The notes beneath the pieces were generated by a model, which did no database searches, had not been told where the DNA came from, and worked only from the letters and a program-made list of their open reading frames with translations. DNA of 64,000 nt from Candidatus Obscuribacteraceae bacterium (GTDB lineage Bacteria; Cyanobacteriota; Vampirovibrionia; Obscuribacterales; Obscuribacteraceae): positions 160,001 to 224,000 of the forward strand of contig JBGAHS010000005.1 in assembly GCA_044226015.1 (NCBI GenBank), in the 5' to 3' direction. The translations under genes and the position numbers were made by a program. Position 1 is the stretch's first letter. Each line of letters starts with the position of its first letter. Below are positions 1 to 64,000 of the stretch, in pieces.

Positions 1-2331
1 GTTATTCCGGTTGAAGGAAATTGGTATGTCGATCCCAATCGAATCATGCAAGTACTGGTAAACCTGCTTTCAAACGCGATTAAATTCTCTCCTGCCGAAG
101 GTACCGTTTTCCTCAAAGCTGAGCGGCAAGGCGACTATGTTGTTTGCAGTGTCATCGACCAGGGAAGAGGTGTTCCAGAATCGCACAAAGCTGCTATCTT
201 CGAAAAATTCAAACAGGTAGAAGCTGCCGATGGAAAACGTAAGGCAGGAACTGGTTTAGGTTTGCCAATCTGTAAGCAAATCGTTGAGGAACATGGTGGA
301 CTCATTGGTGTCGATAGCAAGGAAGGAAAGGGTAGTACTTTCTGGTTCAGAGTGCCTCTCGACGAAACAGTCAGCATGAAAATTAAAGCTCAGACAAAGA
401 TTGCGCAGGCTGCCGAAGTCGCTGTTAAGTCTCGCAATGAAGCTCTTTCGAAAATGAAATCGATGGAGGAAGAAAACGCGAAGAAGAAACAGAAGCAGAA
501 GGGCGGAAGTAAGCTTAAGCTCGCTTGGAAGGGTGTAATTCTGATTGGAATTCCTATTGCTTTTGAAGTGGTATTTGTAGCGGCTTTGTCCTTGCTCCTG
601 ATGCAAATTGACCATGAGCGCGCAGCTGAACTGCATCAACGAAACATTGCGTTTAACGCTGGAAAACTTCTGAATCTCTACTTCCGCGCGGGAGTTTTCA
701 TGGCAGAAGGAAAAGGAATTGATACCTGGAGAAATGTCGATGAGACTTTTCTTGCTGCTCAAAAGGTAAAGGCTGAGTTGCATGCATTGTGCCAGGATGA
801 GCCAGAAGCCTCTGGGCATCTTGCCAAGGTTGAGCAGCAACAAACCAAGCTAGAGAGATTTGTTCAGCGTGGACGAATGCTTATGCAGTCTTCAGGAGGC
901 TTCGACCCTTCAGTTGCTGCCGAAGCTTTGAGCGGAAGGGACAAACTGCTGCCTGTGGTAATCGGAGTGGCGCATAAAATTCAAAAGGTTATCGATGACG
1001 CTGAAGACAAAGAGTTGGCAAACCCAAAAAACCAGGAAGACTTGAGAAAGAAACAGGGACAGATTCTTGTTCTCGGGCTTGCTGCCAATGTTCTTGCTTC
1101 GGTTTTGCTAGCACTGTTTTTTACTAGAGATGTTACGTCTCGGCTAACAATTCTTGCGGACAATGCTGACAGGTTGGCGAAAGAGCAAGAGTTGAATCCT
1201 CAAATTGCTGGAAGCGATGAAATTGCACAGCTTGATCGTGTATTTCATGTCACTGCTACCGCATTGAATGAAGCGCGGCACAAAGAGCGAGCCGTTTTCG
1301 ACAATTCGCAAGACGTTGTTTGCGCCATTTCATCTGACGGCAAGTTCACCAATATGAACCCTGCAAGTTTGAAAATGTTTGGTTTTACGAAAGAGGAAAT
1401 GCTATCCAAAAACGTGCTTGATATAACACACCCGGATGATATTGAATCCACGAAGAAGTCGTTGCTCGGCGATTTCGGAGGACAACCACGCATTTCATTT
1501 GAAAACAGAGTGGTTAAAAAAGACGGTTCAACGATTTACGTTTTGTGGTCTGCATCAAGACAGAAAGGCGAGGAAACGTCCTATTGCGTCGCTTACGATA
1601 TTTCGAACAGAAAGGAACTCGAACAATTGAAACAAGAGTTTCTGGCGATGGTAAGCCATGACCTGAGGACACCGCTCACATCCATTACTGGTATAGCTAA
1701 GCTGATAGGTGCAGGGGCCTTCGGAAAGGTTTCGGAACAGCCAATGAAGGTTCTCACAGGCATTAATAAGAATGGAGACAAGCTGCTTGAGCTAATCAAC
1801 GATTTGTTGGATATCGAAAAACTTGAATCCGGTCACATGCAGTTGATTCTCGAAAATGTATCGCTTAAAGACCTGGTCGAAAAGTCTGCTGCAAGTGCAC
1901 CAGAAAACCATCCAGTGAAGATTGAATTTCACGGTGACAATCCGAGTGTATCGGTGAATGCAGACAAAGACAGGTTAACCCAGGCTTTGAGCAATATACT
2001 CAGTCATGCCTGTTTGCGCTCAACAGATGGAGCCACAATTCGCTTCCTTTCTCGCAACACCGCTGACTCCATTGAATTTCAGATAATCGATGCTGCTCCC
2101 GCGATGGAAGAAAAAATGCGCGTTCAACTTTTCGACCGCTTCAAAGACATGAGCTCGATGGCGTCTGCATCAGTAGAAGAACGAGTTGGCACAGGACTGG
2201 CACTACCAATTGCCAGAAAAATAATCGAGAGCCATGGCGGAACTGTTGGCGTTATAACAAAGGGAGCAAGCGGCAACGTTTATTTCATCAAGCTGCCGCT
2301 CGACGCTGCCCTCGTTCAATCTGCCAAGTAA
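1..2331 (+). CDS. Tandem (double) sensor histidine kinase, 5'-partial: HATPase, then TM-sensor-TM-HAMP-PAS-HisKA and a degenerate HATPase
   Basis: Frame is open from base 1 (VIPVEGNWYVDPNRIMQVLVNLLSNAIKF). First HATPase is intact (NAIKF, DQGRG, GTGLGL). Second module has H-box MVSHDLRTPL but N-box NILSHA and G1 DAAPA. Confidence 0.9.
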   Translation, partial: VIPVEGNWYVDPNRIMQVLVNLLSNAIKFSPAEGTVFLKAERQGDYVVCSVIDQGRGVPESHKAAIFEKFKQVEAADGKRKAGTGLGLPICKQIVEEHGGLIGVDSKEGKGSTFWFRVPLDETVSMKIKAQTKIAQAAEVAVKSRNEALSKMKSMEEENAKKKQKQKGGSKLKLAWKGVILIGIPIAFEVVFVAALSLLLMQIDHERAAELHQRNIAFNAGKLLNLYFRAGVFMAEGKGIDTWRNVDETFLAAQKVKAELHALCQDEPEASGHLAKVEQQQTKLERFVQRGRMLMQSSGGFDPSVAAEALSGRDKLLPVVIGVAHKIQKVIDDAEDKELANPKNQEDLRKKQGQILVLGLAANVLASVLLALFFTRDVTSRLTILADNADRLAKEQELNPQIAGSDEIAQLDRVFHVTATALNEARHKERAVFDNSQDVVCAISSDGKFTNMNPASLKMFGFTKEEMLSKNVLDITHPDDIESTKKSLLGDFGGQPRISFENRVVKKDGSTIYVLWSASRQKGEETSYCVAYDISNRKELEQLKQEFLAMVSHDLRTPLTSITGIAKLIGAGAFGKVSEQPMKVLTGINKNGDKLLELINDLLDIEKLESGHMQLILENVSLKDLVEKSAASAPENHPVKIEFHGDNPSVSVNADKDRLTQALSNILSHACLRSTDGATIRFLSRNTADSIEFQIIDAAPAMEEKMRVQLFDRFKDMSSMASASVEERVGTGLALPIARKIIESHGGTVGVITKGASGNVYFIKLPLDAALVQSAK

Positions 2332-3528
2332 TTAGCGACGTCGTCCGCCACCGCCTCTTTCTCCTCCACCGCCACCACCACGGCGTCCGCCACCACCGCC
2401 ACCAAATCTGCCACCACCGTCTCCGCCTTCGCCACCGGCGCCAGCTTCACCGCCGCCACCGCGTCGTCCGCCCCCAAATCTACCGCCGCCATCGCCTGAC
2501 TCGCCTTCGCCGCCACGACGGTTTCTGCCACCGCCTTCACCTGCATTAGCGTCCGCTTGTCCATCGCCTCCGCGACGTCCACCACCAAATTTGCCACCAC
2601 CACCATCGCCATCAGCTCCGCCGGATTGACGCTCTCCGTTCAGTCCGCCTTCTCCGCCGGCTGTAGCACCATCACCGCCACCACGACGGCCAAAACGTCC
2701 GCCACCAGACTGTCCGCCTTCTCCGCCAGAACCGTTGCGTCCGAACTTGCCTTTTCTTTCGCCTTCAGCGTTTGCTGCATTGTTTAAGTCTCCCGCATTC
2801 GCTCCAGTTGCTGCCGGGTTGCTAGATACAGGGACCCTGTTGTCCATATCATTGAAGTTCTTCTGAGAATTCCATTGATTGACAGTATTAGTGTGCTGAG
2901 AATTATTATTGATTGTGACTGGTTGCCCGCCCTGATTGTAGTAGTACATACGGTTAGCATCAGCACCTGCACCTGCGCCTGCGCCCCTGTAAATTGGCGT
3001 TCCATAAGGTATGCCGTAATAGTTTGGCTGGGTCATCGCGTTTCCGATGGCTGCTCCTGTTGCAGCGCCTAAACCAGCCGCTACGGCTGTTCCCATTCCT
3101 GAGCCGCCGCCACCACCACCACTGTTGTTGGATGTATTTCCAGAGTTGTTGTAGTAGTTGTTTGTGACTGGTTGTTGCTGCTGCTGTTGCTGTTGTGGTT
3201 GTGTCTGTACCTGGGAAACCACCCACTGCAATTGCTCATGTGAGACCTGGGTTGGTCTTCCGTTTTGATCGACATACCAGAAGTTATTGTTGTTGTCGCG
3301 GTAGACCTGAACCTGTTGCGCATCAGGCGCTATGTTCAGTCCCGGAACATAAACTGGCTTGCCGCTCTTAGAAATTATGTATTGTTTGCCATCAGGTTCA
3401 CGAACAACCTGGTACATCGTCATGGTGATGTTCTGGTTGTAGCCTTGAGCGAAAACCTGAGGCGCTGTTTGTGGGGCACCCAGCAAAATCGTTAAAGCCA
3501 GCATTACAAAATTTCTCTTACTGAACAT
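2332..3528 (-). CDS. Exported low-complexity protein (Q/N/Y-rich middle, G/R-rich C-terminal tail)
   Basis: ATG 3528 with GGAGA RBS; signal peptide MFSKRNFVMLALTILLGA; poly-Q and RGG-like repeats. Confidence 0.8.
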   Translation of the reverse strand: MFSKRNFVMLALTILLGAPQTAPQVFAQGYNQNITMTMYQVVREPDGKQYIISKSGKPVYVPGLNIAPDAQQVQVYRDNNNNFWYVDQNGRPTQVSHEQLQWVVSQVQTQPQQQQQQQQPVTNNYYNNSGNTSNNSGGGGGGSGMGTAVAAGLGAATGAAIGNAMTQPNYYGIPYGTPIYRGAGAGAGADANRMYYYNQGGQPVTINNNSQHTNTVNQWNSQKNFNDMDNRVPVSSNPAATGANAGDLNNAANAEGERKGKFGRNGSGGEGGQSGGGRFGRRGGGDGATAGGEGGLNGERQSGGADGDGGGGKFGGGRRGGDGQADANAGEGGGRNRRGGEGESGDGGGRFGGGRRGGGGEAGAGGEGGDGGGRFGGGGGGRRGGGGGGERGGGGRRR

Positions 3529-3686
3529 AGCAATTTCTCCATTAGCCTTGCTACCCCTTGAGCAGCTTGCAGAGTATATCATTAGCCTCATCCATATATA
3601 CGAATTGCATTTCATCCTTTTACATCTTGTCTGGGAACTTCAGGAAAAGATCCCCCGCCAGATGCTGCAATTAAGGTTTCGGGCTT

Positions 3687-4661
3687 ATGCGCAGCAAAAT
3701 TCGAGTCAAACTAATCTCTCTGGTAACCCTTCTTAGCTTTGGGGCAATTCCTGCTCAATCTGAAGTTCTTGAGCGTAATTTGACCCATCTGATGCCTCAG
3801 TCCTATCCGCCAATCAAGGAATGGTCGGACGTAGCTAAGCGTGGAAAGGGCATTGTAATTATCATTCACGGCTTGTCGCAAAGGTCCGAAAGTGTTGTCT
3901 TGCTGGCTAAAGCAATTGCAGATGGTGGCTATGATGTTCTCGCAATTGACCAGAGAGGGCATGGAGAATGGCACGATGCTGGAAGTAAAGGAAAGCCGGG
4001 CTTCTTTTGTGATTTCAAAAAAACAAGTGAAGATCTTGCTGAGCTTGTTGTCGCTCTGAAAACAAAGCGCCCCTCTTACCCCGTGTTTCTCTTGGGTGAG
4101 AGTATCGGTGCGTCTGTTGCGCTTAAGGCAGCGTCTCTGGCTCAAGACAAAGTCGATGGTGTGGTTGCTTGTTCCTGCGGTGCCAAAGCGACAAGATTCA
4201 AAGCAAGTTGGATTCTCCACGACATCATTCACAGCATATTAAAGCCTTTCTCCGAAATTTCCGTGCGGAAGTATCAACAGGAATATGCATGTGAGAACCC
4301 CTCTGTGCTCGCAGTCTCCCTGAAGGATAATAAAGCTCGAGCGGGATTTCGTCCGATTGAAATCGTGCGGATAAATCGGTTCTTTGCTCACAATAAAAAG
4401 TATGCCCAGGCACTTTCGCCACAAACAGATCTGCTTCTCTTATCGGGCGACCTTGATAGACTTACAGCACCAGAGCAATGCGCTAAGTTGCTTAAAGCAG
4501 CGCAGAGTCGAAGAAAATCTCTCAGTACAATAAGTGGAAGCGGGCATATGATGATCGGGCGTCCTGATGTATTCCCGCAAACGAAAACCACGGTATCTCA
4601 GTGGCTAGATAACGAGTGTGTGCGTATGCTTGCGCAAAAGAAGAGCGTTTCAACAGAATAA
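3687..4661 (+). CDS. Alpha/beta hydrolase (lysophospholipase/monoglyceride lipase-like), exported
   Basis: HGLSQ, DQRGHG, GESIG nucleophile elbow, Asp (DRL) and His (GSGH); N-terminal signal peptide. Confidence 0.88.
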   Translation: MRSKIRVKLISLVTLLSFGAIPAQSEVLERNLTHLMPQSYPPIKEWSDVAKRGKGIVIIIHGLSQRSESVVLLAKAIADGGYDVLAIDQRGHGEWHDAGSKGKPGFFCDFKKTSEDLAELVVALKTKRPSYPVFLLGESIGASVALKAASLAQDKVDGVVACSCGAKATRFKASWILHDIIHSILKPFSEISVRKYQQEYACENPSVLAVSLKDNKARAGFRPIEIVRINRFFAHNKKYAQALSPQTDLLLLSGDLDRLTAPEQCAKLLKAAQSRRKSLSTISGSGHMMIGRPDVFPQTKTTVSQWLDNECVRMLAQKKSVSTE

Positions 4662-4847
4662 ACTTGTGAACGCAAAGCCAGATTTCGTGTTTGACATTAT
4701 TCGTTGGCGTCATGAAGCGCAAGGTTCGGTAATTGCTCGAATGGGTTACTGTCTATTGTTCGATAATGATTTTATCTTATCCCAAGGTGCATGCATTGAC
4801 TGGGATTAGGACGATAAACGATCGGTGCCCGGAAAATACTTTGAACA

Positions 4848-4871
4848 GAGATCACTCTTTAGAGTGATCTC
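4848..4871. promoter_or_regulatory. Perfect palindrome, probable operator upstream of the LuxR-family regulator
   Basis: GAGATCACTCT-TT-AGAGTGATCTC; no U-tract. Confidence 0.5.
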
Positions 4872-4996
4872 AATGGGGCACGCTGCCTTGACGCCCTCTA
4901 TGCAATCACTCAGAATTGTTGATAGAGCCTTTTTGTTTTGATTCTAAGTCACTTCGTTTGCTCAATCGGGAAAAGTGCTGCGCGGGTGCAAAAATA

Positions 4997-5641
4997 ATGA
5001 AGTACATTATCGTTGATTCCAACGATATTTCTAGAGCTGGGTTGAAATCTCTTCTTTTAGCCAGTGGTAAAAGTGTTGAGGAGTCAGCAGACTACTCGCT
5101 TATTTCGCGGGCTGATGCACCCGCTGTTTTGCTTCTTGGTTTGAATGAAGAGAGTATGGAAAGTGCAATCGCTCAGCTTGATGCACGTTTGCGAATAGGA
5201 AAGAAAACAAACATTCTTTGCATATCTTCGACCCTCAGTGTTGAGCAATGCGATACTCTTTCCAACATGGGTGTTCAAGGCTTTTGTAGTGGCAGCATTT
5301 CCGCTGATATGTTGGCACTGGCTATTCGTGCTGTAGAAAATGGTGCATTTTTTGTTTGTCCTAAGACCCAGCAAAAGCGAACAATGCATTTACGTAAGAA
5401 GCGCACTGCCATTGGTGAGGAATTGTCACCAAGAGAAATGGATGTTCTTGTTCAGCTAGTAAACGGAAACTCGAACCAGGATATCGCAAAGAATCTGAAT
5501 ATCAGTGTGGAAACTGTAAAAGCCCACGTTAAGAGCATTCTTGCTAAGCTGGCAGTGCATGATAGAACGCAAGCTGTAGTTAAGGCAATTAAGTTCGGAC
5601 TGGTCGAATATCTTTCAGCGAAGAGTGAGATAAAGAACTAG
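4997..5641 (+). CDS. NarL/LuxR-family response regulator with atypical receiver
   Basis: C-terminal LSPREMDVL...TVKAHVKSILAKL HTH; receiver has LLLGL where the phospho-Asp is expected. Confidence 0.88.
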   Translation: MKYIIVDSNDISRAGLKSLLLASGKSVEESADYSLISRADAPAVLLLGLNEESMESAIAQLDARLRIGKKTNILCISSTLSVEQCDTLSNMGVQGFCSGSISADMLALAIRAVENGAFFVCPKTQQKRTMHLRKKRTAIGEELSPREMDVLVQLVNGNSNQDIAKNLNISVETVKAHVKSILAKLAVHDRTQAVVKAIKFGLVEYLSAKSEIKN

Positions 5642-5727
5642 TAATTGGAGTGAGTGGTCGAAGTGCCGCTTTTCCGTGTTTCAGTAATAGTGATAAGCTG
5701 GAAACTTTACTAAATATCGAATGTATC

Positions 5728-5763
5728 AAAAAAGGTCCAAGCCTCTTTTGAAAGAGGCTTGGA
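5728..5763 (-). terminator. Rho-independent terminator (minus-strand polarity)
   Basis: 13-bp stem TCCAAGCCTCTTT/AAAGAGGCTTGGA with A6 on the + strand left side. Confidence 0.75.
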
Positions 5764-5855
5764 GGAGAGCGTATATAAAGTCAAATACTAAGTGACAGGG
5801 ATGCTGCGTCGAGGATGTGACAGCATTGAGGAATGAAGTGTGTATCCTACCCTGC
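5728..5855 (-). ncRNA. Candidate sRNA with CU-rich anti-SD motifs
   Basis: TATTAT -10 at 5861-5866 on the minus strand, internal hairpins, own terminator, no substantial ORF. Confidence 0.45.
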
Positions 5856-6140
5856 CGTACATAATAGTCCACAAAATTGACCCGATTAAACGAAGAAATT
5901 GCCCTGGAATGTCACTTTTAATATTCCTTCTTTATCCTACATTGGCTTAATCAGTCTTCTGGCTCCACGAGCAATGGCACTGCAAGTAACGTCCCATCAT
6001 AGGCCTGTTAAGAGTCCGCGCTTACTGGAGATATTGCTCCTGAAGTGAAGATGTCACTCTCGGGTCATTCAGCTCCCTTATCTTCTTCTCATCAGATGTT
6101 TCTTGAAACATGTGAGGGCACAAAAGACGAGGGATGCGCG

Positions 6141-7139
6141 ATGTCAGAAACGAATTTCAAGCATGATGAATTGGAACTTTCCACGAATTCAAACGACAAC
6201 ACAACGGCCAGTTTGTTCAATAGTATTGCAAATGATTTGAATGGAAATCATCAAGTTCAGAGACGAGAAGGACCTGATGGGTCCAATTCACTCATTCCTC
6301 AGCTGGATTTGTTCGCGAAAAGAGACGCCGACTCTGCACAAAAAATTAGCGCTGATCTTCCTTCTCCCGCTCAAATTGCCGTGGAAGCCTCTACTGCTGG
6401 TGCCGTGGCTGGTGCGCAAATAGCTAACGGTCTTGCACAGATAGGTAAGCTTGTGACTTCGGGTGCAAGAGAAAGCGGGAAGCTGTTGAATGAGACAGTG
6501 CGTGGTGCGGGGCTAGATGCGCAGAGACTGGGCAACGTAGTGAAAGATGGAGCAAAAGAAAGCGGGAAGCTGTTGAATGAGACAGTGCGTGGTGCGGGGC
6601 TAGATGCGCAGAGACTGGGCAACGTAGTGAAAGATGGAGCAAAAGAAGGCGGGAAGCTGTTGAATGAGACAGTCAGAAGCGCAGAATTAGATGCGAAGAG
6701 AATGGGTAACGCCGTGAAAGATGGAGTGAAGGAAGCTGAGAAGCTCGTGGATGGCACTGTACGTGGTGCAAAGGCAGGAGTGCCCCTGGTAGAGCAACTA
6801 GCAAGGGAACAACTAAAAGACGCCTTTAAGAGTGCTGACGAACTTGCAAAGGGAGCGGGGATAGATACTACTCCTGCCAAAGTGGGTGCGGCAGCAGGAG
6901 TCAAAGTATTGGATGGTGCAGCCAAAGCTGCAGCTAACAAATTTGATAAAGCCGCTGAGGATGCCAGAAAGGCTGCTGACGAAGCTGCCAGGAAGCTAGA
7001 AGAACTCTCGCGCAGAGCTGAACTAGAAGCTAAAAACGCAGTCAAACAAGCTGAGCCTGTGGTGAAGTTTGGTATGGTGGGCGTCGGAACGAAGGTATTG
7101 GTTGATTTCCTTCTTCCAAACAATAATCCAAAGAAATAG
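6141..7139 (+). CDS. Hypothetical Ala/Lys-rich amphipathic-helix repeat protein (LEA/apolipoprotein-like)
   Basis: ATG 6141 after GAGGGA; 29-aa tandem repeats ESGKLLNETVRGAGLDAQRLGNVVKDGAK. Confidence 0.75.
   Translation: MSETNFKHDELELSTNSNDNTTASLFNSIANDLNGNHQVQRREGPDGSNSLIPQLDLFAKRDADSAQKISADLPSPAQIAVEASTAGAVAGAQIANGLAQIGKLVTSGARESGKLLNETVRGAGLDAQRLGNVVKDGAKESGKLLNETVRGAGLDAQRLGNVVKDGAKEGGKLLNETVRSAELDAKRMGNAVKDGVKEAEKLVDGTVRGAKAGVPLVEQLAREQLKDAFKSADELAKGAGIDTTPAKVGAAAGVKVLDGAAKAAANKFDKAAEDARKAADEAARKLEELSRRAELEAKNAVKQAEPVVKFGMVGVGTKVLVDFLLPNNNPKK
6471..6775 (+). repeat. 87-bp coding tandem repeat, ~3.5 copies
   Basis: Units start at 6471, 6558, 6645 and a degenerate one at 6732; the first two are essentially identical. 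Confidence 0.9.
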
Positions 7140-7174
7140 TTTTCCCTGCCCTGGTGCCCAGAGGGCTGACGGCA

Positions 7175-7199
7175 AGATAAGGTAACCGTGACCTTATCT
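7175..7199. terminator. Hairpin between convergent genes
   Basis: AGATAAGGT-N7-ACCTTATCT. Confidence 0.5.
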
Positions 7200-7235
7200 G
7201 CCCTCAGTCCTCTTCTAATTTCTAATTGAGGAGGT

Positions 7236-8690
7236 CTAAATCTCGAACCAGAAAATGGAACCTTCACCTTGCTTTGATGTCACACCTATGATGCCACCAT
7301 GAGCTTCTACAAGTGACTTGCAAATGAAAAGACCCAGTCCGCTTCCCTGTCGTTTCACCTGACTTTCCTGGTCTAGCTGTTTGAACTTTTCAAAAACATG
7401 TTTTTGTTCTTCTTCAGAAAGTCCTTTGCCATGGTCTTCAACTTCGAAGCGAGTTCTCTTTGTTGCAGTTTGACTGCTAGCTTTCAGTTCTATCTTCGAT
7501 TTTCTTGGCGAGAATTTAATTGCATTTGAAATCAAATTTACCAGGACTTGAACCATTCTATCGGCATCGCAAGAGAATGACAGCTGGTCTGCTGCCGATA
7601 GCTCAAGCTGTATCTGTTTTGCATCAGCAAGTCCGCGCACCGAGTCTAGTGCTTGAGTCAATAGTTCCATTGCCGTAATCTCTCTCAAGTTTAGCTCCAG
7701 AGAGCCACTCTCGAGCCTCTCCATGTCCAGAAGATCATTTGCAAGCCGAACCAAGCGATTGATTTCGGACTCTACTCGCATTAATGTCGTATCTACTTTT
7801 TGAGGAATTTCTCCGTAGGTACTGTCACGGCATACCTGCACCATTCCCAGCAATGATGTGAGTGGTGCTCGAATGTCGTGACTTACCATTGCTTGAATAT
7901 TCTTTTTTATTTCGTCAGCAGATTCGCGTTGCGCAGCCATTTCGGAAAATACGGTATCAAGTTCAGCCAGTTCATCATTTCCACCTAATGGTGTCTTTTC
8001 GATCTTTCCCACTGAGAAATTGCGGATTTTAAAAATCAATTTGTCCATTCGCTTTACGGTTGTTCTGCCGAACATCCAGGCTAAAGTTGCGGTTATTGCA
8101 ATATTGAACACCACACCGCCTACCAGAAATGTTCTCAATGCTTTGCGTCTTTCCAACTCCGCTGGCATCATTTCTTTTACCAGTGGAATGTAGATATCAT
8201 TTATGGCTGCTATATCGGAAGTAAGCCTTTTTGAGTAAACTGCTAACTCTTCGAAAAACTCCCCCTGGTCGAGGTAAGACTTAAATTTTGGAACGGTGTC
8301 TTTTGAAAGGAAGCTCTTCTGTCCTTCATCGCAAAGTTCTTGAATGTGAGCGATTGAGTCCAGGTAGTGTTCAATAGCAGGCTTAGCTTTTGTATCAGAG
8401 GCAGTCAGAGTCTTTAAAGCCTCAACCTTCTCTTTCATAAGAGCCTTGCCGCGGTCGAGTACGGGAATATACTCTTTTGATTCAGCCATGCGCATAGAGG
8501 TGAGGACTAAATAGTTGGCGAACAACCCCATTCGCATTTCATCGCATGATGCCAGAACTTTTTTTGCATGACCTTCCACAGCCGCTGCTTTTTCAAGGTT
8601 CGCATTAGCAGCCACAAGAATCCATACGAATAGCAGTTGACAAACTAGTGGAAGTCCTGTAAGAACTAGACTCTGGTTGCGTAACTTCAT
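7236..8690 (-). CDS. Membrane sensor histidine kinase (HAMP-HisKA-HATPase), canonical
   Basis: Two TMs, MVSHDIRAPL, NLISNAIKF, DHGKG, GSGLGL. Confidence 0.92.
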   Translation of the reverse strand: MKLRNQSLVLTGLPLVCQLLFVWILVAANANLEKAAAVEGHAKKVLASCDEMRMGLFANYLVLTSMRMAESKEYIPVLDRGKALMKEKVEALKTLTASDTKAKPAIEHYLDSIAHIQELCDEGQKSFLSKDTVPKFKSYLDQGEFFEELAVYSKRLTSDIAAINDIYIPLVKEMMPAELERRKALRTFLVGGVVFNIAITATLAWMFGRTTVKRMDKLIFKIRNFSVGKIEKTPLGGNDELAELDTVFSEMAAQRESADEIKKNIQAMVSHDIRAPLTSLLGMVQVCRDSTYGEIPQKVDTTLMRVESEINRLVRLANDLLDMERLESGSLELNLREITAMELLTQALDSVRGLADAKQIQLELSAADQLSFSCDADRMVQVLVNLISNAIKFSPRKSKIELKASSQTATKRTRFEVEDHGKGLSEEEQKHVFEKFKQLDQESQVKRQGSGLGLFICKSLVEAHGGIIGVTSKQGEGSIFWFEI

Positions 8691-8750
8691 TTTAATCGAT
8701 GACTTAGTAACCTGTATATTCTAACCATTGTTTCTCCGCGAATAAAGAAG

Positions 8751-9473
8751 ATGGCTAAAATCCTGGTTGTAGAAGATGACCCCTTAATTTCCCAATCATT
8801 GGTCGATTGGCTTGAGGGAGAACATCATACTGTTGAATTAGCTGAGGACGGAAAAGAAGCGCAAGATTTGCTGAAATTTTACCCGTATGACCTTGTGATA
8901 CTTGATTGGCAGTTGCCGAGTCTTTCTGGCATCGAGGTTTGTCGAAACTTCCGAAGCGGCGGTGGCAAGATTCCGATTTTGATGTTGACTTCACAAGGAA
9001 ATATCGAGCATAAGGAATTAGGCTTTGATTCCGGCGCTGACGATTATTTGACGAAGCCGTTCCAGTTGCGAGAACTTGCTGCAAGAATCAGAGCTTTGTT
9101 GCGTCGTCCTTTTGATATGGTCCAGACAATTGGAGGCAACGCCAATAGTGAAGTCGCTCTTGACCCTAAAGACTTTAGTCTGGTGCTAAAAGGAAGCAAG
9201 AGAATTGTTCTTCAACCTAAAGAATTTGCCGTTCTTGAATTCCTGATGCGGCATCCTGAACAGTTTTATTCGACCGAACAGTTGTTGAACCAGGTCTGGA
9301 AGTCTGATTCAGAATCAAGTGTTGGTGCCCTCAGAGCTTGTGTTAAACGTTTGCGCAAACGTATTGGCGCTGATTGCCCGGGGCTAGTTGAAAGTGCCAG
9401 AACTTATGGTTATAGGGTAGTTCTTGGACCAGGGATTTGGACGCAGAACTCGGGCTCTGAGGATGATGAATAG
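8751..9473 (+). CDS. OmpR/PhoB-family response regulator
   Basis: VEDD, LDWQLP phospho-Asp, DDYLTKPF, winged-helix C-terminus; divergent from the kinase. Confidence 0.93.
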   Translation: MAKILVVEDDPLISQSLVDWLEGEHHTVELAEDGKEAQDLLKFYPYDLVILDWQLPSLSGIEVCRNFRSGGGKIPILMLTSQGNIEHKELGFDSGADDYLTKPFQLRELAARIRALLRRPFDMVQTIGGNANSEVALDPKDFSLVLKGSKRIVLQPKEFAVLEFLMRHPEQFYSTEQLLNQVWKSDSESSVGALRACVKRLRKRIGADCPGLVESARTYGYRVVLGPGIWTQNSGSEDDE

Positions 9474-10372
9474 TGTATTTGCGATGGCTCGTCGCAGTAT
9501 TAATAATCCAGTGTTGCTGGTCGGCGCCGTTTGTTGAAGCGTTGGAAGCAAATGCTGAATCACAGTACGGAAAGCTCTCAAAGAGTGCTGCGGCGCACTT
9601 GCAAAAGGAAGAGTTTGCTGCCGCCGCTGCTGATTACCGTCAAGCTATTTCGATAGCAATTAGCGGACATTTAGCTAATAGTGCTGTACTTAATACCAAA
9701 CTTCTTCTTGTACATTGCTTGTCGAACTTGAAATTATATGACGATGCGTTGCGAGAGTTGAAAGAGGTCGAGCTTGCGTTAGATAACCAGTGTGAACCAT
9801 ATCTGGAAGCAAACCCAGCCATGCGCTTGCGCTTACAACGCCGTAAAGTTGAAATGTATTTATTGATGGGGAATTCGAAATCTGCAGCGCTTGAGCAGCG
9901 AAAGCTATGTGATATTTACGCAAAACACATCGGTAAATTAGTTTTGAATTATTTTGGACATCTAACAACTCTTCAACGTCTAGAAAGAGAAGCTGGCAAC
10001 GATGATGATGCTTTGAAAACTGGACTGGAGAACGAAAAGCTAATGCAGCGATTTCATCTGGCAAGAAACTCAGCGCAGTGGTTCTTTCTTTATATCGAAC
10101 TCGGTAAGGTTTCATTCAACAAAAATCAGTTTGAGCAGGCGTCGAAGTTTTTCAAAAGTGGGCTTAGCTTTGTAACTAATGAAGACCCGCCATTCGTGGC
10201 ACATCTTTCCTCATCTCTTGCTGTTTGCGCCAGGTCGATGCATGACGATGCTACAGAGAAGTTCGCTCTGAGAAAGTTGAGAGAAGCTTTTCCTGAGAAG
10301 CAGAAACAAGACGCATGGCTCACTCGAGCAAACCTTGAATTGAAAACGCATTACACATTTGTCACTGACTAG
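9473..10372 (+). CDS. Exported TPR-like protein
   Basis: Signal peptide and helical repeats; GTG start overlaps the regulator stop. Confidence 0.7.
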   Translation: MYLRWLVAVLIIQCCWSAPFVEALEANAESQYGKLSKSAAAHLQKEEFAAAAADYRQAISIAISGHLANSAVLNTKLLLVHCLSNLKLYDDALRELKEVELALDNQCEPYLEANPAMRLRLQRRKVEMYLLMGNSKSAALEQRKLCDIYAKHIGKLVLNYFGHLTTLQRLEREAGNDDDALKTGLENEKLMQRFHLARNSAQWFFLYIELGKVSFNKNQFEQASKFFKSGLSFVTNEDPPFVAHLSSSLAVCARSMHDDATEKFALRKLREAFPEKQKQDAWLTRANLELKTHYTFVTD

Positions 10373-10387
10373 AATAGAACATAGATA

Positions 10388-10423
10388 GCTGATACCGGCA
10401 TAGGAAGTATGTCCGGTATCAGC
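10388..10423. terminator. Hairpin between convergent genes
   Basis: GCTGATACCGG...CCGGTATCAGC 11-bp arms. Confidence 0.6.
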
Positions 10424-10491
10424 ATTACAGTTGTGTCACACGGTTGAGGGCGTGCGGTGAATCGTCTTTCCAGGCGATGAGCACTTTCTGA

Positions 10492-11508
10492 CTAGAATCC
10501 CTCACGTTGTCTTTTTCGATTTGCCTTGTGAATGACTTTCCATTTCTGTTTCTCTTTATTTGCGAGCAGTCGGTCATTACTGCGCGCTTCAAACGCTGCC
10601 TCCTTTTCCAGTTTGAACCAGTTTTGAAGTCGAGAGCCGTCTACGGTTTCTTTAACTGCGCATCCTGGCTCGCTGATGTGTCGACAGTCTCGAAATTTGC
10701 AATATTCCGAAAGCTCGACAATTTCTGAAAATGCTTTTTGAACACCTTCCTCCACATCGGCTAAGGCAAATTGCCTCATGCCAGGTGTGTCGATTACAGA
10801 AGTACCATCAGCTAGTTGAAACAAACAACGTCTGGTTGTGGTGTGTCGTCCACGTTGATCGGACTCTCTTATCTCTGAGACTGCAAGAACGTTCTCACCG
10901 ATTAGAGAATTTATCAATGTCGATTTGCCAACACCGCTTGAGCCCACAAAGGAAAGTGTCTGTTCTTTTCCCCGATAAACATTCAGTTGTTCAATACTAT
11001 TTTGATTGAATGCTGATATACAGTGTACCGGAGTCTGCTTAACAGCATCGTTTAGCTGCTCTAAAAGTGAGTCTTGGTTTTCACAAAGATCCATCTTGCT
11101 GAGAATAACGGCTGTGGGAATATCGTAAGCTGCAGTTGCCACCAAATAGCGCTCAAGCCTTCGCAGGTTGAAGTCTCTATTGACTGACATAACGATGAAG
11201 AGTCTATCGATATTTGCGGCAATAGCCTGCATCTCGTGACTCTCTCCTACGGCACGCCTTGCCATCAAGTTCTTTCTTGGAAGCAAGCTGTGAATCAACG
11301 CAAAGTCTGTTGATCTTGTGATTCTTACGTAATCACCGACCACAGGAAAGTCTGAGTAGCTTTCAGAAGAGTGTCGAAATTTTCCACTAAGTTCTGCTCG
11401 CAGTTCCTCATGATTTGTTCGAATCATGAATGAATCACGATCTTGCGTGATAATTCTCGCGCAAGAGTACGGCGCTACAACGAGCGCCTCTAATTGTTTT
11501 GAAATCAT
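10492..11508 (-). CDS. rsgA: Ribosome small subunit-dependent GTPase A (RsgA/YjeQ family)
   Basis: Circularly permuted G motifs SKMD, GSSGVGKST, DTPG; Zn knuckle CKFRDCRHISEPGC; OB-fold PVVGD. Confidence 0.93.
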   Translation of the reverse strand: MISKQLEALVVAPYSCARIITQDRDSFMIRTNHEELRAELSGKFRHSSESYSDFPVVGDYVRITRSTDFALIHSLLPRKNLMARRAVGESHEMQAIAANIDRLFIVMSVNRDFNLRRLERYLVATAAYDIPTAVILSKMDLCENQDSLLEQLNDAVKQTPVHCISAFNQNSIEQLNVYRGKEQTLSFVGSSGVGKSTLINSLIGENVLAVSEIRESDQRGRHTTTRRCLFQLADGTSVIDTPGMRQFALADVEEGVQKAFSEIVELSEYCKFRDCRHISEPGCAVKETVDGSRLQNWFKLEKEAAFEARSNDRLLANKEKQKWKVIHKANRKRQREGF

Positions 11509-11533
11509 TGGAGTTTGTCCTTGAGTTGCTGTG

Positions 11534-11750
11534 AAAAAGTACCGACCAAACAGGTCGGGAGAGCCACCATCCTGGCGGCTTTTACTTCGCTCCACCGGAA
11601 AAATCTGTGTGGATGCGGTGCACAGCCTCTGTCGAAGCTTAGCTCACATATATTGTTTTGAAAGCTTTAGCCCTGAGCGACAATAAGGCGCGTACCAGCG
11701 AAGCATCCGCCAAATGAAACACTCTCATTCATAATTCGCGCCTCCTTTTT
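11534..11750 (-). promoter_or_regulatory. Putative attenuator in the rsgA 5' leader
   Basis: uORF plus alternative pairings and a terminator-like CCGACC-TGTTT-GGTCGG-TAC-TTTTT just before rsgA. Confidence 0.6.
11667..11732 (-). CDS. Putative leader peptide MNESVSFGGCFAGTRLIVAQG
   Basis: AAGGAGG SD 8 nt before the ATG; 21 codons then TAA. Confidence 0.6.
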   Translation of the reverse strand: MNESVSFGGCFAGTRLIVAQG

Positions 11751-11886
11751 TGCTCGAAGATATAAGTTTGAGTCTAACCTGAACAATTCGATTCAGTCAA
11801 GTTTGATCTTTTGAAATTTGAAACAAAAGAAACCTGAAATAGATGGAACTTCTAGAATAACTGAATGCGATCACTCATCGATTTAT

Positions 11887-14736
11887 CTAGCTTTGAGGAA
11901 TTGCGGGCTTAAAGTCTTCCGTCGGTAGCAGTTTCATGTCTGGGCCCTCTTCAATGAATCCGTGCTTTTCCGCTTCGTCGAAGTCTGCTTTGGAATCGAA
12001 AATTTGGCTTTTCATATAATGAGAGCTATTGCCTCTATTGGCGACTAGTTTCTTCAAAAACTCACTCCATTGAGGTTCCAATTCTCCAACAGGTTTTCCA
12101 TATACCGCTTCTAATAAGGAGTTCGCTTTACCTAGTCCATTCAAGCGAGCAACTTCTAGATAAGGCTTAAATTTGTTGTCTTCATTCAGGAAGAATGAAA
12201 CAAGTCCGACCTCAGCTTCGTGATTAGTCACGTCTTTTTCATGGAGAATAGCGTCCAATTTTACTTTTGGAAGTTCATCGGTAAGCACTCTGCTTCTTGT
12301 AGGACTAATGAATCCTAATTTTAGTACAAGTTTGTCATTATCGTAATATCCAAAAATCTGTTCGAAAAATACTGAGACTCCCTCTCGCGCCCATCTATCT
12401 AGGACGGTCATGTTGTCGAAGACAACCTTGTGCATTATCTCATGGGCAAATACTTCAATTCCGTCCTCGTCACCAAATACGATGGCATTAGGTCCTGAAA
12501 AGAATGCCGCCCTGGCCTCGTGTTCCTCGGGAAAATGATGAAAAACGAAGTCCAAGAAGTCCTTATGATTCTCAACTATATAAACTCTGGTGAGGGGCGC
12601 GTTTTTTAGCTTGATGAAGTCTCTGTCAATGAAGTCAAGGAATGATTCCGCGAACTTTGCGTAGTATAGAATTCTCGGCTCCGGGCGATTTGATAGGAAG
12701 AGGAATCGCTTTGTCGCAAACTGATGTTTAAACAATCCATCAAGCATTTGTGCTTTTGGATCTGACTTCGCTATGTAATCGCCGGCGGCTTTCACCATTA
12801 CGCTTGAGTCTGTGGCTTTGCTCGCAATCGCAAGCATCGATTCGCTTTCCTTTGAGACTTTGCTAATCGCTGACCGCAAGCTGCTATCCATGCTCGGGCT
12901 ATTTCCCGCATTTGCCAAAACGCTTTTGCATTTTTCAATGGCTTCTTTGTATTTTCCCATGTGCATCAATGCATCAGCTTGCAATCCCTGCGAAATGCAA
13001 TGAAGTTCGCTCCATTTTCCTGTTGTCTCTGTGGCGCATAGTTTTGCAACGGCATCACAATCGGTGATTGCTGCGCTATAGTTGGCAGAATGTTTTGCCA
13101 CCAACGCTCGCAAATAAAGGGCTTCCTGATTGTTAGCAGAAATTCGAAGAATTGCGTCCAAATATTGTTTGGCCACATCATTGTTAGACATCTGAAAGTT
13201 AGCTACTGCAGCTCCCATGAGAGCCTTGATGTCAGTTTTGTCTGCTTTAATGAGTCTGGCAAAATCAGTATAAGCATGATTGTAATCATGCTTGAGCATA
13301 TAGGCTTGTGCTCTTAGATAGATGAAACGATCGTCGGATGGATTTGATTTTATCGCCAGGTTTATTTGTTCAAGAGCTTGTTTATCATCCTTTTTATTCA
13401 TACTGACGGCGGCTAGTCCGTAATGAGCTGTCGAGTAATCTGTGTCAAGTTCTAAAGCCTTTTTGAAATCGTTTGAGGCTTCATCGAGTTTTGACATATG
13501 CAATAAAATAAATCCGCGAAAAACATAGTCTCTGGCAGTCGCTTTGTTATTCACCAGTTGGTCGCAGTCGGCTAGTGCTTCTGTGAATTTCTTGTTTTTA
13601 TAATGCATACCTGCGCTGACGCGCATGGCAAATTTATTCGTGGGATCAAGCTTGCGAACACTGCTTATGTCGGAAAGAGCAAGCGCCTCGTTTCCTTGAA
13701 TGATATAGATGGCCGCTCGGGTTAAGTAGAAATCGGGCTCTTTTCTATATGAAAGGGCGGTACTTATATCTGAAAGGGCGCCTTTAAAGTCTTTGTCGAA
13801 TGATGCTTTCAATAAGGCTCTGTCCGCATAAGCTGCCGGAAACCTGGGGGAGTCTTGCAGTACTTTCTCAAAATACCAACCTGCTGTCGACCACCTCGTT
13901 TGAGCCAGGGCGAAGTGTCCACGAACGAAATTGTCGATAAGTGTTCTTTCTTTGGGGAATTGCAGTATCAGTTTTTCAGCTTCAGTAAGTTTGTCTTCTT
14001 TGAAAAGCTTGTATGCCGTAACCGCTTCTGCCAGCCCTTTGTACTTGGAGTCTTTGGCAGCAGCGGTTTGGAAGTCGCTGATTGCGAGGGTGAGCTGGTT
14101 GGAGAAAAAGTAGAGCGTGCCGCGTTCTACGTAGGTCTCTCCTTTTCCGTCAAGATTAATAGCCGCGCCCATGTCCGCGATAGCTGACTTTTCCTCACCT
14201 GCAAGAAATTTGACCTTAGCCCTTCGTTCATAGTAGTGCGCAAAACGGGGCGTCAATTCTATGGCGTGAGTTAGGTCTGCGATCGCGAGGTCATATTTTT
14301 TTTGTACCTCATATAAGCTTGCGCGATATCCAAACACGGTGTCATCAGTTTTTGAATATTCAAGAGAATGTGTCAGTAGCGCTATTGCTGCTGCTGCGTC
14401 TTTGTCGCGCTCCCACTTTATTCTGCCTAAATCTGCAATTGGTGGTGCAAACTGAGGAAAGTAGAGAATTGCTTTGCGATAATGCAACTCTGCTGCATCG
14501 TATTGTTTTCTCTTGAAATTGATTTCTCCAATAACATAGTACGCTGGTGCCAGTTTCGGATTTATTTGGAGAGCTTGATTAGCTAATGCAGCTGCCTCTT
14601 CGAACTGACCCTTATTTACCAGACCGAAGGCTCTCAATGCCAATTCAGATCCGGGCTCTTGAGCATTTGCTGCATTAAAATTGCCAGCGCAGTTAGCGAG
14701 CAACAGCAACGCTCCTAGAAATCTTTGCTTTATCAT
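11887..14736 (-). CDS. Exported multi-TPR protein with C-terminal HExxH (gluzincin-like) domain
   Basis: Signal peptide, many TPRs, FAHEIMH...WAREG; ATGA overlap with the upstream gene. Confidence 0.85.
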   Translation of the reverse strand: MIKQRFLGALLLLANCAGNFNAANAQEPGSELALRAFGLVNKGQFEEAAALANQALQINPKLAPAYYVIGEINFKRKQYDAAELHYRKAILYFPQFAPPIADLGRIKWERDKDAAAAIALLTHSLEYSKTDDTVFGYRASLYEVQKKYDLAIADLTHAIELTPRFAHYYERRAKVKFLAGEEKSAIADMGAAINLDGKGETYVERGTLYFFSNQLTLAISDFQTAAAKDSKYKGLAEAVTAYKLFKEDKLTEAEKLILQFPKERTLIDNFVRGHFALAQTRWSTAGWYFEKVLQDSPRFPAAYADRALLKASFDKDFKGALSDISTALSYRKEPDFYLTRAAIYIIQGNEALALSDISSVRKLDPTNKFAMRVSAGMHYKNKKFTEALADCDQLVNNKATARDYVFRGFILLHMSKLDEASNDFKKALELDTDYSTAHYGLAAVSMNKKDDKQALEQINLAIKSNPSDDRFIYLRAQAYMLKHDYNHAYTDFARLIKADKTDIKALMGAAVANFQMSNNDVAKQYLDAILRISANNQEALYLRALVAKHSANYSAAITDCDAVAKLCATETTGKWSELHCISQGLQADALMHMGKYKEAIEKCKSVLANAGNSPSMDSSLRSAISKVSKESESMLAIASKATDSSVMVKAAGDYIAKSDPKAQMLDGLFKHQFATKRFLFLSNRPEPRILYYAKFAESFLDFIDRDFIKLKNAPLTRVYIVENHKDFLDFVFHHFPEEHEARAAFFSGPNAIVFGDEDGIEVFAHEIMHKVVFDNMTVLDRWAREGVSVFFEQIFGYYDNDKLVLKLGFISPTRSRVLTDELPKVKLDAILHEKDVTNHEAEVGLVSFFLNEDNKFKPYLEVARLNGLGKANSLLEAVYGKPVGELEPQWSEFLKKLVANRGNSSHYMKSQIFDSKADFDEAEKHGFIEEGPDMKLLPTEDFKPAIPQS

Positions 14737-15569
14737 TGTGTTCCCGCTGAAGAAGTGAGTTTTGTATTCCAGGGAATCTTCAGCCATGGACTGTTTGGAT
14801 CAGTAAGAAGCTTCTTGTACGCCGCATTAATTGCTGCTTCCTGATCTGATTTGGGTTGCCAAAATTTGCGCCCAATCATGTAATTTTCGCCGAGTTCCTT
14901 CCATGATGGAAATGAATTCTGTAAAGATTGTGCTATTGGCATAATCTTTCCCCAAGCTTCATCCTGGCTGATGTAACTGCAGAGAGTGCCCCAGCGACAG
15001 AGTGAAATATATCGGCAGTAGTCGAAGGCAATGATTGAACGCATCCCCAGTCTGGGACCGTACTCTTTAGCGATTTTCAACTTTTCGCTTACGTCTTCGC
15101 CATACTCTTGTGCTAATCGCTGTGTTATCTCTGGCGACATCCCCGGTGTTTGAGCGATTTTTACAAATTCATCAAAGCTCTTTCGATGTCCATCAAGCAA
15201 AAGGGAATTGAGACGATTCAGCAAATCATTTCGAGAGTTTATATCCCACCCTTCGGCCAATGCTCGTTTCTCATGCCTGATGTTCTCTTCAGTTGCTGCT
15301 GCGGTCCAGAGAATATCGTGGGATTCCTGGTTCTTTTCGGTAAGAACTGCTGAACATGCCAGAGCCCATAGCTGAGATTGAGTCAAGGTTTTCGCTGAGC
15401 TAGCTTGTTTTTCCGCTTCGCGAGTTTTTGCTTGTTTGTCCGATGCTGCGCCAAGGTTGCTACGCACTTTTGAGCTAGCTGCGCCAGACTTCGTTTGCGC
15501 CAAAGTGCTTGTTGACGAAAGCGCAAAGGTCAGCATAAGCAAAATCATCGGGCGTATGTTCTTGAACAC
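14733..15569 (-). CDS. Exported DUF1266-like protein
   Basis: GWDINSR, AFDYCR, SWKELGENYMIGRKFW motifs; signal peptide. Confidence 0.75.
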   Translation of the reverse strand: MFKNIRPMILLMLTFALSSTSTLAQTKSGAASSKVRSNLGAASDKQAKTREAEKQASSAKTLTQSQLWALACSAVLTEKNQESHDILWTAAATEENIRHEKRALAEGWDINSRNDLLNRLNSLLLDGHRKSFDEFVKIAQTPGMSPEITQRLAQEYGEDVSEKLKIAKEYGPRLGMRSIIAFDYCRYISLCRWGTLCSYISQDEAWGKIMPIAQSLQNSFPSWKELGENYMIGRKFWQPKSDQEAAINAAYKKLLTDPNSPWLKIPWNTKLTSSAGTQ

Positions 15570-15719
15570 TTCGCACCTCGGCTGGATAGATTCAATTGTA
15601 CATTATGGGCTGATGCAAATACAAAATGACTGTTGTAGTCTTTCTCCTGAATCTCGAAATTTGGGATTTGTCTGGTTTATTGAATCCATTTAGGGAAGAG
15701 ACGAGCTGGGGCTCAGATC

Positions 15720-16337
15720 CTAGGCTTTGAATTCAGACCAGGATGAGAGGTTCCGTTGAGTTTTTGAAGAAAGCTCTCTTATTGCAGTGGGCGCGTTGTA
15801 CATGTCTTTGCCCAGCATGTAGCAGAAAGAACCTCCACCGACGGCGGCTGCGAGTGCCATTACGGGGTTACCCCTCAAAGCTGCAACCAGCCCCCACACA
15901 ACAGCATTACCACCGATTAGTCCTAAAAAAACTCCGTCCCTTAGCTCTCTTTGTACAATTGTGTTTCTCATGTTCCCGTCATAGAGTTTACTGTCCATCT
16001 CAATCTCATAGTAGTTTAAAACGTTGCTGTTGTATTTCGTTCCAGAACTCACAAGTGGAAGTAAATTGTCGCTGCGGTGCATGTTTTTGAGTTCATCGTA
16101 ATGCGCAGCCGCAATTCGTGCCGCTGCTTTTGTTTTGTCATCGCTACCGGTTGAAGCATAGAGTTCTAGATCAGCTTTGGATATGAAGGTGGGGTCAGTC
16201 TGTGCAATCTTCGGGAAGTTCTTTTGTAGTGTATCCAAAAACTCTTTTGGATTTGCAAAAGCACCTGTATTTAGTGACGCAGCCTCTCCAACATAGCTCT
16301 CTGTCTTCTTAACAGAAACGTTATCTAATATCATCAT
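15720..16337 (-). CDS. Hypothetical protein with C-terminal hydrophobic helix pair
   Basis: AAGGAG RBS before ATG 16337; Gly/Ala-rich TM hairpin. Confidence 0.65.
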   Translation of the reverse strand: MMILDNVSVKKTESYVGEAASLNTGAFANPKEFLDTLQKNFPKIAQTDPTFISKADLELYASTGSDDKTKAAARIAAAHYDELKNMHRSDNLLPLVSSGTKYNSNVLNYYEIEMDSKLYDGNMRNTIVQRELRDGVFLGLIGGNAVVWGLVAALRGNPVMALAAAVGGGSFCYMLGKDMYNAPTAIRELSSKTQRNLSSWSEFKA

Positions 16338-16589
16338 CTTTCTCCTTGATGGTTTTCTTTCGCAATGAAGTGGTATCAAGTTCTATTCGATGAATCAATT
16401 TTCTGGACATTGTTCAAATGAATTGCTTGTTAAAAGCCGCAGAGCAAGTGCTTCTTGGGCGTGTCTGAGCATGGTCGTGGCAACATAACTCTAGAGATCT
16501 GAAAGTGAAATTTGCGTGAATCGAGCGCTGTACATTCGTGCAAAAACGTCAACCTATCTGGCTTTCTGTCAATGAAATGAGCTTTAGCA

Positions 16590-17687
16590 TCAAACCAGTT
16601 CTCGTAGAGTTTTCTTGTCGCGTAGTTTCCAGATGATTGCATCTGTGGCAAAGTGGTGGAGATTTATTACAACAAAAACGCTGGCAAAAGATGATTGCCA
16701 ATTGAAGCCGAGAAAATGTATTAACACGGGGAGCAAGACGTAAATTGCTACCGAAATTAGAAGCAAATTCTTGTAGTAGTTCAGCCCCTCTTCAATTGCT
16801 ACTTGCTTCCAAGCAAGCTTTGGCTGAGCGGCTTTGGCAAGGTTACTTGCCTCTTTGATATACTGCGATGCCGTAATCGTCAGATACTGAGTTGCGTGGA
16901 AAAAGGCTGGCAGGTAAAACCATAGTTCTCCGAATTGTTGTTGGTCTGCGGAGAGCCCAACAACAATGGTTAGTAGCGTGAGAATGGCAGGTAGCGGAAA
17001 CTGATTGCTCTGACGAGCCCCGTTAGAAGCGAGCTTTAAGACAAAAATGATGATGACGGTTAGCAGCATTATTTGACTAAATTGGTGAATTTGAAGTGGT
17101 AGAAAATTCCATGGAGGTAAGTCGATTCCAAGAAATTCTTTCATGGAACCGGCTTCCTGCCCCAGTTGATATGTAATGGGCACCGATGCTGTGATGTACA
17201 ACAAAACCGCCAAAATCGACTTATCGATTTTGCTCATTACATAATTGGATTTTATGCAATACAAGAGAATCAAACCGTAAGCTTGTCCGGTGAAGTGCTG
17301 GTAAAGCCAAAGGAAGTATATTTTCAGTAGTACCCCAAGGAAGGTTGTGTATTTAAGTGCGACAATGCAAAGGGCTGCAGCGATAATTGGTTGCCAGAGA
17401 GTGCTTATGGCAAATCGTTCTCGCGTGTCTTTATTTCGATAGATTTTGAAGAGGGTGGCACTTACGTGCGCCTCAGAGAACAAGTGTGAGCAAGTCAAAA
17501 TTGTTAAACTTGTCATCTGCACAAGGGAAGGCGCGAGGAAGTAGGATATGGAATTCTGCAAAATGAATAGTAGCCAGGCTGCACCCCCGCAACAGAACAA
17601 TATGTCTGCAGCTGGATTGAGAATCCAGGGTGATGATTTCCTGGCGGCGAGGTCGCTCGGTTCGCTAATTGCTGTTGCTTTCGTCAC
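16590..17687 (-). CDS. Polytopic membrane protein with His motifs (putative membrane metallo-enzyme)
   Basis: ~8-9 TMs; HLFSEAH, QHFTGQ, FHATQY, HHFATD; start codon uncertain. Confidence 0.7.
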   Translation of the reverse strand: MTKATAISEPSDLAARKSSPWILNPAADILFCCGGAAWLLFILQNSISYFLAPSLVQMTSLTILTCSHLFSEAHVSATLFKIYRNKDTRERFAISTLWQPIIAAALCIVALKYTTFLGVLLKIYFLWLYQHFTGQAYGLILLYCIKSNYVMSKIDKSILAVLLYITASVPITYQLGQEAGSMKEFLGIDLPPWNFLPLQIHQFSQIMLLTVIIIFVLKLASNGARQSNQFPLPAILTLLTIVVGLSADQQQFGELWFYLPAFFHATQYLTITASQYIKEASNLAKAAQPKLAWKQVAIEEGLNYYKNLLLISVAIYVLLPVLIHFLGFNWQSSFASVFVVINLHHFATDAIIWKLRDKKTLRELV

Positions 17688-17712
17688 ATGCAAGTTGATA
17701 TTGATTGCCAAT

Positions 17713-18402
17713 TTATTGATTGCTAAGAACGAGAACACGTCCACCGACTCCCGGAATTTGCATTCCGTCCGAATTCGCTCCAATCACCGCATAACTTGCT
17801 CCATTTTCAACAGCGCAATATTCAACTTGACCGGGTTTGAGTGGTGACTTGCTAATACGTCGTTCTCTAAGGTCGGCTATTGCCTTGCTAGATAATATCA
17901 CTGGCCCGTCTACTAGACTTTTCTCCGCAGTATTTATTGGGTTGACTGGCATAGTTCCTTGCTTTCCTCCGATTTCTAGAGAGCCGCCTGGAAGATATGG
18001 CGAAAGTTGTTTCGCTGAAATGGGATAGATGCCACCGTTATCGGTGGCGAAAGACTCGGCGGCAATTTGCACTGTGCGCATGTTACCTTTAACAAGGCTA
18101 TTCATAGAGATTCCTCTCCCGCAAGGGAGTGTTAGAGGTGCTAGAATTCCGAGGCAAACAAGAATGCTGATTATTGTTGTGAGTGCCTTTGCCCGTGGTT
18201 TCGTTTCTGATCTTTTATTGTTCGTGTCGGAAGTAGTCTCTAACGCTTTTGGAATGATAGTAGAGGGGCTAGTAAGTTTGGTTTCGCGATCGGGCGCGTT
18301 CACCATATCGGGTACTACTTCTTGCGTATCGCCGGACGAGTCTGCAATTGCAGTGTCTTCGCAGATTGTTTTGTCATTTTGTTTTTCGAGTGTAAGAATC
18401 AT
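17713..18402 (-). CDS. Pilin/pseudopilin-like membrane-anchored protein
   Basis: TM followed by NMRTVQIAAESFATDNGGIYP and MPVNP, typical of T2SS-G/pilin heads; AGGAG RBS; no class III leader. Confidence 0.6.
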   Translation of the reverse strand: MILTLEKQNDKTICEDTAIADSSGDTQEVVPDMVNAPDRETKLTSPSTIIPKALETTSDTNNKRSETKPRAKALTTIISILVCLGILAPLTLPCGRGISMNSLVKGNMRTVQIAAESFATDNGGIYPISAKQLSPYLPGGSLEIGGKQGTMPVNPINTAEKSLVDGPVILSSKAIADLRERRISKSPLKPGQVEYCAVENGASYAVIGANSDGMQIPGVGGRVLVLSNQ

Positions 18403-18805
18403 GCAGAATCTCCTTGAGGCTATGGCTGTTAGATAGCGAAAAATAACATTGCGACCTATCACTGTATTGAGACTTTGAAAGAGGGCAACTGAAGTTTCCG
18501 CCTGCGCTAAGGCAGAATGCCTGTTTCAATGCAGGCATTAATCTGACTAACGCAGGCAGCTGGCTTCAGAAGTGAGTAAGCAGTGTTTGTGGATGACAGT
18601 TATTCATCCATTCTAATAGCTAGCTTGAATCAGTGCTAGCGGCTAGTTGTCTTCGTTGACAGCTGGCAGCGCTTAAAAATTATTTCCCCGTGCGTGTATC
18701 TGTAGCCAGAGACTAGCTGTTGCCTTCTGAGACGAGCAGAAGCGTCGCTGACCAAGTATAATCGAATATTAAGTGCATTAGTTCTTCCAGTCCTGGGCTA
18801 AGGAA

Positions 18806-19321
18806 GTGGAAAGGTTGAAATCAATTTTTCTTGTGATAGCTCTGCTCTTGTTTCCTTGTTGCGCTGGTCAAGCTGGCGAAAGAAGGTACAGCATTGAGCG
18901 ATTGATTCCTCCTGACACATTTGGGCCTGGGGTATTGGAGCCAGAGCGAAAAAAAGTGAGGGCAAAGCCCATTGATGAGTTCAGTCGTATCGAGGCTCTT
19001 ATTCAAAATGGAAACTTGCTATGTAAAGAATGCAATTATGCTCAAGCAAAAGTATATTTTGAAAAAGCGTTGGTGCTCTTTGACGTGGCTGAGCGGCGTG
19101 AACCTCAGGAATTTTCTTATCACATGATTGATAAAGCTGAGTGTCTTGACTCCTACGCTGACTTGCTGACAAAGCTTAATCACAGCGCTGAGTCTGCGAA
19201 GGCTCGACTGCGGGCTGTGCAGCTTCGGAAACTTGCTGCAACAGTTAATTCAAAGGCACGATGCTACTCCAATGGGTATACTCGCTCGCATGAGCTGCCT
19301 ACAAAGAGGATACGCGAATAG
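18806..19321 (+). CDS. Small exported TPR-like protein
   Basis: Signal peptide; YAQAKVYFEKAL and LDSYADLL TPR helices. Confidence 0.65.
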   Translation: MERLKSIFLVIALLLFPCCAGQAGERRYSIERLIPPDTFGPGVLEPERKKVRAKPIDEFSRIEALIQNGNLLCKECNYAQAKVYFEKALVLFDVAERREPQEFSYHMIDKAECLDSYADLLTKLNHSAESAKARLRAVQLRKLAATVNSKARCYSNGYTRSHELPTKRIRE

Positions 19322-19482
19322 TATTTGGTCAATGCGGCGTAGACAGTCTTTAAGAGAAGCGATAGAGTAGAGTTAGGGCTGTCTGAATTGAATTGAAGTA
19401 ATTCAAGGAATTCAAGGAATTATTGGAACCCGCTGTAGCGCTAGAGAAATTCGTCGAAAGAAACAGTAGGGCCATAAATTAG

Positions 19483-19884
19483 ATGTTAGTCAATTTTGAA
19501 TCCTACATTCTGTTGATGCTTATGGAATTTTTCGATTGGTCCAGTAAGAATAAATCGATTCTGATAGTTTTGGTATTGCCCTATATTGTTTTGGGTTGCT
19601 TGTATCTTTTATTTCCTGGTTTGGAAGTTACGCTATTCTATTATCCGAGGCGTGTGCAAAATTTCCATCCTATAGTTGTTTACTTGATGCCAGGCATTGT
19701 TGCCTGGCATCTGATAGGTGTTTCAATGGCTGCTGGAGCGAAAACTGGATTCTTAAGAACAGCGATTTGCACAGTGTGCCTTATTCCGATTCTTGTTTGG
19801 TTCTCTATCGGCAGTTTTTTGTTGCTTCTCTTTTTTTCGGGACCTGATCCCGGTCCAGCTTTTGGTATTTCAACGACTCAGTAA
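19483..19884 (+). CDS. Hypothetical membrane protein (3 TM)
   Basis: Hydrophobic segments; start uncertain. Confidence 0.55.
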   Translation: MLVNFESYILLMLMEFFDWSSKNKSILIVLVLPYIVLGCLYLLFPGLEVTLFYYPRRVQNFHPIVVYLMPGIVAWHLIGVSMAAGAKTGFLRTAICTVCLIPILVWFSIGSFLLLLFFSGPDPGPAFGISTTQ

Positions 19885-19888
19885 CGTT

Positions 19889-21109
19889 TCAACATACTCC
19901 GAGGTCGCTAGCAAATTTAGCTGACGGCACCACATCACTTGGATTCACGCTCGTTTGGCGCACGACCACTTCAACCAATCTGCGCCAGATCTCTTGATCG
20001 GTGTTTAGCTCTTTTGAAAACGAATCCCAATTTAGTGATATCAGAGCCTTAACAAGTTGTCTAACCGTCAGCGTTTCGTCGTTTAGTTTGAAACCCATGA
20101 ATTCGTTCGCTCGTTTGAAGTCAGGCGTATTCATTTCTATAAACAGCGGAAGATAGGGCCATCCATTCTCCAATTCTTCGATCGAGAGAATCTCACTTAA
20201 CCTCGTATCTGGTTCTATGGACGACCTCTTCACTTGAAAATTATTTATCAGGGCTCGTCTCAGCTTGTAAAAAATTCTTTGACTTAAGCACTCGCGAGCA
20301 GGTGCGCTGTTCAATCTCATGAGCAAGTATTCGTAAGTCTCGCCCACGGTATGCAATTGCTCGGCGACATTATCTGGAATCTCCAGTCCGAATTCCTCCT
20401 CAATTGCCATCAATAATTCGACACCATCTAGCCCACTCGCTTCGTTCCACTTTAAGCCACCGGCAAGGTCTACAGCAGCATATTCAATGTGCAAAACACG
20501 GCGATGTTCGGGCTTTGAGGCTTTGCTCGAACTATGTAAAATGAGTGGGCGCATCACTATTACATCGCCTTTTTCTGCCGAACAACAGATGAAGTTATTC
20601 TTTACTTTCCATTCACCGATATCTTCATGGTTTAGCTTTCCAATCTTGTGTGAACCCGGGATGAAGTTGATTGCACCATTTTCCGCAGAACATGCATCCA
20701 GATGAATTCTTATCGCTAGCATTTGCTCAAGCACAGACGCTGGCGGCTGTACGTGAGGAATCGAATCTTTCGTTGACCATGGGCCATATCCAGCAACATC
20801 AATTTTTTGTTTGACGGCAATCGTCAAATCTTGGTGCCATGTAACGTACCAATTTGATGTCGGTGTTTTGTCAAAGAAAATTGCTTTGACAGGTTTTGCA
20901 TTTAAACCCAGATGCTTTCCTGCGATGCTAAGGAGTTCCGGTGAGTTTGCGAGACGGCGGACGACTAAACTTCTTCGAAGCAGGTGTCTTACTCCCGGAG
21001 CGCTCGGCAAACTGTTCAACGCATCAATTGAATTCTTTAGTTTTTCTATTTGCTCATCGCTGACTATTTTCTTGAGCAGTAAGAAGCCGTTGTTTTCGAA
21101 GCTGTCCAT
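19889..21109 (-). CDS. PhyH-family Fe(II)/2-oxoglutarate dioxygenase fused to an acyl-carrier-protein-like domain
   Basis: WHQD...LHSS...RRVLH triad motifs; C-terminal [21 protein letters not shown]...TVG. Confidence 0.85.
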
Positions 21110-21222
21110 TTCGCACCAACACTGATGCCCTTGATTTTATCATGTGGTACCGGCATGCGAGTCAAAGCGCGAGCTGAAACCGACCCAGCTCTTCCGAACA
21201 TAATGCTCTGAAATGTTAGGGG

Positions 21223-21290
21223 CTATGGATAATGTCCGCTCGTTGCCAGAGCCTCTCTAATCTCTACCCGGACCGCTGCTTCTCTTTTGG
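21223..21290 (-). pseudogene. Possible C-terminal remnant of a deleted partner (HNH-type) gene
   Basis: Fragment RVEIREALATSGHYP* directly downstream of the small gene; family resemblance from memory only. Confidence 0.25.
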
Positions 21291-21337
21291 ATCTTCAAAC
21301 AGATAAGTGCAAGAATTGGCACAAAGGCTGGGCAGAG

Positions 21338-21589
21338 CTAGTCTTCATCAATATGTAGTTTTGCTCGTGCCTTGATTAGTTGTATGAGGTGCTCCAGCTT
21401 TCCTAATCGTTCAAGTTCAAGAGTCTCTTCCATAGTAAGGTCGCCGCACTTATTTCGAATTAGCAATTTGCGGACTTGCTGCTGAGCCTTTTTTGATGGG
21501 CGAAATGCAATCACTTCTTCGGACGTTGAGCCACGCGCAAGGAAATCAATGATTTCATCATATGCAGTCAGCGCTTCACCCACAGCCAC
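21338..21589 (-). CDS. Small hypothetical protein, antitoxin-like
   Basis: 83 aa YDEIIDFLA...FRPS...LIKARA; GGAGA RBS. Confidence 0.7.
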   Translation of the reverse strand: MAVGEALTAYDEIIDFLARGSTSEEVIAFRPSKKAQQQVRKLLIRNKCGDLTMEETLELERLGKLEHLIQLIKARAKLHIDED

Positions 21590-21741
21590 TCTCCTTGCTT
21601 ATAATATCCCGACTTGCGCGATTGGCGGAGGTCAGCAAGGAACTCTTCTATGTCCTCTGGCCAAATATCACCTTTTAAGGTCTCAGAGGAAAATACTGGA
21701 ACACCTTGCGCAAGCTGATCTAAATCAATCTTATAATCCAT
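21568..21741 (-). CDS. Small hypothetical protein
   Basis: MDYKIDLDQLAQGV...GDIWPEDIEEFLADLR; overlaps the next gene. Confidence 0.5.
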   Translation of the reverse strand: MDYKIDLDQLAQGVPVFSSETLKGDIWPEDIEEFLADLRQSRKSGYYKQGEWLWVKR

Positions 21742-22056
21742 AAACGCATGCAGCGCCGAATGTAAGTTTACGCCAGATCCCTGTGACTGACAAGGATGCA
21801 TTAACAATGCAGAGATCGCAGTAAGGTGCCAGTGTTCAGTTTGCCATCGCCCATAGTACCAGCTGCAAGTTTGCATGGAGTGAAGAAGCAAGTTCCAACT
21901 TCACGCAAGGTGCTTTTGTACTGGAGGATGTTCCTTAAGAACCAGCCTCAAAAAGTATCAAAGAAACAATCAGCACCGTTTGGCTACCCCCAAGAGTTTC
22001 TCTCTGGCGGAGGTACTACCGTGGTCCTGGCAATTATTTCGATTCCAATTAAAAAT

Positions 22057-22128
<72 letters not shown>

Positions 22129-22323
22129 ACTTGAAAAGTGCTTGGAGGATTTAAATTATACATCGTCCCGCTCAGTTGCAAGACTAATGTGAATCTTGAT
22201 GATGCCAAGCGGTCCGGCGGTTGTAGTATTCTTTTGCTGGCGGAACATCGGATTTTGCCTGTCGTCATCTATCCTTGTTGTCGTTTACCTGTTCCTTTCT
22301 TTTCAAAATTGTAGGTTTGCCGC

Positions 22324-23412
22324 ATGGGTTTGCTTAAAACGTCGCTGTTGCTCACTTCGGTAGCTGCAATCACCTGCTTTTCGGGCGTTTCAATAGATGC
22401 CGCAAACACGAATGCTATGCCAAAAGCTGCTCCAGACTTTAGAAAAGCGGGGACGAGTGCCAATTCGAAGCCCAAACCTACTGCATCTGCTGTTCAATCT
22501 TCAGATTTTGCTGGAACAACAAGCTTTCGTGTTCAGACAAAAGATAGCCCTCAAACGCCGCTTCAAGGTAACGTAGACCAGATTACTGTGAACCCAGGCG
22601 GTCATTTGCAGGGTCTCGGCGCTGAGACAGATTCGGTTATCAAAACATCTCCAATGCGTGCGCAAGCATCGGCTACTCCACCTGAAGTTTTCAGAGGCTG
22701 GCTTGAGCAAGCGCATTCTAAATTCGCCGCACGCAGTTCTAGCTTGTCACCAAATACGGTGCTTGAGGTCAAAGGCGTCTATGATAATTCCAGCAAGACA
22801 TTGCGCTCACTAGGCATTCCCTTTCAGCAGGTTAAGGGTGCTGATTTGCAGTCAATGTTGCCTGGGGGAACCCGCGTAGTTGTGGTAAATTGCCCCGGAC
22901 GCGTACCAAGAGAATCCTTGCAACAAGTCAGGGACTTTGTGGCAAACGGTGGATTTGTTCTTTCGACTGATTGGAGTTCTGACAATCTTATTGAGCAGGC
23001 ATTTCCTGGATACATAAAGTGGGACAGGCATAGTAACAAGCAAGCGGTTTATGATGCTGAAATTGTGAAACCTGATGCAACGCTATTTGCGCGAACAGTG
23101 ACTAATGCTAGCTGGAAAATGGATATTGATTCTCACATGATCAAAACGCTGCGCCCTGACGTGCGTGTCCTGGCTAAGAGTCGGCAGCTTCAGGCTGAAG
23201 ATCCTGCTTGTGATGGCATTCTAGCTGTGGTGTTTCCGTTCGGTCGAGGTTATGTTATGCACCTTGTAGGGCACTTCGATAACAACACAGTGATGTCATT
23301 TCGAAACATGCTTGCTGACCCAGCTCCGGCAATCGGAATCAGTTTGAGACAAGCGCTGGCAACTAATTTTGTTGTAGCGGGAATTGAAGGAACTCGTATT
23401 CCAACTAAGTAG
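22324..23412 (+). CDS. Exported protein with class-I glutamine-amidotransferase-like fold domain
   Basis: Signal peptide; VVVVNCPG...VRDFVANGGFVLSTDW. Confidence 0.7.
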   Translation: MGLLKTSLLLTSVAAITCFSGVSIDAANTNAMPKAAPDFRKAGTSANSKPKPTASAVQSSDFAGTTSFRVQTKDSPQTPLQGNVDQITVNPGGHLQGLGAETDSVIKTSPMRAQASATPPEVFRGWLEQAHSKFAARSSSLSPNTVLEVKGVYDNSSKTLRSLGIPFQQVKGADLQSMLPGGTRVVVVNCPGRVPRESLQQVRDFVANGGFVLSTDWSSDNLIEQAFPGYIKWDRHSNKQAVYDAEIVKPDATLFARTVTNASWKMDIDSHMIKTLRPDVRVLAKSRQLQAEDPACDGILAVVFPFGRGYVMHLVGHFDNNTVMSFRNMLADPAPAIGISLRQALATNFVVAGIEGTRIPTK

Positions 23413-23473
23413 CATGAGACTTCAGGCAGAAACTTGTAGCGCGAATTCTGAGTCAATTGATACAAGAAAGTCG

Positions 23474-25165
23474 CTATTGCAGGACTGTTCCCATGGACTG
23501 TTCCAGATCCGTATACGCTTGCTGATATGTGGCAAGTGTCGTTAGATAGTCGGTCTTGATCTGAATCGTAGCTTGCTGCGCCAGCAAAGTTGCATTAATG
23601 TCACTCTGTCCAACTTCATAACCGAGTCGCGACAATCTGGCGATTTCGAGTGTACGTTGCAAGAGTTTTGTTTGGAATATCTCTATTTTTCTCTTAGCTC
23701 CTGCGAGCCTCTGGTAGGCAGTTGCCACCTCGGCCGCCACCATGTTTTCCTGTCCTAGCAACTCTGCCCTGAGCTGCTTTTCAGTGGCACCAAACTTTGT
23801 AATGTCGCCCTGTTGAAAGTTAAAGAGGGGAACTTCTTGGTAAACCTGAAAGAAGAAACCATGGAAATTGACGCGGTCTTTCGGACCGATGCTGCTGGGG
23901 TCAGTCGCGATTGCGCGAGCAGCAGCGGCTTGGTTTTGCGAGGGTTGCGTCGGACCATTAACGTTTGAATTACCGACACCAATGGTGGTGTTCGGAACGA
24001 TGTTCGCAAACGCAAGTCTGAGGCTAGCACCATTGGTCTTAATTGCCTGCTTCAGCACTTTTAACTCTGGTCTATTTGCCATTGCCTTGTTCAGGCAATC
24101 TTGCAGTGGTGGCAATGTGCCACCAGGCAAAATTCCTGTTGAACTGGGTTGTGTCCCGTCGGTTGGCAGTCGGGGCACATCGACAGGACTTTCTGGCATT
24201 CTGCCCAGTATTACAGCCAAAGCTTGTCGCGCTTCCAAGACACGATATTGCTGTTGCTCTTGTTCTGCCAGAGCTTTGAATGCTTCTTGCTCAGCTCTGT
24301 ATACGTCTAACTCTGCTACTTCACCCGCTTCAAATCGCTTCTTCGCTATTTTCTGTAGTTGGTCTGTCAATTCGACCAGCTCTGTGTAAGTTGAGTAAAG
24401 CTCTTGAGCGACGACCAGGTCGGTATAGGCACGTCTGACAGTTGCTCTAAAGATCCACAAGGACTTCAAGATTTCCAAGTCTGTCTGTTTGATCATATTC
24501 TTAGCAAGCACCACTCGTAGTGCTAGCTTCCATGGCTGTTCTATTGGAATAGTAAAACCATATCTGTACGTGAATTCTGCTCTGTACCCATTATCCATAA
24601 ACATGGTTGGATTTGGCAGTTCAGTCGCTCTTACGAGTTCTGATTTAGTAATGCCGAGCTGCAATCTGATTGCAGAGGTTCGGGGGCTACGTATCAAGCC
24701 TTCATCGAAAGCTGAACTTAAGGACAGGCTTCGGTCTAGCCCTCGCAAGACAGGCTGATCAGGTTTGATTGCCGGTAGGCTAGTGTTGTTGTCGCTGCCC
24801 GATGGCGGTACTGTCTGCGGTGCCGCCGACGTACTTGTCGTTGACGGGAGTGCCGGCGCTGAATCTGGTATTACGGGTCCACCACTGCCAGCTGATGGAG
24901 TGTTGCTTGGAGACAGTGCTGGTGTGAAGCCGCTTGCAGGAACAGGATTGACGGGCACCGATGGCGGTGTTGATTGCATTCCTGGTCCACCGCTAGAACG
25001 GCTTGACTTCATCTTCGCGGGAGCCGGGCTGGTTATAGATGGCGGGTTAGAAGCCTGTGCGCTGAGACTGCAAGAGAATGCAAAGGCACACGCAAAGGTA
25101 CCAAGCGTGTTTGCCACAGCTCTGTTTCTTCGTATTTTTTGCTTAGTAAGCCGAAAGATGACCAT
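23474..25165 (-). CDS. TolC/CzcC-family outer-membrane efflux protein
   Basis: Two OEP repeats (LPNP, RFEAGE, NRPEL, GYEVG) and a Pro/Ser-rich N-terminal extension. Confidence 0.9.
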   Translation of the reverse strand: MVIFRLTKQKIRRNRAVANTLGTFACAFAFSCSLSAQASNPPSITSPAPAKMKSSRSSGGPGMQSTPPSVPVNPVPASGFTPALSPSNTPSAGSGGPVIPDSAPALPSTTSTSAAPQTVPPSGSDNNTSLPAIKPDQPVLRGLDRSLSLSSAFDEGLIRSPRTSAIRLQLGITKSELVRATELPNPTMFMDNGYRAEFTYRYGFTIPIEQPWKLALRVVLAKNMIKQTDLEILKSLWIFRATVRRAYTDLVVAQELYSTYTELVELTDQLQKIAKKRFEAGEVAELDVYRAEQEAFKALAEQEQQQYRVLEARQALAVILGRMPESPVDVPRLPTDGTQPSSTGILPGGTLPPLQDCLNKAMANRPELKVLKQAIKTNGASLRLAFANIVPNTTIGVGNSNVNGPTQPSQNQAAAARAIATDPSSIGPKDRVNFHGFFFQVYQEVPLFNFQQGDITKFGATEKQLRAELLGQENMVAAEVATAYQRLAGAKRKIEIFQTKLLQRTLEIARLSRLGYEVGQSDINATLLAQQATIQIKTDYLTTLATYQQAYTDLEQSMGTVLQ

Positions 25166-25561
25166 GAACCATGAACCGAGCGGGAAAGCCGCGTATATTT
25201 GGAGTTTAACAGCAGCACGAATAATTGCAAGAAGCCATAAGACTGCGATGAAGCTTCTCTATATTCTTGGCAAGGTTAGTCCTTTCTCTTGAGTTGCTCG
25301 ACATTGCGCGCTGTGTCGATGATCGCAGAATTTGAGTTTAGCAATTAATTGGGCTTGGATTGTGATCTGGAGTTTTAGTAAGATCATAACCATCTCATCT
25401 TATGCGCCGGCATGAGCATACCATTAGAAAGTTTCGTAAGACTTTCTCTGTAGTGGGCGTGCTACGAAACTTGCCTGAGGCTTTGACGGATAAAGAGCTT
25501 CCCTGTATGTTTACTTACATCAAAATTGGTTTACGCAGGATTACTTTTAGTTTGCGCAGGC

Positions 25562-26815
25562 TTACTCTTTTTTGTTTAGCTCGGAAAGGTCGATGGGCAG
25601 CTTTGTTGGCTTTCGCACCTTTTCAACCTTGCCTTTTTTATCAATGGCATATTCGTCGGTAGGCAGTTCGCCATCTTTAAGTCCGCCATTGCAAGCATAA
25701 GCAGTGCCAGCGTGAAACTCGTCAGCTCTGTCGAACTGTGCTTCGACCAGCCAGCTGCCGTCCTTCTTGATGTAACCCCACGATGCGGTCTCTTTGCTGC
25801 CAGCAGTTGCTGCTGGGGCTAGACCATCATGGAAAGAGCCGGCACCAGCGAAGGTGGCAGGAATTTTGTAGGCGCCACTTTTATCGATATATCCCCATTT
25901 ACCTGTGTAATCAAGGACGGCTGCAAGACCCTCTGAGAAATCTTCCTCTCTCATGTATACAGGCTTAAGGACGTATTTGCCTTTCTTATCTATGTAACCC
26001 CAGCGGCGCTTCCATTTGCTCGTGTCTTTCACTAGTACTCGTGCGCGCTGATCTACAAAGGGATAAGCCTGCAGGTAAGCAGCAGGCAACACATATCGTC
26101 CAGCGTGATCAATAAATCCGCATGAATTTAGCTCTGGCTTTGCGACATTCGAGTTGTATACTGCTGCGAGTCCATCAGAAAAATTGCTGTGTTCAAGCTG
26201 ATCTTCACGATGTACCGAGTTGCCTTCTGAAAATGGTGAAACAAAAAATTGCGGCTGAATAACAAACTTTCCTGTTTTGTTTATAAAACCGATTTTGCCG
26301 CTTATTCTATCTTCAACACAGGCAACGCCTTCGGAAAAGGGTCCACAGTACTCCCATTTTTGGTTGACGGGAATTATTTGTTTCCCCTCTTTGTCAATGT
26401 ATAAATACCCTTTTGAGCCGGAGTCGATTTTTACCAAAATTCGCGCTCTGTCATCAGCGAAGTGATCTGCTGCAATGACTTTAGTTACGTCGATATCGGT
26501 TTTGACATGCACATGATAATTCGAGTCGCGGTAGGTCAACTTGTCCTTAAATGATGCTGGAATGAGTTCCTCATATTTGACACCTGATATACGTTTGCCT
26601 ATCGTCACTGCCCCCATTGGTGAGTCGGTATCTGTCTCAGATTTTGTGGTATGCAAGACATCAGGGACGGTCAGATGTTCTTTCTTCCAGAAGTAGAAGA
26701 TGCCACCGAAAATGCCGAGAACCAGCACCGATAGTACGACCGTTATTATTCGTCTGACTTTGCGAGCTTTTTCCTGCTGTTTCTTTTTGGCGATTTCCAG
26801 GTGTGGGGAGTTCAA
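25562..26815 (-). CDS. Membrane-anchored WG-repeat protein
   Basis: Repeated FSEGLAAV...WGYIDK.G units; N-terminal TM; GGAGG RBS. Confidence 0.9.
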   Translation of the reverse strand: MNSPHLEIAKKKQQEKARKVRRIITVVLSVLVLGIFGGIFYFWKKEHLTVPDVLHTTKSETDTDSPMGAVTIGKRISGVKYEELIPASFKDKLTYRDSNYHVHVKTDIDVTKVIAADHFADDRARILVKIDSGSKGYLYIDKEGKQIIPVNQKWEYCGPFSEGVACVEDRISGKIGFINKTGKFVIQPQFFVSPFSEGNSVHREDQLEHSNFSDGLAAVYNSNVAKPELNSCGFIDHAGRYVLPAAYLQAYPFVDQRARVLVKDTSKWKRRWGYIDKKGKYVLKPVYMREEDFSEGLAAVLDYTGKWGYIDKSGAYKIPATFAGAGSFHDGLAPAATAGSKETASWGYIKKDGSWLVEAQFDRADEFHAGTAYACNGGLKDGELPTDEYAIDKKGKVEKVRKPTKLPIDLSELNKKE

Positions 26816-26835
26816 TCAGCACCTCCAGCAGTACG

Positions 26836-27312
26836 CTAACTCTCTGTACTCATTATAATCTGAATCGTGGTCTTGTCTAAATCAGGCATCGCCATAATTG
26901 ATGCTGACTTTTTGTTTGATTGCGCAGTCAACGAATCTAATCCGCTGGTACTGGTTTCTGAGTCTACCTTCCAGCCATTTTTCTTGAACCAATCTTTGTA
27001 AAAGGAAATGACCTTGCCCTTTTTCTGAATCGTTTCAAGGCTGACCGTAACTGTTGTTTTTTCAACTGCTGGAGGCATTGAGAATTTTATTTTAGAGTCA
27101 GGGAATTGAGGAAATGGAATACTTTGCGGATACTCGTATGGCTTAGTGTTAGATTTCGTGCTCGGAGCAACTGCCGCAAGCTCGCGTTCCGCCTTCATTT
27201 TTCGCGGACTTGAAAGCTCGGCTTCTGAGTTCGTGCTTTCTTGCACAGTCTTGCATGAACACAACAAGACGAGCATTGCAAGGGCAAAGCATCGTCTCGC
27301 TGCTGTGTTCAT
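26836..27312 (-). CDS. Putative lipoprotein
   Basis: Lipobox-like LCSC; FYKDWFKKNGW motif. Confidence 0.7.
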   Translation of the reverse strand: MNTAARRCFALAMLVLLCSCKTVQESTNSEAELSSPRKMKAERELAAVAPSTKSNTKPYEYPQSIPFPQFPDSKIKFSMPPAVEKTTVTVSLETIQKKGKVISFYKDWFKKNGWKVDSETSTSGLDSLTAQSNKKSASIMAMPDLDKTTIQIIMSTES

Positions 27313-27396
27313 TTTCGTTCCTCGGCAGAGTTGGAAGCAAGCTGCTTCCGGTGCCTGACTCCTGCGTGGGTCTTGTTGTCTGTTCAGACTTGGGAG

Positions 27397-29034
27397 TTAG
27401 GCTCCCGGTGTCTGACCCGATGGTGCCTGGCTTCCTGAGCTGTCATCTTGTGGCTGATTCAAGCGAATCAGCGCCATTTCTTGCGTGTTGTTTGGACCAT
27501 AATGCACAAGTATCTGGCTGTCATCTTTTGTCAGGTCGCCAATCGTGGTATCAAAAACGGTGCTATTGTTCTGACCAATAGTCCACGAGACACGCTGCGT
27601 TTTCTTATCTAGCGCTCCATAAATTTGTGAGCGCTCGTTTGTTAATTGGTTCAGGTAGTTACCCCGGACGATGCCATCTTTACTAATTGCGATCTGTACC
27701 ATCATGTTGGATTGTGATTGTCCAGGTTCTGCTAGTGCAAAGACCCCCAATGGTGCCCAGTCACCCCCACCACTAGCTGCCGAAGCTTGTGATGATACGT
27801 TTGGAGCGACCGGCGGATAGTTTCCAGCATTGTTTTGAGCTGCAGCATTTGCCGCATTCTGGTTTGCATAAGCGTCCGCCTGTCCAGCTGCATAAGCTTG
27901 CGCTGCGAGCTGTTGGGCGCTCTGGTAGTACTGTTGCGAAGAACCATATGGCTGGCCATTAACATACACGGTGTCGCCCTGGTAAGTCACGTTTGTTGTA
28001 CTTGCTGGTGCGCTGTTTTTATTTGAACCTGCAATTTCTGCTCCCATGAGCCCCATTCCAAGGAATGTTGTTAGAGAAGAAATGCCCATGCAAGTCCACA
28101 TTGATGCTTCAGACCAACCTGGGTAGCCCCAGCACCCGGCCCCGCCCCAATAACCATGGTACGCGTTTGATGCTGCCCAGCCGTGAGCATATCCGTTCCC
28201 ATAAGGGTGATAGCCGCCGTATGCACCGTAACCACCATAGGCACCATTACGGTTCACGTTCACGTTGTTGACGTTGTTGAACTGATTGTTTTTGTTGAAC
28301 TGATTGTTGTTGAAAGAATTGCGGATGCTTTGACCCTGATTCTTCAAATTATTCTGGTTGATGGTGTGCGGGGTTTTGTTCTGTAGTCCAGAGATGCCAC
28401 CAAAGCCACCATCAGTAGGAAGATGGTCCGGGAAATTAGGTCTAGAAGAGATTGGTTGATCTGGACGATTGCCTTGTCCAAAGTTGCCTCGATTTTCAAA
28501 GCCACCCTGACCGCCAAAATTGCCTCGATTTTCGAAACCACCTTGACCGCCGAAATTGCCGCGATTTTCAAAGCCGCCTTGACCGCCGCCGAAATTGCCG
28601 CGATTTTCGAAGCCGCCTTGTCCGCCGCCAAAATTGCCGCGGTTCTCAAAGCCGCCGGACTTCATTCCGCCTTGACCGCCGAGGCTGTTGAAACCGCCAC
28701 CGAAGTCACGATTTCCTTGTTTGCCACCGAAGCCACTAGCACCACCGAAGTTGCCACCACCAAAATTGTGGTCGCCGCCACCAAAGCTGCGATCTCCGCC
28801 ACCGCCGAAGCCACCACCACCGAAATTGTGTTCGCCGCCGCCGAAACTGCGACCGCCACCACCGAAGCCGCCGCCACCACCGCCGAAGCTGCGACCGCCG
28901 CCACCAAAGCCACCACCACCGAAACTGCGTCCACCGCCGCCGAAGCCGCCTCTGGCGAAGCCAGGTAGCGCAATGGTCAGGCTGACAGCAGACATGATGA
29001 GAATTCTCAGTAATTTAGTATTCACTTCTTTCAC
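27397..29034 (-). CDS. Exported Gly/Phe/Asn-rich low-complexity protein with globular C-terminal domain
   Basis: Signal peptide, GGGF and GGFENRGNFGG repeats, C-terminal WAPLGVFAL...GIVRGNY domain. Confidence 0.8.
   Translation of the reverse strand: MKEVNTKLLRILIMSAVSLTIALPGFARGGFGGGGRSFGGGGFGGGGRSFGGGGGGFGGGGRSFGGGEHNFGGGGFGGGGDRSFGGGDHNFGGGNFGGASGFGGKQGNRDFGGGFNSLGGQGGMKSGGFENRGNFGGGQGGFENRGNFGGGQGGFENRGNFGGQGGFENRGNFGGQGGFENRGNFGQGNRPDQPISSRPNFPDHLPTDGGFGGISGLQNKTPHTINQNNLKNQGQSIRNSFNNNQFNKNNQFNNVNNVNVNRNGAYGGYGAYGGYHPYGNGYAHGWAASNAYHGYWGGAGCWGYPGWSEASMWTCMGISSLTTFLGMGLMGAEIAGSNKNSAPASTTNVTYQGDTVYVNGQPYGSSQQYYQSAQQLAAQAYAAGQADAYANQNAANAAAQNNAGNYPPVAPNVSSQASAASGGGDWAPLGVFALAEPGQSQSNMMVQIAISKDGIVRGNYLNQLTNERSQIYGALDKKTQRVSWTIGQNNSTVFDTTIGDLTKDDSQILVHYGPNNTQEMALIRLNQPQDDSSGSQAPSGQTPGA
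28480..28660 (-). repeat. Coding repeat GGFENRGNFGG(G)Q x5 (36-39 bp units)
   Basis: Five near-identical units in the translation. Confidence 0.85.
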
Positions 29035-29059
29035 CTTTTACCAATCAAGTTTTTGCTGT

Positions 29060-30064
29060 CTACTTAACTCTGTGTACTTTCAATGCTTCTGTGTCATTGA
29101 AAGAGAGCCCGTTGAGACTGCGATTTACTGATTGCCAGGTAAAGTTATTGCTGTCTGAGGGGGAGATCATGTTGGTAGCGCTTGTGGAACTTCCATCTCT
29201 TTCAATTCCAGTAGCTTCCACCAACCATTCCTTATTACGCTTGATCCACGAACCGTAACCGTAGCCACCGTTCGAATCAAAATGCCACGATATCGGTTGT
29301 TCGCTGCGTGGGTCCCAACCAATTATTTGTTTGCTTTCGAGCACTGGAGCATCTGCTGATTTCTTTACCTGATAGGTGCAAACAATGAAATTCTTATGTG
29401 GTGCCCATGCAGCACTCATATTTACAGAGCCACCATTCTTTTCTGCAGACCATTCGCCAATCAACCAGGACAATTGCTCAAGCGGGTCAGCAGCCGTTGT
29501 TTCTTGCAATGGTGTTTCTGTAGCAGAGGAAATGAGCCAATTGCCTGACTCTTGTTTTTGTAAGACTATAGAGAAGTGAGTTTCAGGGCTGGGTCCATTG
29601 ACCCCATTTTTCCGTTTGACCATTCCTTCCGCTAGCACTACTGTTGGTGCTAAGGTTCGAACGCTTGTTGTTACGAATTCTATTTGTTGTGCACCACTAT
29701 CTGCTTTGACAGCACTAAATCTCTTTTCTAGATTGTCTCTACCTTTGCAGACGTCGCCATCAACACTTGTGTAGTCGCCATCTGCTGTCCACAAGGCGAC
29801 CAATCCTTTGACGTCTCCATCAGCGAGAGCCTTCGCTGCTTGAGGTAGAACCCCTGTCGCTTCAGTGCTACCGGAAGTAGTGACTACCACTTCATCTTTT
29901 GACTTTTTTGATTCCTTTTTAGACTCATGCTTGGCGGCTTTTTTCGCCGACTTATCTGTCTTATCACTCTTCGCTCCTGCGAATTGTGTGCTACCAAAGG
30001 TCGAAAATCCCAGGGCGATCGCTATCAAGATAGCCTGTGGCTTTTTAATGGAGCTGATGTTCAT
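29060..30064 (-). CDS. Exported SnoaL/NTF2-like (SgcJ/EcaC-type) domain protein
   Basis: LWTADGDY...GRDNLE...WLISS NTF2-like domain and second domain LEQLSWLIGEW. Confidence 0.78.
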   Translation of the reverse strand: MNISSIKKPQAILIAIALGFSTFGSTQFAGAKSDKTDKSAKKAAKHESKKESKKSKDEVVVTTSGSTEATGVLPQAAKALADGDVKGLVALWTADGDYTSVDGDVCKGRDNLEKRFSAVKADSGAQQIEFVTTSVRTLAPTVVLAEGMVKRKNGVNGPSPETHFSIVLQKQESGNWLISSATETPLQETTAADPLEQLSWLIGEWSAEKNGGSVNMSAAWAPHKNFIVCTYQVKKSADAPVLESKQIIGWDPRSEQPISWHFDSNGGYGYGSWIKRNKEWLVEATGIERDGSSTSATNMISPSDSNNFTWQSVNRSLNGLSFNDTEALKVHRVK

Positions 30065-30422
30065 TTGATTCCTCGCATGTGTACATAATGGCTGTCGAAA
30101 GTCACCATCCGCGCTCATGCTACTACAAAATGGATAAAGCTCAGCTCTTTGCCATCACGATGTGAAATCTCTTGAAGTGGATCTCATAAAGCCAGTTTTA
30201 TGATGCAAAGAAGAATTTTAGGCTGCAATGCTTCATTGCGCCATTAATGGATTAGAGCACGCTAAGCTTCCGGAGATATCAATAGCAGCGGCATTTGCAG
30301 TCACTATGCTGAACTGGCAAATTTTTAATGATACTTGCTTATCCAGGAATAGTTCTCAAGTTGAATTGCTCTTCATGCGATTAATTCGTTGATGAACGAA
30401 AATAGTTCGTCTGGAGGCCACA

Positions 30423-31922
30423 TTGTTATTCAATAGTCTTCAATATCTACTATTTTTGCCGGTGGTGACGCTGCTGTATTGGCGTGCCCCCAAAGTGCTG
30501 CGTCTTCCGATTTTGCTGCTGGCGTCCTACCTGTTCTACATGAGCTGGATGCGAGTCTATGGGCTTTTGCTTTTCGGACTGACTCTGGTCAACTTCTTGA
30601 TTGGTCTTGCTATTCATAAGTCGGCTGCTAGAAATTATCGGAGATTGATATTTATTGCCGGTCTGAGCGTCAATTTGTTCTGCCTGGCATTATTCAAGTA
30701 CACGAATTTCTTGCTTGATTCGATTAGAACACTTTGTGCGAACTTTGAAGGAAGCGCTGCTCTTGCTGCTAATTCGGTTCTTCACACGATTAGCGCAAAT
30801 GTTCCGCATGACCTTCCCATAATTCTTCCGTTAGGAATTTCCTTTTTTGTTTTCGAATTCATTCATTACCTGACTGATATCTTCAAAGGCGATAAACCGA
30901 TTTTCTCACCATTGAAGTTTGCCTTGTTTGCTGCATTTTTTCCTTCTCAAATTGCTGGGCCAATCAAGCGATATCAGGATTTCGAGAAGCAGGAAGTTGC
31001 TGACGCAAAATTTGATAGAAAGCTATTTAATTCTGGGCTTCTTCTGATAGCTCAGGGTATGTTCAAGAAAGTTGCTCTGGGCGATAATCTTGCTCCAATT
31101 GTTCAAGTGGGTTTCAACAACCCGCATCTCATGAGCACCACAGATGCGTGGGCTTGTGTGCTCGCGTTTTCCATGCAAATTTACTATGACTTTTCTGGGT
31201 ATACCGACATTGCGATTGGCTCTGCAAATGTCCTTGGATTCACCCTTCCAGACAATTTCAAAATGCCTTATTCTGCAAGGAGTCTGAAAGATTTTTGGCA
31301 CCGTTGGCACATAAGTCTGTCTAGTTGGCTGCGAGACTATCTGTATATTCCACTCGGGGGTTCACGCAAAGGGAATGCTCGTGCGATAGTCAATTTGATT
31401 ACTACAATGTTGCTTGGTGGGCTTTGGCATGGTGCTTCATGGCATTTTGTTATTTGGGGCGGTATGCACGGGTTTGGTCTGGCTATCAATAAAATACTGG
31501 ACGAATTCATTTCGAAAAACAAGTTGCTCGAAAATCTGACAAAGACGACTGCTTGGAACCTCTGTGCTCAAGCATTCATTTTTGTATTTGTCTCTCTTGC
31601 GTGGGTGGTGTTCAGAGCTAAAGATGCTAGTGAGGCGTTCGCGATTTATCATCAATTGTTCTCAGTTCAGCCATCTTTGACACCAGAGGCTACGATAATT
31701 GAAAGTTTCTGGAATTCAAGTCTTCCATTTGCGGCTTCTGTTTATGTACTTGCAAATCTCGTCTCACGCTTGCCTGAGAAATTCAAATATTTCATTCCTG
31801 AGGGGCTCAGAGAAAATGGCATTCCAGCATATGCTCAGGTTGTTTTGCTTTCTGGTTTTGCTTTGCTCATAGTCGGACTTGCACCGCACGCGGCGATCCC
31901 TTTCATATACTTCCAATTCTAG
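30423..31922 (+). CDS. MBOAT O-acyltransferase (AlgI/PatA/DltB family)
   Basis: MLFNS, LPLGISFF, YYDFSGYTD, FWHRWHISLSSWLRDYLYIPLGG, GLWHGA. Confidence 0.95.
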   Translation: MLFNSLQYLLFLPVVTLLYWRAPKVLRLPILLLASYLFYMSWMRVYGLLLFGLTLVNFLIGLAIHKSAARNYRRLIFIAGLSVNLFCLALFKYTNFLLDSIRTLCANFEGSAALAANSVLHTISANVPHDLPIILPLGISFFVFEFIHYLTDIFKGDKPIFSPLKFALFAAFFPSQIAGPIKRYQDFEKQEVADAKFDRKLFNSGLLLIAQGMFKKVALGDNLAPIVQVGFNNPHLMSTTDAWACVLAFSMQIYYDFSGYTDIAIGSANVLGFTLPDNFKMPYSARSLKDFWHRWHISLSSWLRDYLYIPLGGSRKGNARAIVNLITTMLLGGLWHGASWHFVIWGGMHGFGLAINKILDEFISKNKLLENLTKTTAWNLCAQAFIFVFVSLAWVVFRAKDASEAFAIYHQLFSVQPSLTPEATIIESFWNSSLPFAASVYVLANLVSRLPEKFKYFIPEGLRENGIPAYAQVVLLSGFALLIVGLAPHAAIPFIYFQF

Positions 31923-31932
31923 GGACGAAGCG

Positions 31933-33771
31933 ATGGTTGAAACCGAAACAAAGGAACAGAGACTGAGGCGGGTAGGCGCACCACCCGTGCCACCAGCGGC
32001 AGGCGGCGCTAGATCATTCATTTTGCAAGTTTCCAGTTTCGTTATAGCTACAATTTCTTGCATACTACTCATCGTTTTGACGCTGCTAGCACTTGAGTGG
32101 TCTTTCGCAGTCGCTCATATCGGCGAAGACACCGTAGTTACGCCAGACCCTCTTTTAGGCTATGCCCATCTGAACCAGCAAAGGCTGGTTTATCGGCAAG
32201 AAGGGTTTTCGGTTTCTCGAACGAATTCGCTCGGATTCAGAGAGCGCGAATTCAGTATCGTGAAGCCGGCTGACGCTACTCGTATTTGCGTTCTCGGTGA
32301 TTCCATGACTGTGGGAATGGAAGTTCCTCCAGAGTTCACATTCACGAGGTTGTTGGAAAATTATTTGAACAATGAAGGACATGGAAAATTTGAAGTCCTC
32401 AATTGTGGTATGTCGGGGTTTGGAACTGGACAAGAATACTTGCTCTACCGCCAGAAAGTGCGACAGTTGCATCCTGATGTTTTGGTGCTCACTTACAATA
32501 TAGGTGACGCCGAAGACAACGTATTCCAGCGAGTTGGAATGAATCCGCCAAGACCAATTTTCCGGGTCGAAAATGGCACACTCAGAGCTGAGTTGCAGCA
32601 AATAACAGATTGGTTCGCATCTACTGATGCACGTTTCTATTCTTCATTCGAGTGCTTGCGTCGCCATAGCAGAGTGCTTTCTGTGCTGACCAAGTTGAAC
32701 CTTGATCTAAGCAATTCCGACCCCACATACAAAGCGATTGTTGGCTGTCTGGGCAAGCCCATCGGCATCGTTTGGGGTAAGGTTTTGAACTCATTGCCTG
32801 TGGTGCCTCCAAATACACCGGATGCTTCTCAAACCACCTTTGAGTTTGCTGACCCTGTTTCATACTCAGGTGAAATCAATCAACTGCTTCCCCAGGCAGT
32901 TCCACCCGCGCTCAATCAAGCGCCGGCCACTCTCGAATTGCGTCAAGCATTCGCGGCTACCCGCTCTGCAACTGAAGTTACTCTTGGAATATTGCAGTCA
33001 CTAAATCGTGATTGTAAGCAAGACAATTGCAAGCTTGTAGTTGTTGCAGCTCCTGGTTTGACCAATTCAGCTTTCTTCCAAAGAGAGTTGCTCTCCATAA
33101 AAGCGCTTGCTGCAAGAGATGGTTTCCAAATCATTGATTCTGGAAAGACATTTCCAGCACGTGCTCCGATGCAGGTCAGCCCATACTTCTTTGGTCTTCA
33201 CTTCACTCGTGCCGGGCATCAGGTTATGAGCAAGGCGATTTTTTACGGCTTGAAGAATGAACCTGTGCCTTCACCTGAGTCGACTGTTACTCCAGTAGTG
33301 ACTGCGCCAAAGCCCGTAACTTCGCTGCGACGGAAACTAAAGGACGAGCCGACAGAGGCTGAAAGCGAGAATGCTGAAGCCATTTCCATCCCCCAGTCTG
33401 TTCCTGATACAATAGAAAATGCCGAGACATCTGAGGAGTCTACCGTGAGCAACGATGAATCCAATAAAGACGCTTCAAACCAAGAGCAAGCAGACCAAGA
33501 GCTTAATCAGGGTATGAGCGAGGCTGATAAAGTTCGAGCTCTGCGGAAGGCTAAAGGTGGCTCGGGGCTGACTGGAGAACTGGGAAAACCTCTGGTAAAA
33601 CAAGAGGAAGTTTCCAATCGTGCTGAAGAAATTGAATCTAAATATCAAGAACTCAGCAAGTACAAGAAGTTTGCTACTAGCGGCATTACCAGTGCTTTTG
33701 GTGATTTGTTGAGCCCTTCCAAAAAGGAAGAAGAAAAGAAATCCGAGTCGGGCGACAGTACCGAAAAGTAG
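31933..33771 (+). CDS. SGNH/GDSL-family periplasmic O-acetyltransferase-like protein with acidic C-terminal tail
   Basis: TM anchor, NSLGFR, LGDSMT, NCGMSGFGT, HFTRAGH; adjacent to the MBOAT. Confidence 0.85.
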   Translation: MVETETKEQRLRRVGAPPVPPAAGGARSFILQVSSFVIATISCILLIVLTLLALEWSFAVAHIGEDTVVTPDPLLGYAHLNQQRLVYRQEGFSVSRTNSLGFREREFSIVKPADATRICVLGDSMTVGMEVPPEFTFTRLLENYLNNEGHGKFEVLNCGMSGFGTGQEYLLYRQKVRQLHPDVLVLTYNIGDAEDNVFQRVGMNPPRPIFRVENGTLRAELQQITDWFASTDARFYSSFECLRRHSRVLSVLTKLNLDLSNSDPTYKAIVGCLGKPIGIVWGKVLNSLPVVPPNTPDASQTTFEFADPVSYSGEINQLLPQAVPPALNQAPATLELRQAFAATRSATEVTLGILQSLNRDCKQDNCKLVVVAAPGLTNSAFFQRELLSIKALAARDGFQIIDSGKTFPARAPMQVSPYFFGLHFTRAGHQVMSKAIFYGLKNEPVPSPESTVTPVVTAPKPVTSLRRKLKDEPTEAESENAEAISIPQSVPDTIENAETSEESTVSNDESNKDASNQEQADQELNQGMSEADKVRALRKAKGGSGLTGELGKPLVKQEEVSNRAEEIESKYQELSKYKKFATSGITSAFGDLLSPSKKEEEKKSESGDSTEK

Positions 33772-33836
33772 CTAGTCAGATGATTGTATCGTCGACCGTC
33801 GGCAGAGTTTGTCGACACAATTCTCGGTTGTACAGG

Positions 33837-35015
33837 CTATTTCGTTTCGTTAGTGGTTTCGGTTGAACCGATGGCGCGCGGTTTCGTTCTGCCCTGAGCG
33901 GCCTTCATGATGACTCCGATATCGTCCATGAGTTCGAAATCTGATTTACCAGCGCAAACGTGCAATTCCTGACTTAAGAGTCGTAATCTATCAGTCAGAT
34001 GCTTGTTTGGAAAGGTCTGTCCGTACACTTGCTGTTCGCACCACGCTATTTTCGTCTGAAGCTTTGCATCAGCAGACGGTAATAGGCTCGGGTCCGAATT
34101 GCCACCATCGGCGGTGTCGGGTGCGGCTGATAAGTTCAGATCGTCTTTGGGTGGGGCCGTGTCCTGAGGGCGGTTAGCTCCTGGTCGATTTCCCAGCATT
34201 CCCATCGCCGCTCCAGGAATCATTCCCAATCCGCCCAGTCCTGTCATGCCTAGCAATGTGTTTGCCGCCATTGCAATTGCAGCTTTTGACATGTTTGCTT
34301 TGTTTGAAGGCTGTGTATTCGGTGTGGGTCTTTCTACCTGATACATCTGGCTGGAAGAAGCAACAACCTTCTTGTGCAATTTCTTCTCTGCATATTCTTC
34401 CAGTTTGTCTGTGCGCTGACTGTAGTCCAGAATGTTTGTGGGTGAGCCAAACGCCGATGTCTCCAGCTTCGATAGTCTCGCAGAAATCGGGTCCTTTTCG
34501 TATGTATGACCTAATATCGCGGTTTCAAGAGCTGTTATCTTGGGGTAGTCCTTCAGCTCAGCCGCTTCGACATCGCTCAATGAAGCAGATGAGTCGGCTG
34601 CGTATGAAGAGCCTGATTTATTGGAAGGCGCTGTTGCCGTGTTGTTGGTGTTGCTGTTATGCCCTGATGCCGTTTTTGCTGGCTTGACTAATGCTGGGTC
34701 AGGCTTAGGTGGCGTCAGCTCCTCATCTTTATATAGACCAATCAAATCCTCTACGCGTTGTTGTGCACTGCCAGTCTTTTGCTCGCCCAAAATTAAGTCT
34801 TCCAGACGTGCTGCTCTTTCTTCAATACTTTCAGTCTCGAAGCTGTGTCCGAACAGTTTGTATTCGAGGCGACCGAGTTTCTCTTTATTGCCTGAGCTGA
34901 GTTCATCTGCAGCCCAAATCGGCAAGCAATGGCAAGCTAGCAGCGATAGGCTGCATGAAATTGTTATAAGAACCCGCATTCGCCTCACCACGGATTGACC
35001 TGGCAATTTTATCAT
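33837..35015 (-). CDS. Exported hypothetical protein with three LE-x-x-(L/I/V)-G helical repeats
   Basis: Signal peptide; LEYKLFG, LETAILG, CEQQVYG repeats. Confidence 0.7.
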   Translation of the reverse strand: MIKLPGQSVVRRMRVLITISCSLSLLACHCLPIWAADELSSGNKEKLGRLEYKLFGHSFETESIEERAARLEDLILGEQKTGSAQQRVEDLIGLYKDEELTPPKPDPALVKPAKTASGHNSNTNNTATAPSNKSGSSYAADSSASLSDVEAAELKDYPKITALETAILGHTYEKDPISARLSKLETSAFGSPTNILDYSQRTDKLEEYAEKKLHKKVVASSSQMYQVERPTPNTQPSNKANMSKAAIAMAANTLLGMTGLGGLGMIPGAAMGMLGNRPGANRPQDTAPPKDDLNLSAAPDTADGGNSDPSLLPSADAKLQTKIAWCEQQVYGQTFPNKHLTDRLRLLSQELHVCAGKSDFELMDDIGVIMKAAQGRTKPRAIGSTETTNETK

Positions 35016-35125
35016 GACAATTTTAGGGCGAGGGTCTTGTCATCCGCTGGCGAGATTTCTTGAAGCAATTGTCATATAAGGGATTCGCGCCGTTATTTGC
35101 TCAAATTTCGGGGAAGATACCTTTT

Positions 35126-37723
35126 ATGATATTAACCAGTTTTTTGCCTCGCCTAATAGCTTTTCTTCTGCTCATTCAAATTCCTGTTTGGTGGCTTGCC
35201 GACAGCTTCGCGCCCGCTGCTAGTGCATTCGTTTACGAATCAATTGCGGATAAAGTGTGCTCAAAAATTGAAGAAACTAAAGATAAGAGCCAGCGACATT
35301 TCCTTGAAATGGGTCACTATTACAACCTTGCCTGGATTCATGTCAGTGACAATAAGTCCAAAAATGTCGAAGGCTCTAATCGTCCTGGTTATCTGCCTGA
35401 TTTGTCCCAAGAGCCGAGTCGCGTAATTGTTGAAAGAGCAAATCGCTTCGTTGAAATTTATAGACCCCTTCCCAAAGAGAGTGTGTACCTCGGTTTTCGC
35501 TGCCCTGCCATTCTTGATTCGTTGTTGACCAAAGGGGTCTGGCCGAGTCAAATACCGTTAGGTACAGTTGCTATTGCCACCGTCCTAAATGCTGTTGCGT
35601 TGCTTGGTGCTTACGTTGCGTTTTTTGGTCTTCCTTTGCACAGTTTGTTGGCCAAAATGGGTAAAGGCGAGGACATTTCTGATGAATATCCGCCATTTGT
35701 GAGTTCGGAACTCAGCCAGATCAACAAAGCCGTTGAAGCGCGTTTTGCAAATCTGCGTGGTGAACATGAGAAGAGCATCACTGCAGCCCGCTCTGATTTA
35801 ACCGGTGCAATGGCTAAAGAATCTGATGACAGATTTCTTTCCAGGCTTCTTTCCGATTTGTTTGCCGTGCGCCGGTCTGATGCCGTGTATTCCGTAATTG
35901 CTCAACACTTGTCCGATGATTTTATCGGCGTAGTAAAAGCTGGTTTTGGTTTCGAGTTTACGTCTTCTGGTAAATGGCGTGTAACTTCGTCGTGGGGACT
36001 TTCAGAAGAACAGAGCAAAATTCTTGACGAACTGTCTAGCAGCCAATTCGTGGTGCTCGCTCGCAAGATGCACACTGCTTCGTTTTTGGGAAAAGATGAA
36101 CTAGCTTCGAAGAGATTGGAAGCTATGGTCACAGAATTGAATTGTGATCAGACTGTGTTGATTCCGATGGCTATCTCTCCGTCTGAGCGTGCCTACCTAA
36201 GTTTGTTTGTATCAAATAAGGAACAGCACAGTGTGCAGCGCTTAGAACGAATCGTTCATCGCATTTCTGAGCGAGTTTCACCCATCTGGAGTCTTATTGC
36301 AGGTTACGATAACGCATTCAGGCTCAGCCGACACGACTTGCTGACAGGGTTGCAAAATCGTGTGGCACTTGAGGAATTGTTTCATGCGCTGAAATATCCT
36401 GCCAATGGTGAGCAGATTCAAACCGAGCTTTGCTTCATGATTTTTGAAGGTGACAACTTCAGGCAAATGCTGAATAGTTATGGACCGCGCACTATCGATC
36501 AACTGATTCAAGAGATGGGGCAGCAGCTGCTTGTATCACTAGAGCAGAGTGTGCGTTTCAAAAAGGCCAGTGCAAGAATTGATTTTTCGAGAAACCTGTA
36601 TCGAGTAGGTGCCTGTAAGTTCCTGTTGGTGCTTGAAGACTCAAGCACCAAGAAAGCCATAGATATGGCGGAGTCTGTTTCGGCAAGTATTGCAGAGCGG
36701 AAAGATTGGGCACACGGTTTGCCATCATGGTCGGTGTCAGTAGGTGTTAATTGTTTTCAGTTGAAGAATGCAAATCCTGAGGACAGCTTTGAAGTCGCTC
36801 TGATAACTCTGGATTATATTCGGTCACGAAGATCTACCGGAGTTGTGGTTTCTTCAAAAGATGTTCCAGAAGATTTCATGTCTAGAGCGCAAAGTAAAAA
36901 TCGGGGAGCAATTGAAGCTCTAGAGCCTGATTCATTATTGAAAAAATTCGAACAAAATCAGAAGACTGGCATTCTCACTGCGTCTAATGACGAGGGAAGA
37001 ATGTTTTGGTCTTATTTTGAAGAAGGGGTTCCCAAGAAAGCGAGAATGGGCACTCTATGTGGTGACATAGCACTCGTTGAGTTCCTCACGAGCTTTTCTC
37101 AAGTTAGCTACCGAATGCAAGACATCGCCTCGCTTGATGCGCAAACATCTAGCGATATGAAAAATCTTGGTGGTGCTTATCTGATTCAAACTGATGTTAA
37201 TGAACTAATTGATTTTTCAAATCGAATGAACAAATTAGGTTCAGATGCAAAAGTGCATTTGAAAACTCCAGATATGATTGTGCACCCCACTACCGAGCAC
37301 AAGGATGGTCAGATTGAAGAGACGTTCTTCAAAGCAGGCAAAACGCCTCATGTAATCTACTTGAATGTGGTGAAAAAACTTTGGGAAATTTCGAATGGCA
37401 GATACACTCTTGAAGAGATGATCTCAAAGATAGAAGAATCTTGTCCTTCTGCACTTGTTTGGGCTGCTGCTGATTTCTTGTCGCAGAACAAATTGATCAA
37501 GTTCTCTCGCTTGAGAGTATCTGTTCACACCGATGGCGCTTCAGAAAAGGAAGCCGGCGCCGTTGTGGCAAAGGGAACCTCTGCGGTTAAAGCACCACCA
37601 GCTGCATCAGGCTATGTGTCGCTTCCGAGAATGTGTAATGTCTGTCGAACAGTTGATCCGTTGAGTCAAAAGTTCTGTGTCCACTGCGGTGCTGAAATGG
37701 GACCTGCTCCCACCAGAGACTGA
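35126..37723 (+). CDS. Membrane signalling protein: degenerate GGDEF, DUF4388-like domain, C-terminal Zn ribbon
   Basis: HDLLTGLQNR, RVGACKF in place of RxGGDEF, KTGILT, CNVC...CVHCG. Confidence 0.8.
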   Translation: MILTSFLPRLIAFLLLIQIPVWWLADSFAPAASAFVYESIADKVCSKIEETKDKSQRHFLEMGHYYNLAWIHVSDNKSKNVEGSNRPGYLPDLSQEPSRVIVERANRFVEIYRPLPKESVYLGFRCPAILDSLLTKGVWPSQIPLGTVAIATVLNAVALLGAYVAFFGLPLHSLLAKMGKGEDISDEYPPFVSSELSQINKAVEARFANLRGEHEKSITAARSDLTGAMAKESDDRFLSRLLSDLFAVRRSDAVYSVIAQHLSDDFIGVVKAGFGFEFTSSGKWRVTSSWGLSEEQSKILDELSSSQFVVLARKMHTASFLGKDELASKRLEAMVTELNCDQTVLIPMAISPSERAYLSLFVSNKEQHSVQRLERIVHRISERVSPIWSLIAGYDNAFRLSRHDLLTGLQNRVALEELFHALKYPANGEQIQTELCFMIFEGDNFRQMLNSYGPRTIDQLIQEMGQQLLVSLEQSVRFKKASARIDFSRNLYRVGACKFLLVLEDSSTKKAIDMAESVSASIAERKDWAHGLPSWSVSVGVNCFQLKNANPEDSFEVALITLDYIRSRRSTGVVVSSKDVPEDFMSRAQSKNRGAIEALEPDSLLKKFEQNQKTGILTASNDEGRMFWSYFEEGVPKKARMGTLCGDIALVEFLTSFSQVSYRMQDIASLDAQTSSDMKNLGGAYLIQTDVNELIDFSNRMNKLGSDAKVHLKTPDMIVHPTTEHKDGQIEETFFKAGKTPHVIYLNVVKKLWEISNGRYTLEEMISKIEESCPSALVWAAADFLSQNKLIKFSRLRVSVHTDGASEKEAGAVVAKGTSAVKAPPAASGYVSLPRMCNVCRTVDPLSQKFCVHCGAEMGPAPTRD

Positions 37724-37733
37724 TCTGCTTGCG

Positions 37734-38258
37734 TTAGAAGTCCCACTTAGTTTGTTTGTGGTGAGTGTCTACGCTATCGATTTCCTTGTTGAGTCGATTC
37801 GAGCCAACTCGAAAGTACCGTTGAATTACCTTTTGCATGGGGTTATCGATTACATCTTCACGGATCATCCAGCCGCGCCGTCCCTTCTGTCTGCCACTCA
37901 TTACAGCAACTTTGACAATACGGTAAGGGCAAGAAAAAATCATTATCTTCCCCGTTTCCAAAACTCTTATTTTGGTTTCGTCTTCCAGCTTTTTGATGCT
38001 GCCTTCTTCAACTTTCATTTTTAGGACACCTTCAGCGGTCTCTCTGTCTCGTGGGCTGAGACCTATTGTGGCGTCGATGGGCCAGCGGATATCCTCCTTA
38101 GCTTGCGCGAAGTATGCGCTTCCGTATTTAGGACCCGCTGCTTCGCATTCAGTTCCGGAAATAGGAGTGTTGCCGTTGAGAATCGCTACTCCGAGCCCGC
38201 TTGTGTACAAATACCAGAGACAAAAACCAGAAACAACTAAGGTAAATAACTTACCCAT
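37734..38258 (-). CDS. Hypothetical membrane-anchored protein
   Basis: N-terminal TM, SH3-like GRRGW motif. Confidence 0.6.
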   Translation of the reverse strand: MGKLFTLVVSGFCLWYLYTSGLGVAILNGNTPISGTECEAAGPKYGSAYFAQAKEDIRWPIDATIGLSPRDRETAEGVLKMKVEEGSIKKLEDETKIRVLETGKIMIFSCPYRIVKVAVMSGRQKGRRGWMIREDVIDNPMQKVIQRYFRVGSNRLNKEIDSVDTHHKQTKWDF

Positions 38259-38441
38259 GATAATTTCCCCCGATTTGGAAAGCGTAGACACCAGGGTTAA
38301 TTTCGCATTTCCCTGCTTTAAGTAAGTGTTGAAATTACGCTTATGTTGTCAATATATCAACGCATGCAGATTTTGACAAGTGCTCTTGCACGTATTAATG
38401 ATTAATCCGCTTTTGATTGATGTTATAAGAACTGTCTGGGA

Positions 38442-38757
38442 TTGTTGGTGCTTCCCGGGAGTGCCGACTTCCAGCCGGTATCTGGAGCTCGGACTTGCTT
38501 TCAGGCGATAACCCTTCCGATATAAAGCGTGTAAATAACAGTTATTTGCCTCTGGTTCTTTTTTTTCAGCCTAAGGCTTATAATTTGATGGTTCCTGCTC
38601 GAGCGGACAGAAGTGCCATCTAACGCGCACAGGAGCAAGCTGCTCGAACGGAAGCGTCGCCAAACTGCTCTCATGGAAGCACCATCCCGTTCGTCCGGGA
38701 GCACCAACAGTTTGGTGGCTTCGAGGAGTATTTGCCAAATGGAAACTCGGTGATACT
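38442..38757. ncRNA. Unidentified highly structured non-coding element
   Basis: Terminal complementarity 38442-38460/38694-38710 plus several internal stems in a ~500-bp intergenic region. Confidence 0.5.
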
Positions 38758-38787
38758 GCTTGTGGTGTCACATCCGGTGAACAAAAA

Positions 38788-39399
38788 ATGCCCAAACCGT
38801 TCAGAAGAAAAAAAGTCAAGCCAGTCATCGGAGGCGTTTTGTCTGGTGGCTACAGCAGTCGCATGGGCAAGCCCAAAGATCGGATTGTACTGTCAGATGG
38901 GCGATGCATGATTCAACATGTGGTTGAAGTTCTTCTTTGCGTTTGCAATGAAGTGGTTGTTGCTGGTCCAGAAATTCCAGAATTATTGATGGAAAGCGAG
39001 CGGGTTCATTTCGTTCACGACAACTTTCCTGGACAGGGACCACTGGCTGGCATCGAGGCGATTCTCGGAACCGGATATTCAAACGGTTACGTAATTGCTG
39101 CATGCGATCAGCCGCTGCTCACCGAAGAAATCTTACGCATGCTAATTCCTGAATCTCGTGATATGCCATGCTTTTTCGAAGCTGCCGAAGGTCAACCTAT
39201 TCAGCCTTTGCCTGGGTACTACCCTGTCACTTGGTTGGCCGACATAAGGGATTCGCTGCGACGCAATCGCAGAGCACTGAAAGGATTGATCGCAGAATCT
39301 GATGTGGTTCTGAAGCCGATGACAGCGAAAGCTGCCTGGTGTTTGCAATCTATTAATACCGAGGACGACCTTTCGCGTCTAACGCCATTTTTAGGTTGA
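38788..39399 (+). CDS. mobA: Molybdenum cofactor guanylyltransferase
   Basis: LSGGYSSRMGKPK, GPLAGI, ACDQP, INTEDDL. Confidence 0.88.
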   Translation: MPKPFRRKKVKPVIGGVLSGGYSSRMGKPKDRIVLSDGRCMIQHVVEVLLCVCNEVVVAGPEIPELLMESERVHFVHDNFPGQGPLAGIEAILGTGYSNGYVIAACDQPLLTEEILRMLIPESRDMPCFFEAAEGQPIQPLPGYYPVTWLADIRDSLRRNRRALKGLIAESDVVLKPMTAKAAWCLQSINTEDDLSRLTPFLG

Positions 39400-39512
39400 A
39401 TTCGAATTAAGGGCGCTATAATTCCTTTCTGAATTCCGCTCAGCGACCGGCTATATATGCTGGATAGCGATCGCATGTTTGGTTGACATCACTTCTGCTT
39501 TTGGAGTAAATC

Positions 39513-39980
39513 ATGGTTGATAAAGTAACTTTGAAGGTCAAACGTTTGCCGCATTGCAAGGACCTTCCCAGGTATGCTACGCCAGGCTCTGCTGGCATGG
39601 ACCTGACAGCTGCCATCGAGAAACCATATACGCTAGAAGCTGGTCAGCGGTATGCTATGCCAACAGGTATTATTGTCGAAATTCCAGAGCATTATGAAGG
39701 GCAGGTTCGCCCTCGCTCGGGCTTGGCATTCAAAGCTGGCATCAGTTTGACCAACTGCGTGGGCACCATTGATAGTGACTATCGCGGCGAGGTGAAAGTT
39801 TTGCTCATCAATCATGGGCAAGCTGCTTATACGTTCGAGCCAGGCGAGAGAATTGCGCAACTTCTGGTCACACCAGTTCCTGTAGTTAGCATCGTTGAAG
39901 TCGATGAGTTGAGTGAAAGTGCCGAACGCGGTGCCGGTGGCTTCGGATCCACTGGACGCAGTGTTCTGACGGTGAATTAA
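39513..39980 (+). CDS. dut: dUTP diphosphatase
   Basis: [38 protein letters not shown]. Confidence 0.97.
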
Positions 39981-40196
39981 TTCTCACAATCTCTTCGGAT
40001 TCGTCATCTTGAGTTCATAAGCCGCTTGCTGCCTCGATTGTAGGCGCCAGCGGTTTTGTGTGTATTTGCGAAACCTGCATTCACGCTTGCTAGCAATCAG
40101 TACCGAAGCCGGTTCGGATCGGTTAAACTGAGATTTCCAGGAAAAAAATTGTTCTCATCGTCGCGCTCCGGCAAGGAGTGCTCAAGGAGTATTTGG

Positions 40197-41051
40197 ATGT
40201 CAGCTAAAATCAAAGTCGCCATTGGCGGAATCAGCGGTCGCATGGGACGAGCTAGTTCCATGCTGATTCTCGAAGGCTCTGAGCAATTTGAACTAGTTGG
40301 GGCTTTTGGTCGTGAAAACGCAGACTATGCTGGACTTGATGTTGGCGAATTCGTTGGCTGCAAATCAAATGGCGTAAAAATAAGCAATGGTCTCTCAAGC
40401 ATGTTGAGTCAGTGTAAGCCTGACATAGTCTTCGAAAATAGTGTTGCAGAGTACTCAGTAGAGATTGCGAAGACATTGATTCCCGCAGGTATCAGGCCCG
40501 TGATGGGAACTTCTGGAATTCCTGACGCTGATGTGAAGGCGCTAGATGAATTGAGCCGCAAGCACAGGACCGGTGCTTTGCTCATACCAAACTTTTCTAT
40601 TGGTGCAGTGCTAATGATGGAATTCGCACGTCAGGCAGGTGCATTTTTTGAAAATGTGGAAGTCGTTGAAATGCATCACACTAAAAAGTTGGATGCTCCC
40701 TCAGGCACTGCGATGCATACTGTGAAAAAACTTGCATCAATGCGAGAGCAATACAATGCAAAAGAGGTTGAAGAACACGAACTACTGAAGGGCTCACGTG
40801 GAGCCGTCGGACAGTCAGGGGTTCGCGTACATTCTCTGCGCTTGCCTGGACTGATTTCGCATCAGGAAGTCATTTTTGGTGGTCCTGGTGAACTGTTCAC
40901 CATTCGCCATGACAGCTTCAATATGGATTGCTTCCTGAAGGGCATAGGACTTTCGCTTTCATTCGTGATGGGAATCGATCATCTTGTTCTTGGTTTAGAC
41001 AATGTGTTAGGGCTGGGTGCTCAAGAGCGAGCAACTGCAGCAGTAAAGTAG
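40197..41051 (+). CDS. dapB: 4-hydroxy-tetrahydrodipicolinate reductase
   Basis: GISGRMG, PNFSIG, EMHHTKKLDAPSGTA; AAGGAG RBS. Confidence 0.96.
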   Translation: MSAKIKVAIGGISGRMGRASSMLILEGSEQFELVGAFGRENADYAGLDVGEFVGCKSNGVKISNGLSSMLSQCKPDIVFENSVAEYSVEIAKTLIPAGIRPVMGTSGIPDADVKALDELSRKHRTGALLIPNFSIGAVLMMEFARQAGAFFENVEVVEMHHTKKLDAPSGTAMHTVKKLASMREQYNAKEVEEHELLKGSRGAVGQSGVRVHSLRLPGLISHQEVIFGGPGELFTIRHDSFNMDCFLKGIGLSLSFVMGIDHLVLGLDNVLGLGAQERATAAVK

Positions 41052-41067
41052 ATAAAAGGAGGATAAA

Positions 41068-42108
41068 ATGGCTTCTTCAAGACCAGTAAACGTCGCTATT
41101 TTGGGAGCAACCGGTCGCGTTGGTCAAGAACTGATCAAGGTACTGGAAGAGCGAAAATTTGCAGTGGCTGAGTTTCGTCCACTCGCGAGCGCTCGGTCTA
41201 AAGACGCCAAAGTTATCTTCAATGGTAAAGAATATGCAGTACAGGAACCTTCAGAAGAGGCCTTTAAAGGCATCGACATAGTATTGGCTTCTGCCGGTGC
41301 TGACATCAGTGAGAAGTTGAGTCCGCTTGCTGTAAAGCAAGGTGCTTGCGTGATTGATAACTCAAATGCATTTCGTATGGATCCATCAGTACCGTTGGTG
41401 GTGCCAGAAGTGAATGGACACACGTTGAAAGACCACAAGGGCATTATTGCTAACCCGAATTGCTCGACCTCACAGCTTGTGGTTGTTCTCAAGCCATTGC
41501 ATGATGCTGCAAAAATGAAAAGAGTAATTGTTTCGACATACCAATCTGTCAGTGGTGCTGGCAAAGAGGCTATGGATGAGCTAGAGCTTCAAACTCGAGC
41601 GGTGGTCGAAGGAAGAGAGCATCCTCCTCAGGTGTTTCAACGCCAGATTTCACACAACTTGATTCCACATATCGATAAATTCCTTCCGAATGGTTACACC
41701 AAAGAAGAAATGAAGGTTGTGCATGAGACACAGAAGATAATGGGCTTGCCAGATCTCGCTGTTACCTGCACTGCGGTAAGAGTGCCCGTCTATATCAGCC
41801 ACAGCGAATCTGTACTCATCGAATTCGAGAAGCCCATAAGTGCGGAACAAGCCAAAGAGATTTTGAGTAAAGCCGAAGCTGTGGAAGTTTGGGATGACCC
41901 TGATAATTCGCATTATCCAACACCTCTTGATACTGCTGGAAAAGACCCTGTTTATGTTGGACGAATCAGAAAAGATACGTCTTCTGAAAACGGTCTCAAC
42001 CTCTGGGTTGTGGCTGACAATTTGAGAATCGGCGCAGCACTAAATGCGGTTCGCATTGCCGAATATCTCGTCGAGCACAACCTGGTGCGTACAACCGTAT
42101 CCGCATAA
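41068..42108 (+). CDS. asd: Aspartate-semialdehyde dehydrogenase
   Basis: GATGRVG, ANPNCST, YQSVSGAG, DNLRIGAALN. Confidence 0.97.
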   Translation: MASSRPVNVAILGATGRVGQELIKVLEERKFAVAEFRPLASARSKDAKVIFNGKEYAVQEPSEEAFKGIDIVLASAGADISEKLSPLAVKQGACVIDNSNAFRMDPSVPLVVPEVNGHTLKDHKGIIANPNCSTSQLVVVLKPLHDAAKMKRVIVSTYQSVSGAGKEAMDELELQTRAVVEGREHPPQVFQRQISHNLIPHIDKFLPNGYTKEEMKVVHETQKIMGLPDLAVTCTAVRVPVYISHSESVLIEFEKPISAEQAKEILSKAEAVEVWDDPDNSHYPTPLDTAGKDPVYVGRIRKDTSSENGLNLWVVADNLRIGAALNAVRIAEYLVEHNLVRTTVSA

Positions 42109-42128
42109 TTTAGAAGAAGGAATTAGTT

Positions 42129-43046
42129 GTGATAGGTACATCAGCAGAAACTTTCGGCAGACTCATAACCGCAATGGTAACTCCTTTTGGAGATGATGGC
42201 AAAATTGATTTCAACGCTGTTGAGCAGCTCGTGGAACATCTCATTCAGAATAAAACCGATACCATCGTTGTTTCGGGTACCACTGGAGAGAGTCCGACTT
42301 TGTCGGATGATGAGAAAACAGAGCTCTTGAAGGCTGTTATCAAAGTCGCTAGAAAACGAGTAAAGGTGATCATGGGCACTGGCTCTAACGATACGCATAA
42401 GTCTATCGTGGCAAGTCAGAATGCTCAGGCACTTGGTGCCGATGGATTACTGCTGGTGGCACCTTATTACAACAAACCAAATCAGGCTGGGCTGAAAGCC
42501 CATTTCGGAGCGATTGCCGGCGCCGTCGATTTGCCCTGTGTTATCTACAACATTCCGGGACGCACCGGAATTACAATTGCTACTGAAACACTAGTACAAC
42601 TCGACGCTGAACATAAGAATATTGTCGCGCTAAAAGATTCAACCGGAAATGTAGAGCAAGCTCAAGAAGTGGCAAGGCTCGCTTCTGCCAAGTTCAGAAT
42701 TTACTCTGGCGATGACAATCTTACTTTGCCATTTCTGTCAGTCGGTGCCTGCGGCGTCATCAGCGTTGCAAGCCACGTTGTTGGAAACGAAATCAAAGCG
42801 ATGACCGACGCGTTCTTTTCTGGAAAAAATGAGGAAGCAAGGATGCTTCATTATAAGTACCTTCCAATATTTAAGGGACTTTTCATTGCACCGAATCCGA
42901 CCTGCGTAAAGTACATGCTGAGTCGTCTTGGGGTAGGCAAAGATCATTTGCGCTTGCCTCTTGTGCCGCTATCAGCACCTGAGCGCGAGCAAATGGATGC
43001 ATTGATGAAAGATTTGAAATTAGCAGCAACTGCTGTACGCAATTAA
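42129..43046 (+). CDS. dapA: 4-hydroxy-tetrahydrodipicolinate synthase
   Basis: GTTGES, PYYNKP, YNIPGRT, LKDSTG. Confidence 0.97.
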   Translation: MIGTSAETFGRLITAMVTPFGDDGKIDFNAVEQLVEHLIQNKTDTIVVSGTTGESPTLSDDEKTELLKAVIKVARKRVKVIMGTGSNDTHKSIVASQNAQALGADGLLLVAPYYNKPNQAGLKAHFGAIAGAVDLPCVIYNIPGRTGITIATETLVQLDAEHKNIVALKDSTGNVEQAQEVARLASAKFRIYSGDDNLTLPFLSVGACGVISVASHVVGNEIKAMTDAFFSGKNEEARMLHYKYLPIFKGLFIAPNPTCVKYMLSRLGVGKDHLRLPLVPLSAPEREQMDALMKDLKLAATAVRN

Positions 43047-43057
43047 CAGGTGAAGAA

Positions 43058-44812
43058 ATGACAGAGAAGCCCGCGGCTAACCTAGGCGCTCCCGGAAGTT
43101 TGAAAATAGTTCCGCTGGGTGGGCTTGCCGAAATAGGCAAGAATACCATGGCAATTATTTACGGCAATGACATGATTCTTGTTGATGCTGGACTAGGTTT
43201 TCCTTCAGAAGACATGCTTGGTGTCGATATAGTATTGCCTGATATCAGTTTCCTTAAAGAACACGAGCAAAAGTTGCGCGGGTTGGCTGTTACTCACGGA
43301 CATGAAGACCATATTGGTGGCATACCATACATGGTCAAGGAAATTGACATTCCTGTCATTTATGGACCTGCGCTTGCTATTGGCTTGCTCGAAGAAAAAT
43401 TGAAAGACATTGGTTTGCACGATCGCACTGTCATGCGACAAGTCAAGCCACGCCAGCAAGTGAAAATGGGATGCTTCACCGTCCAGTTCATTCGATGCAC
43501 TCATTCAATCGCAGATTCATTTAGTTTGATTATCAGAACACCTATTGGCACCATTGTGCATACAGGTGACTTTAAGTTTGACTTTACTCCGGTAGATGGT
43601 GAGCTGTTTGATTTTGCCAGTTTGACTAAAGCGCAGGAAGAAGAAGGTATTCTTCTTTTGATGAGCGATAGCACCAACACAGAAAGAGATGGCTACACAC
43701 CATCTGAACGAACTGTCTGGAAGAAACTGGACGAAGTTTTTGCTAACGCTGAAGGTCGCATCATTGTCACAACCTTCGCTAGCAACGTTCATCGAATGCG
43801 GCAAATCATGCAGGCTGCGATGAAATATAATCGCAAAGTTGCCATTCTTGGGCGCTCTATGTTGAACCTCGCCGGTATAGCCCGAGAGCTGGGTTACATG
43901 AGCTTTCCAGATGGTCTGCTGCTGAAAATTGACGAAATAAAACACTATCAGCCAAGCGAAATTGTGATTATGACTACGGGAAGCCAGGGCGAGCCGCTGT
44001 CGGCACTGACGCGAATAGCAAAGAATGAGCACAAGCAGGTCAAGATAGTTAAGGGTGATACTGTTATAGTGTCTGCCACACCTATTCCCGGAAACGAGCG
44101 ATCGATTGCCAATACTATCAACGAATTGTTTATGCGCGGCGCTGATGTGATTTATGGAAGAGATGCCGGCGTGCATGTTTCTGGTCATGCTTGTAGAGAA
44201 GAACAAAAGCTCATGATTAACTTGTGCAAGCCCAAGTTTTTTATGCCAGTGCACGGTGAATATAGAATGCTCATAAAGCATGCCGCGCTCGCCGTTGAAT
44301 GTGGTGTTCTCGAAGAAAATACCTATGTTATGGAAAATGGCGATGTGCTTGAGCTCTTTAAAGATCGTGGCGCAAAAATTGGTCGAGTCAAATCTGGCAT
44401 TGTGTTGATTGATAATTCCACATCATGGCCTATCGATCATCAGACTGTTCAAGAGCGTCAGCTGCTAGCTGAAGATGGCGTGGTCAATATAGCTTTGACT
44501 GTGTCCGCTAACAGAGATGTAGTTATGGGACCAGATATTAGTATCAGGGGCATTATTTTGCCACGAAGCACAAGCGCTGAGGAATTTCTGGAACAGCTGC
44601 GTGTAGACGTTTTGAAAATTATGGAGAACGATCCATCGATTAAGAAGCTGAACAATGTTGATTTGAAGAGCTATTTGATCGGCAAAATACACAAACATTT
44701 CCAGGAGACAATGCGCTTTACTCCACTCGTGCAGATGCTTTTGCAAGAGGTGTCCTTGAAGGGAACTAGCACAGGACGTTCTTCAAGCAAACGAAGCACT
44801 CAGTCCGATTAG
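43058..44812 (+). CDS. rnj: Ribonuclease J
   Basis: LGGLAEIGKN, THGHEDHIG, TGSQGEP, HVSGH, PVHGE. Confidence 0.97.
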   Translation: MTEKPAANLGAPGSLKIVPLGGLAEIGKNTMAIIYGNDMILVDAGLGFPSEDMLGVDIVLPDISFLKEHEQKLRGLAVTHGHEDHIGGIPYMVKEIDIPVIYGPALAIGLLEEKLKDIGLHDRTVMRQVKPRQQVKMGCFTVQFIRCTHSIADSFSLIIRTPIGTIVHTGDFKFDFTPVDGELFDFASLTKAQEEEGILLLMSDSTNTERDGYTPSERTVWKKLDEVFANAEGRIIVTTFASNVHRMRQIMQAAMKYNRKVAILGRSMLNLAGIARELGYMSFPDGLLLKIDEIKHYQPSEIVIMTTGSQGEPLSALTRIAKNEHKQVKIVKGDTVIVSATPIPGNERSIANTINELFMRGADVIYGRDAGVHVSGHACREEQKLMINLCKPKFFMPVHGEYRMLIKHAALAVECGVLEENTYVMENGDVLELFKDRGAKIGRVKSGIVLIDNSTSWPIDHQTVQERQLLAEDGVVNIALTVSANRDVVMGPDISIRGIILPRSTSAEEFLEQLRVDVLKIMENDPSIKKLNNVDLKSYLIGKIHKHFQETMRFTPLVQMLLQEVSLKGTSTGRSSSKRSTQSD

Positions 44813-44878
44813 CACTCCCTTCTGATATCGTCCATGGTGACTGGCTAATCAGAGTCTTAGTTTGTTGGAGAGCAGTAA

Positions 44879-45400
44879 ATGGGGTTCAGTCTTTCCTGGC
44901 TAGCGGTAAATGAGCTTAGCGAGGATGCGATTATTTCTGCGCTAGGATTGCGTAAAACAGGTAAGTCTGATGAAGTTCCTGATTGGGAAATCTCCTATAT
45001 GGAGCAAGGTGCTTGGTGTTTTGTCTTTCTCAATCATGATGACATAGAGAGCGTTAAGCCCTCATGGGTTCAGACCTTATCTAAAAGCACTGAGGTGATA
45101 TCAGTGTTCGTCGAGGAACACGTTATGTATAGCAGAGCCAGTTGCTGGAAGGATGGTAAGCGGGTCTGGAGCGTGGAACATGATAATGAGCGCGGAGGTC
45201 TTGCTGATGTTCGCTCAGAGGGACTGGTGCCAGCTAGTTATCAGACAATTCTTAGTGAATTGTTGCAGCGGACGAAAGAAGACCCTAACCCTTGCGATTA
45301 TTTGTTTGATGCTCCAACAATGCTTGCTCAAGATATTACAAGCTATAAACATGATGAGTCTGGGGAAAGTACATTTTGGGAACTGAGCTCCAAATTGTAA
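44879..45400 (+). CDS. Hypothetical acidic cytoplasmic protein
   Basis: GGAG RBS; 173-aa ORF. Confidence 0.7.
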   Translation: MGFSLSWLAVNELSEDAIISALGLRKTGKSDEVPDWEISYMEQGAWCFVFLNHDDIESVKPSWVQTLSKSTEVISVFVEEHVMYSRASCWKDGKRVWSVEHDNERGGLADVRSEGLVPASYQTILSELLQRTKEDPNPCDYLFDAPTMLAQDITSYKHDESGESTFWELSSKL

Positions 45401-46888
45401 TTACGTTGTTTTGATTGCCATTGTATTGATGTGTTTAGGCAGTGTAAAAAAGAAAGTACTGCCACCTTCGGGGTTGTCGATAAAACCGATCTTCCCTTCG
45501 TGAGCTTCGGCTATTTTTCTTGCGATTGGCAGCCCCATACCCTTAGCTATGGTTTCGTCTGAGCCCGGCATTTTTCGAAAGCGTTCAAACAATTGCTTGC
45601 GCATTTCTTCAGGAACACCTGGTCCAGAATCTATCACTCTTACTGTGACTTCCGTATCATTCTCTATCGCCTCAATTTGTACTTCACTGCCTGCTTTTGA
45701 ATGCTGTATGGCGTTACACACAAGTATTCGGATTAATTGAGTTATTCTGTCGGCATCGATGCTTAGTTCAGCATTTGTTTCATTCTCAACGATGCGAAGA
45801 TCTTTAGCCTCTGCCAGTTCCTTCAAGGTAGCCGCTGCCTTGCTGATGCAAAACTCTAAATAAGAAGTCTTTCTGTCCAGGTTTAGTTTTCCTGCTTCCA
45901 TTTTTTCCAGATCCAATAAATCGTTGATTACTGAAAGCAGCTCTTCCAGTGTTTTATCTGATTTCAACAAAGTTTCGTTGCTTCGCTCGTTGATTGGACC
46001 AGCAATTCCCATTGTGAGTATCTCGATTGTTCCCCTGATGGAGTTAAGTGGGGTTCTCAATTCATGACTCACCATTGCAAGAAAAGCCTGCCTTTCCTTT
46101 TGTGCTACTTCTATCGCGTCAGCCATTTCATGCATGGCTAGGTCCAATTTCGCAATCTCATCTGAACCAGCCACAACTGGATTCATCGGTTGTTTTGCTG
46201 TCAACCTTCGGGTGTTGTCGGTCATGGTAATGAGTCGAGAAAGAATAGTACGAATGAAATAAGCACTGAGAACCAAAACTAAAATTATGTTGCAGCTTAC
46301 TCCTACCCAGCAGATTGTTTCCAGGTGTTTTCGTCGGTTTGCTTCGATTTCAGGGTAAGTTTTTAGCAAGCTCTCAGCGTCATTCAGTAAGTTCACCGAA
46401 CAGAATTCCCAGTCTCGACGCAGTTTGAGTACATGGTTGAAGACTGCTCCTACAAACGCCATGGCTTGTGTCTTGCTTTCTATTTTTCGAAGACGTTCTT
46501 TACTTTTGTGGACTATACGAAATACCTTGCCCTGTAGCACCTTCATTTTTTCAATGTGGTTCTTCAAGTTCAAGTCTTTTGTGTTATTGGTCAGCCATGT
46601 GGATGTCTTCTTTATTGCTAGTTCGTAATCGTTCGATTGAGCCTCTATCTCCGGGTCTTGAGACTTAGCCCAATTCTCGACGGATTGCTCGTAATCTGAA
46701 AGCAGGAAGACCAGTTTTTGGCTATTGCGTAGCACATCTTTCAAGTGCGATTCGCGGCTAATCTCCTGCTCGGCTAGAAGGAGTTGCCAGCTCAACAATG
46801 CAACAAAAAATACCTCTCCTAAAACGAGCAGAGCAATCAGCGACATACTTTGCGCTGTAAGAGAGAGTGAAGAGAACTTTCTAAGCAT
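45401..46888 (-). CDS. Sensor histidine kinase with intact H-box and partly divergent ATP-binding domain
   Basis: MVSHELRTPL; N-box RILVCNA, DSGPG, G2 AKGMGL; ATG overlaps the upstream stop (ATGCTTAG). Confidence 0.9.
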   Translation of the reverse strand: MLRKFSSLSLTAQSMSLIALLVLGEVFFVALLSWQLLLAEQEISRESHLKDVLRNSQKLVFLLSDYEQSVENWAKSQDPEIEAQSNDYELAIKKTSTWLTNNTKDLNLKNHIEKMKVLQGKVFRIVHKSKERLRKIESKTQAMAFVGAVFNHVLKLRRDWEFCSVNLLNDAESLLKTYPEIEANRRKHLETICWVGVSCNIILVLVLSAYFIRTILSRLITMTDNTRRLTAKQPMNPVVAGSDEIAKLDLAMHEMADAIEVAQKERQAFLAMVSHELRTPLNSIRGTIEILTMGIAGPINERSNETLLKSDKTLEELLSVINDLLDLEKMEAGKLNLDRKTSYLEFCISKAAATLKELAEAKDLRIVENETNAELSIDADRITQLIRILVCNAIQHSKAGSEVQIEAIENDTEVTVRVIDSGPGVPEEMRKQLFERFRKMPGSDETIAKGMGLPIARKIAEAHEGKIGFIDNPEGGSTFFFTLPKHINTMAIKTT

Positions 46889-48467
46889 GCTTGTTCTCCT
46901 CAATGGAATCAGGCTTCTTCTCCTCTAAGGAAGCCAGCTTATTCTCCTCGTGGGAGTCATACTTCTCTTCTAAAGAAGCCTTTTCGTTCTTCTCTAAGGA
47001 AGCCAGCTTGCTCTCCTCGATGGAGGGAAGTTCAAACCAAAAGGTGCTTCCTTTACCAGGTTCGCTATCGCAGCCAATTTTTCCTCCATGTTGTTCGATG
47101 ATTCGCTTGCAAATGTTCAGTCCAAGCCCTGTTCCTGCTCCACGTTTGCCATCAGCACTGTTGACTTGTTGGAATTTTTCGAAGATGCTTGCAGCTTGTT
47201 CTTTTGGAACTCCGCGACCCTTATCTACCACCGATACTCTCAAAAAGCTCTCTATCTTATCTGCCTTCAACAGCACCTTTTCTTCTTTAGGAGAAAACTT
47301 GGCCGCATTTGACAAGAAATTCACGAGCACCTGAATTAACCTGTTGCTGTCTGCATAGACAACGTGATTTCTTTCGCATTGAAGTTCAATGGAAATCCCT
47401 TTCTTATTTGCGAAATCAACGACTGAGTCGAGTGCGCGCTGCAGTACTTCGTGGAGTTCGACTTTATCCAAGTGCATTCTTATTTTACTGTCAGCACCCG
47501 TTAGGTCTGCTCCAGTTAAATCATCGACGATTCCGACAAGTCGAATGAGATTTCTTTCTCCGCTTCTGAGAAGGTCGCTTCCTTTCTTTGAGAGGTCTTT
47601 TGATTCTTCTTTAAGCAGCACGTCAAAGTTGTTATAAACGTCTTCCAGTGGTTGCGAGAGCTCGTCCCTGAACATGGCTACGTATGAGCGTCGAAGTGTT
47701 TCGTATTCTCTCATCTGCTGTGCCATCGAATGAAACGACTGATCAAGCTGAGAAATTTCATCACTTCCTTTTAGTACAGGAAGTAGTTCTTGTGATGCTT
47801 TCAAACGGCGGGTATTTTCTAGCAGTATCAAGAGACGATTGCTGATGTCTCGAGAAAACATCAAAGCAAGACCGATAGCGAAAATTATATTGATTACTAG
47901 CGCAACGAATACGATTCCTTGCATGTTCCGTCTGATTGTGTCTTGTGAAGCAGGAAGATTGCTCAAGCGTGCCTCCTGAAGTTTCAGGAAATTGATTGCC
48001 AGTGCTTGTAGATGTCTTTTTTTCTCACGTAACTCGACAATACATGATTGCACCAGGCTTGGCTTCTCCTCTTCATTCGCTTTGTCTACTTCCTCTATCC
48101 AATAATCAATGCGGCTGAAAGTCCATTTTGCGTTTTGATGTAGCTCATTCAATAGCTGCTGCTGTTCATGCTCTCTGTCGATGTTCTTTGATAAGTAGTT
48201 CAGCTCATCCAAAATGCTGTTGAAGATTGAGTGGAGGTTCGATTCATTCACCTTTGTTGGCGAGGTACTCCACGCACCTAAAGCTTCATGACCTGAGTAC
48301 AAACCTCGTGTAATTGCCTGGGTGTGCAAATAGATATCTTTGAAGTGAGCTTCTGCCGCAGCTTCGGTCTCTGCTTTGCTCAACTGCTGCTTAATTAGTA
48401 GTCCCATCGCCAACTCGACGGTAAGGAGCAGGAAGATTATTATTAGTCCTTTCCTGGCGATGCTCAT
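46881..48467 (-). CDS. Histidine-kinase-like protein lacking the phospho-acceptor His, with intact HATPase
   Basis: H-box reads AMFRDELSQPL; NFLSNAAKF, DKGRG and GTGLGL are intact. Confidence 0.9.
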   Translation of the reverse strand: MSIARKGLIIIFLLLTVELAMGLLIKQQLSKAETEAAAEAHFKDIYLHTQAITRGLYSGHEALGAWSTSPTKVNESNLHSIFNSILDELNYLSKNIDREHEQQQLLNELHQNAKWTFSRIDYWIEEVDKANEEEKPSLVQSCIVELREKKRHLQALAINFLKLQEARLSNLPASQDTIRRNMQGIVFVALVINIIFAIGLALMFSRDISNRLLILLENTRRLKASQELLPVLKGSDEISQLDQSFHSMAQQMREYETLRRSYVAMFRDELSQPLEDVYNNFDVLLKEESKDLSKKGSDLLRSGERNLIRLVGIVDDLTGADLTGADSKIRMHLDKVELHEVLQRALDSVVDFANKKGISIELQCERNHVVYADSNRLIQVLVNFLSNAAKFSPKEEKVLLKADKIESFLRVSVVDKGRGVPKEQAASIFEKFQQVNSADGKRGAGTGLGLNICKRIIEQHGGKIGCDSEPGKGSTFWFELPSIEESKLASLEKNEKASLEEKYDSHEENKLASLEEKKPDSIEENKHA

Positions 48468-48769
48468 GCTTTTACCGTTTGGATCCGCTGTCTTTGCGGA
48501 GAAAGAGACAACTAGAGGTCATGGAGGAAGCCCCAACACGGTACTATATTTTCCCTCAATTAGACAGAGATTCCATCTCAAACTTTCTTTGGTGTTAGTG
48601 CATTGGTTTGCTTAAAGTGCTGCCGCCGTTCAAGAGCTTTGCAGCATTTGCCGTGTTTCATAAACATATTAGCTTGATTACTGCCGCCTACTGCAATACA
48701 ATTCAAGTTTATTATCGGCGATTCCTAATAGCGGTAGAAATAACGACCGGTTCGAGATCGAGGGAAGAT

Positions 48770-49462
48770 ATGGTTAAGGTAGTTTCCAGAATTTTGCTAG
48801 CGAGCACTGCTCTTCTTACTGTTATAGCAATTCCTTGTTTCGTATTCGCTGCTAATGCCGCTTATGATCAGGCGATCGGCGCCTACAAAGCAAGAAACTA
48901 TCGAGGCGCAATTCAGGGTTTTCAGACTGTATTGAAGTCCAATCCATCAGACCCTATGGCGCACTATTACTTGGCGCTCTGTTTTCAGGGAACTAATCAG
49001 ATGGCGTTAGCACGTCAGGAATACACGTGGGTGTCCAGTTGCAACAATGCGCAACTTCGTTCATATGCAGCCTCGGGTCTAGCAAATTTGAGTAAATATC
49101 CCAGCTCATATAGTGGGTCGGGTGGACATTCTTCTTTTTCTAGCAACACTGTTGCGATGGCGGGTGGCTCTCGAATTAACGGAAGGTTGAAGGTCTTAGA
49201 GTTCTACGCAGATTGGTGAGGACCGTGCAAGAAGTTCGGTCCGGACTTCGATTACGTTGCTAGTAAATACCGCAGCCAGGCTGAATTTCAGAAGCTTAAT
49301 GGTGAGGATCCAGCTAATGCTGACCTCATGAGCAAGTACAACGTAACGGGATATCCGCGTCTTGTTTTTACTGATTCGTCTGGAAGGAAACTCGATGAAA
49401 TTCGTGGAGCACCAGATCGAAGCAGTTTTGAAAGCGCTGTAAAACAATTTCTCGTCAAGTAG
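48770..49462 (+). CDS. Exported TPR-thioredoxin, probable selenoprotein (WUGPC; UGA at 49217-49219)
   Basis: Signal peptide, TPR, then LEFYADW-UGA-GPCKKF...YNVTGYPRLVF...TAG in one frame; SECIS-like hairpin follows. Confidence 0.88.
49231..49249 (+). promoter_or_regulatory. Bacterial SECIS element
   Basis: 11 nt after the UGA: GAAGTTC-GGTCC-GGACTTC; spacing and GGUC loop match E. coli fdhF. Confidence 0.75.
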
Positions 49463-49639
49463 GTGCTAATCGCCATGATGGCGGTGCTCCCAGATTCGAC
49501 GTCCAAATCAACTAAAATCACATTTCGAGCTTGACCGATATCAGGGAATCTCCCAGGATGCTCCAAGTGATTCGGCTTTGGCAGCGCCTCCATCCTGGCG
49601 GCTTCTACCAGGATGTTAGCGGTGCTTTCGATTGTCCAT

Positions 49640-50197
49640 TTATGGTTTCCAATAAATACCGTTTTCGCGTTTGAGAAGTTGCGCACCGATGAGTTCTCTC
49701 CTCAGCGTTGCGAAGTCTTCGTGATGCTTCCCGATAATCTGGTTGACCTGCTTTTCTGGATATTCCTTTTCGTTTTCAAACTGGCTGGCTAAGAATTTGA
49801 GTATCACTTCTCGTTTCTTTCTGCTAGCCGGAATTTCTTTAAGGCGTTCCCCATCAAAAAAGTCTTTCAAAATCTTCCGTTCCCAGGCATCTGACGCCAC
49901 TTCCTCACTAATGGCTGACATTGTGTCAAGCGTGAGGATGCGTTTTGACAAACCTCGAAGTTCTTCGAAGTTGAGACTATACAAATGCGTCGTACCGCTG
50001 CTGCGCATTGTTACTAGCGATACTTCTTTGAGTTTCGAAAGATGATGAGACACTGTTGGTGCTTTAAGACCAAGCAGCTCTGCTAGCTCATCGACATTCT
50101 TTTCTGATGAACTGAGTGCCCCTACTATTTTGAGCCGACTCTCATCCGATAATGCCTTGAAAAAGGTGATTATCTTGCTTAATTCTGGACTTGCCAT
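49640..50197 (-). CDS. ArsR-family regulator with DUF2087 domain
   Basis: FKALSDESRLKI...TVSHHL; IPASRKKR...YPEKQVN...DFATLRREL. Confidence 0.9.
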   Translation of the reverse strand: MASPELSKIITFFKALSDESRLKIVGALSSSEKNVDELAELLGLKAPTVSHHLSKLKEVSLVTMRSSGTTHLYSLNFEELRGLSKRILTLDTMSAISEEVASDAWERKILKDFFDGERLKEIPASRKKREVILKFLASQFENEKEYPEKQVNQIIGKHHEDFATLRRELIGAQLLKRENGIYWKP

Positions 50198-50302
50198 AAC
50201 TACCTACCGTTTATTCTTTGATGTTTGTCTAATTCGATGTGTATCTAAATAGATGTATATCAAATTATTGATGCGTGCGAAACTGGCAGATAGCATTTAT
50301 TA

Positions 50303-50836
50303 CTAATTATTATCTGGATTAAGCTGATGAGCGAGATTCTTCCATACTTTCAAAATACGCTCTTCGAATTGAGTGTCCGGCCAGAGCTGTATGAGATAAG
50401 CATCATCGCCTTCAAAGCCCAGCTCGTCGATAGCGTCAAGGTTACTCCAGAAGAGTCGCACGCCATAATTACGCGCAGGCAAGGTCAATTTAAGTGCGTC
50501 TTCGTAGTCAGAGGTACAGCCAGTAATAAGTAACTTCCCCGAGGGAATCTCAATGTTGCATTGCGCTGCGTGATCATAATCACTTAAGTCTGGGTCTGTG
50601 CGCAGGTCTTTTTCATCCATGGGTTTGTCGTAGACTTCAAGCGTTAGATCAATGTCTTGGTCGCGTACGGTGCTAATACCGATGATGCCTTGACCGAAGA
50701 CAAATAACTGAGTTAAAAGGGCGTCGTTCCAGAATTCTGGGTAGTCGCAGTCCTCTATCTGGTCTTGAATTTGAAATTGAAAGTTGTCAGCAAATACCGA
50801 TACATGATGAACCGTTTTGCTTACTTCTTCTGACAT
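50303..50836 (-). CDS. Hypothetical acidic protein
   Basis: 177-aa ORF ending YLIQLWP. Confidence 0.7.
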   Translation of the reverse strand: MSEEVSKTVHHVSVFADNFQFQIQDQIEDCDYPEFWNDALLTQLFVFGQGIIGISTVRDQDIDLTLEVYDKPMDEKDLRTDPDLSDYDHAAQCNIEIPSGKLLITGCTSDYEDALKLTLPARNYGVRLFWSNLDAIDELGFEGDDAYLIQLWPDTQFEERILKVWKNLAHQLNPDNN

Positions 50837-50907
50837 GACTTTTTCCCAATCGTCTGAATTACCGCGTCCATTATATCAACTGCCCCTGTTGAGTTTCATT
50901 TTGCCCG

Positions 50908-50941
50908 AAAAGCAAACCCCAGAACGTTGGTTCCGGGGTTT
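50908..50941 (-). terminator. Terminator downstream of the acyltransferase gene
   Basis: AAACCCC.GAAC-GTTG-GTTC.GGGGTTT stem with a U-rich tail on the minus strand. Confidence 0.65.
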
Positions 50942-50986
50942 ATGCTCGAGGTTTTGCTTGTACTGGACTATGACTGTTTGAACTAA

Positions 50987-51799
50987 CTAGCTAACTTTCA
51001 ATTCGGGCAGCTTGGCACTAAGTTTGATCACAAGAGTTTCTGAGACTTTCGCATCGCTCTCCGCAATCACAACCTCGCTGTGCTCAATTTTGAGTAACTC
51101 TGGCCATCGGTGACGCAGTGTGTCTATGAAAAGTGCGAGGCGATCACCCATGTCTCCCAGTCCTGTGCGAAGCTTCAACACTTCATTATGCAGTCTGTCA
51201 CTTAGACCTCTGGCAACAAGGTGATCATCATTTGATTGTCTTTCAAAAAACTCACTTGTCTGAATTGGCTTTCCTAGCGCAATTTGAGCAACTTCGCCAT
51301 CTTCCGCATAGTGTATTGCGGCAGGAATTATTGGTAGGTCTATGCCTTGTTCTGCCGCAGCTAGAGCTATTCTTGCGGCACCAAGCTTGAAAGGATGTGT
51401 TACACCATCGCGGAAAATGTTTCCTTCTGGAAATACCACCATGCCCTGTCCACGCTTGAACATATCGAGAGAGTACTTTATGAAGTCGACTCTTGGATCA
51501 GCAGGAAAAGAGCCCATTGAAGCAAGAACAGCGCCTTGCGATCCCTTCAATTCGTTAGGAGAAACCATAAAGTTTGCTGGTCTACCAATCAAATCATAGA
51601 CAATCAAACCATCCCAACGTGTGATGTGATTTGAAACGAGAAGAAACGGTCCACTTTTTGGAAGATTTTGTCTGCCGATGACCTGGAAATCTCTAAAGCG
51701 AAATGCAATACAAATTTTGTTGACCAGGCTCCAGAACAAATAAACCAATATGTTCTTGCGATCTCTTAGTTCCTTCTTTTTTCTTTTTTGTGCGTTCAT
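50987..51799 (-). CDS. 1-acyl-sn-glycerol-3-phosphate acyltransferase family (PlsC-like)
   Basis: NHITRWD (HX4D), FPEG, PIIP. Confidence 0.9.
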   Translation of the reverse strand: MNAQKRKKKELRDRKNILVYLFWSLVNKICIAFRFRDFQVIGRQNLPKSGPFLLVSNHITRWDGLIVYDLIGRPANFMVSPNELKGSQGAVLASMGSFPADPRVDFIKYSLDMFKRGQGMVVFPEGNIFRDGVTHPFKLGAARIALAAAEQGIDLPIIPAAIHYAEDGEVAQIALGKPIQTSEFFERQSNDDHLVARGLSDRLHNEVLKLRTGLGDMGDRLALFIDTLRHRWPELLKIEHSEVVIAESDAKVSETLVIKLSAKLPELKVS

Positions 51800-51878
51800 G
51801 ACAGTCCTACTTCCTTACTTAGCATTTAGTGCCATGACTTTAAGATAGAACCTCTCACTGCCTTGTGGTCAGCTGATG

Positions 51879-51922
51879 GAACAGTTCAGAGACTGTGGTG
51901 CAGAACAGTTCAGAAACTGTTC
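51879..51922. promoter_or_regulatory. Tandem palindromic operator-like sites
   Basis: GAACAGTTCAGAGACTGT and GAACAGTT-CAGA-AACTGTTC, 24 bp apart. Confidence 0.55.
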
Positions 51923-51982
51923 GCGCCAGAGTTTTAATTTGGATCGTACTGCTGCCAGCAAAGTCCTTACGCTAGCGCGTTT

Positions 51983-52552
51983 TCAGCGCAAGTTGCGAAC
52001 GCGTTTTGCCATGAAAATGTCTGGCTTTCCCAAGCCATTCGCATCAGGTAGAACTCCGCAGAGCGAAAATCCCATCTTCTGATAAAACTCGAAGGGATGA
52101 TTGCGCACATTCCTTATTTCTTTCAGTGCCGCGAGGGGGTCAGGGTAGAGTTCCTTATCAAAGAGGCTCGTTGTGCCTGTCTCATCGTCAGATGCTAACC
52201 ATAAGGTCATTGCTCCTGTGTCTGCAACCCGACGCTCGAGTTCCTTCATCAAAGCGGCTCCTACTCCCATTTTTCTGTGGTCTGGATGTACCACCAGAGG
52301 ATGAATCTCGTAAGTGTTTCCGTTGTATTGTCTGAATGCTGCTATCCATCCGACCGGCTTGCCGCCTAGTACTGCGATGATGGAAATTCGACCTGCCGCA
52401 AAGGACTCTTCTACTTCTTCCATTGCTGAATTCAGGTTTGGCCATGACTGCGGAGACATGTCTGAAAAGCCAGCTATCAGCATCTGCGCAACAGCCATTT
52501 TGATGCTCAATTCTTCTGTTTCCAGATTTCTAATCTCAATTTTTGCTTGCAT
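51983..52552 (-). CDS. GNAT acetyltransferase, AAC(6')-Ia-like
   Basis: EIHPLVV, LASDDE, TTSL, HPFEFYQKMGF, GVLPDANGLGKPDIFMAK. Confidence 0.82.
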   Translation of the reverse strand: MQAKIEIRNLETEELSIKMAVAQMLIAGFSDMSPQSWPNLNSAMEEVEESFAAGRISIIAVLGGKPVGWIAAFRQYNGNTYEIHPLVVHPDHRKMGVGAALMKELERRVADTGAMTLWLASDDETGTTSLFDKELYPDPLAALKEIRNVRNHPFEFYQKMGFSLCGVLPDANGLGKPDIFMAKRVRNLR

Positions 52553-52639
52553 TTGTTTGGCTCTTTAGAACGTCGCTACTGTTAGATCTGTTTAAGCTCT
52601 ATCAAATGAGCTTCTTGGCAAGATCTTTTCTCTGTCTCT

Positions 52640-52739
52640 AAAAAGAACTTCCCTCCAAAGGTGAGCGGGAGGGAAGGACTCTTGTGGTGGATTAGGTAAG
52701 GAGGAAACATGACATTCAGACTATTAGGGACTAAATGCA
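52640..52739 (-). ncRNA. Candidate sRNA (hairpin, anti-SD linker, terminator)
   Basis: CTGACC-N17-CATAAT promoter, linker CAUGUUUCCUCCUUA, CTTCCCTCC/GGAGGGAAG stem with U tail. Confidence 0.5.
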
Positions 52740-52794
52740 TGTGAAATTATGATATCAGCGTGGAAACTGGTCAGCTGTAAAAAACTTTGAAGGT

Positions 52795-52897
52795 CCGACA
52801 GGTAGCTGACAACCGCCCGGCAATTGCCAGGCAACTACCCGACAACTGGCGATTGCCTGTAACTACTGGCGATTGCTGCAGCTGTCCAACAATAGCC
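52795..52897. repeat. Degenerate ~11-bp tandem repeat
   Basis: CCGACAGGTAG CTGACAACCGC CCGGCAATTGC CAGGCAACTAC CCGACAAC... CTGGCGATTGC. Confidence 0.55.
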
Positions 52898-52931
52898 AAG
52901 TATCCGCGTACCTGGAGACTCAGCACGTCTT

Positions 52932-54197
52932 TCAAAGCAATTTTTCGAGATCTCGACTCATTTCTCTGGTGTTTTGATAGCGCTGCGCAGGCTGCTTTTG
53001 CAGGCACTTCAACACGATTTGATCGATCAGCGAATCTTTTGCGATGTCTGCTCTTTTCTCTGAAGGAGCTTTGGGGACGCCAATTAGATGTTGTGCCACT
53101 AAGCCTTCTACTGTTCTAGCTTTTAATGGAAGGTCGGCGGTAAGAATTTCGAAAAGTACAATTCCGAGAGCGTAGATGTCAGCTCTTCCATCTATTGGCT
53201 CGTCCTTCAGCTGCTCTGGAGATATGTATTCCATAGTACCGATTACGGTGCCGGTCTTTGTCATTCGTTCTTTGGCGCTAATGAGGCGAGCTATACCGAA
53301 GTCGACAATTTTTACGGTGTCGATCTTATGACTTCTGTCCTGTACAACAATGTTATCTGGTTTCAAATCTCGATGCACGACGCCTGCTTCATGAGCTTCG
53401 AGCAAACCCGAACAAATTTGTGTCATTATTGCTGCCGCTGCTTTAACTGGGGCTGGTCCGCGATCATCAATTAGATTACGAAGAGACTCACCTTTTACGT
53501 GCTCCATCACCATATACGGTATGACACCATCCAGAGTGCCTGAATCAAATATTGTGACAACGTTTGGATGTCTAACCCGAGCTATTAATCTACATTCTTG
53601 ATCAAAACGGTTAATGTGTTCTTTGTCGGTTTTTAACGAGTCATGCATTATTTTCACTACGACTGTGCGCTCCATCGTAATGTCGAAGGCTCGCCAAACC
53701 AGAGCCATGCCGCCCGCACCAATTTGTTCTTCCAGTCGGTAGCGATCATTTATCAGTAACCCAGTTGATAATGAGCCCTCATGGAAGGCTTTTTCGATTG
53801 CCTTTGCAGTGTAATTATTTGCTCGTCGCAGGCACGTTTTCATGCGAGCGTGGAGATCACGCACCTGAAAAGGTTTAGTTATGTAGTCGTCAGCCCCGCA
53901 GTCAAAGCCAATCTCCTGGTCATCTAAATCAGTGTGTCCGGTGACCATAATGATTGGAGCCAGACCACCTTGTTCGCGGTATTCTCGACAAAGTTCGATG
54001 CCGCTGGCACCACCCGGCAAGTCCCAATCGATGATCAACAAATCGAAATGCCGTGTGTATAACACTTTTCTTGCTGATTCGGCAGAGTTGTGCGAACTAA
54101 CCTTAAAGCCTTTAGAAATCAGGAAATCTTGTAAGACTGTGATGAGACTCTGGTCGTCATCTACAAGCAGAACGGCGTAGGTTTTATCCTGGTTCAA
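52932..54197 (-). CDS. Receiver domain fused to a Hanks-type Ser/Thr kinase
   Basis: VDDD, IDWDLP, TKPF; GAGGM, VKIM, HRDLKPDN, DFG, SPE. Confidence 0.93.
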   Translation of the reverse strand: MNQDKTYAVLLVDDDQSLITVLQDFLISKGFKVSSHNSAESARKVLYTRHFDLLIIDWDLPGGASGIELCREYREQGGLAPIIMVTGHTDLDDQEIGFDCGADDYITKPFQVRDLHARMKTCLRRANNYTAKAIEKAFHEGSLSTGLLINDRYRLEEQIGAGGMALVWRAFDITMERTVVVKIMHDSLKTDKEHINRFDQECRLIARVRHPNVVTIFDSGTLDGVIPYMVMEHVKGESLRNLIDDRGPAPVKAAAAIMTQICSGLLEAHEAGVVHRDLKPDNIVVQDRSHKIDTVKIVDFGIARLISAKERMTKTGTVIGTMEYISPEQLKDEPIDGRADIYALGIVLFEILTADLPLKARTVEGLVAQHLIGVPKAPSEKRADIAKDSLIDQIVLKCLQKQPAQRYQNTREMSRDLEKLL

Positions 54198-54232
54198 TGT
54201 GATTGCCTCAGAAAAGGCATTTTAAAATGCGA

Positions 54233-54269
54233 ATGGTGCACGGAATAGCTCCTGTATCCCGTGCACCAT
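54233..54269. terminator. Hairpin at the end of the smc operon
   Basis: ATGGTGCACGG...CCGTGCACCAT. Confidence 0.5.
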
Positions 54270-54285
54270 AAACTTAGTGAACTTG

Positions 54286-54873
54286 TTATTGTCTTGCCCA
54301 GAATGGCGTGGAGAAACCGTTTGAAGCTGTTGGATTCGCTTGTGATATTTCTGGGAAAAGAGTGTCGAGCGAGAAGCTGCTGCCATTGCTGGTATTAGCT
54401 AAGGCTCTGGTCAGGCTACCCGTGGCACTAGCACTGGTGCTTGCCGGTTTGCTTGAATTGACAATCCTTATGTTTGCTGGACAAAAGACATAAACATTCT
54501 CAGTCATTTTGTGGAAGTCGCCATCAAGAGCAGCTGAGGCTCCTGCAACGAAGTCAACAAGCCGGTTAGAATCGGTTTTCTTCAATTTGTCGAGCGAAAT
54601 AGTGGTAGCGTTACGCGCTCTGAGAGCTTCCACCACATCTAGTGCTTCTTCAAATGAAACTGGTGCGAACATCGATATCTGAGTAGCCAGTCTTCCGCCA
54701 CTACTGGCGGAGACAGATGGTGCTGTCAAATTGCGCTCAGCAATCGGCGGAAATAGATCGACCTCTTTTTTGGGAGGACGATTACTTGCAGGAGTTGACG
54801 GCTTTTCAGCCTTTTCCTGACTCGGTTCCTTCGGTTCTTGAGACATAAGTTGTTCCTTGCGCTTTCCAAACAC
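54286..54873 (-). CDS. sepF: Cell division protein SepF
   Basis: PVSFEEA...RLVDFVAG...DG...VFCP core; start is GTG 54873 or ATG 54846. Confidence 0.88.
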   Translation of the reverse strand: MFGKRKEQLMSQEPKEPSQEKAEKPSTPASNRPPKKEVDLFPPIAERNLTAPSVSASSGGRLATQISMFAPVSFEEALDVVEALRARNATTISLDKLKKTDSNRLVDFVAGASAALDGDFHKMTENVYVFCPANIRIVNSSKPASTSASATGSLTRALANTSNGSSFSLDTLFPEISQANPTASNGFSTPFWARQ

Positions 54874-54954
54874 GACCAATCTCTCCTCATTATCCTTTTT
54901 TAGGATCAATTGGCAAGGGCCAATTCGAATTAATAGTAAGATGGCAGCAATATA

Positions 54955-55698
54955 TCACAAAAGATCACTAAACAGGTAGTCCGCAAGTGCCTCAGCCATG
55001 ATTAGATCTAACGGATGGGTCAATTTCAGATTATGAGTCGGACCTTGCACTATATGCACCTCATGTCCGGCCCATTCCAAAAGTGCGACATCATCGGTAG
55101 TACTATAGCCCGAAAGGACTGCTTCTTGATGAGCCCCGAAGAGAAGGTTAAATCGTGCTACTTGGGGCGTTTGAACAGCCACTAACTCATCTCGTTTAAG
55201 AGTTTCGACAATACGGCTGCCGTCGACTCGCTTTATTGTATCGGACACAGCACTACCTACGGTGCATGCTGATAGTTCAATTGCTTTGCGTGTTACAAGA
55301 TCAATCGTTTGTAGATCTAAAAATGGACGAGCTGCATCATGAACCATAACGTATTCTGGCGGTGTCTGCGATTGGCTTAGCTCTTTTAAGCCTTTGAAGA
55401 CCGACTCCTGGCGAGTTTTGCCTCCGCTTATAACCGTGACTTCTTGACGAATATTGAACCGTGCTGTGTAGAGACCTATTTCCGCTGTTATTTCAGGCAC
55501 CATATCTGAAGGTGCACAAATTACTATCCTAGATACCAAATGGTGACTTGCAAATGCCTTTATGCTCCACACGTAAAGAGGCAAGCCTCTCAATGTCAGA
55601 AACTGCTTTGGCTTTTGCTCAGAATTTGGTTTTGCAAATCTCGAACCAGAGCCGCCTGCTGCGATGACTACAGCAAAATCTGCTCCGGAATTATGCAT
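54955..55698 (-). CDS. ispD: 2-C-methyl-D-erythritol 4-phosphate cytidylyltransferase
   Basis: AAGGSGSRF, KQF, RQESV, VHDAARP, QTPQ, TDD. Confidence 0.95.
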   Translation of the reverse strand: MHNSGADFAVVIAAGGSGSRFAKPNSEQKPKQFLTLRGLPLYVWSIKAFASHHLVSRIVICAPSDMVPEITAEIGLYTARFNIRQEVTVISGGKTRQESVFKGLKELSQSQTPPEYVMVHDAARPFLDLQTIDLVTRKAIELSACTVGSAVSDTIKRVDGSRIVETLKRDELVAVQTPQVARFNLLFGAHQEAVLSGYSTTDDVALLEWAGHEVHIVQGPTHNLKLTHPLDLIMAEALADYLFSDLL

Positions 55699-55699
55699 T

Positions 55700-56494
55700 T
55701 TAGCTCAAGGTTTCTGGTGTGCTAAGTTCAACTGCAGATGCAGTGTTCATTGCAACAGCCTCAGCTTCAATATTTGTACTTTCAGTTTCCACGGCAACGT
55801 CTTCTGTCAGAGCTGAAAGAACCGATGAAATGTTCTCTGTGGCTGCAACCATGTCGCTTGTGGCATCCGAACCGTTTTCAGCTCGCACCATTTCAGGCTG
55901 AATCGCATCAGTGCTTTCACCCGGCTCGAAGGACATATCATTGATGTCGCCATCAGGGTTAGTGCTTCCATCGGGGTTGACAAGATCAGTCTTGTCCTTC
56001 TTTTTCATTTCGCGCTTCAAGTAGCTTCGAAGAGACTTGCCATCTTTTGTTAATCGGAAGTATTCCTGGAACTGCTTGGTTGTGCTCAAGAGCGGCGAGC
56101 GATTTTTTTCGTCTTCTCGTTTAGTTACCAATCCGCGAAGAACCAGCTCTTTAATGTGGTCATAAGCGCCAGCGCCCCGAATACGAATGATTTCAGATTG
56201 AGGTATAGGTTGCTTTATCGCAATTGCAGAAAGTGTTCTTAATTGAGCCGCACTCATTTCAATCGGCAGGAACTCGTCCATAAGATTAGCGAACTGATCA
56301 CGAACCTGGAATGAATAGCCGTCTTCGTCAGCTATCTCCAGCCCACCCTGACGTTCTTCATACTCATGGATGAGTTCTAAGATGGCCGCACGCACAATCT
56401 GAACTTCTTCACCGACAATACCGGCGATCGCCTGCGCTCGCAGAGGTTTGTCTGTGAGGTAGAGAACTGCTTCGATTTTTGCTTTCAGTGACAT
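55700..56494 (-). CDS. scpB: SMC-Scp complex subunit ScpB
   Basis: IEAVLY, LRTLSAIAIKQPI, IRG, TTKQFQEYF. Confidence 0.94.
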   Translation of the reverse strand: MSLKAKIEAVLYLTDKPLRAQAIAGIVGEEVQIVRAAILELIHEYEERQGGLEIADEDGYSFQVRDQFANLMDEFLPIEMSAAQLRTLSAIAIKQPIPQSEIIRIRGAGAYDHIKELVLRGLVTKREDEKNRSPLLSTTKQFQEYFRLTKDGKSLRSYLKREMKKKDKTDLVNPDGSTNPDGDINDMSFEPGESTDAIQPEMVRAENGSDATSDMVAATENISSVLSALTEDVAVETESTNIEAEAVAMNTASAVELSTPETLS

Positions 56495-56507
56495 GAGTTC
56501 AAGACTC

Positions 56508-57989
56508 CTATTGATCGATATCTGTTGTATCTGCTAAAGCTGTATCTGCAGGCTCAACCGATGCTTCGGGCATCAAAGATCCATTATCCACTGAATTCGA
56601 ATTTCTTGCTTCAAAATTATTTGAATCATTTTTAGGATTTGAGTCTTCGTTTGAAGCTTCTTCGCTGCTAGCTGAGGCTGACTTAGTCTTTTTCTTGATT
56701 ATTGATTTAGGCCGACGTGTAGTTTTTGCCGCAGCAGCACTTCTATTTGCAGGTTTAGATTTAGCCTTCTCTTTTGCTTTTCTAATATCGATAACATTGC
56801 TGTTGTCGATTTCTTCATCGCTTTCCTTTGGAAATAGCTTATTCGGGTCGAATTCAGCATGAATTGAAGCGATTGAGCCCGCGCTGCCATCAGTGCCGGT
56901 GGCAGTCAATTCCTGCGTTGCATCACTTCGGGTAAGGTAAAGCGGTCCGTAGAATACTTCTTGTTCCAAGGTAATTTTTCCAGCATTTGACAAGAAGAGG
57001 ACTGCAAGAAAGGCGTCTACCCAGTCTCCTCGTCCGCCCATTTGACCGAGCAGTTCTTTCAGAGAGATTCGCAACATGCTGGTCATTATCTTGACCAATA
57101 ATTGTTCAATGCGAACAATAACGTCCTCGATATCTTCGTCGTGTGCAAGGTCGAGAATGTCTGCCATGTCTTCCATGGCATGATAACCATCCATAGCAAT
57201 GATGGCATCGTGCTCAGGCTCGCGCTGTTTTCGTTCTTGTCTTTTCTTATCGATTCGTTCAGCTTCACGCAAAGATTCAATAAGTTGTTCAAGTGTAACT
57301 CTGCGTTGGCGTGATTGCTTTTGTTGTCTGGAACGTCGCACCAGCGCACGTTGCAAATCAGCTAACGTAATCTGTCTACCTACAGCCTCATCATTTGAGT
57401 CATAAATTATGGGACTGCCTTCCATGTCGAAGTCCATAAAGTCGTCAGTGACAGCATCAAGGTCTTCGATTCTAGTAATTAGAAGCGCTTCTGCTTTCAG
57501 GCGTAACAGAACTGAAGCGTGGAAGATAATCTTGCCGCTCTGTCTCAGGTTTTCTCGTGGTGCCGCCGCTACAGCTTTGAGGAATCGGTCTGTAGCATCG
57601 ATGATATCGATGTTTTTCGGATCAAGATCCCCTTTCTGTGCCATTTGCACGAGAATTTCGATACCACCAGAATCTTTTTCTTGCAATAACGAACTGTAAT
57701 CAGGCTCGTTACTGGGTTCAGGCTTTTTATCACCGACAACTTTCAAATCTGCAAGTTGCGATTCGAGTTCAAGCGGTGTAGGTAAAGAAAGCTGAGCACC
57801 CCTGGTTGGAACTGGTCCAATAGGATCAATATTCAGACTTGGTGGCGCTGGTATCTCTGTAGACTTCTGTGCAGCTGAGCTAGCATTAGTTTTGTCGGTG
57901 CTTGAATTATCCGGCAATTGCGGCGGCTTAATATCGAGCGGAATGGTCATTTGCTCGAGAATAAGTTCGTCGTCTGGAAAATCAGGCAT
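56508..57989 (-). CDS. scpA: Segregation and condensation protein A (kleisin)
   Basis: LDPKNIDII, LLRLKAEALL, FLAVLFL...LEQEVFYG. Confidence 0.92.
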   Translation of the reverse strand: MPDFPDDELILEQMTIPLDIKPPQLPDNSSTDKTNASSAAQKSTEIPAPPSLNIDPIGPVPTRGAQLSLPTPLELESQLADLKVVGDKKPEPSNEPDYSSLLQEKDSGGIEILVQMAQKGDLDPKNIDIIDATDRFLKAVAAAPRENLRQSGKIIFHASVLLRLKAEALLITRIEDLDAVTDDFMDFDMEGSPIIYDSNDEAVGRQITLADLQRALVRRSRQQKQSRQRRVTLEQLIESLREAERIDKKRQERKQREPEHDAIIAMDGYHAMEDMADILDLAHDEDIEDVIVRIEQLLVKIMTSMLRISLKELLGQMGGRGDWVDAFLAVLFLSNAGKITLEQEVFYGPLYLTRSDATQELTATGTDGSAGSIASIHAEFDPNKLFPKESDEEIDNSNVIDIRKAKEKAKSKPANRSAAAAKTTRRPKSIIKKKTKSASASSEEASNEDSNPKNDSNNFEARNSNSVDNGSLMPEASVEPADTALADTTDIDQ

Positions 57990-60900
57990 TTACTAATTGC
58001 TCCTCATCAGGAATACGCACATCAGCAATTCCCACTGTCTTCGAAAAACCATCGGCACGCAGTGAAACACCGATAGCGTGGTCGGAATTTTCAATCATTG
58101 GTCGGCGCAAGCTCACAACAACAAATTGCGCCTGTTTAGATTGACGTTTAACCATTCGAGCAAGGCGGTCTGCGTTGGCACCATCTAACATCATGTCGAC
58201 TTCATCGAATGCATAGAACGGTGCTGGAGCAAATCGCTGGAACGCAAACACAAACGAAAGGGCAGTGAGAGATTTCTCTCCTCCAGACAGGGCTTCGATG
58301 CGTTGCATCTTCTTGTCTCTTGGCTGTGCTCTGATTACCAGACCTCCAGCAAATGGATCTTCCGGATTTTCAAGCTCAAGCTTTCCACTTCCGTGGGAGA
58401 GCTCGGCAAAAATTTCGCGGAAATTAGCGTCGATGGCAGTGAAGGCTTCCATAAAGGTATTTTTCTTCAGTTCGCCATAACCACCAATGCGCTGATTGAT
58501 TTCATCACGTTCCTGACTGAGCGTTTCAAGATAGTCAGTTAGCTCTTCCTGCCTTGTCCGTGTCTGGTTATATTCTTCAAGAGCCTTCATATTTACTGGC
58601 TCAAGAGCTCGCATTCTTCTATCGAGTCTGTCGATTTGATTCTTCAATTGCTCGATGGTAGAAGCAGATGGTGGTTTGAAATCAGGTGTTTCAACCAGAA
58701 TGTGCTCAAGTTCAGCTCTAGCTGCAGCAAGTTGAATCTTCAACTCATGCAACTGTAGTTTGTGCTTGTTGCGTTCTTCATCCAGGAATTTGAGTTGTTC
58801 GCTGGTTCTGGTCTTCGCAATTTCAATTTCTGTGATTTCGTTCTGAACCTTTTCCTTAGCCTGATGCAATTGCATAAGCTCTTTGGAGATTTCTGCTGAC
58901 TTTCTCTCGAGTTCTTTGATATCAGCGGTTAGCTGCTTGATAGATTCTTCGTACTGAGGCTTATCTGCTGAGAGTGTGGTCAATTCTTTTTGAACCAGAT
59001 CAAGCTGATCTGCCAGGCTCACTTTGTTCGATTGTTCGACTCTTTCCTCGGTTTCGATTCTGTCGAGCATTCGTTCACTGTCTTTGGCACCGCGCTCGAT
59101 GGCATCGATTTCTTGCTTAAGCTCTTCGGACTCTCCTATGAGTCTGTCCAGCTCCGAGCGTTTACCACCGGCCGTGATATCAGCAAGCTCATCTTGCAGT
59201 TTGTCTATTTGCTTAGACAAACCATTGATTTTGCCGTCAATTCCACTGAGTTCGGTTTCAACGCTTTCGATTTCGTCGCCCATACTGCGCAAGCGAGGTT
59301 TAAGCGTATTGACGAGTTCTTCACATTGAGCAAGCTCTTCTTTCCGCTTATCTAATTCTGATTGGCGCTGAGCAACTGAGGTCGCTGCCTGATTTTGTTT
59401 CTGTCTATCTTGAGAGAGAGATTGATTCAATTCTTTGATGGAATCAGCCAACCAGCGCATATCGTCTGCTAGCTGCTTTGCTTTGGTCTTCAAAGAACCG
59501 AGGTCATTTGACTCTTTCTGGTTGAATTTCAATCTTGGACGATTCGAAATACCACCGCTGATTGTGCCGTGTTTTTCGAGCAATTCGCCTTCCAGCGTCA
59601 CCATTCTTGCGGTGTTGAGCATCTTTCTGGCAGAGTCAAGATTGTCAACGACTACAGTTTGACCGCAAGCATATTGAAATGCGCGTGTGTAGGCAGGGTT
59701 GAAATTGACCAGATTGTATGCAAAATCGATGACCCCGGGTCTGTTAGGCAACAAACCTGGCGGTTGGGACATTATCTTGTTTAATGGGACGAACGTTGCA
59801 CGACCTGCTTTCTGCTCTTTCAAAAGCTGAATGCATCTTTCAGCGACACGGTCGTCTTCCACAACTATGTCTGCAAGTCTTCCCCCGATAGCTATTTCAA
59901 GCGCAAGTTCATACTGCTCATCGACTTTTCCAAGCTGTCCTATGGTGCCGCAAACACCAGGAATGTTTGCATTCAAAACAGCTTCAACTGCTCGACCATA
60001 ACCACTTTCGCCTACCACATCACGGGTTGTTTCCAACTCGATAAGTCTGCGGTTGATCTGCTCAAGCTCCTTACGTTTTTGCTCGATTTCGTCTTGAGTG
60101 CTTTCGATTTCGTTTTCAGCCTGCCTGATGTTTCGGGTGATACCGAATGAACTAGCTTGTTCGTCCTGGAGTTTTCTTTCCAGACCTATAAGCATGTTTT
60201 TCAAAGCAGCGGATTTGCCAATTGACTCTGTTGCAGAATCTCTTGCGACCACCAATTCCTTTTCGAGTTGTTCTTTGCGGGTCTTCAGTTCAGTTTTGCG
60301 AACTTCTAGCTGGTGTCGCTCGTCTCTCAGCCTCTGAAGGTCTTCATGCAGTGACATACCTTTAGTTGAGGTTTTGTCGCGCTCTTTGCGGGCAATTTCA
60401 AGTTCAGCAAGAACGGCACTATGTGCACCTTGCTTCTCCATGAGAACAAGCTGCACAGCTTTGAGGTCAGCGTCATGCTGTTTTTTCTCTCCAGCGAGTT
60501 CGTTCAAGCGTCTTTCGATAGCTTTTATTTGAGCCGCCAGACTCTTCTGAGACTTCGTTTTCTCGCTTATTACGCCGGCGAGATTTGACAAACGCGTTTC
60601 TTCGCGAATCAAATCCCCTCGTTTATTTTCTAATTCCTGTCGCAACAAGAGCTGTTCATTGCCGCCCTTTTCCTTGATTTCGTCATCTAGTCTGGCCATC
60701 TCAACTCGATGTGCCAGCAAAGTAAGCTCTGCTTCGTCTCTCTGAGCGATGAGCTTTTCTTCTTTCTCGTTAAGTTCAAGAATGAGGTTCATAACCTCAT
60801 CATTCTTCGTCTCGAGATCTTTCACACGTACATATATAAGATCGCGCTCAAGCTTGTCCTTTTGAGACTTGAGATCAAGATATTTCAAAGCCTGATCACG

Positions 60901-61503
60901 GTCAGCCTGCAGAACTTCAAGGCGGGTCGCGATTTCAGCCAGAACGATTTTTTGAATATCAATCTTTTCTGCTACTGTAAGAAGCTCTTTCTCTGCTTGA
61001 TCAATTCGCCTGTCGAATTCGGCAACTCCTGCCAATTCATCAATAATCTTTCGGCGCTCTGTCGCACTCATGGTGACAATGCCGGTTACGTCACCCTGCA
61101 TGATTACGTTGAAACCAGTCGGGCTGACGTTGTACTTGCCAAGCTCGTCGTGGATATCTGAAAGGGTTGCATTCTTGCCATTCAACATATACGTGCTTGT
61201 ATAGCCGGAATCTTTGACTTTCAGGCGTCTGCACACTTCAATCTCATCGCCAAGGTCGTTGGTGAATTTGACGCGAACCTTACACTCGTTTCGTCCAGAA
61301 AGGTTGTTCAGCAGGTCGGGCAGCCTTTCTGCTCTCATCGTCCTTGTAGAGGACAGCCCGAGAGCGAAGAGAAGACTATCGATGATATTCGACTTGCCTG
61401 ATCCATTAGGACCGGATATGGTTGTAAATCCATCCAGTAATGGCACTGCAGTCAGCTTGCCAAAGGATTTGAAGTTGTCAAGCTCGATTTCTTTGATCCG
61501 CAT
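57982..61503 (-). CDS. smc: Chromosome segregation protein SMC
   Basis: GPNGSGKSN, hinge GRATFVPL, LSGGEKS, FDEVD. Confidence 0.98.
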   Translation of the reverse strand: MRIKEIELDNFKSFGKLTAVPLLDGFTTISGPNGSGKSNIIDSLLFALGLSSTRTMRAERLPDLLNNLSGRNECKVRVKFTNDLGDEIEVCRRLKVKDSGYTSTYMLNGKNATLSDIHDELGKYNVSPTGFNVIMQGDVTGIVTMSATERRKIIDELAGVAEFDRRIDQAEKELLTVAEKIDIQKIVLAEIATRLEVLQADRDQALKYLDLKSQKDKLERDLIYVRVKDLETKNDEVMNLILELNEKEEKLIAQRDEAELTLLAHRVEMARLDDEIKEKGGNEQLLLRQELENKRGDLIREETRLSNLAGVISEKTKSQKSLAAQIKAIERRLNELAGEKKQHDADLKAVQLVLMEKQGAHSAVLAELEIARKERDKTSTKGMSLHEDLQRLRDERHQLEVRKTELKTRKEQLEKELVVARDSATESIGKSAALKNMLIGLERKLQDEQASSFGITRNIRQAENEIESTQDEIEQKRKELEQINRRLIELETTRDVVGESGYGRAVEAVLNANIPGVCGTIGQLGKVDEQYELALEIAIGGRLADIVVEDDRVAERCIQLLKEQKAGRATFVPLNKIMSQPPGLLPNRPGVIDFAYNLVNFNPAYTRAFQYACGQTVVVDNLDSARKMLNTARMVTLEGELLEKHGTISGGISNRPRLKFNQKESNDLGSLKTKAKQLADDMRWLADSIKELNQSLSQDRQKQNQAATSVAQRQSELDKRKEELAQCEELVNTLKPRLRSMGDEIESVETELSGIDGKINGLSKQIDKLQDELADITAGGKRSELDRLIGESEELKQEIDAIERGAKDSERMLDRIETEERVEQSNKVSLADQLDLVQKELTTLSADKPQYEESIKQLTADIKELERKSAEISKELMQLHQAKEKVQNEITEIEIAKTRTSEQLKFLDEERNKHKLQLHELKIQLAAARAELEHILVETPDFKPPSASTIEQLKNQIDRLDRRMRALEPVNMKALEEYNQTRTRQEELTDYLETLSQERDEINQRIGGYGELKKNTFMEAFTAIDANFREIFAELSHGSGKLELENPEDPFAGGLVIRAQPRDKKMQRIEALSGGEKSLTALSFVFAFQRFAPAPFYAFDEVDMMLDGANADRLARMVKRQSKQAQFVVVSLRRPMIENSDHAIGVSLRADGFSKTVGIADVRIPDEEQLVNA

Positions 61504-61817
61504 TATGACTCCAGATCAGAAGGTCCACCATTTTTGCCACCAGGCATAACCAGCATGTCTCCAAATACGGTATTACTCAATATAGATTGCGCTGCTCCGT
61601 TGTTGGGTTTGCTAGCCCACAGCCGAATTAGACTACAGAAGTATATTATGTGTCAAGGTTTTGCTGGGTTTTGCTCCCGCAAAAGCCCCATTATACAAGC
61701 TCATCCAGTGCTTGCAACCGCACCTGGTGGCATTGGAGACGCCTCCGCTGGCGCCACCACTATGTATTTCATTATAACATCATATATGTCAAGTTTGGTA
61801 TTACGGGTGAAACTAAT

Positions 61818-63161
61818 ATGAGTGATGGATACACACCCCGGAAACCACGATTTTGCTGCCTTAAAGTCTTCATAGAATTGATTCTCTTTGCAGCTTTGAC
61901 GATTCTCATTCAGCCGATCCTACCTGCCTTTTCGCAGCTTGATCCAGGCTCTGCGCTAGGTTCTAAAATTCAACAGAGCAATTCTGACGAAAACAGATTT
62001 GATGAGAAGGTGCATTTTGAATATCCAGAAGCAAGCTCAGAGATACGGAATTACTTTAATACTAAATATGCAATCGGAATTATCTCTCCCTTAATCGCAT
62101 GTTTGGCAGTGCTCATTATGCTGCAAAAGGGAATTGTCAAAGCTATTCGAGACCGCTTTGAGCGTTTGCCATATCTGCTTTCTTTTCTTTCAACCGGTTC
62201 TTGCTTCTACGGGCTTATAGCATTAGTTCAGTTGCCGCTGACTTTCTACTCTTCATTTGTCGTTGAGCATCAATATAAGTTGAGCAGCCAGAGCTTCGCT
62301 TCCTGGACACATGATTATTTTGCTCATACTGCATTTGGTGCCTTGATTGTTCCTTTACTGGCTCTGGTATTTTTGCTCATCCGCAAGTTTCCGCGCCACT
62401 GGGTTTTTCAGGCTTGGTTACTGCTTTCATCGGTGATTTTGTTTGTGACCTTTGTCGAACCAATTCTGGTTGACCCTGTTTTCAACAAATTTCGTGCACT
62501 CGAAGATGGCAGTCTTAAGACAAGAATAATCAGCCTCTGTCGCCAATCTGGAATTGAGCACCCAAGCATTCTGGTGGCAGACAAGAGCAAGCAAACCAAA
62601 AAGCTCAACGCATATGTAACTGGCTTAGGCTCTAGCAATAGAATTGTGCTTTACGACACCTTGCTCACAAAAGCCAGCTCCGACCAGGTTCTTGCTGTAC
62701 TTGCTCACGAGCTTGGGCATTATCGTCTGAAGCATGTGGTCCTGGGCGTCAGCATTGCGATCATATTTCTATTGCCAACTCTGTTTCTGGCTGGGTATTG
62801 CCTGAAGGCATGCATTCGATATCTACCAGCTAGCTGGGGCGTAAAAGCGATGAGCGACCCGGCTATTGTTGCTGTCATAGCTCTGGCGGGTTTTGTCTTG
62901 CCTCTAGTCATTTCGCCTTTGCCTGCCTCAATTTCGAGATTATTGGAGGCAGAAGCTGATGCTTATGGAATTCGTGTTTATGGACACGCACTTGAAACTG
63001 CCCAGGCGTTCAAACTCTTGTCTCAAAGCAATCTTTCTGACCCAAATCCCCCGCCATTCATCGAATTCTGGTTCTTTACCCACCCGAGTATCAAACATCG
63101 GATAGATTATGCTTTAAGTCAGATACCTCGCGAGTCAAATTCGCGTAGCAGGAGCAATTAA
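61818..63161 (+). CDS. M48A (STE24-like) zinc metallopeptidase
   Basis: NAYVTG, AHELGH, EAEAD, THPS..RI; multiple TMs. Confidence 0.92.
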   Translation: MSDGYTPRKPRFCCLKVFIELILFAALTILIQPILPAFSQLDPGSALGSKIQQSNSDENRFDEKVHFEYPEASSEIRNYFNTKYAIGIISPLIACLAVLIMLQKGIVKAIRDRFERLPYLLSFLSTGSCFYGLIALVQLPLTFYSSFVVEHQYKLSSQSFASWTHDYFAHTAFGALIVPLLALVFLLIRKFPRHWVFQAWLLLSSVILFVTFVEPILVDPVFNKFRALEDGSLKTRIISLCRQSGIEHPSILVADKSKQTKKLNAYVTGLGSSNRIVLYDTLLTKASSDQVLAVLAHELGHYRLKHVVLGVSIAIIFLLPTLFLAGYCLKACIRYLPASWGVKAMSDPAIVAVIALAGFVLPLVISPLPASISRLLEAEADAYGIRVYGHALETAQAFKLLSQSNLSDPNPPPFIEFWFFTHPSIKHRIDYALSQIPRESNSRSRSN

Positions 63162-64000
63162 TGTTTGCTGGTGGCGGACCTCCCGTTTATTTAATGTGGT
63201 CGGGTATTTTCAACCCCGAGCGGAATAAGCTGAACAAAAAAATTGAGTGGAAGCGAATCAGGGCACTTTTTCATCCTTATATAAAGGAAGAGCTGACGTT
63301 GATAGTGCTTCTGATTTTGCAATCGGGCTTGTCGCTGGTTCCAACACTACTGACGGTGACCCTTGTGGATAGAGCCATTCCCCATCACAACATGAATGAG
63401 GTGCTCATATGTTGTGGTGGCATGGTTGGTGCTGGTCTTATCACTGGTGGACTTAATGTTTTCCAGGGGTTCGTTAACACAACGATGGCAGAAGGCGTTA
63501 TGCGAGATCTTCGCTGCCAGATTGTGGCGCACCTCCAGAAGATGCCGATTGAATTTTTTGCTGTTACCAGAGCTGGTGAGTTGCTTAACCGAGTTTCTGG
63601 AGACATTGACAGTCTAGACAATATTGTTTCAGGAACCTTGTTGACCATTGTTTCGAACATTTTGCTGCTAATTAGCACCATGCTTACAATGTTTGTTCTT
63701 GATTGGAGGCTGGCTTTGTTAGCCATTATTTTGCTTCCGACTATGATTTTGCCTCTCTGGCCAGTGGGGCGAAAAATGTACAAGCTGAGGAAAAATACTC
63801 GCGAAATGCAAGACCTGGTGGCGAACAAAAGTCAGGAAATGTTGAACGTCTCTGGCATCACGTTGCTGAAGATTTTTGGCATGGAAACAGCTGAGCGCGA
63901 CCGTTTTCGTGTTCTATGCAATGATTTGATGGCTTCAGAAATCACCCTGGCAATGATAGGTCGCTGGTTCATGATGATTGTCGGTGTGATGACGCTGGCA
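63161..64000 (+). CDS. ABC exporter (transmembrane domain; 3'-partial, missing from the ORF track)
   Basis: ATG overlaps the TAA of the peptidase; translates to LVDRAIP...DLR..HLQKMPIEFF...GELLNRVSGD...LDWRLALL; open to the window end. Confidence 0.9.
   Translation, partial: MFAGGGPPVYLMWSGIFNPERNKLNKKIEWKRIRALFHPYIKEELTLIVLLILQSGLSLVPTLLTVTLVDRAIPHHNMNEVLICCGGMVGAGLITGGLNVFQGFVNTTMAEGVMRDLRCQIVAHLQKMPIEFFAVTRAGELLNRVSGDIDSLDNIVSGTLLTIVSNILLLISTMLTMFVLDWRLALLAIILLPTMILPLWPVGRKMYKLRKNTREMQDLVANKSQEMLNVSGITLLKIFGMETAERDRFRVLCNDLMASEITLAMIGRWFMMIVGVMTLA

Follow-up and report, generated by a model that had tools for sequence, protein, structure and literature searches.

Results

An in-frame TGA divides a TPR-thioredoxin gene

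The window, that is, the whole 64,000-nucleotide stretch analysed (contig JBGAHS010000005.1 of a Candidatus Obscuribacteraceae bacterium), contains a reading frame that opens with ATG at 48770, reaches TGA at 49217-49219 directly after LEFYADW and continues to TAG at 49460-49462. In the standard-code list of open reading frames, this frame ends at the TGA. Translation of TGA as selenocysteine (Sec, U) gave a protein of 230 aa, in which TGA is codon 150 within F-Y-A-D-W-U-G-P-C and is followed by 80 sense codons (GPCKKFGPDF...YNVTGYPRLVF...KQFLVK). The initial annotation had placed the TGA at the position of the first active-site Cys with 80 codons behind it, and the translation agreed exactly; the thioredoxin fold with its cis-Pro, which it had read as completed behind the TGA, was likewise borne out by a Pfam match over cut-off, by the structural model and by the conservation of Pro196. 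The features of the gene and its Cys paralogues are listed in Table 1.

Table 1. Features of the TPR-thioredoxin gene (window positions) and its Cys paralogues in the host genome (G000)
Feature	Position	Strand	Basis
Whole CDS, 230 aa with Sec150: signal peptide-TPR-linker-thioredoxin	48770..49462	+	Translation, Pfam, model
RBS-like GAGGG, 5 nt upstream of ATG	48760..48764	+	Sequence
Predicted Sec-pathway signal peptide	48770..48850	+	Hydrophobicity heuristic; model helix 3-19
TPR domain, five helices, residues 30-108	48857..49093	+	Pfam, alignment, model
Ser/Gly-rich flexible linker, residues 114-130, pLDDT < 50	49109..49159	+	Model
Thioredoxin domain, residues 140-228	49187..49453	+	Pfam; Foldseek
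In-frame UGA, inferred Sec150, attacking position of W-U-G-P-C	49217..49219	+	Translation, alignment
Resolving Cys153, 64/64 aligned rows	49226..49228	+	Alignment
Predicted bacterial SECIS hairpin, 8-bp stem, GUC apical loop	49231..49249	+	Folding; kin comparison
Pro196 of thioredoxin cis-Pro loop (GYP), 64/64 rows	49355..49357	+	Alignment
Cys paralogues with WCGVC, WCRVC, WCPKC, WCSHC	G000:C9:310758-311438, C8:233627-234310, C8:89107-89643, C8:417462-418091		

The read-through protein matched Pfam Thioredoxin over residues 140-225 (E 4.9e-17) and TPR_16 over residues 32-85, both above cut-off, and none of its 18 NCBIfam matches reached their cut-off. The score for TIGR01068, the equivalog of classic TrxA, was 59.5 bits against a cut-off of 96.8, placing this two-domain protein with a signal peptide outside that family, and the thioredoxin fold, the W-x-x-x-C motif and the cis-Pro place it among the thioredoxins (PF00085) with a UxxC active site. 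The predicted signal peptide has a basic N-terminal end, a hydrophobic core and an Ala-x-Ala end at residue 27 or 30, and no lipobox was found in it. A promoter-like site at 48674 was at chance level (1 found, 1.9 expected). In the 64-row alignment, Y66 and A81 of the TPR domain were invariant, W149 was nearly so, and residue 150 was C or U in every row. The lone Cys of the TPR domain, Cys71 (HYYLALC, 48980-48982 of the window), was Cys in 53 of the 64 rows and otherwise Ser or Thr.

The AlphaFold2 model, built from the 64-row alignment, had a mean pLDDT of 88 and a pTM of 0.48, and showed a helix at the N-terminus followed by the five helices of the TPR (30-108), which a disordered linker (114-130) joins to the thioredoxin domain; at this pTM, the interface between TPR and thioredoxin domains was therefore not predicted. 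The initial annotation had described an exported signal peptide-TPR-thioredoxin protein; this anatomy fits Pfam, the alignment and the model, and export and the role of the TPR stand as predictions.

The TGA is conserved in 60 genomes of the order

Homologues were found at E <= 1e-25 in 90 of the 107 Obscuribacterales genomes searched, and 60 of those 90 had a match with an internal TGA. Ninety loci were fetched with deliberate enrichment for TGA, so that the 97 codons aligned with residue 150 (65 TGA, 19 TGC, 12 TGT and 1 AGT) do not represent a frequency. The 65 TGA rows covered all 60 TGA genomes, had the TGA in the same column without exception, down to about 30% identity, and showed 73-84 open codons behind it. 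The in-frame UGA was thus aligned with the catalytic Cys of homologues, as is characteristic of bacterial selenoproteins. In three same-genus orthologues the TGA was kept, and identity was 66-70% after the TGA compared to 51-59% in the TPR part; these identities and the synonymous changes of an independent contig (below) show purifying selection downstream of the UGA.

The gene caller and the databases stop the protein at the TGA, as would be expected of a nonsense mutation, a pseudogene or an assembly error, and the initial annotation had named TGC or TGT in reads, or close relatives that all have Cys while the downstream half decays, as findings that would speak against Sec. An independent contig from another study (run X2) spanned the gene with the TGA intact and differed at four positions of the ORF, all four synonymous and all four after the TGA; relatives kept the TGA, and their downstream half was conserved rather than decaying. 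Only X2 was counted as independent, because run X1 may be the source sample and runs X5 and X7 covered the gene merely by short low-depth pieces. An accidental stop, to which we give practically no credence, is refuted by the single TGA column in 60 genomes, the 65 of 65 open frames and the synonymous changes of the X2 contig.

A quick tree of the TPR-thioredoxin family required nine changes between Sec and Cys, at least four of them forced by strong branches; the direction and number of Sec origins in the family are not settled by this tree. The Cys paralogues in the host genome share the TPR-thioredoxin architecture, and the nearest is 48% identical.

Tandem copies of the family were observed in the arrangements U-C-C (L042) and U-U (L163, L174, L184), as C-C in a genome without selA and selB (L197), and as a C copy next to an SxxC copy (L050). 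A longer signal-TPR-thioredoxin selenoprotein of about 435 aa was present in two same-genus genomes (L160:199-1503 (+), L169). It shares the SECIS and thioredoxin domain of the present gene, as would result from a duplication or a domain shuffle that took the SECIS along.

A candidate SECIS hairpin follows the UGA

The hairpin of the window spans +12 to +30, with an 8-bp stem and a GUC loop 19 nt after the UGA. The bacterial SECIS model, in the available text of its source, specifies a loop of 3-9 nt, a stem of 4-16 bp, G in the first two loop positions, a distance of 16-37 nt from the UGA and an energy of <= -7.5 kcal/mol (PMC13188914). The window hairpin agrees with the rules for loop size, stem, loop G and spacing. 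Its energy was -7.4 kcal/mol bare (z -2.1), against the model limit of -7.5, and -9.8 to -9.9 kcal/mol with flanks, a value not unusual compared with shuffles; the sequence behind the UGA as a whole also folded with ordinary energy (z -0.04 to -1.38). A competing hairpin starting at +1 was the free-RNA minimum of both the 84-nt and the 61-nt stretches, and would sit within the ribosome while the UGA is decoded. The 19-mer of the window hairpin was identical in three to four same-genus orthologues, the proteins of which are only 54-59% identical, and its changes in the two longer paralogues preserve base pairs, so that support for the window's own hairpin comes from six related sequences.

Most other TGA copies have a different hairpin, offset by about 5 nt from that of the window. 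The family hairpin was fully paired (6/6) in 46 of 57 distinct TGA rows compared to none of 31 Cys rows. In 56 of the 65 TGA rows, it showed two-sided changes at four of its six pairs, and 92% of cells paired versus 22-58% in slid controls, shuffle controls being prone to inflate significance among related sequences. Furthermore, Pro-Val was written CCC GTG in 57 of 58 TGA rows and in one of six Cys rows, that is, the synonymous positions are fixed.

The genome encodes the machinery for Sec

The host genome (8.19 Mb, 92% complete) contained selA (E 6e-125), selB (E 6.5e-98), selD (E 2.3e-109) and a tRNA-Sec (64.7 bits), the anticodon of which is UCA and which folds with a long variable arm. 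All four, which the initial annotation had proposed to look for, were above their cut-offs; each was present in one copy, and the complete set of selA, selB, selC and selD was spread over three contigs. The selD gene encodes the Cys form. The gene directly after selD looks SirA/DsrE-like (L010:2527-3135), and its product is a putative YedF-like sulfur or selenium carrier. The selA gene lies near an EF-Tu-like gene and tRNA-Thr/Tyr genes (G000:C3:256022-260518), and 18 tRNA genes are arrayed in about 2.3 kb elsewhere (G000:C10:356333-358584).

Among the 60 TGA genomes, 54 had selA, and the remaining six all had selB above cut-off. At the cut-off applied, every match in the other 30 genomes was of the non-TGA kind; 21 of these genomes had selA and nine did not. 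Sec is therefore dispensable in this protein in part of the order, as the 21 genomes show. In eight of the nine selA-less genomes, selB was absent from six (G053, G057, G061, G070, G010 and G062, the last two being 85% and 70% complete) and present in two (G026 and G082). G053, G057, G061 and G070, which are 91-95% complete, thus had neither selA nor selB, and no TGA match. Owing to kinship among the genomes the rows are not independent, and hence no P value was attached to the co-occurrence of TGA and selA.

The open frame alone would fit a variant code in which the genome generally reads TGA as Trp or Cys, a reading that we find almost inconceivable. In the host, 802 of 3388 long ORFs terminate in TGA, an internal TGA occurred in only one of 26 thioredoxin matches, namely this gene, the TGA aligns with Cys codons and tracks selA and selB, and tRNA-Sec is the sole tRNA with a UCA anticodon. 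The variant code is refuted by the frequent TGA stops, this tracking and the restriction of the UCA anticodon to tRNA-Sec.

Other selenoprotein genes occur in the genome and the order

A SelW/Rdx-like selenoprotein gene with the motif C-G-A-U (CxxU) was located at G000:C1:283855-284058 (-), with TGA at 284035 and a strong hairpin at +15. Of 80 order genomes searched, 72 have the Rdx family, and 70 of these gave Rdx matches with TGA, the position of the TGA being verified in the host's own gene and six loci; the two exceptions, G053 and G070, both lack selA and selB. A gene for MsrA with UGA at the catalytic Cys (A-A-G-U-F-W-G) was located at L212:1253-1720 (-) on G000:C8, with TGA at 621178, and at least 29 of 69 order genomes had MsrA matches with TGA, its position being verified in the host gene only. 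No MsrA hairpin passed the SECIS filter. At G000:C8:157604 (-) and G000:C1:666310 (+), a TGA likewise lies in frame between two long open stretches. None of the four molybdopterin-family matches in the genome had an internal stop, and no Sec formate dehydrogenase was found there.

A paralogue-based Cys/TGA scan gave 12,652 candidates, 26 of them with a Cys pair, and recovered the present gene and MsrA; its remaining candidates look like repeats or mobile-element debris. A motif-plus-hairpin scan gave 1,684 candidates, of which 119 passed, and recovered the present gene and SelW but dropped MsrA. The list of selenoproteins is incomplete, because both scans missed the genes at G000:C8:157604 and G000:C1:666310. 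When read-through genes were sought with a codon model, the signal was too weak, and even the present gene was not recovered.

Export and thiol-disulfide chemistry are predicted

By the hydrophobicity heuristic, a basic-hydrophobic N-terminus before the TPR was present in 62 of 65 TGA rows and 30 of the 31 other rows scored; two of the three exceptions among the TGA rows are longer TPR proteins, the true start of which lies further upstream. The long hydrophobic stretch (about residues 8-26), together with a signal peptide judged by heuristic, would also suit an uncleaved membrane anchor or a protein remaining on the cytoplasmic side. We consider this improbable, as the N-terminus is variable in sequence (7-30% identity) and keeps the basic-hydrophobic-AxA pattern before the TPR in most rows, as in cleaved signal peptides.

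Termination is established to compete with Sec insertion, and a cut at the UGA leaves the TPR domain of the model intact. The UGA might thus serve as a leaky switch, low selenium yielding a 149-aa signal-TPR product with a role of its own, the full protein being minor and Cys paralogues taking over the redox role. Such a switch is quite improbable, since no positive sign of selection on the short form was seen and the stop falls within the first strand-helix unit of the thioredoxin fold, exactly at the catalytic residue.

Two DsbD-type proteins are encoded in the genome, one adjoining a signal-peptide WCGPC thioredoxin and the other a peroxiredoxin. In the gene neighbourhood, no conserved tie to DsbD or to a substrate was found, conservation being confined to groups of at most four related loci. 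As to its chemistry, comparison with known thioredoxins makes it most likely that the protein reduces disulfides in the periplasm and is recycled by DsbD. The main alternative, conceivable if rather unlikely, is that the exported selenoprotein instead acts as an isomerase, oxidase or chaperedoxin of the PDI/DsbC or CnoX kind, the TPR holding unfolded clients while the Sec-thioredoxin domain shuffles or shields their thiols. GYP is the loop of PDI, and in the family the cis-Pro loop is YP in 25 of 64 rows and IP in 31; PDI-family chains lead the profile search of solved structures, partly owing to their repeated domains; and the xx dipeptide of the active site varies widely among Cys relatives. 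However, GP, the classic dipeptide of reducing thioredoxins, is in the majority among the TGA rows (W-x-G-P-C), and the best structural matches of the thioredoxin domain by Foldseek are classic thioredoxins (TM about 0.8 on target). CnoX, moreover, has the reverse domain order, thioredoxin first and TPR second, in about 280 aa, and is cytoplasmic. Fusions of thioredoxin and TPR (CnoX) act as holdases according to the available text of one study (PMC8129009), which favours the chaperedoxin.

Among the genomes sampled, selA is confined to non-photosynthetic members of the phylum

Obscuribacterales are diderm, non-photosynthetic Vampirovibrionia of the phylum Cyanobacteriota. No photosynthetic reaction-centre gene was found in the host genome, which has three matches to the COX1 (heme-copper oxidase) family. 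The initial annotation had spoken of the cyanobacterial lineage, which holds for the phylum, whereas the host is not an oxygenic cyanobacterium.

The selA gene was found in 86 of the 107 order genomes. In a sample of the class, 72 of 301 genomes had it; by family, the counts were 67/77 and 2/2 in two families of the order, 2/2 in one other family and 0/219 in eight further families. In a draw of 301 genomes from the phylum, 20 had selA and 120 had reaction-centre genes, with no overlap, and the 19 selA genomes outside the class belonged to five families, all without reaction centres. The full signal-TPR-thioredoxin architecture was absent from the 21 selA-positive genomes outside the order, which gave separate TPR or thioredoxin matches only; among the genomes searched, it was found in the order only. 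A TGA-bearing thioredoxin match was observed in a non-photosynthetic genome of another class (L245, G364:C26:74555-74902).

SelA was placed in a quick tree of 74 rows, outgroups being drawn from four phyla; Obscuribacterales formed one clade (support 98) and four other families a second clade (99). The two small remaining groups (L263, L264, L265, L266) fell near Desulfobacterota with weak support, and their SelA is possibly a separate acquisition. Under a simpler model, from which 15 rows on long branches or nearly duplicating others were omitted, both main clades lay on one side of a branch with a support of 75. The trees support vertical inheritance of SelA within the order; they neither establish nor contradict that Sec was ancestral in the phylum.

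Discussion

We consider it very likely that the in-frame UGA is decoded as Sec, and that the product is an exported TPR-thioredoxin with a predicted role as a thiol-disulfide oxidoreductase. The model that we propose starts from the observed position of the UGA, the open frame behind it, its conservation and the Sec machinery of the genome. SelB and Sec-tRNA would almost certainly bind the hairpin at +12 to +30 and insert Sec. The signal peptide would then, in all likelihood, export the protein, with cleavage near Ala27 or Ala30. Going by thioredoxin chemistry, the selenolate of Sec150 would probably, at moderate confidence, attack a wrong disulfide or an oxidised Cys of an envelope protein, Cys153 would resolve the bond, which leaves a selenenyl-sulfide to be re-reduced by one or other of the DsbD-type membrane proteins. 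The TPR on its flexible linker may perhaps select or hold the client. The nearest Cys paralogue (48% identical, WCGVC) is likely to be a selenium-independent back-up.

DsbC, DsbG and CcmG/TlpA are DsbD-fed periplasmic proteins with a thioredoxin fold. Like them, the present protein is a predicted exported oxidoreductase of the CxxC type in need of a membrane electron relay, and two DsbD-type genes are present, though not adjacent; it differs in having a classic thioredoxin-type domain joined to a TPR, without their dimerisation domain or membrane anchor, and Sec in place of Cys. Bacterial UxxC thioredoxins (PF00085; WP_010956703.1) are described, in the accessible parts of the sources, with the traits seen here, namely a thioredoxin fold, Sec at the attacking position, an in-frame SECIS just past the UGA and Cys homologues (PMC9312934; PMC13188914), whereas in the present protein a signal peptide and a TPR precede the thioredoxin domain. 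The CnoX/YbbN chaperedoxin (PMC8129009; PMC10998233) is a close known system; its definition comprises an N-terminal thioredoxin domain, a C-terminal TPR and no signal peptide, and the present protein, with TPR at 30-108, thioredoxin at 140-228 and a signal helix, falls outside this definition; CnoX is also Cys-based, in contrast to the predicted signal peptide, leading TPR, flexible linker and Sec found here. A cluster of Cys-form TPR-thioredoxins in the ESM Atlas (58 members, mostly Ca. Melainabacteria) has the same architecture and length, with a score of 0.97 for the Cys paralogue; the cluster is automatic, carries no function and was compared by name and Pfam content.

In a survey of 2006, Sec decoding was undetected in Cyanobacteria, and non-sampling or loss at the base was left open in the text available (PMC1794560); in that of another survey, cyanobacteria appear only for orphan SelD (PMC5029168). 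Trx UxxC, SelW-like and MsrA are known selenoprotein families (PMC9312934; PMC13188914), and the available text of the 2026 review states that aerobic bacteria rarely retain selenoproteins and does not contain the terms TPR, tetratricopeptide, signal peptide, periplasm, secreted or cyano (PMC13188914). One Sec-containing protein is annotated in Ca. Melainabacteria in the accessible part of one report (PMC9529120). The available text of BSepDB is silent on the lineage, but 18 rows of its genome table are Vampirovibrionia and 8 are Sericytochromatia (PMC13326102); some of the genes described here may already be entered in this database. In the open-access literature, neither the protein nor the use of Sec by Obscuribacterales was found to be reported; the protein is a known kind of UxxC thioredoxin, and its exported TPR-fused form and lineage are without a describing paper there. 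The suggestion of the initial annotation that the gene marks an unannotated selenoproteome holds in so far as TGA-bearing genes for SelW-like proteins and MsrA are present in this genome and throughout the order, but NCBI's automatic annotation already labels selA in Obscuribacterales MAGs.

In the protein collection, the window's protein is a 149-aa TPR-only product. The 12 hits examined, of 15 there, comprised nine that end at the Trp before the active site and three full-length Cys forms; one of the nine comes from an Obscuribacterales MAG under the name 'hypothetical protein'. Databases systematically shorten this redox family, which is widespread in the order, so that it resembles a TPR-only hypothetical protein.

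A whole order of non-photosynthetic Cyanobacteriota very likely uses Sec, as opposed to surveys reporting the trait as undetected in Cyanobacteria. The selenoproteins found are of antioxidant or envelope types, in a genome that has three genes of the heme-copper oxidase family and in which Sec formate dehydrogenase is missing; this runs counter to the usual link between Sec and anaerobiosis. The paired Sec and Cys paralogues, along with genomes that lack selA, selB and a TGA copy, provide a natural series for testing when Sec pays and whether its loss accompanied oxygenic photosynthesis. We tentatively suggest, as a possibility that the present comparisons leave rather doubtful, that oxygen-respiring Obscuribacterales have an order-wide, formate-dehydrogenase-free selenoproteome for antioxidant and envelope redox functions, and that the ancestor of Cyanobacteriota already decoded Sec, a trait that Obscuribacterales and, in another class, several non-photosynthetic families retained, whereas oxygenic cyanobacteria and small-genome Vampirovibrionia lost it. 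If ancestral Sec is true, it would tie the loss of Sec to oxygenic photosynthesis and would answer the question posed in 2006, whether Sec was unsampled or had disappeared at the base of the phylum.
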